Source: Microthyrium microscopicum (lineage: Eukaryota). From it: a DNA stretch of 64,000 bases. Of this stretch, positions 1-64,000 are shown piece by piece. Where the stretch lies: assembly GCA_010405405.1 (NCBI GenBank), contig MU004237.1, positions 1,003,345 to 1,067,344 on the forward strand, in the 5' to 3' direction. Each line of letters starts with the position of its first letter. Within the stretch, counting starts at the first letter, position 1. Both the position numbers and the translations under genes were made by a program. Below the pieces are notes generated by a model. That model saw only the letters and a program-made list of their open reading frames with translations, was not told the origin of the DNA and searched no databases.

Positions 1-2718
1 GAGCGATATAAATTCTTCGACTGGCTTGGCAATTCGCACTGGAAAGAAGCACAAAATTTTCATAACAACATGAGGAAGTATCGTGAACCAGAAACATGCT
101 CTTGGATCTTAAAGGACCAGAGCTGGAAAGATTGGGTTGGGTGTAAAACTCGATGTCTTTGGTAAGTCACCCGAACGAACGGAATGTTCTACGCACCCCA
201 AATACCCCAAATGTAACCATGTAAACTTGGAAGTGCCGTTTTTTACATGTTTTATGACAGGATCAGAGGTATGAAAACTATAAGCTTACAAGTGCTAGGA
301 TATACGGCATTCCAGGATCAGGGAAGTCTGTTCTAGCATCCTACGCAGTAGATGAAGCAAAGACTTTTCCTACCACTATCGGGGATTGCTCTGTCTATTA
401 CTACTGCTACTATGGTCATGCCCAGGATGAAGTAGGTCCTTTTCTCCGAGCCATCATTATTCAGCTATGTGGAAAAACTGGCCTTGATATCAATACATGT
501 CTCAAAACACTTTGCGGTGCATGGAATCACAACATCGAGCCTACCACAGACATTTTGCTGTCTGGCTTGGCAGAGATTTTGAGATCGCTACCTGTCATCT
601 ACGTGATCTTGGACGCTTTGGACGAAAGCCAAAATTCGCAAAATCTCGTAGCATTACTGCATGTGCTCGCAACTGAGGCGAGATTCATAACACTTCATAT
701 TCTGGTTACAAGTCGGCAAGAACGGAGAATTGAGGCTGGAATCACAAGGATAGACAAGTGTTCTAAGATTTCCATGGAGAATCCTCTTTTAGAAGAAGAT
801 ATTCGATGCTGTGTCAAATCCAAGCTACAATCTATTCTGCAATTTGAACAATGGCCGGTACAACTGCTGAAGGAGGTTGAAGAGATAGTTCCGCGAGAAG
901 CAAGAGGAATGTGAGTTTTAGACCCCAAGAGATTATCGACCGGACAGACTGGTCGATAAGATACATGGCGCACTCCCATCAAGTGCGATGGCTACCATCT
1001 GCTACGCTCTATAACGGAGGGTTCTATTTCCCCTAAATGCGTAGAATCATGGATTCTCCATCGAATGCGCTAGGAAGTAAAGCACTTATTCGTTATAGAG
1101 TGCGATGGGAGCACCCTATTGATGGGAGCGCAATCCAGTCTGTCAGCCGGTTGATTGACATGATTTTGCGTTCAAACTAATGTTCTAGCCTTCTAGGTTT
1201 CAATGGGCAGTTTGTCAAATTGAGGAGTTGAAAAGAATCGTGCCTGAACAAGAGGCCGTCTCGAGGGCACTTTCAAACCTTCCTAAGGATTTGAATTTAA
1301 CTTATCGCAGGGTCCTAGACCGGATTGAAGACTCCGATTTGATATTTGTCAAGCATGCCATGATGTGGATCATTCATGAACAGGCGGTTCAAGAAAATTG
1401 CACTCGGGAGCTAAGCCTTACGAGTGAACGATTGTTGGACCAGATTCGTGCGAGCATGAGCAATATTCGCCCCGACTTAGTGGATCGTTACTATAGCTTA
1501 TTAGACCTTCACGATCTATGTGGCTGTCTAATCCGGACCGGAAACAACAGTGTCGCGGAAGTTTCGTTCTCGCATTACACAGTGTATGAGTATCTCAGGA
1601 CGGCTCCTTTTGGTGAAGAACCAAACCTTGGATACTCTTTCAGCAGTCCGTCAGTGATTGCAATCCCATTGAAGATTGCCCTCTTTGATGTTATGAATCC
1701 AAAAGCATTTTCCGACATAAATCTTAGCACTCGGAGACCGACGGTTGATACCATGAGCTGTATGGAATATTTCAGACTTTTTGCAATTCACAGCATCAAT
1801 CATGAGGATGAGATAATAGGCAACGATGAGGAGTTGATGGGTCTCTGGCCTACAATACTGGACCCTTCGAAACCGTATTTTAAAGAGTTGTATGCTATCA
1901 TTCCAAGCATATCCTCTGGAGATTCGCCGCTGGAACAGCTGTGTTTGGGGGCCGGAACTATGATCGAGGAGGACTGGCGCAGTCTCGCACGGGTCGATAT
2001 GCAAAACGCTGATCCTGAGGCAATGCAGCTGCTGTGTATCATACTGCTAACCAATGGCTGCCTCGCTGAAAGATTCTTGGCCAAACACTCAGATTCGTAT
2101 CAAAGACTGCTCAAGATACATTTCAAGGCTCAGCTACGCATAGGAGAACGAGAGCATAAATCATTTGGCTTCTTCTCTCAAGACTTTGTTGGAACAATAT
2201 TTGAGTACCTTATGATTGGTTACCACAGTTGCGATCCTGTACTGGAATGGCTTCTCCATTTTGATCATACTACAGTCGACCTTGATCTGTCAATGATGCT
2301 GTTACTTTCACGGCCGTTCTCTGCCAAACGCCATCGATCGCGTCCAAGACCCAGTCTACTCAATAACTTGATATCAAAAGGGGCCAATGTTAATGTAGAC
2401 ACGTATTTTATGACACCGTTGCAGCTAGCATCATACAATGGCGATGACATGTCGGTAGAAGTTTTGATTGCGGCGCGGGCAGATCCGAATGCACTTCATA
2501 ATCAGCATGGGGTGCTTGAAAAGGAGAAGATAGAAACCGCGGAGCCGATCGGCGATAATAGTCCACTACGTTTGCTTCGAATGGGCCATGAGTATCACAA
2601 GGACCAAATCGGCAGACCGTGTGTACGTGAGAGCTACGGATCCTTCTTCATGCACAACAAAACGAGGGAATTATTGATAAAGGCAGGGGGCCGTGATTTT
2701 ACTCGGATGAGTACTTAG
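1..2718 (+). CDS. NACHT-NTPase / ankyrin-repeat protein (fungal NLR-like), 5'-truncated by the window; introns 162-298 and 911-1196
   Basis: The spliced frame gives REPETCSWIL...CLW|IYGIPGSGKS (Walker A), YVILDALDE (Walker B), ILVTSR, GM|FQWAVCQ, LPKDLNLTYRRVL and FSHYTVYEYL, then C-terminal ankyrin-like TPLQLAS...ADPN. Both introns have GT-AG boundaries. Confidence 0.9.
935..1155. repeat. ~220-bp fold-back (nested inverted repeat, MITE-like) element inside intron 2 of the NACHT gene
   Basis: Three arm pairs: ATCGACCGGACAGACTGG (935-952) with CCAGTCTGTCAGCCGGTTGAT (1135-1155); CACTCCCATCAA with TTGATGGGAGCG; CGCTCTATAACG with CGTTATAGAGTG. A homologous copy lies in opposite orientation at ~51113-51303. 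Confidence 0.8.
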
Positions 2719-3191
2719 TAAACTTAGTCTCTACCACACAAACAACCGAACTATCTCATGAGTTATCACAGACCAAATTACAACCACCTAGACTGAGCGT
2801 ATTGACCGGCCTGGTGAATGTAGGAGAAAGACTAGTAGATGTTTGCACTAGAGATACACCATCGTTTTTGTTTCTTGATATAGCAACACGAAATCGCTAT
2901 CTAACATTTGGTACTAACTCTCACGTCCATAACGGCATCCCATTCAAGGATATCTATTTCAAATTTTGTCTCACACTATTATACATGATTTTTATCTTTG
3001 ATAGTCTACGCAGTTGATGGGAAAAGTCGTATTTTGTTAATTGCGGAGTACATGGAATCCGCGCTGACGGTGCCTGATCTTGCGATCTCTGTGTTTAAGA
3101 GAGCGTGCATGATTATCACATTTGGAGAGATAATGTTCGCTCTCAATGGAAATTGTCACCATGGTGAAGTCAAAGTAGTGGCTGTCAATCT

Positions 3192-5001
3192 CTAAGTCGT
3201 TGGCCATGTACCCAAAACAAGCAATTCAATCCTCTGTATAAGAAATTCAACCTTGCGATGGTTCCCACAACCCAGGGAGCCTCGAGTAACAGTTCCAACT
3301 GCGTCTAGTGACAGTGTAGACACTACGCCTGCTCCAGTCTCCACACGTATTGCCCAATTAACCGTTCCTTCGGCTCCCGTCCGATCCATTGATCCTCGTC
3401 CAACCTCGCTTGAGCATTGTAGAGGCTCAAGCGCAAATATAATACTCTCTGGAAGTTCAGTTGTCGTGATATGACTGTCAGCAGACCCCCTTGTTTGGCG
3501 AAGAAAAGCACCACAGACGAAGTCACAGGCACCTTGCGGGCTCTCATCTGCAGAAAATAACCGAGATCCAGAAACCAGAATAAGCATCTCATGCCTACCT
3601 ATCAGTTTTAGCTTATCAATGCCCTCAAGAATGGCACCAAGTTCGCCCGTCAATAAGCTTGCGTTTTGTAATTGATACTGCGACCAAGCATCTAGAGTAT
3701 CTAGGGCGAATAGGATTTGCGCCAGACGAGGGGATGTTAGAAGGCTGGACTGATTGTGCAGGGCGGGTATAAAGGTGGTGATGTTTGAGTACTTTAGCTG
3801 TTGAGAGGCTGAGGGATATCCACGATCGCAATAGTCAGGGCTGAAGACACCTGAGCCCATTGTATTCTTAGGGCTGGAAGTAGCGGGTGGTGCAAGGAAG
3901 AGTTCTAAAAGGCATGGAAAGTATTCAACAGCATGAGGCTACATAAACACTGTCAGCATCCTAGGCTCATCCGCTTTGTGGGATAGCGATACGTACCGCG
4001 ACTTGCTTGAAGAGATAATCGAAATGTTCCCAATTAAAGTCAGACTCGACTTGTGACTTGAAGTGACCTTGGATTGTAGCAAGAATTGACTCTGTTGCTT
4101 TCCTGAGCCCCTGGCTATGCTCAGGAGTGTTTTCGATTTGAAGATCTTGACGGCGAAGTCTCAGTATCATCAAAGATCGCAGGAGAACTTCAATAGTCTT
4201 GAATCTTATACTCCCATCTAGTCTCCTTGAAAAGGAAGATGGAAAGCTACTGGCGGGCGGCAGTGGTGGTGCTCTATAAGGTGTATGGCATGGGTTCGGC
4301 CGCTTCCATCGTTTATCTGCTAGATAGGCCAAAGTGGCTTTCAAATCTTGATCATCTTCTTCTGTTTGAGTGACGGGCTCGTCAGTCATAGTGTTCTTTT
4401 CAATCGCAAGACTTTGAAAGATAATTCGCCGATAGGTATCTTGTTGATTTTCAGCGTCTGGGTGCTTAGCGAAACGCCCAGAGAGCATGACCAGAGCCGT
4501 GCTGAAAACTTGAAAGTTAAGGCGCGGTGCTGTGTCCATGAGATACGGGAAGGAACCGAGGCGAAGAAGTAAACGGTATAAAGAACCGACATCCAGTGAG
4601 AGGATTGGACAATTGTTGGTGATGATCTGACTGAAAACTCTAGTAAACGTCTCTTCAGTCCAATCTAAAGGATGTTTAGACTTTATTCAAGTCTTCTTCA
4701 TCCATGCGAGTAGCATCTACGTACATTTCTCAATATTTTCTGTGTCTTTGGAACAATGTTGGTTAAACAAATGACTGAGATAGACGAACTCCTCATACTG
4801 TAAGCAATCGTAGGCCAAGTACAGCGCAAACTTGCTCTGCAATGATTCTGGCTCGCATCAGCTCGGATATACTTGCAGAACGATACAATTAATCATACCT
4901 TTGCTTGTGAGAGGCTTCATGAAACTTCCTAAGCTCTCTGCATTGCGGAGTCTTTCGCCAGATCGGACCTTGTCAAGTCGTGAAGAAGGAGCTTGGCCCA
5001 T
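3192..5001 (-). CDS. Rtc5-like TLDc-family protein (divergent), at least 3 introns
   Basis: The spliced N-terminus reads MGQAPSS (myristoylation-type start) ... K|YWTEETF ... LYRLLLRLGSFPY ... FSTALVMLSGR ... YRRIIFQSLA, resembling the fungal Rtc5 N-terminus from memory. The C-terminal LILVSGS...GAFL...IFALEP segment resembles a TLDc domain. Confidence 0.6.
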
Positions 5002-5485
5002 TTCATTATCTGCTCTAAGTCAAAGTGGTTCTTCGACCATGAAACTGTTGGAGTAATCGTGGTGAAGGTGGAAGCCAGCGGGCAGGTAGGCTGGTGGGAC
5101 ATCGAATTGCTAGGCAGCGGTACGAATCCTGCTGGTCAGAATCGAGGATGCGCAATTATAGACCAAACAGGGTTCACCATTGGACCCAAATGGCAGAGAT
5201 ATCTTGTCTTCACTTTGACATCGATTTTCCCAGTCTATACCAGTAAATCGTAAAGTGACTGATTCCGTAGCAGCCATTCAGGATTATTCTGGCACAATGT
5301 TATGGATTCTCAGACGAATATGGGCACGGAATAGACAGAAAATATATTTTGAAATCTTTCCCAACTCCTACCGTAATAAAATGCTCTCTAGCATTCATTT
5401 GCCCCACAAAACTCCGTACTCATACAAATTCCTGCTCTCCATATCCACTTCTACACATCCTTATCCTGCGATCCCCTCATCCATT

Positions 5486-5641
5486 TCAGCTCTTCCCTGC
5501 CTTCACAATTTTTCGACCCTTCTCATCGACCTGTTCGTCGTCTTGCTTGTTGACCTCGAGAAAATGATATAGCACAATGAGTAGAACGCTGGCTGAGCCA
5601 AGGAATAGCGCTAGCGAGTATAGTTGGCTGTCTGTGATCAT
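5486..5641 (-). CDS. OST4: Oligosaccharyltransferase subunit Ost4 (51 aa)
   Basis: MITDSQLYSLALFLGSASVLLIVLYHFLEVN matches the Ost4 family pattern (MIxDxxL...LIVLYHF). Confidence 0.93.
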   Translation of the reverse strand: MITDSQLYSLALFLGSASVLLIVLYHFLEVNKQDDEQVDEKGRKIVKAGKS

Positions 5642-6121
5642 ATTGACGGTATTTTCGCGGTGGAAGCTGTTGTAGAGAGAGTTCGAGCGCGTGGAGTATT
5701 TCTGGTGGTTGAGATTCGTTTTCGGTGCGGAAAAATTGGGGAGTCGTTGGAGACTCGTACTGAGTTTATGCGCTTTGTGGTAATTGAGAGCGATATGATA
5801 GTTTTTGGGTGGAGGTGACTTTATGGTTGTTGGAGTTAAGGGGAGGTTGAGGACAAGTCGAAACGTTGCAGGAGCTTCAACTCTCTCTAAGTCTGTGCGC
5901 AATTTTGGGTGTGAACCAATCAGCGGTCGATAACCCCGACGCGCAAGGCTGAGACTGAGAACTTGGACCTTATGATTTTGAATTACAATGCAAAAGTTTC
6001 ACGGAAATTGGAGGAAAGGTGAGTTACTATGAGGGAAATTGCTATTTTGGGTGCGTTTCTTTAAAACATATTCAGCGTTTTAGTGTTTCAACAGCCATTT
6101 CTCGCTCCAAGAAGTTTACGT

Positions 6122-7080
6122 CTACCATTTCTCAACAGATCTAAAGAGAACAATTAGCTTATAACTATGGTCTGATTAGATATTGAATACGTACGGTCGA
6201 ATGTCAATTTCCCACGTGAAAGCAGACCTAGGTTGAGTATGAAGGTGCCAATAAGCATCAGCAATCTGCACGTTATTAGTCTAGCCATTTCACGAGTATT
6301 TAACAAACTTACTGCTTCCGGGCTGATCAGAGCATCCGGTCCAGCATCTTTTCCTTTCCATGCTCTGGCTCGTTCGGAGTCGATGCCTCCATCAATGATA
6401 GCATGACCAACATGTACGCCTTGAGGACCAAACTCCTTGGCCAGAGAAGAAGAGAGAGCTCGAAGAGCATATTTACCAGTGTTGAAGGCCGATACTTGCG
6501 CGTTGGCTTTGACACTAGCTGTAGCACCAGTGTGGATCAAAGTTGGTGGGTACTTTGACTCCTCCTTCACTCCACGGAGAAGCAGTGCTAGTGATTGTTG
6601 GGAGAATAGGAATCCTCCACGGCTGGCAGTCATTAGCTGAGCTGTCTGCGTGATAGCGTTTATCCTTCTGGAAGTTGCACTCACATGGACACGTCCCAGC
6701 CCTTGCTAATATCCTCCAAAGCAAGCTCCAAGAACGGTTTGCGGACAAAACCACCGCTTGCATTGAAGATCGCTGCCTGAAAACAACAATTAGATGCATC
6801 TTGAGTTAAATAAAGGCGTTCTTACGGCAGCGCCAACGTCATCACCAAACTCCTTCTTCACCTGCGCAAATGCATTGGATACACTTGTTGGATCCGAGAT
6901 ATCCGTGCTAATGCCCAATGCCTTTCCGCCCTTTCCATTGATCTCTTTGACAAGCTCATTGAAGTTGTCTGGATTCCTGGCTAGTAATACCACTGGGTAG
7001 GATTCTGCGAACTTGCGAGCTACAGCCGCACCTGTTCCTGGGCCTACGCCGGCGATGATGGTAATGAGTTTGCTGGCCAT
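6122..7080 (-). CDS. Short-chain dehydrogenase/reductase, multi-exon
   Basis: Rossmann motif IIAGVGPGTG, TGATAS...AFNTGKYALRAL, HAIIDGGID and the spliced C-terminus WEIDIRP|SVEKW*. Confidence 0.88.
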
Positions 7081-7686
7081 TTTCTTGATTTGAGTTGATT
7101 CCGTTTTGTTGCGGATGAATAGTGAATTGATACAGAGATTTTGACAATCGGTTCGTTGATATACAACTTTAAGGGGGATGATGGTTGATGCGTTGATCTT
7201 TGATTTGAAATACCCGCTTGTGATTAGAGTACAGATCCCCCTCTCGGCGGCGGACCAACAGCGACAGGAAGTGAAGATGCGTTTGGATAACGCCATACAT
7301 GTTGTTAATTAGCTCTTTGTACCCAGTAATTCTCTTTGGTATTTTTCAGACAATGCCTTGAATTGAACAACAAAACAGCAGGAGAATTTGGCCAACCAGT
7401 ACTTGCCTAACGTCAAGACTGGGGCAGAATATGCATTGCTGAAGTCGACAAGTTGACAACTTCCAAGGTTGAAAAAAATCCAAAGCTCATTATGTACAAC
7501 GTATGTTATGCAAATAATGGTTAAGCAAAATCAATTAGTCGTGAATTGATAAGTATTATCATGCTATGATACAGTCTATTCTATGATACAGAAGGCAATT
7601 CTTTGGCAAATAACGCTGAAACTGATGCGGATTGGAATATTGCCATACGTTATCAGAACGCCCGGCTAGATATTGAAACGTCATGT

Positions 7687-8967
7687 TCATTCCTTTTTGA
7701 CTTCACCGTTATGTTCAATGGCTTTTATCCTCTTACTTCGTCTAGATCCAGGTTGAGTACTGCCAGGCTGCGTGTTTCCAGACTCGGTCTTCACATTTGT
7801 ATTGGTAGCATTTTCCTGAGCTTTCTTCTCTTTCGTTCTCCGTATGGCGCTCTCTTTCTCAAGAGATTGGATCGTTTCTTCCGTCGTTTCCCAGAGTCGT
7901 TTTTGCGTTTCTTCGTTATGTACCTCTGGTCGCTGTATTGGTACCACTTGGCACTCCTTGACTAGGAAGCCATCCTTTGCTTGTCCGTGTCCTGCTAGTG
8001 ATGCTTCCGTAACAGCCCACAAGAAACTCTGAGCTCCCTGCTCAGGCGACTTGAGAATAAGCCACCAGAATGGGTAGGTGACAAGGTACAGGAACAGTCC
8101 CCAAAGCGTACCGCGTGTCAGGTATCTCCGCATGCCTGGTGTTCTTGTCCAGCCCGGGTCCACACATAAGACTCTTATATTTGTTGGCAAACCATCTCCT
8201 CGTCCAGTCTCCGTTAGATGCTTCTGCAGCGCCAGACAAAATGTCAATAGTGCGAGTTTTGTGGTGCCGTATATCTTCGATGGCGTGAAATCTTTCATGC
8301 TCAATGTCTTCTTCGTCTTGTTCTCTTTCATTTCGACCTGCGCCAACTCTCCAAGATCACCGCCCATATAGCTTGCACACATGCCCGTGATAACTCGTAC
8401 ATCGCGATCCGCCGGTTGCGCGCGGAGAGCTGGGCTCAGTATGCTCGCCAGGTGGAAGTTTGACAGATAATTGACAGCCATCATACGCTCCGCGCCATCA
8501 ATGCTGCGCTGTATACCAGGCGTGCATTCGTCGCCGCACAGAATCACCAAGTCCAGCCGGCGCGCCGGCTTATTATCGATCCACTTCGTCGCAAACTGCC
8601 GGACCGAATGTAATGATGCAAGATCAACGTGTTCCGCAGAAATCAGCTCGTTGCCAGTGGTTGCGCGTAGGTCTTCGATCCAAGCTGCTTGGAAGGCATC
8701 ATCGAGCGGATGTCGGACAAGAAGGACAAGCTGGCAACCGCGCGTAGCGAGTTCGCGAACTAAGGCTGCGCCAACGCCGCTGGTCCCGCCAGTGACGATG
8801 GCAACTTTGCTGTGGAGGACGCGTTCGCTGGGATTTGTGGCGCCGGCGGTGTAGTTTTTGATGAGGTAGAGGAGACCGAAGACGACGCCGATTTTTAGCA
8901 GTAGAGGAAGATAGGGAATTCCCCCAACACCGACGGTCGCAACGGCTTCTAGTAGGGGGATGGGCAT
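7687..8967 (-). CDS. PBR1: Membrane-associated SDR oxidoreductase, Pbr1/YNL181W-like
   Basis: N-terminal TM segment, ERVLHSKVAIVTGGTSGVG and FATKWIDNKPARRLD. These motifs match yeast Pbr1 as I recall it. Confidence 0.8.
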   Translation of the reverse strand: MPIPLLEAVATVGVGGIPYLPLLLKIGVVFGLLYLIKNYTAGATNPSERVLHSKVAIVTGGTSGVGAALVRELATRGCQLVLLVRHPLDDAFQAAWIEDLRATTGNELISAEHVDLASLHSVRQFATKWIDNKPARRLDLVILCGDECTPGIQRSIDGAERMMAVNYLSNFHLASILSPALRAQPADRDVRVITGMCASYMGGDLGELAQVEMKENKTKKTLSMKDFTPSKIYGTTKLALLTFCLALQKHLTETGRGDGLPTNIRVLCVDPGWTRTPGMRRYLTRGTLWGLFLYLVTYPFWWLILKSPEQGAQSFLWAVTEASLAGHGQAKDGFLVKECQVVPIQRPEVHNEETQKRLWETTEETIQSLEKESAIRRTKEKKAQENATNTNVKTESGNTQPGSTQPGSRRSKRIKAIEHNGEVKKE

Positions 8968-9258
8968 TGCAGACGATGGGGATGAAGAAGGGAGGGAAAG
9001 GGGTGGGAATTGTTGGCGATGGTGATGTTGTTGCGTCAATGCACGCCATAGATTTATCCTGGTTGTTCTTCAGTCACCGGACTGAACTCCATATCCAACT
9101 CCACTCTTCTTTTTATTTTCATACCAAAGACACGTTTTAGGATTTTAAGATCAAATGAATGACTAGAGTTTTGTCTGGTACCCTAGTAGAAAGTTTCGCG
9201 TCGACTGAACGAACTGCTGAGAGCATTTGACCTCACACCATTTCTTCATGAATTCATC

Positions 9259-9935
9259 ATGACCTCGGTGAACATCGAGTTGGAAGATCGCATATGTATG
9301 GAAGAGCCATTCAGGCCCTTCTATAGCATATTTGACCATAAGCCCATTTTAGTCAAGCAGTAAGCTGTAATATCTTCCTGGTACGTTTAATGTCTAACCC
9401 GCAAATAGGCGGAATGATAACGAAGGTTTCATTTTCGCGAGGACTCCTCTTCTGGGAACACTTCTATTTGATAATGTCACATCTGATGCCCGTGATCACT
9501 GTGCCAATGAACGAAGTAAGTACAACCGTATCTAAAGAAATACGACTGACAACCAAAGCTTTCTTATCTTGGCTGAGACTGGGAGTCTATATGGCCGTCG
9601 TCTCAGTCGCTATAGTCATGAGTTTCCATTTGAAAACAAAACCCAGTCAAGCAGAACTTAGAGTGGCACTGCCGTTTGGAATCTTGTTCTGGTTGCTATC
9701 ACTGGCATGTCTGATGTCGGGTTTGGCAAATTATGTGAGAACAGTAATGAGGTATAGCGAGCGGCAAGCAATAGTCCAGTCAGGGTGGAAAACTGAGCTG
9801 GCAGGTCAATCTGGTTCTTGTTTTATCATCGTTGCTAACATGTTACAGGTCTTCACAGTCGTGGCGGTAGCAATAGTGGCAGCCTGTGTGCTTTTTCTGT
9901 CCACCAACGCCTCGAGTAAGTCAAAAAATAGTTAG
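9259..9935 (+). CDS. DUF202 (YidH-like) small membrane protein, 3 probable introns
   Basis: The spliced frame gives DARDHCANER|TFLSWLR, the DUF202 signature, followed by three hydrophobic helices. Confidence 0.85.
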
Positions 9936-10008
9936 TGTACAAATGACAATCATCTTCTATTATGGTACAGTAATCCCGCATTTCTCATTACACATAAGTA
10001 AAACACGA

Positions 10009-11004
10009 CTAGATATCCATGTTCAAAATTGCCCAAGTACCATCATCTTCAGTTGCGAATGTGAGACCGGCATCTTGAAGCTCATCGCCAGCTCTCTTTG
10101 CCACATTGATGGGTAGATTGATTGCCTGAGCAATGACTTCTACATTGAGTCCTTCGTGGCCTTGAGGCTGGGTTTCGAGGAACTTGTACACTTGGCGTGC
10201 GTGTTCACTCACTCTGGCAAGTTTCGGGTTCATGCCAGCGCCACCTGCACCTGCACTATATCCATCATACATTGCCGAGTCACCGCCATTCTGTCCTGCT
10301 GTTGCGCCATTCCCAGCGTTGGGCTCCCCTCTTGTGAGTTGCAGATGGACGAGAGTGGCTTCGAGGAAGTGGTGGGGTATCTCGTTCGGATCGTCGATCT
10401 TTCGCACAAAATTTGCTCCCACATGTCGTTTGTCATTGAAAGCTTTCAATGTACCAAAGACCTTGACGTAATCATCTTGGCTGGGTAGGTTAGGCATCGA
10501 TCCATCCTGAATGCGGTCTTTCTGAGCAGAGTCCGTCCACTTCTTCACTTCCATGACACCCGTCCCGTCGTCGATTGAATAGCGAATATGAGTTTCGAGT
10601 ATGGCTACTTTGCGGACTTGGCCTATGAAAGTGATCTTCTCAATTAGTTATGTCGACGTCTGTAACAGCAAAGTGCATACCGTTTTGAAAGTTTTACCAT
10701 CCATCATGAAATCTGTCTGATTACCCATGTCTTGAGCATCGTTCAACTGCTTAATGGTGATAGGCCGCACGCTTTCGTCTTTGAAGTCTCTAGTCTATTC
10801 AACATTAGATCGCTCGATACGCAGTAGAATAAGTGCTCACTTTTGCCCCGCTTGGACTTGTCTGACTGCCTGGCATGAAGCCTCCTCCACCAGCTCCGCC
10901 TTGGCCTCCATACGAGGTGTTGTTGTACTGATTTCCGCCTCCGTAGCCGTAGTCTAGGAGCGTCAGTTGTCAGTTTTCTTTGGTCAGCAGGAAAACATAC
11001 CCAT
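10009..11004 (-). CDS. RFA2: Replication protein A 32-kDa subunit, multi-exon
   Basis: Gly-rich N-terminus, VRPITIKQL, an OB-fold (ITFIGQVR...YSIDDGTG...HFLEATLVHL) and a C-terminal winged helix (HEGL...TFATEDDGTWAIL). Confidence 0.92.
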
Positions 11005-11060
11005 TGTTGCGATGTGGTGAATTGAATATGTCTTCGTAGAAAGGATGTTCTCAACTAAGG

Positions 11061-11082
11061 ACGCGTCGAAGATTGGACGCGT
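11061..11082. promoter_or_regulatory. Pair of MCB (ACGCGT) cell-cycle boxes upstream of RFA2
   Basis: ACGCGT at 11061-11066 and 11077-11082, 57-78 bp upstream of the RFA2 ATG. RPA genes are known MBF targets in yeasts. Confidence 0.65.
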
Positions 11083-11238
11083 CAAAGCAAAATCGCATGG
11101 TCACATGACCTGAATTTTCGCGGGGCAAATTCCAGTTTATTTTTTCGACTTGAACATTTTGGAAGCTCGACTGGCATCGAAATACCAACCTCGAAAGAAT
11201 TCTCTTCTGCCCTACCCAAGCATATCTACACAACAATC

Positions 11239-13956
11239 ATGAAGCGCAAAAGACCATCTCCTCCTGTCTCCGAAGCGGACTTTGATATATCTGGAGCGAT
11301 TACTGGACTGCAGGTTGACCAGGAAGATAATTCGGACTTCGACTTTGAACAGCCCATAGTATCTTCGACACAGAATGGCGCAGGCTTGCAAGGAGAGGAT
11401 AGCGGAGACGACAGCGATGCGGCTTTTATTGCTGCCCAGCAAGCAGCCTCAAATCGAAAGGCTACCAATCTCAAAGGGCGTACAGTGAAGAAAGGAGGTG
11501 CTTTTCAGGCAATGGGATTAAATGCTGGGCTTCTCAAGGCCATCACTCGCAAGGGGTTTTCCGTACCAACCCCTATCCAAAGAAAGACAATTCCCATTAT
11601 CATGGACGGGAGCGATGTGGTCGGAATGGCCCGGACCGGATCAGGAAAAACTGCAGCCTTTGTCATACCAATGATTGAGCGACTGAAATCGCACAGCGCA
11701 AAAGTAGGAGCTCGGGCGATTGTCCTATCACCATCTAGAGAGCTAGCTCTTCAAACGCTCAAAGTTGTCAAAGAGATGAGTAGGGCCACAGAACTACGCT
11801 GTGTGTTGTTGGTAGGCGGGGACAGCTTGGAGGACCAATTCAGCGCCATGACATCAAATCCGGACATACTCATTGCTACACCAGGCCGTTTTCTTCATCT
11901 CAAAGTCGAGATGAGGCTCGACCTATCATCAATCGAGTACATCGTATTCGACGAAGCTGACCGACTATTCGAGATGGGATTCGCCGTCCAGCTTACCGAG
12001 ATTCTCCACGGCCTGCCGACCTCGCGTCAGACTTTACTCTTCTCGGCCACACTTCCGAGATCCCTTGTCGAATTTGCGAGAGCTGGCCTCCAAGAGCCGA
12101 AGCTGGTGCGGCTGGATGCAGAAAGTAAAGTGTCTCCTGATCTAGAAAATGCCTTTTTCCTGGTCAAAAGTGCCGAAAAGGAAGGGGCCCTCCTGCAGGT
12201 ATTGCAAGATGTGATTCAAATTCCCCTATCTCTTGACAAGCCTCAGCCCGATGTAGCCGAAGATGAGATTAAACGGAGAAAACGGAGAAAAGTCATTTCC
12301 AAATCTGGTCATCTGGACTCGCCAACTCAGTATTCCACCATTGTTTTTGCAGCCACGAAGCACCACGTTGAATACCTCACCGCTTTCTTACGATTGGCTG
12401 GCTATGCAGTGTCTTATGCGTATGGCTCCTTGGATCAGACGGCGCGCAAGATGCAGGTGCAGGCCTTCCGAGATGGTGTGTCAAATATCCTAGTGGTCAC
12501 AGATGTAGCCGCGCGCGGAATTGACATTCCAGTTCTGGCCAACGTGATCAACTTTGATTTCCCTTCGCAGCCAAAGATTTTTGTTCATCGCGTCGGCCGT
12601 ACTGCGCGTGCTGGACAGAAAGGTTGGAGCTACAGTTTAGTGCAAGATGGTGATCTCCCCTACTTGATTGATTTGCAGCTATTTTTGAGCCGGCGTCTTG
12701 TTGTTGGCCGAAGTACAGATTTAGTCAATTACGCAGAAGACATTGTCTTGGGTACTTTGCCGCAGGATCGCCTAGGCAGCAACTGTGAATGGCTCGCCAA
12801 GCTTATTGACGAGAACGTTGATATCGACTCTCTCAAATCAGTCGCAGTCAAGGGTGAAAAGCTTTACACAAAATCCAAGAATTCTGCTTCAGCCCAAAGC
12901 GTGAAGCGAGCGAAGGAGATTCAAGCTCATCCTTCGATTGGCGAAGTCAGCTCACTCTTCACAACCGAAGAGGGCGAGGTGTCTGCCGGAAGAGACAGTC
13001 TACTGGCTCGCCTACGCAACTATCGACCCCAAGAGACTGTCTTTGAGATTGGCAAGCGCGGGACTGGTGACGAGACGGTGGAGCTACTCCGAAAAACAAG
13101 AACCAAGATCGAGCAGCGTAAAATTAATGCTGATGCAGCAAACGAAAATACTCTCCATGCTGTTGCCGAAGGATCACCTGAGATTTCCCCAGATATGGAC
13201 TTGCCAGTACCGAATATGCTGGAAGCTATGGACTCAGCCTCGGAAGACGAACTGGAAGTTACATTCCCCGGCGCAAATAGGCGAGATCGGAATTCTCTAC
13301 CTGACCAAGACTCGGAGTTCTTCATGTCCTATACGCCTCGATTTTCAAATATAGCCGAAGATCGAGCTTATGGTGTACAAACGGGCTCTAGCAGCAATGC
13401 CAGAGGGTCCAACTTTCTTTTGGACGCCAAGGATGCCACAATGGATCTAGCCAACGATGAGTCACGGGGATTTGCCGATGCTAGTCGTCCAAAAATGCGG
13501 TGGGATAAGAAGGGTAAAAAATACGTAAACACTGTCAATGATGAAGACGGGTCACGAGGGGCGAAGTATGTACGAGGAGAAAGTGGTTTGAAGATTGCAG
13601 CTAGTCTTCGCAGCGGTCGCTTTGATGCCTGGAAAAAGACAAATCGTCTCGAACGAATGCCACGCGTTGGAGAAAAGGAGACCGCCGCTCAGCGATCTTC
13701 AGCAAACAGCCGACCAGGCAAAACATACCGTCACAAGGGTGAAAAGGCACCCAAAGAGGCAGACAAATATCGCGAAAACTACCTTACGCAAAAGAAGCGT
13801 GTCACAGAAGCGAAAGAAAATCGTATCGGCCAATTCAAGGACGGTATGGGTAAAAACGAACTTCGCAGCGTCAATGATGTACGAAAGGATCGTAAGCTCA
13901 AGGAGCGTAGACAGGCTCGCAATGGTAGACCATCCGCGAAAAGGGGGAAACGATGA
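11239..13956 (+). CDS. DBP10: DEAD-box RNA helicase Dbp10 (60S biogenesis), single exon
   Basis: Q motif, ARTGSGKT, DEAD, SAT and HRVGRTAR, plus the DBP10CT-type RWDKKGKKYV...GESGLKIAASLRSGRFDAWK. Confidence 0.96.
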   Translation: MKRKRPSPPVSEADFDISGAITGLQVDQEDNSDFDFEQPIVSSTQNGAGLQGEDSGDDSDAAFIAAQQAASNRKATNLKGRTVKKGGAFQAMGLNAGLLKAITRKGFSVPTPIQRKTIPIIMDGSDVVGMARTGSGKTAAFVIPMIERLKSHSAKVGARAIVLSPSRELALQTLKVVKEMSRATELRCVLLVGGDSLEDQFSAMTSNPDILIATPGRFLHLKVEMRLDLSSIEYIVFDEADRLFEMGFAVQLTEILHGLPTSRQTLLFSATLPRSLVEFARAGLQEPKLVRLDAESKVSPDLENAFFLVKSAEKEGALLQVLQDVIQIPLSLDKPQPDVAEDEIKRRKRRKVISKSGHLDSPTQYSTIVFAATKHHVEYLTAFLRLAGYAVSYAYGSLDQTARKMQVQAFRDGVSNILVVTDVAARGIDIPVLANVINFDFPSQPKIFVHRVGRTARAGQKGWSYSLVQDGDLPYLIDLQLFLSRRLVVGRSTDLVNYAEDIVLGTLPQDRLGSNCEWLAKLIDENVDIDSLKSVAVKGEKLYTKSKNSASAQSVKRAKEIQAHPSIGEVSSLFTTEEGEVSAGRDSLLARLRNYRPQETVFEIGKRGTGDETVELLRKTRTKIEQRKINADAANENTLHAVAEGSPEISPDMDLPVPNMLEAMDSASEDELEVTFPGANRRDRNSLPDQDSEFFMSYTPRFSNIAEDRAYGVQTGSSSNARGSNFLLDAKDATMDLANDESRGFADASRPKMRWDKKGKKYVNTVNDEDGSRGAKYVRGESGLKIAASLRSGRFDAWKKTNRLERMPRVGEKETAAQRSSANSRPGKTYRHKGEKAPKEADKYRENYLTQKKRVTEAKENRIGQFKDGMGKNELRSVNDVRKDRKLKERRQARNGRPSAKRGKR

Positions 13957-16900
13957 GCAGTGGCCCCAAAATGAAATCATTTCTTTCTTGTATTTATTCA
14001 ATTATCTTCTTGATTATCAAATCGCGGACCACCAAGTAAACCGGGTTTGCGGTTTTCGGTGGATTTCCAAGTTACTTTTTCACCCTGCATCTGCTGATTT
14101 TCTGCAAACAAAAGGCAGGTAGTATTGCTGTCGGTAGTTGTTCTGACCTCCCAAAAGAATGGTAGCGCCGAGCATTGGTCTGCGTTGTGCATACGAGAGC
14201 GCATGATGAAAACCAATATTGCATATGCGGAGGCACTGACAGGAAACGATCATCTACCAACCTCAATGACTTATGCAAACTAATGGAATACGGTAGATCA
14301 AGTTACAAAGAAATCAGGATCAACCGTCTCTATATATCGTGACGTCTTTTGAGACAGGAATTCTAGACTCACCACCATATCTGCCACATCGAGGCAATAA
14401 TTGCTCCACCGATCGATATATCCAGCCTTGTCCCAACCTCGTGGAAGTAGTTCTATGGATTGCCAAGAATGGCAATAGTTCATAACATGACTACTACTTG
14501 TACAGGGTCAATAGTTTATGACTTGATCTTCCTCCGGTAACTTTCCGATCTAATTTCCGAACAGGAACACACTATTCGGCGCCTATATTGGCACTCGCAC
14601 TTGGTTTTTTAAATCCTTTAGATCATGAAGTGTTGGGCCAGCGCCACAGCAATAAGAGGCGTAGGCGCCAGAACCGTTGGCGCTTTGGGCAGGCGAGTTT
14701 CTTTGCTCTCTTGCGTCAGAAAACGCCATGAAACTTACCTATCCATTTCAGGACGCTCTAGATTCTAGGGAGGTTTGGCTCTGAGCTCTCAGGTCTTTTG
14801 CTTTTTACCGACAACGTGTTAGACAGCGGGAAGGGCGTTCACCGCGACTAAAGTAAAAAAAGGGTTCGAGGGGTTTTTTTCAACTTTTGATCTCTAGGCT
14901 AGCGATGGAGAAAACTGGCCTCGCTACGATATCAGATACGAATCCACATCGGCGAGATTTGGGGGCTCGTCGATGGCCTGTTTTTCGCCAGTAATCTTCT
15001 TGGGATTCGCTCGCTAGATGGCCGGCGGACCTGGCCTGAAGGGAGCAGGCGAATTGTTGGTGATCGTGGTGGTAATACGGAATTATTTGTGCTTGTATAG
15101 TCTCACCAAATGAATTAATCGAATGGATTACTCGACTTGCAATAGTTCGGGCGGGGAATTCCCCACAATCAAGCATTACTTCAGAGTGAATATCTCTGAC
15201 TCGAGTAACAAACATCCTCACCATCTGTTTTCAAGGCGTCCTCAATATCTCGAACCGTTTGTGGAGATGCAAGGATAGTTGTGGACACCATTCTTGTTTA
15301 CAAAAGAAGTTTAGAGAAAATGTTTGGAGGCTGTCAAAGCGAAATAGTCTATGCGTAACTTTGATCTGACATGTCTGACGACTTCATTTGCCCAACCCGT
15401 ATCCATAATATTCAACCTGAAGAAATGATCGTGAACTGCTCTGCCGGGCAAGAGGCATTTTGTATGGAGTATATTAGCTTCCATCCTGGCCATTTTATTT
15501 TTGGCGTGTTTTAGATGGCTGCACTGAAGTATAACAGATCGGATCTTCACCAGTCCGGGCATACTCTACATGCCCGCTCACCCGGGTATCTGGAGCTTGT
15601 CGATGGCGAGGTTAGGGCGATGGGGTCTTTGGCAGCTAGGGATATCCTTCCCTCAGATCAATCATTTTTTGGGTTGACTTGGTACGAGGGCAAGCTTCGG
15701 CGTTCAAAAAGCGCGAGGTTTAGATTGGAAACCTCGCTCTGAAGTTGAATATTAGGCAAACGGGGCGAGAATGACAAGACGTCGTCGTGAGTTGTTTCTA
15801 GGTAATTGTATCTCGGGACCGTCTTTCCACGTGGTGGTTATCTCACGATGAGTACCAAGCGACGCTTTTAGAAGTTATTGACAAATGATCTAATGGACAC
15901 TTTGTTGCATACTATGCTAAATTTTTAAAATATGTTCTATATCAATCCCTATATTTACCTAAGAAGTCGAATCTCCAATGTAACTCGACGATCTGCGCCC
16001 AGACAATACACTCGATCATAAGCACCCTGGATCTTATCTGCAAGGCACTTCCCAGTATAAAAAATCTCCGTAAAGGACCCAAGTTTCCCCTAGTCCGATA
16101 GAATATACCCACATCCTAGGAATATATTGATGTTCGTGCGACTCCGCAACTCACCTATTTGTCCTTCGAAAACATATTCCGTGCTCGGGGACACTATGGC
16201 TACCTGCACTATTCGATAAGTTCCGAATATGTCAGCTCACAAGCTCTTTCGGCAAACAAGAGCCGTGAGCACACAAGCAGGTCCCCGCCACGGGGTTTCA
16301 CCGGTCCCAACTGAAGACTCGTACAGACACTTTACTTTGCCTTGTCATACCTTCACTGCTACTGTTGTAACCAACATGTTTAAGGTATAACATTTCACAA
16401 CAGGGCGTGCCTTGCCTTCCGGTTGGCTGTAGGTGGAAGGACAGAAGCAGCTGAGATACATGTACTTGTGTTTGATATGTCTCGAATTGACATTTACTTA
16501 GCTGTTATTTCAGGTTGGTACACTAAATACATATGTTTCCAGGTATCATAACAGGACCAAGTATAAAATCGAGTTGTTCTATGATAGAAGTTTGGCCGCT
16601 ATGAGTCTAAGATTGTTTGCTGCGCCTCCTTACATGTGTGATGCAACTTCTAGACCTATAGCGAGCTTTAGTTCTTGCTTCCCTAAAGTAATTGAACTTT
16701 GTGTGAGGAGCACTACATGAATTACACATGCTTAGCGTCTCAGACACTGGTTGAGAAATCAAAGGGATTTACAAGGATCGGAGAATTCCTCCTGAGAACG
16801 GGTGGTTACGAGCTCATTTCTTATGTGGTGTACAAGGAGTGCTCTAAGATCTATGATTGTTTCTTCGCCGGTCTGATCAAAAGTAAAGCCAAGTCATTGT

Positions 16901-19900
16901 GATCCTTGTCGTCTTCGATATGATACGACTTGTGTAGCACTCAAAAATGATCTTAACAGCAGGAACGGCTTTTGGAATGCTAAGCTGGCAAGTGTAGCCT
17001 CGTTTGTCCTTGAAGATTGGTCGACGTTTCTTCCATGTGATCTTTGGTCTCACTTGATCTGACCACAGGCTGTCATTCTACTCGGAAGTTTTACTTGTGC
17101 AAGGGTGAACCTGTCTTCCTGTGCCCCGAAGAATAAAGACACTGCAATAAATTGTGATCATGAATCAAATGAACTTTGGTGGTTACCTGCTGTTAAATGC
17201 CAAGTTCCATTGATGGCGGCGGGAACGTGATGCTGTACCCACATTTGTTATTTTTTGTCAATAGGTTCCGCCGAAACAGCATCAAATGTCATACCTGAAT
17301 ACCTTCTTGCGTTGTCGGAATGGAGTTAACGATATGGGGATAACCTTTTAGAAAGCTGAAAGACCCTATAAGATGTTTTGCGCCGCCGGAGCAGAGTCTT
17401 GAGTAATGGACCCAGTCACATCTTCAGCTCATGATACGCAATAACCTCTCGCGGAACTGTTCAATCTGTCTGACAAAAGCGTCACATATAAGATGCGACG
17501 ACTTGAATTTCCCTTCAGCCCAGTCGGGGTGATGGTACGATGTGGTCAAACTTCCTTCGTGACTGTAGGAACTTTCACCAAAAGCATGATGATTTTCGGC
17601 TAAATGGGCGTGCGAACATCTTTACGGCACTGATTGAGGATATGTGACTTTCTGGGGGAACCAAAGAATCCACTCCATCACGTTATTGGCAGGGAGACAG
17701 TATATGCCGACCGAAACGGTAATTGAAACAGCCTTATTTGGTATGTGTATCCATATGTAACGGTCGACGAGGATCAGGCCTTGAAGTTCTCTCTTTTCTT
17801 TTTGACGTAGGCCAAACCCTGGAATTGAGGTAAGTTTGGTTCGACCTAGCATGGGTTTATTAGCTATTTGGCAATCATCCCTTTGCTTGCCTTGCCCGAG
17901 ATATCGTGTGACCAATCATCTCCTTGAGGCATGGAGGCGTCTAAAGGTGACCTTTGAGAGCAGGGTCTTTAGACAACGCAGTAGCAAGTACCAGGGCGCG
18001 CCTGTGGGGGATTAAACAGTCAAGCTCGCTTGGCTAGGATCGATGTCAACGGTACACTCTCCGGGACGACGTCGATCGTTCAAAGACATGACAACTGGGT
18101 GACTGTCAAATGGTGGGATGCGAAGATGGAATGGGAACCTGCCAAAAAGCAAGCTCTGCTGCATGGCAAGCCGCTTGAACGCCTTGGCCTGCACCACGCT
18201 TTGGGCTAACTCGGCTGGCTCAGGGGGCTGAAAAAGTGACAGGCAGGTTGAACAGAGTGACAGGATAGCAAAATCCGGACTGATGAGGCCAGAGCCGCCA
18301 ACAAGCGAGTCCACTAGGACATCGCTATTGAGCTACCTTATACTTAAGCGAGGAGGAGGAGTTGGTGATAACTTTGCATGGCGAGACGAGCCTGTTCCCG
18401 TGAACAATTCTCCAGCTGGCGTCCAGCTGTCAGTTTCATCTGCAGCCATGGACATTGGACAGTTCTGGAACGGTGGTGGGGAGTAGTGCGGGCTGCGGGC
18501 CTGTCAAAAAACGCCACAGAAGTGAAGTTGTGAAGGAGGTTGTTACCAGAATAATGGTGAGAGCAATTCGACCAGTACAAATTGTGGAGTCCATACGTGG
18601 TAGAGTAGCGCGATTTGAGAACTTGCCGCTGCCAATAGGCCGACCTTAGAAGTGAAAGGCATACAACCAGCTGCGAGAAGGTTTTTAGCGGTTGTGTTAT
18701 TAGGAATTGGAATGCGATCGAGTGCTCTGGAATCTCTAGATCGAACCTTTTTCCAGCCTGACATCGGTAATGAGGCAGGACTAGCAGGTAGCTGATCAAT
18801 ATAACTCGAAGTGAGCCAGTAATGAAAAATCTCCCGACGAGTTATAGGTCGAAAGGCCATGTATGCCAATGGGATCAAATGGACGATATGCTTCTTTTGG
18901 TTTACTAAAACCTGTTGCGTGCTGTGATCTACAGCAAAAGCGTCCCTAAGTTCCTAACTCCTAAGAGGTAGACTCCGAACCCACCTCGGAGAAGTTAAGC
19001 GGCAGCGCCACAACAAGCCAGGCCGGCCACGAAGGAACTAGGTAAATCTCCTCAAAGGTTTGACAGGCGGGCAGCTTTAAACTAAGAGTTTGACAGCTGC
19101 CAGACCCCCTCACTGGGTTTAAGCTTTCAATGCATGCCAATCTTGTTTCTTGATCTGATCATGACAATGGGTTGTTGATTCGTGGAGGAATATGCCTAGT
19201 AGTTCGAGGTTGTCCGCATAATGCTTATCAAATCGATACTGAGTAGTCCCGGTGTAGTTGAATTTGCGCATCGGTTGCATTTTGATCGCTCTCATCCTGT
19301 CAAGTATCGATCAGCGATTCGGAAATCCAGAGGTGCTTCCGCAAGTCAGTACCAAAGCGTCAGAAGATAGGTTGGAATATTCAGTCCTCCTACCAGGAGC
19401 CTGGCTGTCAATCAGGGCCAACTGCAAGCTGCAAGGCAATGCGCAAGCGTCATGCAGTCCTCTCAGTTTGGGAGAGCCGATAGGCAGGATACTTCGTTGT
19501 GCTCTTCTACAAACTTGGCATCCCACGAAAGATTTCTTCTAGTGTGCGGTGGGAATTCTGAAAGGGGAGGTAAGTTCAGTTGGGTCGAAACGAATTTGGA
19601 GGCAGGATTTGACTTTAGATGTGCAAACTCCGCACTGCCTAGTCCGGTATTCGACACTTGTGGCAGCCTTTCATCGCATACCAGTAATGTACTGCTCAAG
19701 ATACTTGAGAGGCGTCGGCCTTGAACAGCTCGCAGGATGTAGAGTGAACCTCACAGTTGAACGAGGCTGTCTGTGCTGGAGTTGAGGAGTCAGCGATGGG
19801 CGTCGACGGTGCGTGGTTCGCATGCGGTATTGCTAGCTTAGGTACCTGCCATATGCAAGTATCCGTAGAACACGATACCCAGGAGCTGGATCCTGTGGTG

Positions 19901-21569
19901 TACATGCACTTCATCAGTATCCAATGTGTACTTTGCGTTGTACTGGTAGTTGGCAGTGAGCATAATGATCGTTGAAACATTACAAGCAATACGTTGCTAC
20001 TTCCAGGGTCCCTCCATCAATCACAGACGCAACGGCCCCAAAATAGCCGAACCTAGTCTTTACACAGGTTAATAATGGCCAGGTGCTCTGTAAGGTATTC
20101 CACCTTGCTGGAGAGTAAAGACGCTTGGGACAGGCTTGATTTGAATCAATGGGATCCTGGGGACGGCTTGGTCCTTCTTGTGGCCCAAGTGTAATGCAAG
20201 CACTGACGACTTCCCAAGAACCAGACTTGGATGCTAATCAATTTGACTACGCTCATGTCCGATACTAGTGTTGGCGATGAACTAGTACCCAGTTCGGAAG
20301 TGATTCTATCGATGATAATAGAACAAGTGTCTCTATCACATCTTGCTCAAGGCTGGCTACAAGTATTGTCAAGTATTAGAAAAGGTACGGATAGTAAATG
20401 TCCCATGCTAACGCCTAAACGCCAGCCGAAGCCACCTTTCTAGCTCGGGCTGGCTTAACCGTTGGTGTTTTGACGCCAATAATTACACACTGAACTAACA
20501 TTATGGCTTTTCTTATGCGCACTATGGGAATATTCGCACTATTGTATTATGCCACTTCTGCCACCTGCCTCAAACTACTGTCTCTTGTCCATCAGCCACA
20601 TTACGCTGGCCCATGGCGTTTTCCAACCTTTGACAGCTTTCATTTTGTCTCGTTTCTGGCGCATAGCTCTATTGCTTGCTTTGCACTATGCTGGCTTGGG
20701 ACATTTGTTTATGGCAATGGGCGGGCGTCACAAGCTTGAAATACCCATTGCTTTTATGAACTCTGTGCCCCAAATTGCCTTCCTGCACCGTTCTGGTTCC
20801 TTCGCTTTGGCACATCTCATATTGACGCTGACACTTCGACGTTCTCGTACTGCGTCTTGCCATGCTGTAACTTCATTGGGCCCAACCCTTCACCACCCAC
20901 ACCCTCCTAGATATCTAGGACATCCTTTGGCCCTCCAATCGCCTAGTTTCTGAGCATCCAAGAATCTTGCCTCGCCGACACTGGGGAGGTACCTGCCCGT
21001 GCGTGTGTGTCCAGCCATCGCGTGTTCGGCGTCTACTTGGTCCTCGGTCGTGGCGGAGAGCTACCACGCTGCATTACTTCTCTTTGTTTTCTCCCCGAAT
21101 ATGAAGTCTAGGGAAACACTAGAAGGTACCGCTCCTTGTACCAGCATTTTGCTGCAATCGTTTCTTTTTTAAGAATCCCCCAATTGCGATCTCGCAAATT
21201 TTGGTGCTCGGAGCTACAACGCAAAGCAAAACCAAACAATCACCAGTCTTTTTCTTCCGGTCGAAAAAGCCGTCTGATCGAAATTCCAGACTTCGGTATC
21301 CCCTAGGATTAATCCCTCGAATCATCTCAGGTGGTGGAGGACTTGTTGTTGAATATCGGTACGCTATATACACCCTCTAGCACAAGCGCGCCCCCTTGTT
21401 TAAGCATTCCAATTCATCCAGCTCAGCTCCAATTTCACACCTAATAAATAACTTCTGTTCCTCTTTTCTGTTTCCCGGTTCGACTTTACGCAATTTGTGC
21501 ATATTGCGCTTTCCGTCCCGTGTTTTTCTTTGCTTTTTCTTAGTTGTATTGTCTTTTGAGTTGATCACC

Positions 21570-23630
21570 ATGTATCCGCCGAATTTACCCAACTCCCATG
21601 TTAGACCTCCTCCTCCACTCCATCATTCCACTTTCTATCAACGTCGTCCTAACATACCGCACCTCATGAAGACTTCTCTGTGGCCATACACTGCGGGCCT
21701 TGATGCCCACGCCTATCCCTCTCCCCCCATGACCACTTCGCCAACCTCACCGAAACGACCCCAGTTTCCAGAGGCTAGGTCATCCTCTTCTACTCATGAG
21801 GTACCAACTGCACTCGCTTCAGCTCCAATCACGGAACCCGTGAGATCATCCGCCATGGCATCTCAGATTTTACCAGCACCAATAGGACCGCCGCTTCAGT
21901 ACCTCTTTGGGACCCAACACCCAGGGCCCAGCTACCCGCACCAAGGATATGATCTCCAAGCTCGCAACAGAGCTCAAAGTATACCTCCATACCAAGGCGG
22001 CTATCCAGGGACTGCTTTTTCTCGACCTGACGTGGTCACCATACAACCAGCTGGGATGCAACTCTTTCCAGCCCCGGGTGGACCAACGTCACTGCAAACT
22101 CCCGTGAGCAGACCTCAAAGAACAGGCTCAAGAAGAGCAAAAGCACACGTCGCCAAAGCATGTGTAAATTGTAAGAAAGCTCATCTTAGCTGTGATGAAT
22201 CGAGACCTTGTAATCGATGCTGTAACAGCAGGAAGCAGGCAAGTAGTCGAATCCGAAGTCAGAGGTAACACTAACAACATATTCAGGATTCATGTGAAGA
22301 CGTGGAGCACAAGAAACGGGGTCGGCCAAGAATACAACCTGAGAGAATTCAGACTCGCTCTCTGATCACTCCCACTGGTTCTATTGCTCCTGGACCAGCA
22401 ACTGCTGTTCCAACGCGGACAGAGTCTGAATCGGCGAGAGTCTTACGATCACAGGCACTTTTGAGAAGAGGGTCAATGCCTGTGATCGGATCTTCTTATT
22501 CACATTTAGGTTTTGATGCACGGATAGGACAACATTCAGAGTCGATTCACGAGTCAGCGTTCCGGATGGGAGGCATGCCAGAGCCACCACGGTGGATGTC
22601 ACCTCAACCTTATGTGGCATTCCTTGGCTTGGACTTTCGGATAATAAAGCTACTGGAACCTTTGAGAGCTTTGCTTGAAAGATCTGACCTGCGTGGTCGA
22701 GTCATAGAGGACGTCATTCATTCAGAGATTGATAGGCGGCGACTACGAAGTATACACGCAAGGCTGCAAGAGGAGCACAGAATTCGACATCCAAATGCCC
22801 TTCCATCGTTATTTCCAGGAGAATCAGAAACCCAGATTGTCCAACCCCTGAGTGAGAATGACATCGAAAGAGTAACGCAAGGATCGGAAGAGCATCGAGA
22901 CATGTGGACGTTTCAATTGTCAGATGGACGCAGTGAAAGTTTCAACTGTAGGATACGGCTTGGCGAAATACGGCTTTCTCGAACATCAACTCCACAGTTT
23001 TTCGTCGTGCTTGAACTTCAGCGATTGTCGGTGCAAACTCCCCCATCAGCGTATGGTCCTGCATTAGGCTCTCCGTACGCATTACAGCCCAGAGACAGCA
23101 TGTTTGCGCCTCCGGGACCTACCTCGCCATTTGCACGATCAACACCTGTATCACCGTTTTCAAGTTTTCCGCAGCATCTAATGACCAGTCTACCACCAAA
23201 CGCGCCCGGCACCACCATCTCGAGCGCACATCCGGCCCTCTCGCCCAACAGAGAAATGAGCTTTGGCAGCAGCGGCTACTTTCCTCGCCAACCAGATATC
23301 AGATCACCTGTAACAACAGGAGTGCTTCCACACTCGCCTGGTTCCAGCATGCAGCCTCCACAACAACCGTCAAGTAGTTCGCGCCGCCAACGACGACCCG
23401 AAAGTCTGTCCAACGTGCAGTTACCTCCGCTCATCAGCAGCTCGGCTCCCACAACACCAGTCACAACGGCGTTCTTTGAGCAAGCCAATACACCGCAGCA
23501 CCAGACGTCCGGAAGCATCGCTAGCGGGGGCCGTCGAAGCTCGCCGACCGACCGAGGCGACGGTTCAGACGAGGAGACGAACCGTAACAAGCGGCGCCGC
23601 CTTAATATCGAGGAAATTATCGACCAGTAA
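21570..23630 (+). CDS. Zn(II)2Cys6 transcription factor; GC-AG intron 22239-22286
   Basis: ACVNCKKAHLSCDESRPCNRCCNSRKQ|DSCEDVEHKKRGRPR. The sixth Cys is restored only by splicing GCAAGT...CTAAC...CAG. Pro/Ser-rich regions and a C-terminal basic NLS are present. Confidence 0.88.
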
Positions 23631-25850
23631 GCTGGTTCGTGAGATGCAGCAAGTTCATGGAACCACCCAGGGGACCAGAAAAGGACAACAAAAGCCGAAT
23701 CGGGCCTACTTCCCTGCCGCGCCATGGCGACATTGATTATTCTCCGCGCAGTGATCGGCCTGCGTTATTTGGAAACACCAGACATTTGAAGGAGCACCCC
23801 AAAATTCTAGGATTGGAGTTGCAGGAGCACCACAAACGCACTGACCGATGGAGCCAGGATATGGATCATTGATCTGTGCCTCGATGTTCCTCCCCAGCCA
23901 TTAAAAGGGACCCCTGAGGTTACTCGTTTAACAATAGAATCTGTTTCCTGGGTCCCCAGAATTAGAACCAGGGCAAGGACAGCACAACCGCATTTCCCTT
24001 GGAAAACTTTCCGACCAAGCGAGGTATGCTCAACACCTGGTCCTGGCCATCCCTTCTCTGCCCATCTGCTTTCAACATTTGAACAAATGTCCGATGATTT
24101 ACCACCAGGGCGGGCGATGAGACTAGAAGCAGAACGATTCCGTGCAGGCATGTTGTCCGACCGATTGAACAGCGAGAACCCGTATTAACGGCCGACGGAT
24201 CAATGATGCTCTTTGTTAGTGTCCGGCCCATCAATGCCGAGGAGATTTTTTTCCAATATTCCCCTTCGAGTTTCGGATAGTGCTGCCACAAGGCTGGATC
24301 CACTCCTGACAATCTGGTAGTTGGTGGTTGGTGGCTATTGAGGTCGGCGTTGCCAATCTCGGTCTCGTACCCCGTGGATATTTCGCCCAACTTCAGACGT
24401 GTACTCGCTTCGAGTATCACCTGGATCAACCACACGGATACGAATGGAAATACTGGCTGCACCTCATCTATCCAACTCAACTCGCCAAGGGATTCTGTAA
24501 AATTACGGTTCTTCTTGTGTCCGTATCAATCCAGACGCGTGCGCTTGCCCTACAACATTTTCACAAGCAGCTCAGAGTAAGGAAGACAGATCCCTGTCGG
24601 CAGTTCTTGCTAGCTACTAGCTAAAGCCCTAGCTCCTGCCAAGGACCTGTCAAAAACCTTGGAAAAGTGGTCAACGCCACAAGGCGAAGCGGCCACACAC
24701 GCGCCTTCCCCAGTTGCTCGGAACGTTCCTGGAAGGAACAACGGCTGAAGGCTGGAGGCCACTTCCTTTCTTGGCAAGGCTCATGTTCAGCTGCCAGCAC
24801 GTGGCTGCCTCTTTCTCGGGGCGGCGCTTTCCCTTCGATTGAGGCTGCAAACTATCGATGTCCACCGCCAATAATCCAAAAATCGAAGGATTCGAATTAT
24901 CGATTTCGGAAGATTGTCTATCGTCATGGAACCATATCTCTCGGACTCTCGTCGTCTATTCCCAGCCTCAGTCTCTTTTTGCGACGTACAAAAAAAAAGT
25001 TTATTGCCATTTTTCAGCCTTGTTTCGTTTTCATTACACTCCTTAGCATGAGATACCCATTTCTTTCCTTTCTCAATTAGCCATCGAGCCAATTTAGCGC
25101 CTCCAATACGACTATCTGTTCTACATTTTCTGGCCAAGAATACACATCTGCTCCTTCTTTGGCGGATTTTGTTTTCTTCTTTTCATCAAGAATTTGCACT
25201 TGGAAGGCGTTGGAAGGCGTTCAAGCGACGCGTTTGCACAAATTCTATTTCTAGATCCACCATCGCCGGCGGCAACCCTCGGAGATTTATTTCTCTCCAC
25301 TCGCGCGCATTGATCTTTGATACACGTGGAGCGATCTTAGCGGATAGCATTACTTCGGACCGACTTTCCCTCTATCGCAATTTCAGCGGCCAGCGCTCAA
25401 AGCTTGACTTTTTGTAAAGTATTTCCTCTCCTTTTTCCTTGGAGATTGATACCCCCTATTTGGCAAATGTTTTGTCATATCTTTCCTTTTCACCTTGTTG
25501 GAACTTTGTAAAGCCGACGCCGAAGATTCATTTACCGGCTGGCATGTCTTTGTAGGATAGGATTGTTGTATCAGGATCGCGGTTGGTGGATGAACCACGC
25601 ACGGGAGATGGTGCGGGAAAGGATTGGCATGGTTATGAGGACTTTTTATGTATTAGTGTTGTTGTCCTCGCATGGCCAGAGAAGATTAGAAAGAAATATA
25701 ACTCATTCTGAATTCAACTAGCAGTTCCATACAAGTGATCTTTCTACTTGCGTATTCACCCATCTATCAGTCTAATCATACAGCAATCATCAGGTCCCCA
25801 GAAACAACAAGAACGCCTTGCTTAATAGCACAAAATCTCTCACTCATTCT

Positions 25851-26555
25851 TCATCCCAAAACCTTCAACTTTTTCTTCTTCTTCTTCCCCTCATCGCCAC
25901 CCTTCCCCTTCTGAAAGTCCCGCCAACTCCCAATTCGCTGCTCCCGCGTCGCCTCCCACTTAACCTCATGTTCCCTCTTCCTCTTCCTCTCCTCAATCTC
26001 CTCATCCACCTTCCTCTGCTCCCGCCCCTCCTCCTGCATCTGCGCCTTCATCTGCTTTCTCCTTCTCAACTCATCATCCACCAACACCATCCTCGTCTTA
26101 TCCCGCCACAGTCTCCGCCACTCCTCCGTATCCTGCGCCTCCCTAAACTCCGGTGTATCCACCGTCCACTTCTTCTCCCTCAGCAACAACATCCGCGCAT
26201 CCGCAATAGATTCATCTAGTCGTTCACGGTGTTTGTCATCGAGCAGTTCAGTGTGTGCTTTGGCGAGCCGGTCAAAGGCGTCGGGGGCGCGCGGGTTGGA
26301 GGTTTTGTCGGGATGGATTAGGAGGGACTTTTTGCGGTAGGTGGCTTTTATGGAGGAGGGGGGCACGCCGGGTTGGAGGTCGAGGACGGCGTAGGCGTCG
26401 AGTTTGAAGGAGTTGAGGATGCGGTCTATTTCGGCGTCTTTGTCGAATTCTTTGGATTCTTTCTCTAGGGCGTCGAGGATGTCGGTGTCTGGTACGGAGT
26501 CTGTTGGGTTGTCTTTTGGTGGCTCTTTTGGGGGTTCTTTTGGTGATGGTGGCAT
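25851..26555 (-). CDS. spf31: J-domain protein Spf31/DNAJC8
   Basis: EIDRILNSFKLDAYAVL...YRKKSLLIHPDK and the C-terminal WEATREQRIGSWRDF...KKKLKVLG. Confidence 0.9.
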   Translation of the reverse strand: MPPSPKEPPKEPPKDNPTDSVPDTDILDALEKESKEFDKDAEIDRILNSFKLDAYAVLDLQPGVPPSSIKATYRKKSLLIHPDKTSNPRAPDAFDRLAKAHTELLDDKHRERLDESIADARMLLLREKKWTVDTPEFREAQDTEEWRRLWRDKTRMVLVDDELRRRKQMKAQMQEEGREQRKVDEEIEERKRKREHEVKWEATREQRIGSWRDFQKGKGGDEGKKKKKKLKVLG

Positions 26556-26894
26556 GATGGCGAAGTTGTAGAAATTGGTGCGTAGAAGCGATGTAGGGAT
26601 ATTAGAAGAGTAGGGTGTTAGTCGAGTGAGCTCTGTGATGTAGTAGTAATGACTGAGGTGTAGTTACATGTAGATATAAAGTTATTGGTAGTTGGAGATG
26701 GCCGGGCCCAGGCAGGGCAGGTGCGGAAGTGGGATGAGAGCAAGGTTGTTCCTTCCATTTTGGGAGCTGCATGCCTTTTTTTTCTGACTCTCCAACTCCA
26801 CCTTTCAGGACTTCTGAGTTTCATACACCACAGCATTGGTGAACGCAATTTTCGCGAACCTTTCATATGCTCAACGGTATAAATCCCAATTAAG

Positions 26895-29307
26895 ATGCCG
26901 GCGCCTAAACGGAAACGTCCCCATCCTGGGAAACAAGCCCAACAACCACAATCGAAAAAGCGAAAACGAGATGACAACGAAATTCCACAACTCCAGAAAG
27001 CAGTTGAAGAACTGGTATGATATTCGTCCTAATACCTCTTACCGGCCCTTCTGATTATGATAGAACCTTGAAAATGCCGCTTATACTCGATTCGCAGACC
27101 TCCCACTTTCCAAACCTACACTCGCAGGCCTCAAAGCCTCCCACTTTACGACTCTCACCGATATCCAGACTCGCGCTATTCCCCTCGGACTATCTGGCCG
27201 TGACATACTTGGTGCAGCTAAGACAGGCAGTGGGAAGACACTCGCCTTTCTCATTCCAGTTCTAGAAAATTTATATCGCCGCCACCATGTCGGGCCCGAT
27301 GCTGGGTTGGGTGCGATGATCATATCCCCCACACGAGAACTTGCGATTCAGATCTTCGAAGTCTTACGAAATATTGGTGGGCATGGACATATGTTTGCTG
27401 CAGGTCTGGTCATTGGCGGGAAGAGCCTGATTGAGGAGCAAAATGCGCTTGTTCGCATGAATATTGTTGTGTGCACGCCAGGCCGAATGCTACAACATCT
27501 GAGTCAGACGGCAGCGTTCAATGTGGACGATTTACAGATGCTTGTACTGGATGAAGCAGATAGAATCCTGGACATGGGATTTCAACGAGATGTTGATGCG
27601 ATTGTGGATTATCTACCCAAGGACCGACAAACCATGCTGTTCAGCGCTACACAGACTAAAAAGGTGTCGGATCTTGCACGTCTAAGTCTCAAGGATCCGG
27701 AATATGTGTCTGTTCATCAAGAAGCTACTACTGCGACACCAAAGGGCTTACAACAGAATTACTGCATTACTCCGTTACCAGAGAAGTTGGATACACTCTG
27801 GAGCTTTATCCAGTCTGCCAAAAAATCCAAAACCATCGTCTTCCTCTCAGCAGGTAAACAAGTACGCTTCGTATACGAATCCTTCCGGCGAATGCAACCT
27901 GGTGTCCCACTTCTCCATCTCCACGGCAAGCAAAAACAATCCACCCGTCTAGAAATCACCCGCCGCTTCTCCACCGCCACGACGTCCTGTCTGTTCGCCA
28001 CTGACGTCGCCGCCCGCGGTCTCGACTTTCCCGCCGTTGACTGGGTAGTTCAAGTCGATGCGCCCGAAGATGCGGACACCTACATCCACCGCGTAGGCCG
28101 CACAGCACGCTACGAGCGCGAAGGCCGAGCGATCCTATTCCTAGATCCAAGCGAAGAAGAAGGCATGCTCAAAGCACTTGGCGCAAAGAAAGTACCAGTC
28201 GAAAAAGTGAATGTCAAGGGCAAGAAGAAGACGTCTATAAAGAATGCGTTGCAGAATATGTGTTTCAAAGACTCTCAGCTGAAATATCTAGGGCAGAAAG
28301 CATTTGCTAGTTATGCGCGCAGTATCTACGTCCAGTCTGATAAAGTTACTTTTCAAATGGACAAGCTAGCGCTTGAAGAATTCGCGGATAGTATGGGTCT
28401 GCCTGGTGCCCCACGCATCAAGTTCTTGAAGGGCGACGATCCAAAGGCAAGAAAGAATGCGCCTAGAGCTCAACTTGATGATTCGGATAGTAGTGAAGCG
28501 GAAGATGAAGAGGAGGAACCGAAGAAGGCAACACAGCCAAAGACGAAGATTGATCGCATGTTTGAGCGCCAGAACATGGATGTGCTTGCTAGTCATCGCA
28601 GCAAATTGTTGGCATCCGATGAAGCATCTTCGAGTTCAGACGCAGCTTCTGATGAAGACGACGACCTACTCACCGTCAAACAACGTATCCCGGCAGAACC
28701 TGCAGAGGCAGAAGAGGACGTGCGCATGGTGAACATTGCTGGTGTCACCGGTCCAGTCCTCGTTGATTCGAAACGTGCTGAGAAGCGCTTAACTAGCAAG
28801 AAGGCCATGTTGAAGCTCAAAGACAGAGGTTCGAAGATTGTGTTTGACGATGAGGGCAATGCTAGACCTGCGTATGAGCTTGAGACGGAGCGAGATTGGC
28901 AGGAGAAGACCAAAGTGGTTGAAGCGAGAGAGCGATTTGTGGATGAGGAGCGGGAAAGAGTTATGGCCCATGATCAGCTTGATAAACAGGTTGCGAAAGA
29001 CAAGAGGGTGGAAAAGAGAATCAAGCGCAAGATTAGAGAGAAGGAAGAACGACTGGGCAAGATGGCTGGAGCTGAGGATGGTGGGGAGGGTGAAAAGGAG
29101 GATTTGCTTCAGAACTTTTTGGATGATGCTGAAGGAATGGTCAGTGATGGCTCTGATCGTTCTGAAGGCGAGGGATCTGGAGCAGACCAGGTTGAGGAAG
29201 AGACTGCCCGTTCTAAGAGCAAGAAACAAGTCAAGTTCGCTGAACAGGATGAGGATATGGACTTTGAGGACCTGGAGATTTTGGCCGCTGGACTTATTGA
29301 GACATGA
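26895..29307 (+). CDS. DBP4: DEAD-box RNA helicase Dbp4/Hca4; intron 27015-27063
   Basis: FADLPLS...[54 protein letters not shown] and [10 protein letters not shown]. Confidence 0.95.
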
Positions 29308-29564
29308 TCGCATAGCAACTTTCACAAATCATATGCACTTGATCTTCATCAGACAGAGTGTTTTCATTCTCAACATTAAATGTGTCGTACCTGCGGTCTA
29401 TTAGCGATAGTCCAGATGGGCATGAACAAAAACAAACCAGACTGATGCAATGAAGTGTTGACGCCATTCCCTGCGTCTTTGCTTTTATCATGACCTCCTC
29501 TTCGAAGCCTTCAGAATGCCATTCGACACAATTCCATTCACATATGTCGTCCCCATCCACCCCT

Positions 29565-30074
29565 TCAAATCGGCTTAATCTTAAAATGCAAACTAATCAA
29601 ACTAAACACCAACGCCTTCAAATCCTGCACCAAATAATAAAACACCCTCAACCCCTCCGGATCCGCACTCTCCGTAACATCCACCAAACTGCCAATCTTC
29701 GCCGTCTCAAAGCTAATATGCTCATTCCCCAGCCGTATTTCGAGTTCTTGGCGTCCATCTTTGTTTTTGGTCGGCCATTTGCTGTCGTCTTCTTTCATGA
29801 TTTCGGATTCCCGCACTATGCGCTTGATCTCGTCGATTACGACGCTGGAGACGCACATTTCTTTGCGGATTAAGGAGTCGTTGCGGTATTGGCTGTTGTT
29901 GGCGTAGCGCACGGTGGAGGAGGGTGAGGTGGGGTGTGTGCGGAAGTCGAATTCGAGAAATTCGTGGCCGAAGCGGCCGGAGTGGCCGGAGCTGTTGGGG
30001 TGTTAGTTGGTTGTGGGAATTGGGGAATGGGGGTGGTACTAGTAGCGGATGTAGAAGGCGTCGTTGGTCGCCAT
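29565..30074 (-). CDS. mago: Mago nashi (exon-junction complex), one intron
   Basis: [22 protein letters not shown]...[17 protein letters not shown]...[15 protein letters not shown]. Confidence 0.96.
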
Positions 30075-30770
30075 GGTGAGAGGTATTGAGCGTGGTTTTT
30101 GTTCTGGTCTGTGGGCAATCTGTGCTTGAGTTCGTGATAGAAGATAGGAAGCGCAATGGTTCCAAGAAGTTTGTGGAATGAAGTGGTTAAGTGGTTGAGT
30201 GGTGCAGTGGTGAAGATGTGCAGAGCAGCAAGAAGTCGAGATGTCGTTGAAGGTTGAGCTTCAACTGTCTTCCTTACTAGGCAGCTTCTGGCTTGGGCAA
30301 TAGCACCCCAATGTTCGCACTTTTTAAGACTCTGCTTTCGGCGCTCTGTTGATTGCTTCTAATTAAATCTCATCATCCCAAAAATAATAGATAGAATATG
30401 ATTAATCAAAAGATATAAGCTATAGTATGTGGGAGCATTGGAATTGATACTTGGCGGAGAAACGTTGATCCGAGCTCATGGTGGCTCTTTCCCTCAATGA
30501 AGTGGACACGAAATGCATCTTGACGCCCAAAGTGAGATGTCCATCAACACCATATCCTCTCTCCAAAACCAATACTTGTCTTTAGGCTGCCATTATAAAT
30601 GCCCGAGTAACCTATTCTCCCCCCTCTCTCTTTGATCCGCCTGTTGGCACCCACAATAGTCTCTCCCCTGAACCCCTCCGACCCTCTAGCTCGCCGCGCC
30701 TGCCAGGTCAGCTTCTCCATACATTTCGATCACCAACACATAAATCGACCAATTCAACTTCTTCAACGAC

Positions 30771-33735
30771 ATGGCGACTTTTCTGGATTCGACCTACTCA
30801 TTGGTTGCACAGGATAATGCCGCAGATCAGCCTACCCAGCAGGAATTGAAGACTCAGCTGGAGAAGGGGACAGATGAGACCAAAGTCGAGACCTTGAAGC
30901 GCATATTGTCCGTTATGCTCAATGGCGATCCAATGCCTGGCCTCCTTATGCACATCATCCGCTTCGTCATGCCATCCAAAAGCAAGCAATTGAAGAAGCT
31001 TCTTTACCTTTACTACGAGATATGTCCAAAGCACGAACCCAATGGCAAGCTTAGGCAAGAATGGATTCTTGTATGCAATAGCATCCGTCTTGACCTTCAA
31101 CATCCCAACGAATACATCCGCGGTAACACACTTCGCTTCCTCAACAAAATACGCGATGCCGAACTCATGGAACCCCTCCTCCAACCAGCTCGACAATGCC
31201 TCGAGCATCGACACGCATATGTCCGCAAAAACGCCGTTTTCGCAATTGCTTCTATATATATACATATGGAGACATTGATACCCGATGCGCCTGATCTTAT
31301 ATTCAAGTTTCTGGAAGATGAACAGGACCCAACTTGCAAGCGAAATGCATTTGCTGCATTGTTGAGCATCAGCCATGACAAGGCATTGGCGTACATCAGT
31401 AAATCATTTGATGGAATACCCAATCACGAAGAATTGCTGCAATTGGCGGAGTTGGAGTTCATTCGAAAAGATGCTGTCATTAACCAACAGAACAAGGCCA
31501 GATATCTTCGACTCATTTTCGACCTCCTTGAAGCCAACACATCTACCGTCGTTTACGAAGCTGCCTCGTCCCTTACATCCCTCACAAACAACCCAGTGGC
31601 TGTCAAAGCTGCTGCCTCCAAGTTTATCGAACTCGCGATCAAGGAGGCCGACAATAACGTCAAACTTATTATACTTGACAAGGTCAGCCAACTACGAAGA
31701 CAAAATGAGGGTATCCTGGACGATCTTACCATGGAAATCTTGCGAGTTCTGTCCAGTCCTGATTTGGATGTACGGAGGAAGGCTTTGGAGTTGGCACTCG
31801 AAATGGTGTCAAGCAAAAATGTAGAAGATGTGGTCCTACTGCTCAAAAAGGAACTCTCAAAAACGGTGGATGAGCAATACGAAAAGGTAAGGCTCCCATA
31901 TTCGATGCTCTGGTGTCAGACTGACAGTTGTAGAACTTGGAATACCGATCATTACTCATTCACTCTATCCATCAATGCGCCATCAAGTTTTCACAAGTAG
32001 CCGCCAGCGTGGTCGGCTCTCTAATGGACTTTATCGCCGATTCAACCGTCAACAACACATCTGCAGTGGACGTAATTTCATTTGTCAAGGAAGTTGTTGA
32101 GAAATTCCCCGAGCTAAGAAGCTCTATTCTGGAAAGACTCATTTCTACTCTTGATGAAGTTCGAGCTGGCAAAGTTTATCGAGGAGCTCTTTGGATCGTC
32201 GGAGAATATTCCCTGGATGAAGCAGATATCAGGGAGTCCTGGAAACGGATACGCGCGAGTCTTGGAGAAATCCCCATTTTAGCATCCGAGCAACGCCTGC
32301 TAGATCAAGCAGAAGGTGGTGAAGAACCAGGTGACGGTGTAAATGGCCATTCCAAACCAGCTGCCCCATCAGGGTCGAGAAAGGTGTTGGCTGATGGTAC
32401 ATATGCCACAGAAACTGCTCTCACAAGTCAAGACAAGGCCAAATTAGAAGCTGTCAAGGCTGCACAAAAACCACCGCTCCGGCAACTCATTCTCGACGGC
32501 GATTATTATCTGGCTACTGTTCTCTCAACAAGTCTTGTCAAATTGGTCATGCGGCACTCGGAAGTATCCAGTGACAAGGAACGAACGAACGCGCTAAGAG
32601 CTGAAGCAATGCTTATCATGATCTCCATCATTCGCGTTGGGCAATCACAATTCGTCAAGACGCCAATCGATGAGGATTCTGTCGATCGTGTCATGGCCTG
32701 CCTACGCGCGTTGGCAGACTTCGCCCAAAACAAGGAACTAGGAACTGTTTTCTTAGATGACACGAGAAAGGCTTTCCGCGTCATGGTCATGGCAGAAGAG
32801 AAGAAACGTGCTGCCAAAGAAGCACTCATCAAGGCCAAATCGGCTGTTCAGGTTGATGATGTGGTCAGCATCCGTCAATTGACCAAGAAGTCAACCGTAG
32901 ATGGAGCAGACGATGTGACTATCGATGTAGAAAAGGCCACAGGTGGGGATTCTGCTACGGAAAATCTATCATCAAAACTCAGCAAGGTAGTTCAGCTTAC
33001 TGGCTTTTCGGATCCTGTATACGCGGAAGCCTACGTCAACGTGCAACAATTCGACATCATCCTCGACGTTCTTCTTGTCAACCAAACCACCGACACTCTC
33101 CAAAATCTCTCCGTGGAGTTCGCTACTCTTGGTGACCTCAAGGTAGTTGAGCGACCCACAACTCAAAACCTGGCTGTGCACGACTTTTCCAACGTGCAAG
33201 CGACCATCAAAGTTTCATCGACAGATACAGGAGTCATTTTCGGCAACATTGTGTACGACGGCCACCACAGCACTGAGAATAATGTCGTCATTCTCAACGA
33301 TATCCACGTTGATATCATGGACTACATCCAGCCCGCTCAATGCACAGAAACGCAGTTCCGCACCATGTGGACTGAATTTGAGTGGGAAAATAAGGTCAAC
33401 ATCAACTCCAAGGCCAAGACGTTACGAGCCTTCCTCGATCTCCTCATGAAAGCCACAAACATGGCCTGCCTCACGCCAGAAAGCAGCATGCAAGGCGACT
33501 GCAAATTCCTCAGCGCTAATTTATATGCACGCAGTGTCTTTGGTAAGCCTCTCTCACCTCACCATACACTAATAAACTAACAAACTCTGTAGGTGAAGAC
33601 GCTCTAGCAAATCTCAGCATCGAAAAAGAAGCCGACGACGGTCCAGTCACCGGTTTCGTACGTATTCGGTCAAGAAGCCAAGGTCTAGCGCTAGCATTGG
33701 GCTCACTGAAGGGACTCAAGGCCGCGACCGCATAG
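30771..33735 (+). CDS. SEC26: Coatomer subunit beta (beta-COP); introns ~31887-31933 and 33542-33592
   Basis: [59 protein letters not shown] and [14 protein letters not shown]. Confidence 0.96.
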
Positions 33736-34431
33736 AGTGTTACTTTTCGTGGAGTACCGAGACTCCATTTCCTGGCACGTAGGCGACCTGCTAATTAAGA
33801 CGCCCGGATTGATGGGCATTTATGGCTGTTTGAAAAAGCGGTGGCAGTATAGCATGATGCATATGATTAATCAACGGCTTATGTAGCTCATGGGGCGAAT
33901 TGATGCAAACTTCCAAAACCCCTTTTCTTGAATGCTTGCCAACTACTACTTACTTATTATACAAGACCCAAAAATGAGAATGCATCTTAACAGAATTGCA
34001 GGTACAACCATATCAACTGCAAGGCCTGGGCACTTTACCCGTCACGCTAGTGGCAGTTTCAGGGGTAAACTCGACAACTTCTCACATAAACATCAAAACA
34101 CTTTTCTGCAATAATCCCAGCATTACCTCTATGTACCTTAGTGAGCCGTTTGATCGATACACCGATCCTCTACTCCCCATGTAGCACTTCAACAGTGCTA
34201 CAACCTGCGGCTTCTAGAGGCTGGACAGGCGCGAATGCATTGACTAGTACCTTAACAAGTGATGATGTCACGATAAAGCTGTCTGCCACTCGTACAGTGA
34301 AGGCGCAAGGTACTCAAAGTATATCGAGTGGTCCAGCCTAGGCTCCAGCGATTTAGTGAGAAGCAAATCCAGTCTCTGGAATTAGACCGCTAGACGTCCC
34401 TAACAGTACTGACAACACCGACACGGAAAAC

Positions 34432-35517
34432 ATGGTCTCCCTCCACCTCATAGAGTCGTCCAACAACCAGATCAAGTCCACCCTGCCGCCTGGTCTGGTC
34501 GCTGTCTTCGTAGGAGCCACAAATGGAATTGGAGAAACAACCGTTAAACAGTTCGCGAAACATGCAACTAAACCGCGAGTTTACATCATCGGCCGCTCTC
34601 AAGAAGCTGGTGATCGCATCGTGGCTGAATGTAAGGAATTGAATCCTGAAGGTACATTTATCTTCCTCCAGCGGGACACCAGCCTCATACGCAACGTGGA
34701 CGAAGTCTGTCATGAGCTCGTCAGCAAGGAGAAGGCTATCAATATTCTATTTTTGACTATCGGTACTCTGCAATCAGGCTTTAGTGAGTTCTCAGTCATC
34801 TCATCGCAATCATCTATGAACTGTTCACTAAACCACACAGAAACCGAAGAAGGACTCCATTATCCAACAGCTCTCACAGTCCACGCACGCAGCCGCTTCA
34901 TCTCAAATCTTCTACCGCTCCTCCAACGAGCCGAATCATTGCGTCGCGTTGTCAGCGTGTATATGGCTACCCATGAAGCTCAAATCAACATGGACGACTT
35001 CCAAGGCTGGAACCTGAGTCGCTATGCAAACATGGGCCATACAGCCTCACTCATCACCCTCGATCTAGAGGCGCACCACAAAGCCGCGCCGGAAGTCTCG
35101 TTTGTGCACAATTTCCCTGGCGCTGTGGAGTCTGGTATCGCGCGCGGCTCGATTGGTGCGTTTATGAGAGTTCTCAAAACTATATATGCATTTTTGGGGC
35201 CCTTGGTGCATATTCCGCTGGTGGAAGCTGGGGACCGCCATTTGTTTCTTTGTACCAGTGCGCGGTTTTCTAGCGGAGTGGAGGATGTGGCTGCTGGTGT
35301 TCCGTTGGGGGATGGATTGGCTGTCGCGCGCGGCACTGATGGGCAGGCTGGATGTGGAGTGTACTCCATTGATGCAAATGGTGAGAGTGCAGGCCCGAAG
35401 GCCGAGCGGTTGCTTGCTGAGCTTAGGAGCCAGGGCTTGGTTGAGAAGGTACGAGAAGTGATCGATACTGATATCAATTGGGCTCTCGCTTCCAGCGGTG
35501 GTACGAAGATAGCATAG
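34432..35517 (+). CDS. Short-chain dehydrogenase/reductase; in-frame intron 34784-34840
   Basis: VAVFVGATNGIG Rossmann motif, RVYIIGRS, LLPLL...RVVSV and VSFVHNFPGAV. Confidence 0.88.
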   Translation: MVSLHLIESSNNQIKSTLPPGLVAVFVGATNGIGETTVKQFAKHATKPRVYIIGRSQEAGDRIVAECKELNPEGTFIFLQRDTSLIRNVDEVCHELVSKEKAINILFLTIGTLQSGFSEFSVISSQSSMNCSLNHTETEEGLHYPTALTVHARSRFISNLLPLLQRAESLRRVVSVYMATHEAQINMDDFQGWNLSRYANMGHTASLITLDLEAHHKAAPEVSFVHNFPGAVESGIARGSIGAFMRVLKTIYAFLGPLVHIPLVEAGDRHLFLCTSARFSSGVEDVAAGVPLGDGLAVARGTDGQAGCGVYSIDANGESAGPKAERLLAELRSQGLVEKVREVIDTDINWALASSGGTKIA

Positions 35518-36047
35518 CACTCACGCTTTTCACTTGTCATGCTGGAGTCAATCCGTCGGAGGTGAGCATGGTAGAACTACTTTGGTCAAACGCCGATTTG
35601 ATGGCCTTTTCTTCTACTCAGTAGCTTGCTCAAGCCTGCAGCATGAGATATCTTGGAGCATATTTCCAGATTTGCAAAACTGCCCATACGTTCGCGCTAA
35701 ATCTCGCAATTGCTACCGCTTAGGGTGGCTCAAATCAGCTTTACCTTTGAGAGGCTTTACCCACAGCGCAGACAAAAGCTTGCGGTATTGTTCTGGTAAC
35801 GCTTTCATAGGATCGACACTTTCCAACTTCTTTTCCTGGATGCTTGTACGTATCTCGAAAGGCGTGATTCGAATGTACTTTCCAGGGCGTAAGGAGCAAT
35901 GGCACGGACCACCAGCATTGTTGATATATCAGGAGCACCTCGCCCTCAACTTCCATATTATCAACAACATTCAGGGGTAATTTATACTATCTAGAACAGC
36001 TTTCGCTAACTCAAGATTCACCAAAGATTGGCTGAAATCTGCCCAAT

Positions 36048-37813
36048 ATGGCAGAACAAGAGCAAGGAACAGTGGATCCCATCACCACCAGCAGCCCAGA
36101 TGTTATCCCACCAACAGAACTAATTCCCCCAATTGTTCCCGTAAAACCAATCACTACCCTGGAAGAACAACAATCTCCTCCTAAAACCCGCACAAAGCTC
36201 CGTCTCTACTCAATCCTCCTGGCCCTCTACGTACGGCCCCATCTCTTCACTCAATCCCTTCGTTGGGAACCTCTTACTAACAAAGTCCCCAGCTCGTCTG
36301 CTTCATTTCCGCCCTCGATCAAACTATCACTGCAACCGCAATTCCAACCATTGCCTCATCTCTGCACTCCGCTGGCGCCTACACCTGGATCGGTGCCGCC
36401 TACCTGCTCGCTTCTGCTGCCTCTGGTCCGCTCTGGACGAAATGTAGCGATATCTGGGGCCGGAAACTTGCATTGCTAAGTGCTACAGTGCTTTTTGGTG
36501 CCGCGAGTGTCTTGGCCGCACTGAGTAGCAGTATGACGATGTTGATTTCTGCAAGAGCCTTACAGGGTGCTGCGGGTGGAGGATTGGGTGGGCTGGTTAG
36601 TGTGACGATTAGTGATCTGGTCAGCGTCAGAGAGAGAGCGAAGTATTTTGCTGCGTTGGGACTGATGTGGGCGGTTGCAGGTGCAGCGGGACCGGCGGTG
36701 GGTGGAGTATTGACTGAGCGGGTTAGTTGGCGATGGTGTTTTTGGATTAATGTGCCTGTTTGTGGATTGGCGGGCGCATTGATATTGCTGCTATTGGATG
36801 TGCATAATCCGAGAACTGGACTCAAGGAGGGTTTGAAGGCGGTGGATTGGTATGGGACTGTGACGATGTTGGGCGTCACATTGATGGTGTTGCTAGGACT
36901 TGATTTTGGCGGTGCGGTGTTTGCGTGGAGCAGTGCAAAGGTGATTTGTCTATTGATTTTTGGGACGCTGATGGTGGGTATGTTTGTTTACAGCGAGAAG
37001 AGACTGGCAAAATATCCGCTACTGCCACTGGGTGTGTTTGGGAGTGTGTCGAATGTGGCGACTTTTGGGGTGTCGTTCTTTCAGAATATGGTGAGCCTTA
37101 GTGTGGAGTACTATCTGCCGTTATATCTGCAGAGTGTCAAGCTGGTTTCGCCGCTAAGAAGTGGGATTCTGGTTTTGCCAATGATGTGCACGATGGCATT
37201 AACAGATATTACGGTTGGAATATTGATTTCCAAGACGGGGAGGTACAGAGAGATGATGTGGATCGGAGCAACGATCTTGACGCTGGGAACTGGACTTTAC
37301 ATTACCCTGGGAGTCGACACGCCGATAGCTCAGATTGTTGGCTTCCAGATCGTCTGGGGAGTTGGCCCAGCTTTGCTTTTTTACGCACCAATGATTGCGA
37401 TTCAAAATACCGTCAGTCAGGCAGACACTGCATCCGCCACGGCAGCACTGGGATTCTTCCGAAACGTCGCCACGTCCTTGTCCATCGTTGTCGGCGGTGT
37501 GGTCTTCCAAAACAGTATGACTTCTCAGCAATCATCCCTTGTCGCTGCAGGCCTCGATGCGTCTACCCGCAAGGCATTTTCCGGGAGTCAGGCGGCGGCA
37601 AATGTGGACTTGATCAAGCTGATCTCAGACTCTACCCAACGGCGAGCCATACAAAATGCCTTTGCAGGAAGTCTGCGGAACATGTTTATCACCTACACTG
37701 GTTTGGCGGCGGCAGCACTGGTGTCAAGTGCTTTCATCAAGCATCGAAAGCTGAACACAGAACATACTGAGACCAAGACTGGAATACAGGAACTGACAAA
37801 GCGAAAGGAGTGA
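36048..37813 (+). CDS. MFS drug:H+ antiporter (DHA2, 14-TMS efflux pump); intron 36231-36292
   Basis: FISALDQTITATAIPTI, SDIWGRK, RALQGAAGG, WRWCFWINVP and many TM helices. Confidence 0.92.
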
Positions 37814-37904
37814 TAAGTAATAGTATGATGGTCCATCTTAATTCCTTCATCTGCAAATTTAGAAAGCAACGATCATTGCCAACTAATCAACAACGAATCA
37901 AGCA

Positions 37905-39885
37905 TTATCGCGGTATTCGAAATGGGTGCGCCTCTGTGTTAAACACGTAGTCATCCAAACTGACGAGGTCCGGCTCGCTGAAGATAAGATAGAAATACTT
38001 CAACGTCTCCGCCATCCAGAAGCTCTCCATGCTATCCTCTTTTTCAGGATATGGCATTTGAGTATCCTTGATTGCTGCATTGGCAAAATCCGTTCTTGTG
38101 TACTTATCGATGGACTGAAACATCTCCCAAGCGATATCCTGAAGCTTCGTATCGCCAGTGATGCGGTAAAGATAGAGCATGCTTTCTATAGCCTCGGGGC
38201 GGAGGGCATACTTCCCGTCACCGATGTTGGTGAAAGCAGATTGCTGATGTGGATCCCAGTCGCAGGGCTCGAGAGTCGGACATGCATTCATTGAAAAGCG
38301 TTCTGGCATAATGCCAATTGGTGAGTGTCGATATGCCCATACGCAGCCGTTGGTCAGCTTTGTGCCCACATCTATATGAGTGTTGTTGCTGAATAGGCGA
38401 CCCCCAAGCAGGAACATACCGCCAGCAAAGCAACTAAGATGTTGGCCAGAGTTCTCGCGAGCAGCACCTGCATGTGCAACGCCACTGATCAAGATATCGG
38501 CTTGATCCGGTAATTGTGGCCGGAAAAGCATGTGTGTGATGGCTGTATCCATGGCATGCTCGTAGAGTCTTGCATATTGCGGCTCTTGCCCACCCAGAAG
38601 TTGATATGTTTTCCCGAAATATTCAAACGCTGAATCTGCCATAGCACCGAAGCTGAAAGATGTATCGAAGGTGAGATCTTGGGCTCTGACATCGACACCA
38701 ATTGGAAACATGCCGGGAAGTTGAGTGCGGTTCTGCTGTTCGTACAGTATGTTGGTAACTCTAGCCACGGCATCGTAGTAGCGCATATCTCCAGTAAGCT
38801 GAGAAAGCCTGGTGAACTCTAGGCTGAACGAGGCCATTTCAGCAATGATGCCCTGCTCTGCTGGAAGCTGATCTTCCGCGGTCTTTCTTGGATTCCAACG
38901 TGTGCAAGGCATCCGGTTTGGTGTATCGAAAGAAGCATAAATCATGTCGCCAACCTCAACAGCTTTTGCTAACAATCTTTCGTCCTTGCAGTCTGTTAAG
39001 TCGTAAGCAGCAAGAAATCCGCCGAGGTAGCGAATCGTAGTCTCGAACATATTGAGAGACTCTAGAGACGAGCTCTCTGGATTGAAGCTGATATTTGTTG
39101 CGGCGGCCACTGCCATTTCAAAGTCATCTTTCATGTCCATGAGCCAAAGGGTGTCGAGGTTGTCGACCAGCGTGGCGCCCCAACCTCCAAATGGATTCTT
39201 GGAGCCTCCAGAGATAGGAGCAAGTTCATCTGCTAACCAGGCTCTGTCTTTGTAAGATTGCCAAGCGCGTAGGAATACTGCTTTTACAGAAGCCTAAAGT
39301 TATCAGCACAGTTTTACAACATCGAAGCGTATATTGTCTTAGGTTTTGGTTAACACTGCATCCTCCGACCCGTCGCCTTCAATTGAACCCATAGCATTTG
39401 ATCAAGAACGCATGCTATGGGAGCCATCAAGTGAGATGGGAGCCACCGAGTCGTACGTATATCTTGAGTGGGAGAGCCAATGAGGACTTCCAGATGCCAT
39501 CAAGTTTTCTGTGTATTCTGAGGGGAAGTCTAACCTGTCGTTGTTTTCTAGTGATCTGTGCCGACACGGAAACAGTATTCGCATTCGATGCGAAATCATG
39601 CTGAATTTTGGGTAAGGTAAGTGATGTGCCAGTAGGCAGCGCAGCAAATTCCTGAACGGGATACTTCACGGGTACAGCCCTCCAGTCGAAGCCATTTTGA
39701 GGAGGAACGTATGCCGGAAATGGTGGTGAGTCGGGACACGCGCTGACGGGAAGGGAAGGAGCGGTGGAGGATGATTTTGATGGAGAGGCAGTTGGCAAGA
39801 AGCATTTATGTCCAACAAGAAAGAGGACATAGCAAACAGCAACGAGAGTGACAAGGTCCCAGCATTTCTTTCTAGGGAGTAGCAT
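37905..39885 (-). CDS. Class I alpha-1,2-mannosidase (GH47), type II membrane protein; 241-nt intron 39294-39534
   Basis: N-terminal TM segment, GGWGATLVDNLDTLW, FETTIRYLGGFL, LEFTRLSQLTGD, ADSAFEY, LRPEAIES, ESFWMAETLKY and FNTEAHP. Confidence 0.93.
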
Positions 39886-40266
39886 ATCTTGATGAAGGCA
39901 ATTGACGACTTTTGACTGGGCAGTATTGCAGAATGATTTCAGCGCAAGAGTCAGTTGGAGCATGACGATGAAGAAAGAGTTCCTTGTAGAAGTGGCGGAA
40001 ATCAAGTTCACAACTGCTCAACGCTGTTCGCAGGGAGATCTTATTCATGGCCTGAACTTCTGCATGAATACAACGAGCCATGAGCGCATTGAACCAACAA
40101 TTCAAAAGGTAACATCCAAAGGGATTGGACCCATTTGCGCCGTTTGCAACTGTGCAATCCAGCGACAGAAAGCTTGCCCCAACTTCCTGATCTAGCCTCC
40201 CTCGTGGCTGCGCTTATGGGCCGTGCTAAGAATGCATTTTGCTTCCCCCTTGTTGGAGATGGTTAC

Positions 40267-40375
40267 ACAGTCGGGTTGTAGGGCTGACTAGAGCCACGGC
40301 CCACGAGGCGAGGCTGAAGACAAGGCTGAAGACAAGGCTGAAGACAAGGCTGAAATACTTCATTGGTCCGATGAG
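40267..40375 (+). repeat. Direct repeat copy 1, with 3+ tandem AGGCTGAAGACA units
   Basis: Aligns by eye with 42071-42158. The 12-bp unit occurs at 40311, 40323 and 40335, plus a partial copy. Confidence 0.8.
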
Positions 40376-40437
40376 GTACCTGTGTACCTCGTAGTTGTAC
40401 GAACCCCAAAAACTAGGTTGAATTGTCAGATCCGATT

Positions 40438-41807
40438 CTAAGTACATAGTTCAGCCCACTCAGTTTTCCATAACCACATGTACGATTGCTTGTATATCCA
40501 AACTACAAGGCCAAAAGGTGTCATGACCCCGTAGTATATTCCCATCGGCCAGCCAGAGTAGCATGTGTTGTTTAGTTCTGCAAGTCCCGTCTGCCTATCG
40601 ATGGCTAGATCGATTTTGAATATTTCAGTAGTCGTGTGTACCCAGTTTGATCTCATTTTGTACTTGTTCTGTGCTGTCCATTCCACAAATTCGAAGTACA
40701 GTGTTCTCTCGATGCCTAGTCTTCCATCAGGCTGTACAATCCGTACATTGTTCCATTCCACGTTCCGATTTTCACCTCCGATAGGGTCGAACCAATCTTG
40801 CTGCTGACCCCAGATTCCCGTCATGCTTTTATAGCCAGTCCACCTGCCATCCTCGAAGAAAGCTGGGTCTGTCATGCGAGCTAGATGACAGGTAGGCAGG
40901 TCGACCATGGATTCGTTCGTAAATGGAGTAGGTAGTTCCAGCAGAGAAAATGTTGGTAATCTCTTGGGTAAAGAAGGTGTGTATGTTCCCATACAACTCT
41001 CGCGATCAAGTGGGTAATCAGAGGCGATTGCCTTTCGTAGCCCAACGGCGAAGTATGACACGGTTCGAACAGCCAGAGTGTGAATCATGGTAAATAGTTT
41101 GTTTAGCTTGCCGTCAGAGAGGTTGGGATCGCCAGTGTCGATTCGAGACCAAGGTACAGTAGCAAGCGCGGGCTGATTGGACTGGGAAGAAAAGCCGAAG
41201 CATTCAGTCTGCCCAGCTTGCAGATCTTCCTGAAGGAGAACATATGCGGCCAGACATATGCCAGAAGCATAAGAAGAATACCAGGTATCCATATTCGCCA
41301 GCGTGACCTCTGGATTGCTAGGAATCATCAGTGGCCCAGGATGACAACGCTCCTTCAAAGTTCGTTGGTCCTCCTCAACACCCTGGCACTGACCATGAAA
41401 GTTGAAGGGGTCAAGGCGCTGGATTATATCTCTGTCTGAGTCAATCTAGTATTAGTTCATGACCTTTAGGAACGGAGAATGATTTACTAACTATGGAGCA
41501 TCATCACATGTGGCAACCACCGCAAGGTCTGCTTAGATGGCATGAACTTCTCATCTGTGGTTCTTGTCAGGGCGATTGCGCACGCCCAGCGCTTCCAAGT
41601 GCCGTCATCTTTATGTGTCGCAAATGCCTCAACATCCTCAATTAGGAGACCAGAGTTGAATATTACGACACTCTTCCAGACTGAAGGGTGGTCGATGGCT
41701 TCCTTCAACACCCGGCAAACTAAAAGCATGTTCAGCGCATCTTGAGGAGGCAAAAAGGACACAATGTCTGCCAGTATCTCAAATGGAAGTTGCACGAAGG
41801 ACGCCAT
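40438..41807 (-). CDS. F-box domain protein (one intron near 41440-41490)
   Basis: N-terminal F-box FVQLPFEILADIVSFL...LLVCRVL...VWK. The 3' ORF has FFEDGRWTGY and GVMTPFGLV...WLWKTEW. Confidence 0.8.
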
Positions 41808-42070
41808 GGTATCAGGGTTGAGGGTGACTGAGCAAATGATTAACAGGTTTAGAGTCTAAAGTTGTCAAAAATAATCAAGAGAAGCGCATCTTTATGTAAT
41901 TGACTTCCAGCTGAGCCCTCTCACATACCTGTAAAGTATGTTGGTCCCTGTTAGTAGCCGTTGGTGGTGTACAATGCCAGCTCATGGTTCAACAAAACCA
42001 GGTCTGAAGACTGTGAAACGACGCGTTATCCAATGAACGGCCAGGCTAAGTAGCGCGGCGGCACATCTGT

Positions 42071-42158
42071 ACAGTCGGGTTAGTAGGGCTAAATAGAAAA
42101 CCACGCCGCACAAGGCGAGGCTGAAGACAAGGCTGAAAAACTTGATTGGCTGGACGAG
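42071..42158 (+). repeat. Direct repeat copy 2 (one full AGGCTGAAGACA unit)
   Basis: ACAGTCGGGTT(A)GTAGGGCT...AGGCGAGGCTGAAGACAAGGCTGAAA..CTT.ATTGG is shared with 40267-40375. Confidence 0.8.
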
Positions 42159-42478
42159 TGAAATGGGATTTCATGTACTCAAAGTTTCAAAACTTTTCAA
42201 TAGGACAAACTTCTATTTAAATTGATATTGCAAACACAGGTACTTTTAGAAGATATGTTGGCCAAGCGGCCAAGCGAGCGCCATGCACAAGAATGCATGT
42301 GTGATACACGGGCGCTTTGTATTGGTTGCCTCAATTCTGCCTTCTACCAACGGTGGGGCGCCGGGCTGTGTGAGGCCGCCAACTCTAGTATCTCTGTACT
42401 TGAATTGATCAACCTACACGTACTATCATTCAACTTGCTTTGCATGCTCTTGTCGATCAAGGGGTCTATCACCTCGCC

Positions 42479-44643
42479 ATGGACCCTCTCAGCATCACTG
42501 CAGGGTGCATTGGTCTGTTGGAGTTCGCCGCGAAATGTATCCCCGCAACAATGAAGCTAGTGAGGGAATTTCGAGAGGCTAGAGAGCAGCTCACTGCTCT
42601 GCAAGAACAAATGGAAACCTTACGAAGAGTGGTCGATCTGATCAAGTACGAATGCGAAGGAATGGGAGACACCATTATTACGATGAAGAGCAGTGTACCG
42701 GCGCTGACCTCGGATGCTCTGGAAAACTGCAAGTCCATTATGGAGCAGATGTCAAATACTATCAGCAAGCATGGATCATCGCATACTGCATTTGCTACTT
42801 GGTGGGTGGGAATAGGCAAAGAAGAGGTTGAGAAATGGTCGAGGAAGTTGGAGCAACATAAGTCAACACTGGTCATAGCCCTTGAATACATTGAAATGTA
42901 AGCATATGGTTCGTCATTGGTAATGCTTAGCTAAGTTGTTCATAGATCTATCAGTAAACAAACAAAAGCCGACACCACCATTCTCAGAAGTGATACTACA
43001 GTCATCAAGACTGAGCTACGCGAGAATCACCAAGCTACAAAAGAAATTCTAGCTCTTATCAAAGCACAACATCCAGAATTGCCCACGGATCTGAAAGAGC
43101 TCAATCTGGATGATGGCTTGGATGAAGAGAAGGTCTTGGAGCAGATTGACAGCTATGCTGACAAGGCTGTGGAGGCTCAATATGGTTCGAAAAGAGCTTT
43201 GAAGAAAGAGTGAGTTTCAATGCTATCAAAAATACAGCGTCCACTAAATTGCTCCATAGAAATTCGGGAACATCTACACCTCCAAGAGAGCATACTGCAC
43301 TATTTGCTAAAGAATTAGATAGCGCATTTTCTGTGTCGACAAAGGTCAAAACTGAAATGGATGTGGTTCCAGAAGAAGACTTACCCAATTACAGCAACTC
43401 AGTCCCACAATCGCCTACTATACGGCCGGATACGAGGCGCAAATCAAGCCTTTCGAGCTTCAGCTTCTTCAAGTCTAGAAGAGAATCGAAATCTGGAAGT
43501 ACGAGTCCAGGTAGTTCTTATGATCCACATCGATCAGAGAGTACGGGGCAAGCGATAGAAAAAGACAGGTATATATGCCTCTTAGTAACACTGGGAAACA
43601 AGTCGATTAACATGTACAGAGCTCTATCATCAAACTCTTCGTTTAGCTCAGCAGGAAGATCGAGCATACTCTTTGAAAAGGTTCCAGACTTTGTTTCTTC
43701 ACTACCTACCAAGCAAATTTGGTCTCTTAGCATCCCAGATGCTCACCGCATGGGATTCTTTGTCAGCCGCAACAAAGCTTTCAAATACTTGTCTGGGGAG
43801 ATGACGACGATAAAGCTTAGCGAGATGCTTCCGCAGCCAAGAAATCCCTTCCCGATTGCCAAAGGATCCAAGATATGTACAATTTCCCCAGACGGAGATC
43901 AAGTCGCAGCTGTAAAGCATGGCGTTCGGGATAAACTTTGGCTATTCAACAGCCGGACATGGGAACAAACTGCACAGCTCAATTGTGACACTGGCGGCCA
44001 TTCAATGAAGGTAGCTTTCTCTCCCGATGCGCAATACCTCATTACCTTGAACATCTACAAGAAGCTGCAGCTCTGGGATATTGAAAAACAGAAGAGAGTC
44101 CACAGCAAAGAAATGTCTAGCTGCTATAAGATCGCCGTCTCGTCAGACAGCTCCAAACTCTTGATCGGCTTAGAATCTGGCGAGATACAAGTCTGGAAAC
44201 TCCGAACCTTCGAACGAAGAACATCAATCACATCTGGAGGAAAGGGATACGACAAGCGCATACTTCAATTTTCAGCCTCGCCTACTGAGATGAAGCTAGC
44301 ATATCTTACTGCTGATGGAAGAGTTGGAGTTCTGGATATAGATACTAATATCGCCCGAGAATGGGATATACCGGAAGGAGGGTGGACACAAGATAATGTG
44401 GAGAAGATCCGATTCAGTACTAATGGGCGAGATGAACATGTCGCCATCTCAGATGGTGGTAGGTTTGTGAGTTTGCTTCATCGCAGTACGCTGTTGGTAT
44501 GGGATACTCAGACAACAGCCCTATTGCATCGCAATGAAGCATTTGCGATGGCGCAGGTCACAGGTTCCAGAAATCTTCTGGTTCTCACACCGCCGCAGTT
44601 CCCAGCAACCGATGGGCTGTTGACAATGTACTCGCTCGGATGA
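42479..44643 (+). CDS. Fungal STAND N-terminal (HeLo-like/SesA-type) domain plus WD40 propeller protein; introns 42898-42945 and 43210-43259
   Basis: MDPLSITAGCIGL start and helical N-terminus ending ...LEQHKSTLVIAL. WD40-like repeats include ISPDGDQVA, VAFSPDAQYL...LQLWD and IQVWK. Both GT-AG introns restore the frame. Confidence 0.8.
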
Positions 44644-44856
44644 TAACCAGTGCTTGGTACCAACGAATCTTATGACCAAGGACTGAAACAAAATCTCAAT
44701 GAACAAACATATCTTGAGTAATTGCTACTACAAATTTGGTATCTAATTTTGCTCTGTGGACTGGTACTACGACGTAGTCAGCCTCACACCTCCCATCTCC
44801 TAATCGTACAAAAGCCATTTTTATCTCGCGATGCTGGTCACAGAGCAACTGCCACT

Positions 44857-47800
44857 CTAGCCCGCAATGATGAGCACGTATCTAGACACAAGTTAGCATA
44901 TTTCCAGCCATCGTATACGAGCGAGGGACTTACGAGGTGATACTATTCATCCGCTCATTCGTCAATTTCAAGCCCACCTTCAGCAGTTCCGTCGCCACAT
45001 CAGCCTGTTCTTTCTGCAGCTTCTCCCAGTTTTCGAGGTTCATCATCCATGCAACAGAGTCTACTTCAGCAACGACTGTTGCTGTACGCTTGCTTTCGGC
45101 AAAGAAGGGGAGTTCGCCGCATGTTGTGCCGGCTACGATACTTTCAGAGTAGCGCCCTTGGTCGAGTTCGTGGTCGGCGCGGAGTACGCCGACTTCGAGG
45201 AGGTAGAAGCCTTGCGGGATATCGCCGCGGGAGAAGAGAATGGAGCCTTGAGGGAGTTCCTTGCGGGTGAAGTATGGTACAGCACGATGCCAAAAGTCGT
45301 AGTCTTTGGATGTCGAGTCTTTGAATGCCTGCAGGAGAAGAGGCAGTGGTTGGGAGAAGGATTGCCATTTAGCGGGTGTGGTGAGTGTATGGTCGGAGAG
45401 GGTATTTGCTGCAGCTCTCGTAAGGTGATGGCTGCGAGGAGTGTTTTCGATGATTTCTGCCACGGCAGCAGAATCAGCGTTGAGAGTGGTAGGAATGGCT
45501 AGAGGCGTGGTCAGTTTGAGCTTCGTTTTGTTGAGCGGTGGACTTACTTAATGCACTTGCAGCCGGAGCATCTTTTTGGGCAGATAATTCATCGCTTCGT
45601 TCTTTGAGCGTTAGAAGGAGTTCATTTTCGCAGGCTTCAAGTGCTTGATTCAAATCTTCAAACACTCTTGGAGGGAGATATTCGTTGTCTTCGTGGAAAT
45701 TTTCCAGTAAACCGACCATGCTCAATGCTTGTCCCACTTGATCGGATACAGAGACACCAGAGATGATCAATTCGACACCCTTGCCATTCAGAACTCGATT
45801 CATCCTGACAAAGGCTTCGGCAGCGGAAAAGTCGAGACCCTGAACAAGACTAAAGTCAATGATCAAATACCGGATGGGTTGTCTCATGAACGCTTCTTCA
45901 TCAATCATCGCTCTGATTCTCTTTTCAACTGCAACAATCGATCCAAAAAAGAGGTAGCCAGTTAATTTGGCCAATTTGATTTGCGATCCCACCTCATTTA
46001 GGAATCGCCGCTGTAGAGGATGGCGTCGAACAGTCGACTCGGCAATGGTGCCGGAATAGATAGCTCTTATAGGCGAACTCCTTGAAGTTTGGACCACGAA
46101 GATCAGGCATGCAAGAACAATACCCAAGACAATACCTACGACGAAGTCATAAAATCCCATGACTACAGTGATAGCCAAAATCTTCAAATATTTAGATCAG
46201 TTGTAAAGGAAAGAAGTTGCAATGTGCTCACCATAGAATACTCCAAGGTTTGAAGTTTACCGAATGTGTCCCATAATGCTTCTTGTACCATTTCGATACC
46301 TAGCATGAAGATCAAAGTTCCAACAATCATAATGGGAATGAACCCAATCATGGCTGGACCCGCTATCCAAATTCCAGTTGTGGCTAAGGCAAGGAGCACA
46401 CCTGCCCATCTGCTGTTTCCACCATTTTGGATGAACAAACGACTATTTGCAAACACAAGGTAATTCTGAGAATATTAGCCTAGAAGATAGCTTTCGCGTG
46501 CAATAACAGAACCTACCTGTATACTTCCAACACAGCCCGAGAGAGCATTTGACACTCCATGACCGAAGAGTTCGCGATTGATATTGATATCATCTTGCTC
46601 AACTGCAATTCCAAGAGCTGGTACATTGATGGGAACGTGAATAATACCAAAGAATGACAAGGCGAACATAGTTGGCACAGTGAGAGAAACTGCTTCCCAA
46701 TTTATCTTGCTCCATCCTGCATCGTGTCAGTAATGCCAATGTGAGGATAAATGATATACTTACTGTAGTATGTATAGAAGTTGTAAAATGGTACACCCGC
46801 ATCAGGGGCTTTGAAAACCCATCCGTGATCCCGGAGATCCTGAAGACCAAGATTTGGCACTGCCACGACAACAATATAGAATATGCCGACAATAGCAATG
46901 AAGAATGCCGGCATAACTATTGGATGGCTAAGATATTTCCGGATCCCCATCAATGAGATTGCAAGAGCCAAGGGAAGGACCCAAAGGACGAGAGTCGTAG
47001 GAACCATCATTCGTTCTAGAGTATCTAGTCCCCAGCCAAGACTTGAATCAAGGCCGGCAGATACTTCAATACCAGTGAGAAAAAGGAAAACACCAACTCC
47101 TCCAATGCAACCAAGGAGAATGCTACGCGGAAAGAAGCTGACGAGATCTCCCAGACGAAGAGCGCCGAGAAGGAGGAATATTAAGCCAGTCAAGACGGAG
47201 CTCAGGGCGTATGAGACTATTGTGGTAGCCAGGACAGTCTCAGGATCGTCTTCGCCAACGTGGGCCAGAATCATATAAGCCATTTTGTGGAAGAATGGGA
47301 CTACTTCAATCTGTTTTGATTAGTCCAAGATTACTGCAATCTGCAATATTCAACCTTACCATTTCAGAGCCAACTCCTCCTCGGAATGCAGTCCCACCCA
47401 GCGAGTATGTAAGTTGAGAAATGATACAGCTGACGTAGAACATTGATATTCCGTCAGGTCCTGTCTTTTCGAATATTGTTTCTCCCAAAGGAAATAATAT
47501 CATTCCTATAACTAGTTAGAGAGAAAACTCGAGAGATTGAGAGCTGTATACCGTATGATAGTGCGTCGAGTAAGTTGAGGAGCACTCCCAAAAACACTGC
47601 AGATAGAGCGCCAACACTAGTCTTAAGCATCTCTTGAAGATCCCATCTCGTTGGATGAATCGCATGGTTCCAGGATGAGTGAAAAGCATCCCGAACCTGA
47701 GTAATTCTCCCTTTTGAAGCTACCCATTGTCTTTCCAAATAGTCTATGCTCTTAATTTGATTCCTCTCCGAATGTGTACGTTGTAATAAAGCAGTATTCT

Positions 47801-48512
47801 CCGTTGCTTCCTCGTCGCCATCATCAATAAATATCGGCGGAGCTCCTGGTCTACTATTATCCGATCGTGCGCTCTTCGATCGAGTCGAGAAGTACGTTTG
47901 CGGAACCGAGTGCTTCTTATGCTTGAAAAGATTCGACAATACAGAACCAGGATGTTGTTCTTCTGAGCTTGCTTCTGGTGTAGTTGGTTCTGAGACTTCG
48001 GCTATCACATTAGGGCGTGAGGTCTCCATGGATGTCCGATCTTCGCGGTCCGAGTCGCTAAATGTATTACTGAATCGACTGAGCGCATCTGGATCGGATT
48101 CAGACATCGATGTAGAACGAAGAAACGACCCGCTGTTGCCTCTGGGAGACTCTCCGAGCGCCCATGATGCTAATTCTTGTGTTTGTTCGCGGACACCTTG
48201 TGACGAATACTGTAGCGGTTCAACTATTTGAGATTAATTTGTGTTTCATCGCAGAGGTAAGCTAGACAAACCTGTCCCGTGCGAGGCATGGTGGTAGAAG
48301 GATCTGGTAGGCTGTCGATGTCCATAGCTTGACGATAAATTTGAAGCTGACGAAAAAGAGCCAGATCTTGGTATTCGATGAGCAGAGCGACCTCTTATTG
48401 ACTGAGTGTGATCAATTGACAGAGCTTCTTCAACATCTGCATTCGAAAAGGGTAGTCGCTGTTGGAGATAGTTTTGATCGCTTCCTTGGCCAGATCCTGG
48501 GCTTTGTGACAT
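44857..48512 (-). CDS. VSB1: SulP-family transporter with STAS and cNMP-binding domains (Vsb1-like vacuolar basic amino-acid transporter), multi-exon
   Basis: [55 protein letters not shown] (STAS) and [15 protein letters not shown] (cNMP). Confidence 0.88.
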
Positions 48513-49657
48513 TATATCGGCGTTTGCATTGAACAAAAGCGCAACCGCTCTTCCCACGGCAAGATTGAGGCTTCAGAAAGTCTCAAGACTTGCACGCAGA
48601 GATGAGGTTAGGCGCGAGGCAGGATGACGTGATTGTCAAAGATATTAAACCGTGAGTGATGCGGGCGCTTGTCGACCTCAAGATTGGATAAATTACGGAA
48701 ATTGATAATCAAGCATTGGAGAATACAAGTTAAAGAACGCGCTTTGCCAGTTGTTGGGCCACTATAGCCAGTGGTATGTCAAGTTGAGTAGCAAGATAGG
48801 TACAAACTCGAGTACTCTGAGGATGAAGCTTCGCAGCGTGGGATGTCGCGGGGGCTCGGAGGTTGAAAAGCTGGGGAAGCAACAAAAAAGGAAGCGAAAG
48901 GCAGTGTCAGGGAAGATTTAGACAGCGGATCCTCGGCATGCAGGGAGATTTAGCGAATACAGTATCAGTCTTCAGACAGTGGTGAAAACTTGAAAAGAGG
49001 TCCAAACGATAATATACTCTGCTAGTGGAATCAAAGCTAGACCAACTTGTGCGCGGGGCGAGTTTGCGGCTCGATGAGGCGGATCTGGGCTTGCAGCTGA
49101 GATGAATCTGGATGCTATGTCGATAGTCGATTGTCCAATAATCGTACTCAAACGTGCCTGGAGATGTACGAGTTGCTCAGAGGACTGGAAAGGACGTTAT
49201 CAGACACCGGGAGCTTGAGGTTGAACGGCACAGGAGCTTCAGAATTCACACCAACATGGATGATGCTTGAGTGAAGAGAAGCAGCGACGATGGGCCATGT
49301 CGCGACAAAGACGCTACCTCGCTCCGGTCCCAAATTTTCATTTGTGTTTGAAAAATTTGCCGATTCCTAGTTTGCTCTCAGACTATTATCTCTCCACATA
49401 TCTCTCGTTAAAAGGCACGGATGGCAAGAAACATGGAGCACGCGGATGCTAGACATGCAGAGCCGTTTTGTACGACATCGATTCCCTGAAACCTGCTGCT
49501 GCCGCGAACTTGGGCCAATGCACGCGTACATGTGGCGTCAAACTTGCATACTTCCATGCTAGAATGACGAGCAAATTTTTAACTCCTCAAGAAAACTCTG
49601 GCCCTGGTTCAATAATTCAATTCATTCGCATATGAATTGTTATTTTTCTACCTCAAT

Positions 49658-50901
49658 TCAATCCAGCTCCCATACAAGAGTCTCCCGCCCCTGGGTGCAC
49701 AAGATCGAATACGCGTTTCCTTCAAACGATTTGGCGGACAGAGAAAACCAATAATCCTTCTGACTATCTCGGAGCTGAAGAAATAGCGAAATGATACTGC
49801 GGCTCATCATGAGTCCTTGGACTTGAACGTGCACAAGCTGTTGCGGTGCAGCCTTGTCCTCAGCGTCTTGGGTGGACATACACGGTACTTCATATCGACA
49901 GATGTACTTGTCCACTTTGTCAGTCGTCTGAACACGCGGCGAATCCATCGAAAGCAATCCTAGCCATTCTAAAAGTTGCTCTTGATAGTCTTGATCTTTC
50001 ATTGCTCCTGACGATTTGGCAATGGGCACCACAGCATTCGGGATGTTTTGAATAGACAGGATGCATTCGCACAGTACCGAATTCTGATGTTCGATGGGGC
50101 ATGTGGTTCCCTCACCACGGCTCTTCTGGCCGCGATGAAAGTCATAAAAAAGCCATTTCACTGGCTCGTTGAGCACTCGAGTGAATGCCCAGACAATCCT
50201 ATCAAACCCCTTCTTGCCGCGAACCATCTGCGCAAGTCGTAGGTTGAGCTCTATCACTACCAAAAGGTTAAATCGTGTCCAGCAGTCCCAGAAAAGCACA
50301 TACCATAACGCGACTTGATATGCTTCCGCCCAAGGCTAGGAATTGCCCTGCCTGTCAGCCCACATCGTTCATAGGTGGGCTTGTCCAGTTCAAGTCTTAG
50401 AATCCCTATTCGAGTCGTCAGACTTATTCCTGGTCAGCTGCAGGCGATTTACCATCTTTTAAAGAAAAGCGGTTGTCGATATGTGGTCGACCTTCTGAGA
50501 GCAGAAATATGTTGCCTACAAATTATTAGAAGATGATCAGAATGGCTGGGCTGATAGTAAACATACCAGTCTTGATATAATAATTGAAAAAGTCTCCGGA
50601 TATTACCTCCAGTAATGTCATGGTTACCTTGTGGTATTCTGTTTGTAATGACTCTGGTGTGATGCTGGATTTAACAACCTCCCAGAGCTCGTGGGGAAGG
50701 ATCATGTCAACCTAAAGGTCTTAGCTCTGAAGTGAAATCTACATGTAATTTACTCACTGTATGACATGCTGCATTAGAGCTTATACTTGAGAAAGGTTTG
50801 CGCCGCTTTGATACATTTTTGGGATCAATTTCTGTTGGTAATTCAAGGTGTGTGAAGTAACATGGCGAACTGCGGATGGTTTGCGATTGCGAGAGAAACA
50901 T
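49658..50901 (-). CDS. RPP40: RNase P/MRP subunit p40-like protein, multi-exon
   Basis: IELNLRLAQMVRGKKGFDRIVWAF...WLFYD, LLEWLGLLSMDSPRV...VDKYICRYEVP and upstream FLLSEGR; this is the fungal Rpp40 pattern as I recall it. Confidence 0.75.
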
Positions 50902-51112
50902 GATGACAACTCCCGGAGCTACACCGCTTAGATGTCTCAGAGTTTTCAGTTCCGTCTCGAGGTCAATATGACATTTGTGGTTGTAAACGATAGAACTGTT
51001 TGATGGTTGAAGAGATCGAGGACATGAAAGGGACGCTAGCTCTTCATTGGGCTTAGCGTACCTCACGCAAGGCTGGCAGCCTTGCTGCGATATGCCAACT
51101 GATGGATAAAAT

Positions 51113-51303
51113 GACTGGCGTTCTCCCATCAGCGTCGATGACTCCCACGATCGCTACTAATTAGAAGGTGTTATAGTTCCCATCACATTCGATAAAATGT
51201 CCATGTCTAAACGCGCTCGATGGTAAATAAAGCATTCGATAGTAGATCGTCTTATATGGGAGCCATCGCACTCGCTGGGAGCGCGCCATTTATTTTGTCG
51301 ACC
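51113..51303 (-). repeat. Second copy of the ~200-bp element found in the NACHT intron (opposite orientation)
   Basis: The reverse complement GTCGACAAAATAAATGGCGCGCTCCCAGCGAGTGCGATGGCTCCCAT...CATGGA...ATCGAATG...GATGGGAG...CCAGTC is colinear with ~951-1140 (GTCGATAAGATACATGGCGCACTCCCATCAAGTGCGATGGCTACCAT...CATGGA...ATCGAATG...GATGGGAG...CCAGTC). Confidence 0.75.
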
Positions 51304-51958
51304 CCTCGATGTGCCATTTATTCGCTTTATTCAGCTTAGAAGCGCTTACGTCTTAGGAATTTGTTAATGCCAATGAAATAAATGGCCCCTTCTACTCAGA
51401 AGGTATGGTGGTAGATATCCCGGTCTGTAAAAGGTCAGCTATGAATTGGTTATTTGTGTAGTCTCATGCTATCACAATGGAAGGCAAGAATGATAACCCC
51501 TGTTTATGGTTAGACTTGTAAAGAAATATCTTCTGGCACATAGTACTCTAAGAGTGGAAATAACTTTCATTTATTATATCTGCAACATAGGACAAGGAGA
51601 TAGCTTTATGCTCTCAAAAGTCCTGTATTAACAGCTCTCGGTTTTGTATAGGAATGATACAAATAGAAAGGCAGCTAATGTACAGTTGTTTGTTGAAATT
51701 TTTAAGACTCTTCTAATCAACGTCCAGTCCCTAATCCCCCTGCCCAACTAGCTTTACATGTCAAATTTGTATGACTAGAATTCTGTGAGCTGTTGGGCTT
51801 ATTATTTCGTTCTCTTAAGCTCAACAAGACATTAGATCCGTGATAATACAAAGATTTGCGCGACGAAGACGTTCAGGCCCAGTGTTGATTAGAGTGGAAA
51901 GTCGGGTTAGAAAAACGTTTATATATTTGTTGAAATGGCAAATTGTGGTTATCTAACT

Positions 51959-52090
51959 GCGTTAGTAGTGTAGGTGAGGGATTTAATCTTTCCGCGATTA
52001 TAAGTTACAAGTCTAACCATAAACAGGGGTTATCATTCTTGCCTTCCATTGTGATAGCATGAGACCGGAGTTCGAGTCTCCGCTAACGCA
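51959..52090 (+). tRNA. tRNA-Gly(TCC) with a 53-nt spliceosomal-type insert in the D-loop (51974-52026) and a 7-nt canonical intron (52049-52055)
   Basis: Acceptor stem GCGTTAG/CTAACGC is perfect. The T-arm is CGGAG-TTCGAGT-CTCCG. After removing the insert the D-arm reads GTGT-AGGGGTTA-TCAT. The anticodon arm is CTTGC-CT-TCC-A^A-GCATG (one T.T mismatch) and the discriminator is A. Confidence 0.85.
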
Positions 52091-52098
52091 TCTTAATG

Positions 52099-52105
52099 TT
52101 TTTTT
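52099..52105 (+). terminator. RNA polymerase III terminator (T7) of the tRNA-Gly gene
   Basis: A run of 7 T starts 9 nt after the discriminator base. Confidence 0.7.
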
Positions 52106-52451
52106 GTTTAATTCTTTTTTGATATCAGAACGAAAAGTGTTGCAGGTTCCATAGACACTTTCTTTTTTGAAGATGTATTGACTTTGGGGTGGGCTGCTCA
52201 TGCTTTTGGCCTGCAATAGCGTGCAATGTGCAGTATTCTCAACGTCAAGTACAAGTGTGTAGCTTTAGATTCCAGGATTGATATACAGTGAATAAGATGC
52301 TATAAGGATAATTTACTGATATATGTAGTAAAAGATAATATTATATCTAGGAGTTAGAATAAGACTCAAGGGAAGTGCCAGGGACGCCGTAGTACATATC
52401 ATTTTGGCAGCATACTCCACAATGCACAGGTACATGACTGTAGATCCACTG

Positions 52452-53106
52452 CCTTATCGAGTACGATGGAAGACTGAGCGTCTTTCAATTTACGTGGAGC
52501 GCTGGCAGACATCGCACTTGCTGGGAGTGCGCTTTCTAAATCCCGTTCTCGTATCGCAACATGTGAGCTTTATGCGTATTTCCAACAAGTACAATGGCAA
52601 GAACAGTACATATAATTTATCAAGAGCGCTGGCGCCCATTGCACTTGATGGGAGTTCCCCGAGCCACTTCCTTAATTCGCACCGCTAATAGTAGATTCCT
52701 GTAGTCTTCCATTAAGTGTGATGGCAAGAACAGTACATCTAGTTTATCAAGAGTGCTGGCGCCCATTGCACTTGATGGGAATACGCCTACCTAGTATCTT
52801 AGTTTGCCACTTGATGGCGGATTTCTGCTGAGTTCCCATCAAGAGTGATGATCAAGTAAGTATATGCTATCTTTTCGAAGGCGTTTGGCGGACATCGCAC
52901 TCGGTGAGAATATGCTTCTATGGCTTCTCTTCAGGCCGAAAGAGATCTAAGATGCGCGCATACTCTCAGCAAGAGCGATGGCAAAGTATATATATATACT
53001 TTATCAAGTGCGCTGGCAGACATCGCACTTGATGAGAGACTGCTCCTAATCTTGGAACTCTGGAAGAGACATTGTGGATTGATCCCATCGAGTACTCTGG
53101 CTGCCA
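52452..53106. repeat. Tandem array of ~5 units (period ~127-130 bp), each a conserved palindromic core plus a variable ~50-nt segment
   Basis: GCTGGC..CATYGCACTTGATGGGA cores start at 52501, 52628, 52755, 52884 and 53012. Partner motifs CCCATCAAGWGYGATGG lie near 52456, 52584, 52711, 52838, 52968 and 53087. Confidence 0.85.
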
Positions 53107-56069
53107 TAAGATGCATAAATAATCTGTTCTGCATAAAAGATGTTAGGAAAGTTAGATAGCATACAGTATTGATCCAGGCTGGTAGCGAAATGTGTGGTCA
53201 ATCACTGAGTTATGGTTAAGATAATGTTGCTATATCCTTAGAGATTTGTTATGATATCTGTATAACTGTCTTCAAAGTAGCCTCTACAAGATTCATCGAG
53301 ATTATAATCTTATATTTCCTCTTGGTAAATTTCGGAACAGCAATATGATCAAGCGGCGGTTTTGAATACGCAGTCTCAATCGTCTCCACTTTCTCCCCTA
53401 AATTCAATGATATGTGCAGATTTGTTCTTTCCTTTTTTCAATTTTGTAAGCTGCTGATTTAACGTCGTAAATACTACTCTAAGAAAGAACAGGCATGAGA
53501 TAAGCGTTCCTTCTCCTCGACCACAATCATAAATTCTCACAGCACATAAGCACCTGGAACGATTCCTGGACAGTTCTTTCGCACAATATAATCCAACGGA
53601 ACTGATTCATTATTCCGCGAACCTGGCATAACGATATAGATACTAGAATCTTAACGACATCGGTTCAGAACGATGGGTTTCCCCGAAACTTGGAACTTTG
53701 TCAACTGCCGTATAGTTTCCGGTAAGGTGTCATTAATCACCATTTCAGGTCAAGTAAAGACTCGGATCTCTCGTATGTCGTGGATGGGTCTCCATCACTT
53801 ACAGTTGCTCGTAGCCAAGTATGCAGATGAGTACCTATCAGAGTGATTCATATTGGGTTATGCTTTGCCGATTGGAGTCACGACGACTTCTACATAAATC
53901 AGTGCTTAACATGCATTTCCAACCAACGGCCTGGGAAAAACAAAGTTATATCTGAAAAGGCATGAGCAATCAAACAATGGAAAACAAGCCAAAAGGATAT
54001 GTCGGTCTTCTACATCCTACATATGCTCCAGTCATGATAAAGACCGAAGCATGTACAGTTTCCGGATGGAGTGCTAACTGAGCGAAGAAGTTCGCCCTTT
54101 AAAGAGAAAGGCGCGGAGGCTGGCGAAGAGAAGATAATATGGTATCGAACAGACAGGTCGTTGAATCAGAGCGAAGTCTACATAAATAAGGTACCTAAGA
54201 TATAAATAGAGGCCCATATCGACCCATTTTCCAAAAAATCCACGCTGTTCCTTCGGGATTTCATACAATTTTCCAGCATATTTAGCAATATATTCGTTAA
54301 CCAACAAATATGAAGTGTAAGCTATTGCGCAATGAACTTCCCCAAACAGTTTCTAACGACTGCCCAGTATCAACTAGCCTCGCTTTCGTCACTCTTGTGG
54401 ACAGTGTTCTTGCTGGAGTCGGGTATATTGTAGCCGAGTTTTACATAATTCGATAACTCATCGTTGCAAAGAGCTGACTTGAATTATCACCCAGCTCTTC
54501 CGAATATGCTAAGAGACCATGTCTGCCGTTTTCATGTGGCAAGAAGAACTGGCAAGCATCTGCGCGTGCTAAGAGATTTCCTATCGAGAAACGAGCGCCT
54601 GAAGTCACAATTGTAGCCGGACAGGGGCGTCCATCTCCTTGTATTGATTATATGCACAAGACTGGAGTTACTCGAAAGAACTTACAATGCAAATCGAGCT
54701 TCAGCGTGCTTGGAAGTTATCCCTTGGAGACACTCATTTAGTTTAGTACGTCGATTCATCACAATCACATACGGCTTTGAATCATACCAACCTTGGAAGG
54801 TTTCTCTGACCTCCTATGCCTCTTGAAGCCTCTCACCTTCCTAATTCCAGCGCTATGATATCTTCGGAACCACTGCCGTCAAAATAAACTTTCATTTTCC
54901 AGTTACTCGCCTAGCATCATCTTGTCAAGACCCTGTGTAGCACATTGAATCACATGCGTGCCCACCCAGACTTCCATCACAGACTAAAATCCGTTGGCCC
55001 GCAATACCGAAGTTAAAACATATTACCTTCCATGGTTTAGCCGACGACTTCTGCGTTGGAACAAGTAGCACCTTGAAGTTCCGCACAGTGCTGGTGTCGG
55101 TGCTATGTCGGTGACGGGATTGAAAATCTGGAGAAAGGGCCGAATCGCGGAAATACTGTCTGGATGATGAGCCACTTGATGTTAGAGGGGCTGATCATAT
55201 CCCATGAGCAGATCAAGAACGGTGGAAGTGGTGAAGATATGCAGGTGCAGATTCAGAGGGTGATGAACGGGATATTCTATGTCGAGTCATGGATGTGCGT
55301 GATGTGTGATGTTGGTGTGGTGAAAATTGAGCGGGGTGGGATCTGCGTTGATGTTGCTATGCTATTAGGACATAGGAGAACGTTACCTGGAGCCTGACAA
55401 TGAGATATTACTTGAAAAAGTGCTGTATTGCTTGAAGGGAAGAGTGGTGGAGGAAGATGGGTTGGCTTGCAGTCTGATGTGTACTAATTGGGAAGCCACG
55501 CAAGGGATTCAAAAGCATGTGAATATATACAAGTGAAACACGCATACCTATAGCAGATGGCCTTTTTGAATGTTTGACCATTGTAGATAGATTGTGATAA
55601 TGTGACTACTCCCCATCATGTCTTCTTCATCCTTACTATTTCTGTGTTTGTTTCTTAAACCCGTATTACGTGGCGATTGTCATGGCATGATACAAGACCC
55701 TACTTCCACGGAGCACATGGATAATTCTCCTAGCTTACCATAAGTTCTAAAAAATACATCGACGGAACAACCGGAAAATTATCTGATCAGACACGAATTC
55801 TCCGACCCCATATATCAATCTCAAATCGTCGTCCGTAGTTGGTCAATATACGCCACAAGGAAGATACATCTGCTCCCTATTTCCTAAAAGAAGATTACTG
55901 ACTACCCCAATACTGACAATACGCTCTAGCTATACCATAATCGCACAACCTTTGAGCATACCAAAATTACTCAATCTTAAGCTCCAACAGTAGCACCAAT
56001 GACAACAATGGAAGCTTCATGTATATAATTTTACCTAGTCGGGCCTTGTTCGAAACGCGTAGTTGTCGC

Positions 56070-57063
56070 TTATCTTAGTTTCTCTCAGACGTAGCAAGCT
56101 GCTTTAAATAGTCACTATAGCTCCCTACCCCTATTAGCACCCCTGTCAACACCCCTGTAATATTTTAAAGCAGCTTACTACGTCTGAGTAACTCTTATTT
56201 ACTTTTAATGAAGGCTCTGTTAACTTTTGTTAACGAATCCTCTTATTTTTAAATAATAATAACGAAGCTAATCTAGCTTTATAAACCTTACCGTTACTAT
56301 TATTCTATTCGTCTTATTCTCCTCTTTTCTTTGTTTTTGTTAGATTCTTTCTATCTCTTTTAGTTGTCTTATAAAGCTTTAGTGACTAAAGTCAATATTT
56401 ATAATTTTCAGGCCAAAACTTCTAACTTAAATAACTTAATAACCATAGCAGCTATAAACAAATAAACAAAACGAGCATAATTCTTAGCTCCTCTTTAAAA
56501 TAAGCGCACTTTCGGAATTTCGATTCGTCTACTTTTGGTAAAGTAAGTCTTCAAAAAGATTAAAAAAGCTTCTATTCCGATTACCTCTTTAGTTTAACAA
56601 CAACCACATTTTATTACTATTTATCTATATGTGCTTATAGATCTCGACGAGCTAAATTGCCTCATTCTTTTAGATTTACTATATCTCTTATAGTTGTTAA
56701 TTAAACAAAGGGTAACGAAATAATGAAATAGTTAACTAGGCTTAGCATTTTTTTATCTCTACGGAAATGACATCTTAGAAGCTAAAGGGTATTAGATTAG
56801 CTTTAAAATAGGCTCTTCTTAAAGCTAAGGTTCTAATCTATAATTTAAATTTGGCACATTTTTGATAACTATAGTAGTTAATTAATAGTTTATAAAAATA
56901 CTTAGAAGAGGCTAAAAAGTTAAGCCGAGATATTAATAAACGAAATAAGAGTCTCTCAGACTGCGTAGCAAAAAGTTAGAACGAGTAGAACGAGATCTAA
57001 TTAGCTAGATCTACTACCCCTGTAGACGCTAAAATTTGCTCGCAGTCTGACTAAGTGAGATAA
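56070..57063. mobile_element. RIP-like degenerate DNA-transposon relic with an 8-bp TSD and subterminal hairpins
   Basis: Abrupt AT-rich, TpA-rich, CpA/TpG-poor block with no ORF. It is flanked by the direct repeat GTTGTCGC (56062-56069 and 57064-57071) and has inverted termini TTATCT...AGATAA. Hairpins lie at 56084-56188 and 56956-57050. Confidence 0.65.
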
Positions 57064-57684
57064 GTTGTCGCGTCTTTTTGGACGAGAGACGCGCAACGCG
57101 TTTTTGGTGATGGGAGGCTGGACCTGGGCGTTGCGGTAGCAAGGTTTCTTTGCTTTTTAGCCGCAGCAGGGCTGAAGGGCCGACTTGGATGGCTTGACCT
57201 TTGAGTTGAATATCGCTGTGCGGCTCTGCTCAAGAATCTGAAAATAGTTTGTGATTTACATGGACTGATCGAATCTTTCATGATGGCCTGTTTTGCAAGA
57301 AGTATATCAGCGTGGCTTTGGCTGCAGAGTGTGTAGAATTGGGGTGTTGATGCATAAGGTGCTGGGACTGCGAATGTCTTCTATGGGTGGATTTTCCTGG
57401 CTATGGAGCGTATTGCGCATGATGGTAGAGAATGAGGTTATAAGGCGGTTCGTGATTGACTCTTTCTGTAGGTTCTGAGACATTTTATTGTCTGGCGAGA
57501 TGTCCCGTTGGAACTTTGTGTTGCCTATTGGTCATGTATTTTACGCAGGCAAGATAGAGCCGATCAGTGAGATTTTGCCGAGAAGTCGACTCTTACAAAT
57601 GGGAATGACCCGTTGGGAAAGAGCTTGAAGAGAATCTAGGCGAAGCTCTAGAGGCTTGAGCGAAGGATTCAGGCGAACTACCTA

Positions 57685-57831
57685 CCGTTTTTACCCTTTC
57701 AGTTGGGATAGGTTAGCGCGGTTTTATAGGCGAGGTTTGTCCGTGAGAAACAGCGAGTCCCTGGCTAAATTCATAGCGCCACCCGCAAGAAAAAGCGCGC
57801 TAACCTATCCCAACTGAAAGGGTAAAAACGG
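57685..57831. mobile_element. MITE, Tc1/mariner-type (TA-flanked, ~36-bp perfect TIRs)
   Basis: CTACCGTTTTTACCCTTTCAGTTGGGATAGGTTAGCGCG (57682-57720) is the exact reverse complement of 57796-57834. The ends read TA|CCGT...ACGG|TA. Confidence 0.82.
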
Positions 57832-60800
57832 TAGATACGCCAGCCAACTTCTACAATTAGCGTTATTAGTGATAGGCGTGAAAATATAGAAATGCAGCAC
57901 CTGAAAGTTGTATCTTGGAAGTACGTACGGGCAAGGTATAGACTCGAATTATATGACACGGCTATTTTACACATTACTTGTGCAATTTTGAGAGGTGAAA
58001 CATATGGCAACGACATACGGTATCGATGGTTGCGAAAGGACTCATGACAACCAGATTACGAATCAAGAAAGTATTGCGCCGTTAGTGGCGGAACGGGCTT
58101 TGATAACGTTGGTTCATGGGCTCTAGAACTTCGCATTCTCGCGCTAGAAGCTTGTCACCACGGGATGAAACGCGACGAGAGTTTAGGATATCTCGACCAG
58201 GCGAACTCTGAGCCTTTAGAGTTGATAATCGCCAATTCACAGAAGCTTCCAATATGAGCATATTGATAATGTTATAGGCACATGAGCAAACCTATTGGTA
58301 ACATTGCATCATGTCTGTGACTCAAGCTAGAAAAAGCTGACGTACACCGTATAAAGAGTATTGATATACATCATCTGTACTCATAATGGGCGGTTGTTAT
58401 CAGTTGACATTTCTGAAACTGTATATCTGTGTCAGTGGAGAGCTGGAATGGTGGGAAGTATTCGGTAGGCTTGAAGTTAGAAAAAGTTTCTTGTACACGG
58501 CAAATGCCTTTGAAATGCAATGACCTGTCAACATTGACCACCGTTGATTATCGGTTGGCGTGTAGTAGTTTGTGTCAAATTCAAATGCTAGATTGGCAAT
58601 TGGTTAGAAAGCGCATAAGCGTAGTGTCATAGCGGGAACGGTGATCCGCGACTAGTATTTTTCTCTCTCCACGAGGATCTGCGCGTGGTGCTCACTGCTG
58701 GACAACCTCTGACCCAAAACTGGGTCGTTGGTATCTAGTACTTACGCTACTGTACGTGATGCTGTAATTAGGTACGAAGGTACGAATGCGAATGTGCGTA
58801 AGAGAATGTGCGTAAGAGAAGTTGTTTGTATAGGTATTGTAACAATACTTAGTATATTGTTTCAACTTTAATAGGAAAATAATGGGACCATACAATGGAA
58901 TGATGAAAGGACAGAAAGATGTATAGTGAACGTCCTAGAGACTCGAGAGAATAATGAATAGGGTACCGTAACGGAGGTAGGTCGAGATCCTTTGACTACT
59001 CGGCAAGTGGATTCGGAACTTTTGACTCGAAATTATATTTCCTTTAGTGTTGTTCGGGACTGTGGGAGAGCGCAGGAGGAATCAGGGGTTTCAAGCCACT
59101 AATGTACAATGAAAGATGGTTTCATGCAACAACAAAAATCGAGATGGAAAGTCTGCAGACGTATCAATTTCAGATACTCCTCGGCTTTAATAGGATTGAG
59201 AGTCATATAAGAAATATGACACTCGCTAGATAAAGGCTACAAATTGTGGAACAGGCGAATCCCTATAGCATTCAGATTAATATTTGCAATCGAGAAAGCG
59301 TTGGTTCTCGTGGTTGGAGAGAGTCAAACATCAATGACAGAGTCTTGTCTGAAACAGCATACCAAACGTGATGAATCGACATTCAACATGTGTGCAAGTT
59401 CAGCTGTGATTGGGATGACGAGCATACCAGGTAGAAACCATGTCTATGCTGTATATCTAATGGTGACATGTCTACAAGAGATGAACCTGAGTTGACCATA
59501 CGGTAATTATCTCTTCGTCATCGGGGTTTTTGATACCAACCTCATGTTTTATAGATCGCCAATATTCCAGTCTGGACTTTGAAGCAGTGATTGAAGTAAA
59601 GCTGGAGAAAAAACAAAGGGACCAATTGAGAATGGTTAAGATGAGCGCTGTCAAGCTCAAAGAGGAATAGCTCATGGCCAATGACCCCTGAATCCCGCCT
59701 TGGCCGCCTCGCCAGTGGCCGGCAGGGATGCAAAGTTGAGGCAGCGCAGCGAATAGGGAAAAAGACTGTTACTGGTGAAAAGTGGCCAGGCGAAAAAGGG
59801 GGTTCCATAATTCTATGCAGCCGTGGAAATGTTGAAACTGCAATGGTCAGCCAAAAGAAATGGCAACTAGGGATTGGGATATCATACAATCAGACTTGTA
59901 GGGTCAATCGACGAGTGAAGCTGAGAGTTTATGTATAGCCGTTGACAATCATGGACGCAAAGTCCAACAGTTGTCGTCGTTGGTAACGGATTGAAGGTTG
60001 ATTGATCAAATTAAAGCCAGCCCAGTCCCTGTTGAGCACGTCGAGAGCGCAGTGTGGTGGTGATTGTTCTGGCAGTTGATCCCTGCTTTGCTGCACCTGC
60101 CACGACGGTACAGGCCTTTTTTGGTTTGGAGCCACTCTTGTTGCGCGTGTGTGTCCGCCGCCCGTTCTCCTTAGGACTCAGGAACCAAAGAGGATCAAGA
60201 CTCCAGCGCAAGCCCAGCCTGCAAGCCAGAAAGCCAGTGAGCCAGGCCAAGGAACGAGCACGAGGCAAGTCCTTCTGAAGTTCTGGTCGTCGTTTCCCAT
60301 CACAGACTCCAAGACCCTTTGACCTTTCCAAATTGGCCAGGTACCTCCTTCCATCCTTTTCCAACATCGTGCCTTCCCCATCACATCGCGCAAACACTTC
60401 GCTCCTTCCTTCTTCCGCCAACGTTGCGAGGAAACTGCGACCACCACTACTTCGCGCCTTGGCACTCCCTCAACCAAACCATCAACACCATCACAACAAC
60501 TTCAAGTCAACTCAACTCCTCAACAAACTCTTTCAACATTGATTTGCTGACGCGCTGCCTTTGGATTCTGGAGACCATATACCCCCCACATCACCTCCTT
60601 ACCAGAACACCGAGTCCCAATCGACGCCTGCATCATCCCTAATCCCTAATCCCTCAACCCATCAACAACCAACAACTTCAACCCCTGGAAATAGGTTGCC
60701 TTCGCTACCATCCCAGTTCATCTATACCTCCCGGCTCCCCCGTGCTGTCCAAGTCGCCTTGCGCTTTTCTGCCCTGACCCAAGTGCGTGGATCGCATTCT

Positions 60801-61087
60801 CACTTCCGACTGCCGTCTGCCTCGTGGTCTGCTGTTGAATCGCTGCTCTCCGCTTCCCTGGATACTCGACGTCCCAAACTTCGCGCTGCATATCTATCTA
60901 CAAACTGTAGCCTGGATTTGCCCTGTGCCCGAGATCCCATCTCTTCCCTGCCCATTAATATCCAAAACAAGACACTTAGCTGGTTCTGTCCAATCCGCGA
61001 AAAATAACGTCACGTTTGTCAACCCGCGGCGCTCGCGCTGTCAGCCAGCCCGACCCTGAAGGTCAACGTCCCCCTTTTGCTATCGCC

Positions 61088-64000
61088 ATGGCTACTTCCA
61101 TGTCACCTCCAACATCTCCTATCGCAACCACCATGCAGCGACCCAAAAGCGCCATGATACGTCCTGTGACTAGGCCTCGCAGTCAATCTCGCATGAGCGC
61201 AAGTAGTCGGCAAGGTGCAAGCACAAGATCCGATGAGGATAATAAACATACTGCGGTTCGAGTTGGTAAGTCTTCATAGCGCGTTGCTTCCATCGTCGCG
61301 TCCTTGATTACCTCCAAAAATTCTAAATCATTTCAACTAACATTTTTCCGCAGCCGTTCGCGTTCGCCCTCCACTCAAATCCTCAGATCCAGGTTACGAT
61401 CTTGTCCCTCAACGTTTTCGCGGTTCCAGATGCCAAGTAACCAGCAACACGAGCTTGACTATAGACTCACAGCAGGGCAAGAGATTATTCGTGTTTGACC
61501 GCGTTTTTGGCGAAGATGTGGATCAAGATGGTGTGTGGGAATATCTCAGCGAAAGTGTCAACTCTTTTGTACAAGGCTACAATGTTTCTGTTCTTGCATA
61601 TGGGCAATCAGGAGCAGGAAAGTCCTATACAATGGGTACAACAGGACCTGGAGAACAAAGTGATGCGCGTTTAATGGGTTAGTACTCCGCGTGTTTTTTT
61701 TTGGCATTAAATGGCTGTTTAAAAGAACGGCTATGCCACGCGCAATACCTTTTGGTTCTTCGTTGAAGACTTACTGACATCCGCAGGAATTGTTCCCCGT
61801 GCCGCCGCAGCATTATTCGAAAAGCTTTCACCCGCACCCAAGACCGGTATTCGGCACCCTAATCGATATTCCCTAAATGCAATGTCAGCATTATCAAGCC
61901 ATTCGAACAAAGCAGAAAAAGACTGGAAGATGACAGCAACATATGTTGAGGTATGCTTAAGATGGGTTCTTTCCGCGTAAAATTCTAACTCCGCTTAGAT
62001 CTACCAAGAACAATTACGCGATTTATTAGTCGACGAATCAATTCCATACAACGAAAGACCACAGGTTTCTATACGAGAAGACTCGAAAGGAAGGATACTT
62101 CTTACCGGATTGAAACAAGTAACCATAAATTCCATCGACGATCTGCTCAGCGCTCTCAACTTTGGATCATCCATTCGACAAACAGATGCAACTGCTGTAA
62201 ACGCTCGGTCTTCCCGTTCACATGCCGTTTTCAGTTTGAATCTTGTTCAGAAAAAAGGACAAGTGACAACGACTCCCAAGGATAAACGTAGATCGGTCCC
62301 ATTGGAAGTTATGTCTGGATCGGAAAACTGGATTACTGTTGACAGCAAGCTACATTTCGTCGATTTGGCGGGAAGTGAACGTTTGAAAAATACTCAAGCT
62401 CATGGGGAGCGCGCAAAGGAAGGAATATCCATAAACGCAGGTCTCGCTAGTCTCGGAAAGGTCATCTCCCAGCTTTCATCTCGTTCAGTTGGAACACACA
62501 TATCGTATCGGGACTCCCGCCTGACACGATTATTACAAGACTCTCTTGGTGGAAAAGCCATTACCTACATGGTGGCATGTGTAAACCCAGCGGAATTCCA
62601 TCTCAGTGAAACCCTCAACACAGTTCAATATGCTCAGCGCGCCCGAGCCATTCAACTCAAACCCCAGATTCAACAAGTCCATGATGATAGCGACAAACAG
62701 GCTACGATTGAGCGGCTACGAGCTGAAGTACAATTCTTGCGTGATCAAATCAGACTTTCCGAGAGATCTGGACGACGAACTGATGCTCCTCAAGAACGGT
62801 TAGAGCGTGTCAATGAGCGAGAAATTGAACTTCAAAATCAGCTCTTGGACGTTCAAGAGAACTATACTGCTTTGAGTCAACGTCACGCCAAGGTAATATC
62901 TGAGATCGCCAAAGCAAGGGATTCTCCTTCCAGAAGTGATGGCTCCGCAATATCAGACGCAACCGGAAACTCGGCTATGGATCGCCTCAAAAAGTCTAGC
63001 GATTTTGCTGAAGCTGTGGAACAGGTGGTCCTTGAGTACGAAAAGACCATCCAATCCTTGGAGGCAAGCTTGTCCAACACGCGATCTTCCTTGTCCAACT
63101 CTGAAAGCACGCTTTTGGAAAAAGAGACCAAAATTGCATACATGGAAACCGTTAGCCAACAACTCCAATCCCGGTTGCAAAAAGCCATGGATCGCGAACA
63201 AAATGACGACAATTACCTTCACGAACTCGAATCGCGCGTGGCTGGCGCAAACACTGATGAGGAGAAGAGCATGGCCCTTGTCACTAGCTTGAAGAAAGAA
63301 CTATCAAGAGTACGAGAGAGCGAGGCGGGTGCTGAAGATTACATCTCCACGCTTGAAGAGCGACTGGCCGAAGCTGAGCAACAGCATGACATCATGTCTC
63401 GCGAAATTGACCGACTTGAGCATGTTGTTGAGAGACAACGTAGCATTAAGAAGTTGGATAATCTCCTGTATGAACTTGACCATATCCGCCAAAACGACGC
63501 GTCAAACGGTCTATTACCGACGTCACGCGATCCTGCACCGGCGCAACCTATCACCAATGGTCATTCTCGACATCCAGAGGACAGTTCTTTTGACACCATT
63601 GCTGAGGGTGAGTCTATAGAGCACATTGACGAGCTTGAAGGACAATCACATACAAAATCGCCAACACATTCTCGAGCAATCGATTCGCTTGGTGGCGCTG
63701 TTCAAGAACCTGTTGACGCGCAAAATGACTCTGAAGCAAGCCGAGCTCCTCTTCAAATCAACTCATCCAAAAGCATATCACATGATGCAGATGAGCAGCC
63801 CTCTAGCCCAGCTCAATCAAGATTCGTCAATGATAAGTTGGAAACCGTCACCCAAGAGTTGTTTGATTTGCGTATGGAACACGAGAATACAGTTGGTAGT
63901 TTCGATGAACTTCAACGAAAGTACCAAGTCGCTCTAACAACTATGGCTGAGCTTCAAGACGCCTTAGAGGACACTCGACATGGAAACATGTCAAGACCAA
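61088..64000 (+). CDS. Kinesin-4 family (KIF4/KIF21-like) motor protein, 3'-truncated by the window; introns ~61267-61353, 61678-61786 and 61951-61998
   Basis: AVRV|AVRVRPP, FVFDRVF, YGQSGAGKSYTMG (P-loop), NARSSRSHAVF, HFVDLAGSER, HISYRDSRLTRLLQDSLGG, then a long coiled coil. Confidence 0.92.

Follow-up and report, generated by a model that had tools for sequence, protein, structure and literature searches.

The locus described here raises the question of whether a single nuclear gene can hold, and depend on the removal of, introns of two kinds that are treated as separate, unrelated classes (that is, spliceosomal introns and tRNA introns; PMC12530127, PMC10275265). In the 64-kb window (the whole stretch of DNA that was analysed), a tRNA-Gly(TCC) gene is interrupted in its D loop by an insert that resembles a short mRNA intron, and a second time at the place where canonical tRNA introns lie. 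A preliminary description of this DNA proposed that the transcript may need both the spliceosome and the tRNA splicing endonuclease (TSEN) to mature. Comparative signals in three of three genes support this proposal, and removal of the insert by the spliceosome is what we infer from them.

The interrupted gene occupies positions 51959..52090 of the plus strand (132 nt) and, minus both inserts, leaves a mature body of 72 nt, as determined with ARAGORN after in silico excision. Exon 1 (GCGTTAGTAGTGTAG; 51959..51973, plus strand) provides tRNA positions 1–15 of the ARAGORN cloverleaf, namely the 5′ strand of the acceptor stem (GCGTTAG), U8 and A9, the D-stem strand GTGT, and A14 and G15. It is followed by the 53-nt D-loop insert (51974..52026, plus strand), which we read as a spliceosome-type intron: it opens with the 5′ splice site GTGAGG (51974-51979), contains the branch motif CTAAC (52013-52017, with the branch A at 52016, 10 nt from the 3′ end) and closes with CAG (52024-52026), all on the plus strand. 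The remainder of the gene (52027-52090, plus strand) comprises exon 2a (GGGTTATCATTCTTGCCTTCCA; 52027..52048, tRNA positions 16–37), a canonical tRNA intron of 7 nt (TTGTGAT; 52049..52055) that ARAGORN places between positions 37 and 38, and exon 2b (AGCATGAGACCGGAGTTCGAGTCTCCGCTAACGCA; 52056..52090, tRNA positions 38–73). Exon 2a supplies the D-loop stretch GGGTTA, the 3′ strand of the D stem (TCAT), the anticodon-stem strand CTTGC and the loop sequence CTTCCA with the anticodon TCC (52045-52047, plus strand). Exon 2b begins with A38, the 3′ strand of the anticodon stem (GCATG, in which T42 stands opposite T28) and the variable AGAC, and continues with the T arm (CGGAG-TTCGAGT-CTCCG), the 3′ strand of the acceptor stem (CTAACGC) and the discriminator A. 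A T7 run that resembles a Pol III terminator lies 9 nt past the discriminator (52099..52105, plus strand), and a TATATAT at −39 to −33 (51920..51926, plus strand), which is not conserved in one of the two relatives described below (L002), may be an upstream TATA element.

The exons, the insert and its GTGAG, CTAAC and CAG, and the T7 run all lie in the sequence where the preliminary description had placed them. Its perfect acceptor and T stems were confirmed by a pair table (7/7 and 5/5 pairs, respectively), and the canonical tRNA intron that it had reported beside the D-loop insert is the 7-nt intron that ARAGORN gives at 37/38 after excision. The pair table further records 4/5 pairs in the anticodon stem and 3/4 in the D stem, the exceptions being U28·U42, a mismatch absent from that description, and U13·U22. 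Pol III promoter elements were judged by the A- and B-box consensus: the T-loop TTCGAGT is intact with G53, and the A-box region is split after G15. T runs within the gene reach a maximum of 3, and the same holds for the insert. Removal of the insert restores an 8-nt D loop (AGGGGTTA), and although four cut registers (−2 to +1) yield the identical spliced product through repeated junction bases, only one of the four has GT...AG.

With 51974-52026 removed by coordinates in a script, ARAGORN called the gene as tRNA-Gly(tcc) with a 7-nt intron at 37/38. With the insert in place, standard tools failed, as had been predicted: default ARAGORN found no gene in the 64-kb window, Rfam gave no tRNA match in the window at the gathering score, nor at E ≤ 10 on 51700-52400, and ARAGORN with anticodon-loop introns allowed mistook the locus for a tRNA-His(gtg) that has an intron of 58 nt. 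Standard models fail here because the D-loop insert interrupts the gene. A structure-agnostic scan accepted any T stem of 5 bp that closes a TTCRANN loop, provided that the next 7 nt could pair with a stretch 40–260 nt upstream. Nothing tRNA-like came up in the 64-kb window except this gene, and five more weak calls by ARAGORN with -ps90 (at 4588, 4973, 15604, 44416 and 63726) were rejected, none having passed this T-arm and acceptor scan. The gene lies within a stretch devoid of long open frames (51331-56000); its upstream neighbour, on the minus strand, is an open reading frame at 49658-50335 with a match to the Pfam family Ribonuc_P_40 (E = 3.6e-32).

How often would an insert of this kind carry such signals by chance? 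In simulations of 2,000,000 random inserts per setting (53 nt at 40% G+C; 55 nt at 45% G+C), a GT[AG]NG start, a [CT]T[AG]A[CT] whose A lies 8–25 nt from the end and a terminal AG occurred together in approximately 6.5e-5 of the inserts, and for the window gene alone the chance is approximately 3e-4 once the four registers are allowed for. The insert was also compared with the mRNA introns of the same DNA. A crude finder that joins open frames proposed 10 mRNA introns for the window, two of them with a common donor; seven measure 47–58 nt and three 88–96 nt. Their 5′ sites resemble GTAAGT, a CTAAC, CTGAC or CTAAT stands close to the 3′ end, and YAG closes the intron, a likeness to be read with the filter in mind, which itself demanded GT[AG]NG, CTRAY and YAG and leaves only sizes and frame-joining as independent information. 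The earlier claim that the insert matches the mRNA introns of the window in signals and length holds in this sense: at 53 nt it fits the short class of 47–58 nt, the signals having been required by the filter. A self-splicing or otherwise structured insert was rejected, as the inserts of the window gene and of the two relatives fold no better than shuffled sequences (z = 0.10 for the window gene, −0.81 for L001 and 0.17 for L002).

The relatives come from a pattern scan of JGI metagenome contigs, in which we looked for TAGTGTAG, a gap of 35–65 nt, GGTTATCAT, six free bases and YTTCCR. This pattern consists of tRNA-body motifs only and left GT, AG, the branch site, acceptor pairing, the T arm and the terminator free; one base was forced in the two loci found, where the insert opens on the pattern's final G. 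Each of the two loci (L001 and L002, each on a contig of roughly 1.5 kb) is a tRNA-Gly(TCC) gene with such an interruption, and every one of the features not required by the pattern is present in both. The same pattern matched once in 596 Gb of prokaryotic genomes, at a locus (L003) in a Flavobacteriaceae MAG that has neither acceptor pairing nor a T arm nor splice signals; this chance match was rejected as an interrupted tRNA and served as a control. Viral contigs gave no match to the pattern.

The acceptor stem reads GCGTTAG/CTAACGC in the window gene, GCTGATT/AATCAGC in L001 and GCGTCAT/ATGACGC in L002, and the D-loop insert measures 53, 55 and 52 nt, respectively, at position 15/16 in the window gene and 14/15 in both relatives. 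The 5′ site is GTGAGG in the window gene, GTGAGT in L001 and GTACGT in L002; the branch motif is CTAAC (branch A 10 nt from the 3′ end), CTAAC (14 nt) and TTAAC (12 nt); and the 3′ end is CAG, AAG and CAG. Set against the consensus GTRNGY...YAG, the inserts thus run GTGAGG...CAG in the window gene, GTGAGT...AAG in L001, which departs from YAG, and GTACGT...CAG in L002. AAG is a less favoured 3′ splice site. The intron at 37/38 has 7 nt in the window gene, 15 nt in L001 and 14 nt in L002, and the downstream T run is T7 in the window gene, T7 in L001 and a T4 and a T5 just past the gene in L002. All three genes were called tRNA-Gly(tcc) by ARAGORN once excised in silico. Left unspliced, L001 and L002 were mis-called by ARAGORN as tRNA-Ser(tga) and tRNA-Gly(acc), respectively, and neither default ARAGORN nor Rfam (E ≤ 1) reported a tRNA in them.

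The end of the L002 contig encodes the C terminus of an MFS transporter that is 71% identical to a protein of Corynespora cassiicola and 69% identical to one of Lentithecium fluviatile (Pleosporales). Because this flanking fragment resembles proteins of Pleosporales, the source of L002 is, by its sequence, a Dothideomycete-like fungus (Pleosporales-like by its flanking gene). The L001 contig has no readable coding flank. In the window itself, a DBP10-like helicase (11059-13956) has its best named relatives, at 60–63% identity, among Dothideomycetes (Macrophomina, Lasiodiplodia, Oleoguttula and Cryomyces) and Lecanoromycetes, with unnamed relatives reaching 68%. This places the window in the Pezizomycotina, in a fungus that has no near named relative among the proteins searched.

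What has been kept among the three genes, and what has been allowed to change? Pair tables were built by position with a script; a MAFFT alignment of the unspliced genes misplaced exon 1 of the window gene and was not used. The three mature bodies of 72 nt are 72–75% identical. Eleven of the 21 stem pairs vary, and ten of these keep Watson–Crick pairing through two-sided changes (for example, 5:67 occurs as T-A, A-T and C-G, and 51:61 of the T stem as A-T, T-A and G-C); the eleventh, 28:42, is paired in L001 and L002 only. The sole non-pairs are U13·U22, which is common to all three genes, and U28·U42 of the window gene, which is the only stem defect in 51 cells of the acceptor, anticodon and T stems (17 pairs in three genes).

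For the interiors, the inserts were trimmed of their first six and last three bases. Identity is 0.46 between the window gene and L001 (shuffled mean of 0.51), 0.48 between L001 and L002 (shuffled mean of 0.53) and 0.68 between the window gene and L002, somewhat above the shuffled value of 0.55 (s.d. of 0.05), an excess that gives a weak hint that these two inserts may share descent. What persists is the tRNA body and the three splice signals, and the rest of the insert is drifting, as seen in three sequences with two of the three pairs at shuffle level. The preliminary description had named this comparison as one on which its reading could stand or fall, and the reading has come through it, with GT, branch motif and AG kept in two of two relatives. 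None of the three inserts contains a T run longer than 3, and none would be expected to stop Pol III.

Excision restores an 8-nt D loop in all three genes (AGCGGTTA in L001 and L002). The GT–AG register of L001 and L002 is A14/G...AG/G15, and that of the window gene is G15/G...AG/G16, 1 nt downstream. The intron could have slid as one-base changes compensated each other, or introns could have been gained separately at adjacent AG/G-like sites.

We put at roughly 0.6 the probability that these genes belong to a tRNA gene family of Dothideomycete-like fungi that is functional, is probably transcribed by Pol III and has conserved a spliceosome-type intron. The spliceosome is the most likely remover of the D-loop insert, and we prefer it because the conserved signals are exactly those that the spliceosome reads. 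The window gene itself is probably a nuclear tRNA-Gly(UCC) gene with two unlike introns (that is, a GT...branch...AG intron of 53 nt at 15/16 and a canonical one of 7 nt at 37/38). Given that at least two other fungi appear to share this architecture, we read the arrangement as inherited and under selection rather than as a fresh lesion. We count against this reading the U28·U42 of the window gene, the register shift of 1 nt, the AAG of L001 and the number of examples, which is three.

Assuming that such a gene is expressed, its maturation can be envisioned as follows. Pol III would initiate a few bases upstream, directed by the B box of the T arm and by TAGTGTAG, an A-box-like remnant in exon 1, and would stop in the T7 run; what points to this polymerase is that the gene has a terminator, an intact T arm and no internal T runs. 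The spliceosome would excise the D-loop intron as a lariat and ligate G15 to G16, which would restore the 8-nt D loop AGGGGUUA with G18 and G19. The tRNA splicing endonuclease and a ligase would take out the 7-nt intron, and end trimming and CCA addition would complete the tRNA. In the literature searched, we found no precedent for spliceosomal action on a pre-tRNA whose 5′ exon amounts to 15 nt and a leader.

Among the alternatives, the one that survives best, although we regard it as unlikely, is that this gene is just one of several tRNA-Gly(UCC) copies, inactivated by the insertion of a spliceosomal intron or of a similarly short sequence, such that it is now silent or yields a useless RNA. 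Insertions in the D or T arm of other eukaryotic tRNA genes are usually taken as marks of pseudogenes (PMC4090602), and the U28·U42 mismatch of the window copy fits such a view; it is, however, the lone stem defect in the 51 cells. The region also seems to be rearranging, as recent nearby copying of part of the gene suggests: an exact inverted copy of 52005-52065 lies at 51461..51521 on the minus strand (61/61 identical by blastn) and runs from the last 22 nt of the insert through exon 2a and the 7-nt intron to C47 of exon 2b. The upstream copy is a gene fragment rather than the remnant of a second gene, since no similarity between it and the gene extends past the 61-nt core. In three DNA runs of the probable source sample, the depth of the 61-nt unitig is approximately twice that of its neighbours, which indicates two copies genome-wide of this unitig, which covers the last 22 nt of the insert. 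A search of sequencing runs listed the locus in four DNA runs of this one sample, which may be the source of the window. Reads of its DNA runs, taken at 80% likeness, gave no joint, variant or extra contig, a search in which holes prove nothing, and a single further run, guessed to be RNA, yielded no match to the locus. Besides the 61-nt fragment, blastn found no other copy of the D-loop insert in the 64-kb window. Against a dead copy stand the acceptor and T stems, which are perfect through two-sided changes in three genes of 72–75% identity, as well as the retention in all three of the 5′ site, the branch motif, the 3′ AG, the terminator and the freedom from T4 runs, which is not expected of dead copies. 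The same holds for insert interiors that stand at shuffle level in two of three pairs while the signals persist.

A spliceosome-type intron could also be present without a Pol III transcript being its substrate. The spliceosome normally acts on Pol II transcripts, and the tRNA might lie within one of these (a non-coding host RNA or an untranslated region), with the insert as an ordinary intron of the host RNA and the tRNA cut out later or never; the stretch 51331-56000, with no long open frame, leaves room for an unannotated non-coding transcript. We nevertheless consider this explanation quite improbable. In all three genes a T run follows directly past the discriminator and no T4 occurs inside, which is what a Pol III unit needs; moreover, the B-box-like T arms are intact and no signals of host exons were seen.

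The eukaryotic tRNA splicing endonuclease measures position (a ruler mechanism) rather than reading a motif. Canonical tRNA introns of eukaryotes span 6–133 nt (PMC4090602), a class and a range into which the 7-nt intron at 52049-52055 falls; the 53-nt insert, unlike such introns, sits at 15/16, far from the position that the endonuclease measures. Ectopic introns offer a closer comparison. Those of Cyanidioschyzon merolae, of the nucleomorph of Guillardia theta and of Crenarchaeota likewise interrupt the D loop or D arm, often in addition to a canonical intron, and are missed by standard finders (PMC3978253, PMC4090602). As described in these sources, the ectopic introns of C. merolae, nucleomorphs and archaea are substrates of the endonuclease, which cuts them mostly at a bulge–helix–bulge motif, and those of nucleomorphs have 3–24 nt (PMC3978253, PMC4090602).

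It is therefore conceivable, on the precedent of excised D-loop and D-arm introns in eukaryotic tRNA genes (PMC3978253, PMC4090602), that the insert is cut by the tRNA splicing endonuclease or by another protein enzyme, with the GT/AG and the branch-like motifs being incidental; we hold this to be very improbable. Unlike the ectopic introns, the insert has no bulge–helix–bulge by a strict test and has the length and the three signals of host mRNA introns. The test asked for a central helix of 4 bp (last bases of exon 1 with last bases of the insert), bulges of 3 nt, and outer and inner helices, and none of the eight equivalent cut registers in the three genes had a complete central helix with its flanks; the canonical 37/38 introns of the same genes fail this strict test too, which agrees with an enzyme that measures position and leaves room for relaxed recognition, and some nucleomorph introns are described as having no defined motif of this type (PMC3978253, PMC4090602). 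There is, moreover, no stable or shared fold, each of the three splice signals occurs in three of three genes against a chance of approximately 6.5e-5 per insert, and the insert has the size of the short mRNA introns of the window (47–58 nt). The remaining alternative, that the insert stays in place and the RNA of 132 nt has a role other than that of a tRNA, can be dismissed as barely credible, the interior being unconserved and lacking a stable fold and the parts that are kept being the splice signals and the tRNA body.

Spliceosomal removal, our preferred reading, has its nearest parallels among other small RNA genes. The U6 gene of Schizosaccharomyces pombe has a short intron of the mRNA type, and its RNA is actually spliced. 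A review of U6 describes spliceosomal introns in the genes for U6 (described as a Pol III transcript), U1, U2, U5 and rRNA, and discusses reverse splicing (PMC5855946). As at the present locus, those of U6 in other yeasts, of U1, U2 and U5 in Rhodotorula hasegawae and of rRNA in some ascomycetes are short GT...branch...AG introns in the gene of a structured non-coding RNA, and U6, a Pol III transcript with a T-run terminator, provides a precedent for a Pol III product that is spliced by the spliceosome (PMC5855946). The present host differs from these in being a tRNA, which lies outside the spliceosome and is absent from the known hosts listed in that review (PMC5855946). Unlike U6 and the others, moreover, the gene has a canonical tRNA intron as well (that is, two splicing systems would meet in it), and its mRNA-type intron splits the A-box region. 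The full-text literature searched, which covers few subscription journals, yielded no tRNA gene described as carrying a spliceosomal intron. Such introns in non-coding RNA genes are known; what the sequences suggest as new is an mRNA-type intron in a tRNA gene, alongside a canonical tRNA intron.

As to where the insert came from, the preliminary description had suggested insertion by reverse splicing as a possible route, and introner-like elements are a possible origin. These elements have stable folds and occur in many near-identical copies per genome. They are spliceosomal introns that multiply to new sites in Dothideomycetes (PMC4457414), the same fungal class to which L002 and the window appear close. 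Unlike such elements, however, the three inserts are dissimilar and have no unusually stable fold, and the window holds no copy besides the 61-nt fragment. The position of the insert in the D loop, at AG/G or A/G, bears on the origin of new introns at proto-splice sites.

If the preferred reading is true, a tRNA gene that requires both machineries joins two splicing pathways in one RNA, tRNA joins U1, U2, U5, U6 and rRNA as a non-coding host of mRNA-type introns (with reference to the hosts in PMC5855946), and the family is a second and independent example of a Pol III product on which the spliceosome works. For genome annotation, fungal tRNA inventories may be one Gly(UCC) gene short, or may contain a spurious tRNA-His, tRNA-Ser or tRNA-Gly(ACC) in its place. 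A broader proposal, which we advance tentatively and at somewhat less than even odds, is that in a Dothideomycete-like lineage the tRNA that reads GGA and GGG comes from genes with a conserved spliceosomal intron in the D loop and a canonical intron, and that its Pol III pre-tRNA passes through both the spliceosome and the endonuclease; in some fungi these genes are possibly the sole source of tRNA-Gly(UCC). If the interrupted genes are indeed the only source, translation in these fungi would depend on the spliceosome acting on a tRNA.

Part of the interrupted tRNA-Gly(TCC) gene (51959–52090, plus strand) recurs within the window as an exact 61-nt inverted duplicate (51461–51521, minus strand), situated upstream of its source segment (52005–52065, plus strand) at a distance of 483 nt. 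The duplicate spans the final 22 nt of the D-loop insert and the gene sequence onward to C47 (that is, tRNA position 47, in exon 2b) and retains the canonical 7-nt intron; when the two window sites were compared, no similarity between duplicate and source was found outside this 61-nt core. In three DNA runs from the probable source sample, the depth of the 61-nt unitig was approximately twice that of neighbouring unitigs, and the segment is therefore present in two copies genome-wide. The duplicate looks like recent filler DNA templated by either the tRNA gene or its unspliced precursor.

Divergently oriented upstream of the tRNA gene is a gene for an RNase P/MRP subunit (49658–51330, minus strand), assigned through a Pfam match of its ORF at 49658–50335 (minus strand) to Ribonuc_P_40 (E = 3.6e-32). 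It is probably by chance that a tRNA-processing gene adjoins this unusual tRNA gene. In its minus-strand reading, the duplicate puts a 3′ splice signal (CTAAC...CAG) upstream of this neighbouring gene.

The interior of the 53-nt D-loop insert (51974–52026) is 0.68 identical to that of its counterpart in L002 (608–659), one of two metagenome loci with likewise interrupted tRNA-Gly(TCC) genes (shuffled mean 0.55, s.d. 0.05), a weak hint that the two introns have a common origin.

With a lowered threshold, ARAGORN returned five weak tRNA-like calls elsewhere in the window (4588–4677, 4973–5141, 15604–15703, 44416–44586 and 63726–63860); these are probably false as tRNA genes, because none of the five passed the structure-agnostic scan of the window for a T arm plus acceptor pairing. 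When introns were allowed, ARAGORN mis-called the unspliced window gene as tRNA-His(gtg), and the unspliced genes of L001 (594–735), the other metagenome locus, and L002 (594–731) as tRNA-Ser(tga) and tRNA-Gly(acc), respectively. Where fungal annotations contain similarly odd tRNA calls with long introns, these may flag more interrupted genes.

Follow-up and report, generated by a model that had tools for sequence, protein, structure and literature searches.

The genome of the little-studied Dothideomycete Microthyrium microscopicum contains a short tandem array in which palindromic cores alternate with spacers of nearly constant length and nearly random sequence. This locus raises the question whether the array represents a new kind of RNA or a regulatory locus, or whether it is a tandem repeat derived from a transposable element (TE). 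The window analyzed here comprises 64,000 nucleotides of contig MU004237.1, and all coordinates refer to its first letter as position 1. A preliminary description of the array had offered three candidate roles, namely a phased array of protein-binding sites, a milRNA-like hairpin-RNA precursor and the subterminal repeats of a transposon. The organization of the array, its relation to other repeats in the window, the pairing of its arms and the divergence of its units were therefore analyzed.

Organization of the tandem array

The array is located in intergenic, ORF-poor surroundings and consists of five full units and a truncated sixth one (Table 1). In a repeat search a 42-nt segment was found in five copies with start-to-start distances of 127, 127, 129 and 128 bp, in agreement with the about five units at a spacing of 127-130 bp given in the preliminary description. 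The right arms end at 52468, 52596, 52723, 52850, 52980 and 53099, and the last interval is indeed shortened to 119 bp as had been stated. At default stringency, TRF reported only the two central units (52594-52850, period 127, 78% matches). A profile built from the five array units matched each of them with high significance (Table 1). The units are thus arranged head to tail with a constant period, as in TE-derived tandem repeats.

Each unit is composed, in this order, of a right arm (R), a loop of about 41 nt (loop 1), a left arm (L) and a spacer. The consensus of R is TCCCATCAAGWGYGATGG, and L (CATYGCACTTGATGGGAG) is its inverse. Loop 1 ends in A' (ATCAAGAGCGCTGG), the third, forward copy of the motif. 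The distance between R and L is 41-43 nt in the array units, and the spacers of units 1 to 5 have lengths of 53, 53, 53, 54 and 45 nt. As already noted previously, the motif CCATC-N6-GATGG is present in three copies per conserved core of about 75 bp. A search of the window for the 16-nt motif CCATCAAGTGCGATGG with up to three mismatches yielded 12 matches compared to 0.58 expected, a number reached by none of 100 shuffled sequences. Nine of these matches are inside the array, on both strands, and the other three are all found in loci of the dispersed element described below.

Table 1. Units of the tandem array and copies of the dispersed element in the window.
Feature	Position	Strand	Evidence or remarks
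Whole array	52450..53106	none	Sequence, repeat search, unit profile (E 1e-28 to 1e-32)
Unit 1	52450..52577	+	R1 ends at 52468, L1 starts at 52510
Unit 2	52578..52704	+	R2 ends at 52596, L2 starts at 52637
Unit 3	52705..52831	+	R3 ends at 52723, L3 starts at 52764; nearest to unit 2 (core identity 0.89)
Unit 4	52832..52960	+	R4 ends at 52850, L4 starts at 52893; arms with GAGA instead of GGGA
Unit 5	52961..53081	+	R5 ends at 52980, L5 starts at 53021; spacer shortened to 45 nt
Truncated unit 6	53082..53106	+	Right arm R6 only (TCCCATCGAGTACTCTGG...)
m1, full copy of the element	51096..51306	+	Near-palindromic, about 210 bp; high-copy in the genome
m2, full copy of the element	946..1155	-	In an annotated intron (911-1196, +, 286 nt) of a NACHT/ankyrin gene
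Degenerate copy of the element	39372..39510	none	Inside the 241-nt intron 39534..39294 (minus) of a GH47 mannosidase gene

In the flanks of the array (52300-52451 and 53100-53260) no degenerate extra units were detected, as the best local alignments were no better than those of shuffled sequences (fractions 0.17 and 0.26). Short-word BLAST of the spacers against the rest of the window gave chance-level matches only (10-15 nt, E at least 0.37); the significant matches outside the array in this search concerned the arms alone and were located at 968-992 and 51264-51286. In metagenomes, a scan with a degenerate 23-nt arm pattern gave no hits, and the 18-nt arm pattern was found at 76 loci compared to roughly 100 expected by chance according to a hand estimate. 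Twelve of these 76 metagenome loci matched the unit profile at E <=1e-3, at the seeded site only and without a second motif copy, and no relatives of the array were found among them. The marine metagenome contig L067 carries at 930-1200 an unrelated 79-bp tandem repeat that holds the 18-nt arm pattern three times; by the unit profile it has no further likeness to the array.

A dispersed MITE-like element in the window

Besides the array, the window contains two full copies (m1 and m2) and one degenerate copy of a short dispersed element. m1 and m2 have opposite orientations, align over about 209 bp and have a 21-nt terminal string in common (2 matches compared to 0.01 expected). Both copies are self-complementary with minus-strand self matches of a profile built from them (E 8e-16 and 5e-13), and by eye the ends of m1 are about 70% complementary over about 50 nt. 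The element therefore possesses terminal inverted repeats in both full copies and, being non-coding and only about 210 bp long, also has the size of a MITE.

For an assessment of copy number, Logan contigs from three DNA runs of the source sample were placed on 51100-53300 at a likeness of at least 80%, with 166-261 contig records per run. In the three runs the summed depth over m1 (51100-51321, three bins) amounted to 32-113 times that of the array bins. Summed depth of contigs does not equal copy number and is read here only as tens to about a hundred copies. Full-length pieces of the element differ at 36 of 199 positions, i.e. they are about 82% identical. The loose ends of the contigs cluster at 51108, 51155, 51256/7 and 51299-51306, and the agreement of the flank consensus at these ends is only about 0.5, as is the case for unrelated flanks. 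High depth together with unrelated flanks argues for a high-copy MITE-like family with many dispersed copies, the number of which is given by summed depth and is not exact. From m1 and m2, the two full copies, no clear target-site duplication could be read, and among the 39 ORFs of at least 60 aa that overlap 53.1-60.5 kb none gave a match in Pfam, so that no transposase remnants were found downstream of the array. Since neither a target-site duplication nor exact termini nor an autonomous partner are defined, the MITE label rests on structure and copy number, and by these the element is a MITE-like family. This family of the M. microscopicum genome is undescribed; a search of the literature on this species and transposable elements revealed nothing on its repeats.

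Two of the three copies in the window form most of two unusually long annotated introns of 286 and 241 nt (Table 1), and in this way the element family shapes gene structure. m2 occupies 210 nt of the 286-nt intron. Aligned with m1, this copy shows homology at positions 40-243 of the 286-nt intron only, so that the homology ends 39 nt and 43 nt away from the splice sites. As the remaining 76 nt correspond to the length of an ordinary fungal intron, the copies look like insertions into existing introns. The intron in the GH47 gene starts with the non-consensus sequence GTTAGA. The third copy, m1, is situated about 200-400 bp upstream of the annotated start of the Rpp40 gene (50901). An open frame at 50707-51153 on the minus strand has an ATG at 51129 within the GATGGGAG motif of the element, and the annotated Rpp40 start lies further down.

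Similarity of the array cores to one arm of the element

The profile of the five array units and that of the element, the latter built from m1 and m2 only, were compared with the window in both directions. Outside the array, the unit profile matched at 959-999 (minus strand, E 1.9e-7) and 51215-51294 (plus strand, E 9.7e-7), furthermore at 51110-51197 (minus strand, E 9e-4) and 1056-1154 (plus strand, E 4e-3) and weakly at 39424-39447. Conversely, positions 107-199 of the MITE profile matched unit 1 (52445-52538, E 1.3e-6) and positions 163-202 matched unit 5 (53013-53052, E 0.012). Matches in minus orientation were obtained with profile positions 20-119 to unit 3 (52691-52791, E 6.2e-5), 23-103 to 52453-52534 (E 0.002) and 17-105 to unit 2 (52579-52668, E 0.0024). 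Apart from that in unit 5, the alignments between core and element span about 80-100 nt, and the array unit thus appears to share homology with a portion of a mobile element from its own genome.

The layout of an element arm is also that of a core. Its inner motif is of the R type; after about 42 nt come a motif of the A' type (ATGGGAGC) and the L arm, with GYGCGCC behind it. The distance from the R motif to the L arm in the element (about 42 nt, from 51222 to 51264) agrees with that in the array, and a dispersed copy 50 kb away has an almost identical left arm (95.7% over 23 nt). Into the spacers, the alignments with the element extend by no more than about 15 nt, and for the central 25-40 nt of every spacer the element has no counterpart. 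Where the dispersed copies read ATGGGAGC, the array cores read GCGCTGGC; this variant is common to the cores and absent in the dispersed copies, which argues for one local ancestor of the cores and against repeated insertions. As judged from these profile matches and the common layout, the arms of the array together with a conserved block of about 90 nt are homologous to one arm of the high-copy element.

The array itself is present at baseline depth, i.e. as a single copy at a likeness of at least 80%, with a small depth excess below one contig's worth in the bins 52432-52579 and 52950-53097. No inverted repeat bracketing the array was found. At baseline depth and without such a repeat, the array with its flanks does not form a mobile multi-copy unit of the type of DTC84, a repeat which is discussed further below.

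Pairing of the array arms

As a class, the arms of the array are complementary, with 80.9% of 110 cells paired. Covariation of the arms hairpin by hairpin, to which the joint change of both arms described for unit 4 might point, was not confirmed by our data. When the 3' arms were shuffled among the units, 80.6±1.9% of the cells were still paired and 255 of 500 shuffles were as high as the observed arrangement, with five units giving low power. Likewise, the covariation score was 0.200 compared to 0.215 after shuffling, at the same low power of five units. Exhaustive permutation of the arm partners, both for L(i)-R(i+1) and for R(i)-L(i), resulted in fractions of 0.38-0.84 and thus in no partner preference. 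The change that had been reported to affect both arms of unit 4 together is real as sequence, since the strings TGAGAATATGC and GCATACTCTCA are present; at the site where the other left arms have GGGA, L4 and L5 have GAGA, and among the right arms R5 alone has TCTC instead of TCCC. However, R5 pairs equally well with L1, L4 and L5 (19 of 24 Watson-Crick pairs each).

Mismatches of the G·U type on the plus strand numbered 13 and those on the minus strand (A·C on the plus strand) 8, so there is no significant strand bias (p 0.38), and the whole array folds alike on both strands (z -4.17 and -4.07). Four of the five spacer-type and three of the five core-type hairpins are better than shuffled sequences (z -2.4 to -5.6); for the fifth spacer no hairpin is formed (z +0.75), and two alternative arm pairings compete with each other. 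With alternating inverted copies of a palindromic motif, the formation of hairpins is inevitable. Rfam gave no match at gathering score in the whole window, and for 51800-53400 three chance-level matches (E 3.7-8.3), none of them within the array. A C/D or H/ACA snoRNA was considered and rejected, as the would-be boxes found by eye read UGAUGG and CUGG and not UGAUGA and CUGA. The stretch is contained in four DNA runs of one study, and none of the runs listed as containing it is an RNA run. Run X5, which is guessed to be RNA and carries another organism code, contains next to none of the words of this stretch; its contigs cover only the three MITE bins and 52950-53097 with non-identical pieces and are thus uninformative on expression.

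An array of this kind could be a source of hairpin RNA or siRNA, in which case it would be transcribed and stems of about 17-22 bp would be diced into small RNAs that silence the MITE family or act as milRNAs. The hairpins that surpass shuffled sequences, the homology of the arms to a high-copy element and the one complementary double change (GGGA/GAGA and TCCC/TCTC) are in line with such a function, and the accessible parts of the plant literature describe MITE-derived hairpins that give small RNAs (PMC8428829, PMC7038664, PMC8728187). However, partner-specific covariation and an asymmetry between G·U and A·C were both absent, the two strands fold alike, and loop 1 is conserved like the stems. 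The competing pairings, the absence of hairpin 5 and the empty Rfam search also speak against an RNA function, which we consider unlikely. Rather, the pairing in the array is the pattern of a family of DNA palindromes and not that of an RNA under structural selection, with the low power inherent in five units. Among the roles offered initially, subterminal repeats of a transposon therefore come closest to our results by virtue of the homology to an element arm, whereas a milRNA-like precursor finds no support in covariation, G·U bias or strand-specific folding.

Unequal divergence of cores and spacers

The mean pairwise identity is 0.71 for the cores (shuffle null 0.49) and, with gaps, 0.507 for the spacers (null 0.484±0.012; z about 1.9), in accordance with the earlier observation that the segments between the cores are much more diverged. 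Loop 1, with an identity of 0.665, is near the value of the cores. By column, identity is 0.74-0.82 in the arms vs 0.32-0.41 in the spacer, so that divergence along the units is far from the uniform decay of an ordinary minisatellite; the region of the left arm is the best-conserved part of the unit (0.76-0.82). Even between units 2 and 3 only 8 of 74 core positions differ, compared to 31 of 53 spacer positions (Fisher p 1.3e-8), which means that core and spacer divergence are more than 5-fold apart. The similarity among units is mosaic, as units 1 and 5 have an identical 22-nt stretch around the L arm, yet only 0.59 identity in loop 1. The conserved block of about 90 nt is contiguous and includes loop 1, a pattern expected for a homologous TE segment and not for conservation of stems only. 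RIP as the cause of spacer decay was ruled out, since the indices of the array (0.77 and 1.55) give no RIP signature.

The unequal divergence together with the fixed spacing, from which the preliminary description inferred selection, may reflect a constraint on the array. One form of it would be a phased protein-binding array, in which a hypothetical dimeric protein, be it a transposase of the family, a domesticated derivative or a host factor, would sit on the palindromic motif and the phase of 127-129 bp and the spacer length would be kept for the sake of spacing. The 5+6+5 palindrome with three copies per unit, the high conservation of the left arm, also in comparison with the copy 50 kb away, and the first four spacers, which are constant in length and near random in sequence, would all be understandable on these grounds. 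However, the motif also occurs in dispersed intronic copies, the location of which does not suggest regulation, the array has just five units in a single copy, and conservation extends over loop 1 with its A' copy and its non-motif sequence. We regard a binding array of this type as improbable. A related idea is that the array is a domesticated piece of a MITE, which serves either as a phased landing pad for a transposase or a derived DNA-binding protein or as a multi-hairpin small-RNA locus directed against the family. Selection would then hold the cores of about 90 nt and the exact spacer length of 53 nt and leave the spacer sequence free; we have little confidence in such a domestication.

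It is also conceivable that the spacers were never homologous, i.e. that the cores are separate insertions or templated copies of a mini-element at a fixed distance and the spacers are target or filler DNA. The gapped identity of the spacers, which barely exceeds its null, the shuffle p of 0.06 obtained with the inner 37 nt of spacers 1 to 4 and the equal spacer lengths are compatible with this scenario. Without gaps, however, spacer identity is 0.32-0.33 vs 0.256 in the shuffle null (p about 0.005), so that a trace of common origin is left, mostly in units 2-3 and 3-4. Units 2 and 3 agree at 22 of 53 spacer positions and at 17 of 37 positions of the inner part, and the derived letters common to the cores (GCGCTGGC vs ATGGGAGC) lead back to one local ancestor. 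We know of no mechanism that spaces insertions at such fixed distances and consider this scenario very unlikely. Still less probable is an ordinary minisatellite in uniform neutral decay and with no link to a mobile element, since this would suit a short, single-copy array in an intergenic, ORF-poor stretch with no RIP signature but neither the strongly non-uniform divergence nor the homology of the cores to a dispersed high-copy element.

Probable origin of the array

Overall, we think it probable that the array is a transposon-derived tandem repeat that originated from one arm of the MITE-like element. A new kind of RNA or a regulatory locus is less likely than such a TE-derived repeat, which is the most likely explanation. 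One arm of the element (R motif, loop of about 41 nt, A' and L, together about 90 nt) would have been multiplied head to tail in place along with about 40 nt of adjoining DNA. The direct and inverted copies of the motif may have favoured this amplification, which would have proceeded by unequal exchange or by slippage during replication and resulted in the five-and-a-bit units of 127-129 bp. Subsequently, the cores could have been kept alike by homology-dependent gene conversion or by unequal exchange among them. The fact that the central pair of units is most alike, the contiguous conserved block and the mosaic similarity fit conversion or exchange among the cores. By analogy with transposon ends, the sequence CTCCCATC-N6-GATGG(GAG), which is repeated in the element arms, is most likely a binding site of the cognate transposase and as such a candidate.

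Several observations do not fit easily with a TE-derived repeat. The first four spacers have kept lengths of 53, 53, 53 and 54 nt in spite of their near-random sequence. As neutral decay should add insertions and deletions, a spacing constraint or spacers that were never homologous retain some probability. Furthermore, the contrast between core and spacer exists even in the youngest pair, units 2 and 3, where gene conversion has to be assumed. The change from GGGA to GAGA in L4 and L5, accompanied by that from TCCC to TCTC in R5, would be expected from selection for pairing or from repair templated by a hairpin. In addition, the homology between core and element is weak (E 1.3e-6 to 2.4e-3, with a profile of two copies). 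The conservation of the cores next to near-random spacers of fixed length constitutes the residual, unexplained puzzle of the array. This contrast offers a small and clean case for the study of homogenisation versus constraint in TE-derived tandem repeats. It is also of value for annotation, as what appears to be a repeat-spacer or hairpin array probably goes back to an arm of a high-copy MITE-like family that is undescribed.

Comparison with known repeats

In foldback elements such as Drosophila FB, and in En/Spm with its 12-bp TnpA motifs, the ends consist of a short motif repeated many times in direct and inverted orientation, and unequal exchange makes such regions grow and shrink. By analogy, the array resembles foldback and subterminal repeats in having a short motif repeated in both orientations. 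It differs from them in that there is no adjacent inverted second array, no terminal sequence and no transposase gene, and in that its unit of 128 bp is much longer.

Tandem repeats that lie within MITEs or derive from them have been documented, with at most five units and a palindrome where these join (PMC3879986, in the part of the text available to us). The accessible description of DTC84 from the clam Donax trunculus and of pearl-type elements has in common with the present locus a short head-to-tail array of at most about five units that is tied to a MITE family, a palindrome at or near the unit junctions and units that differ by diagnostic changes (PMC3879986). As far as described there, the DTC84 array occupies the middle of the mobile element and moves with it in many copies, whereas the array reported here is single copy and has no flanking inverted-repeat cassette. 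Compared to the same partial account of DTC84, the present unit combines an element arm with non-element DNA, and it occurs in a fungus instead of a mollusc. Satellite-like arrays are also carried by Helentrons, according to the available portion of a further report (PMC7492417).

In the accessible part of the work on introner-like elements of Dothideomycetes (PMC4457414), the same fungal class is concerned, and there is a parallel in that a short multi-copy element fills most of two long introns here. Unlike the introner-like elements as described in that part, homology of the copies excludes the splice sites (intron positions 40-243 of 286), one copy precedes a start codon and is outside the annotated introns, and identity among the copies amounts to about 82%, so that they are not near-identical. 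An introner reading of the family was rejected, as the homology does not comprise a whole intron with its splice sites. The MITE-derived hairpin small-RNA loci of plants, as far as the available sections of PMC8428829 and PMC7038664 go, also have inverted arms of MITE origin that are able to fold. In comparison with those sections, the present locus is a tandem array and not a single foldback, and is without covariation.

Further features of the window

The ORFs of the window include a GH47 mannosidase, an Rpp40 subunit, an MFS transporter and a sulfate permease, and three of the encoded proteins match M. microscopicum proteins at NCBI with 100% identity. For the GH47 protein the next-best match is 77% identical, so no close relative is at hand. 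Upstream of the array, a perfect 61-nt inverted repeat was found at 51461-51521 and 52005-52065 (100% complementary, 483 nt apart), the right arm of which overlaps a tRNA-like gene. Both 61-nt arms contain break points of the contigs from the DNA runs, and in each run one arm-containing bin is at about 2.3-2.4 times the baseline (51470-51543 in run X2 and 51988-52061 in runs X4 and X1). Breaks and excess depth argue that the 61-nt repeat is real; the orientation of the middle 483 bp cannot be fixed from such contigs.

The tRNA-like gene is located at 51958-52092 on the plus strand, and the distance from its end to 52452 is 360 bp, which confirms the position of the array about 360 bp downstream of a tRNA as described initially. 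ARAGORN found nothing at default settings; with introns allowed, it called a tRNA-His(GTG) that has a weak D arm and is interrupted at position 34/35 by an intron of 58 nt. Rfam gave a chance-level tRNA-like match to the 3' half, and a run of T follows. This may be a damaged or rearranged tRNA gene.

The region 51200-60000 comprises about 9 kb without an ORF of at least 120 aa and has a lower G+C content (0.39-0.44). At 56-58 kb, RIP-like indices of 1.31 and 0.92 were obtained. Two close inverted repeats, one of 47 nt at 96% (57679-57725 and 57791-57837) and one of 25 nt at 96% (56084-56108 and 56164-56188), may be other small foldback elements.
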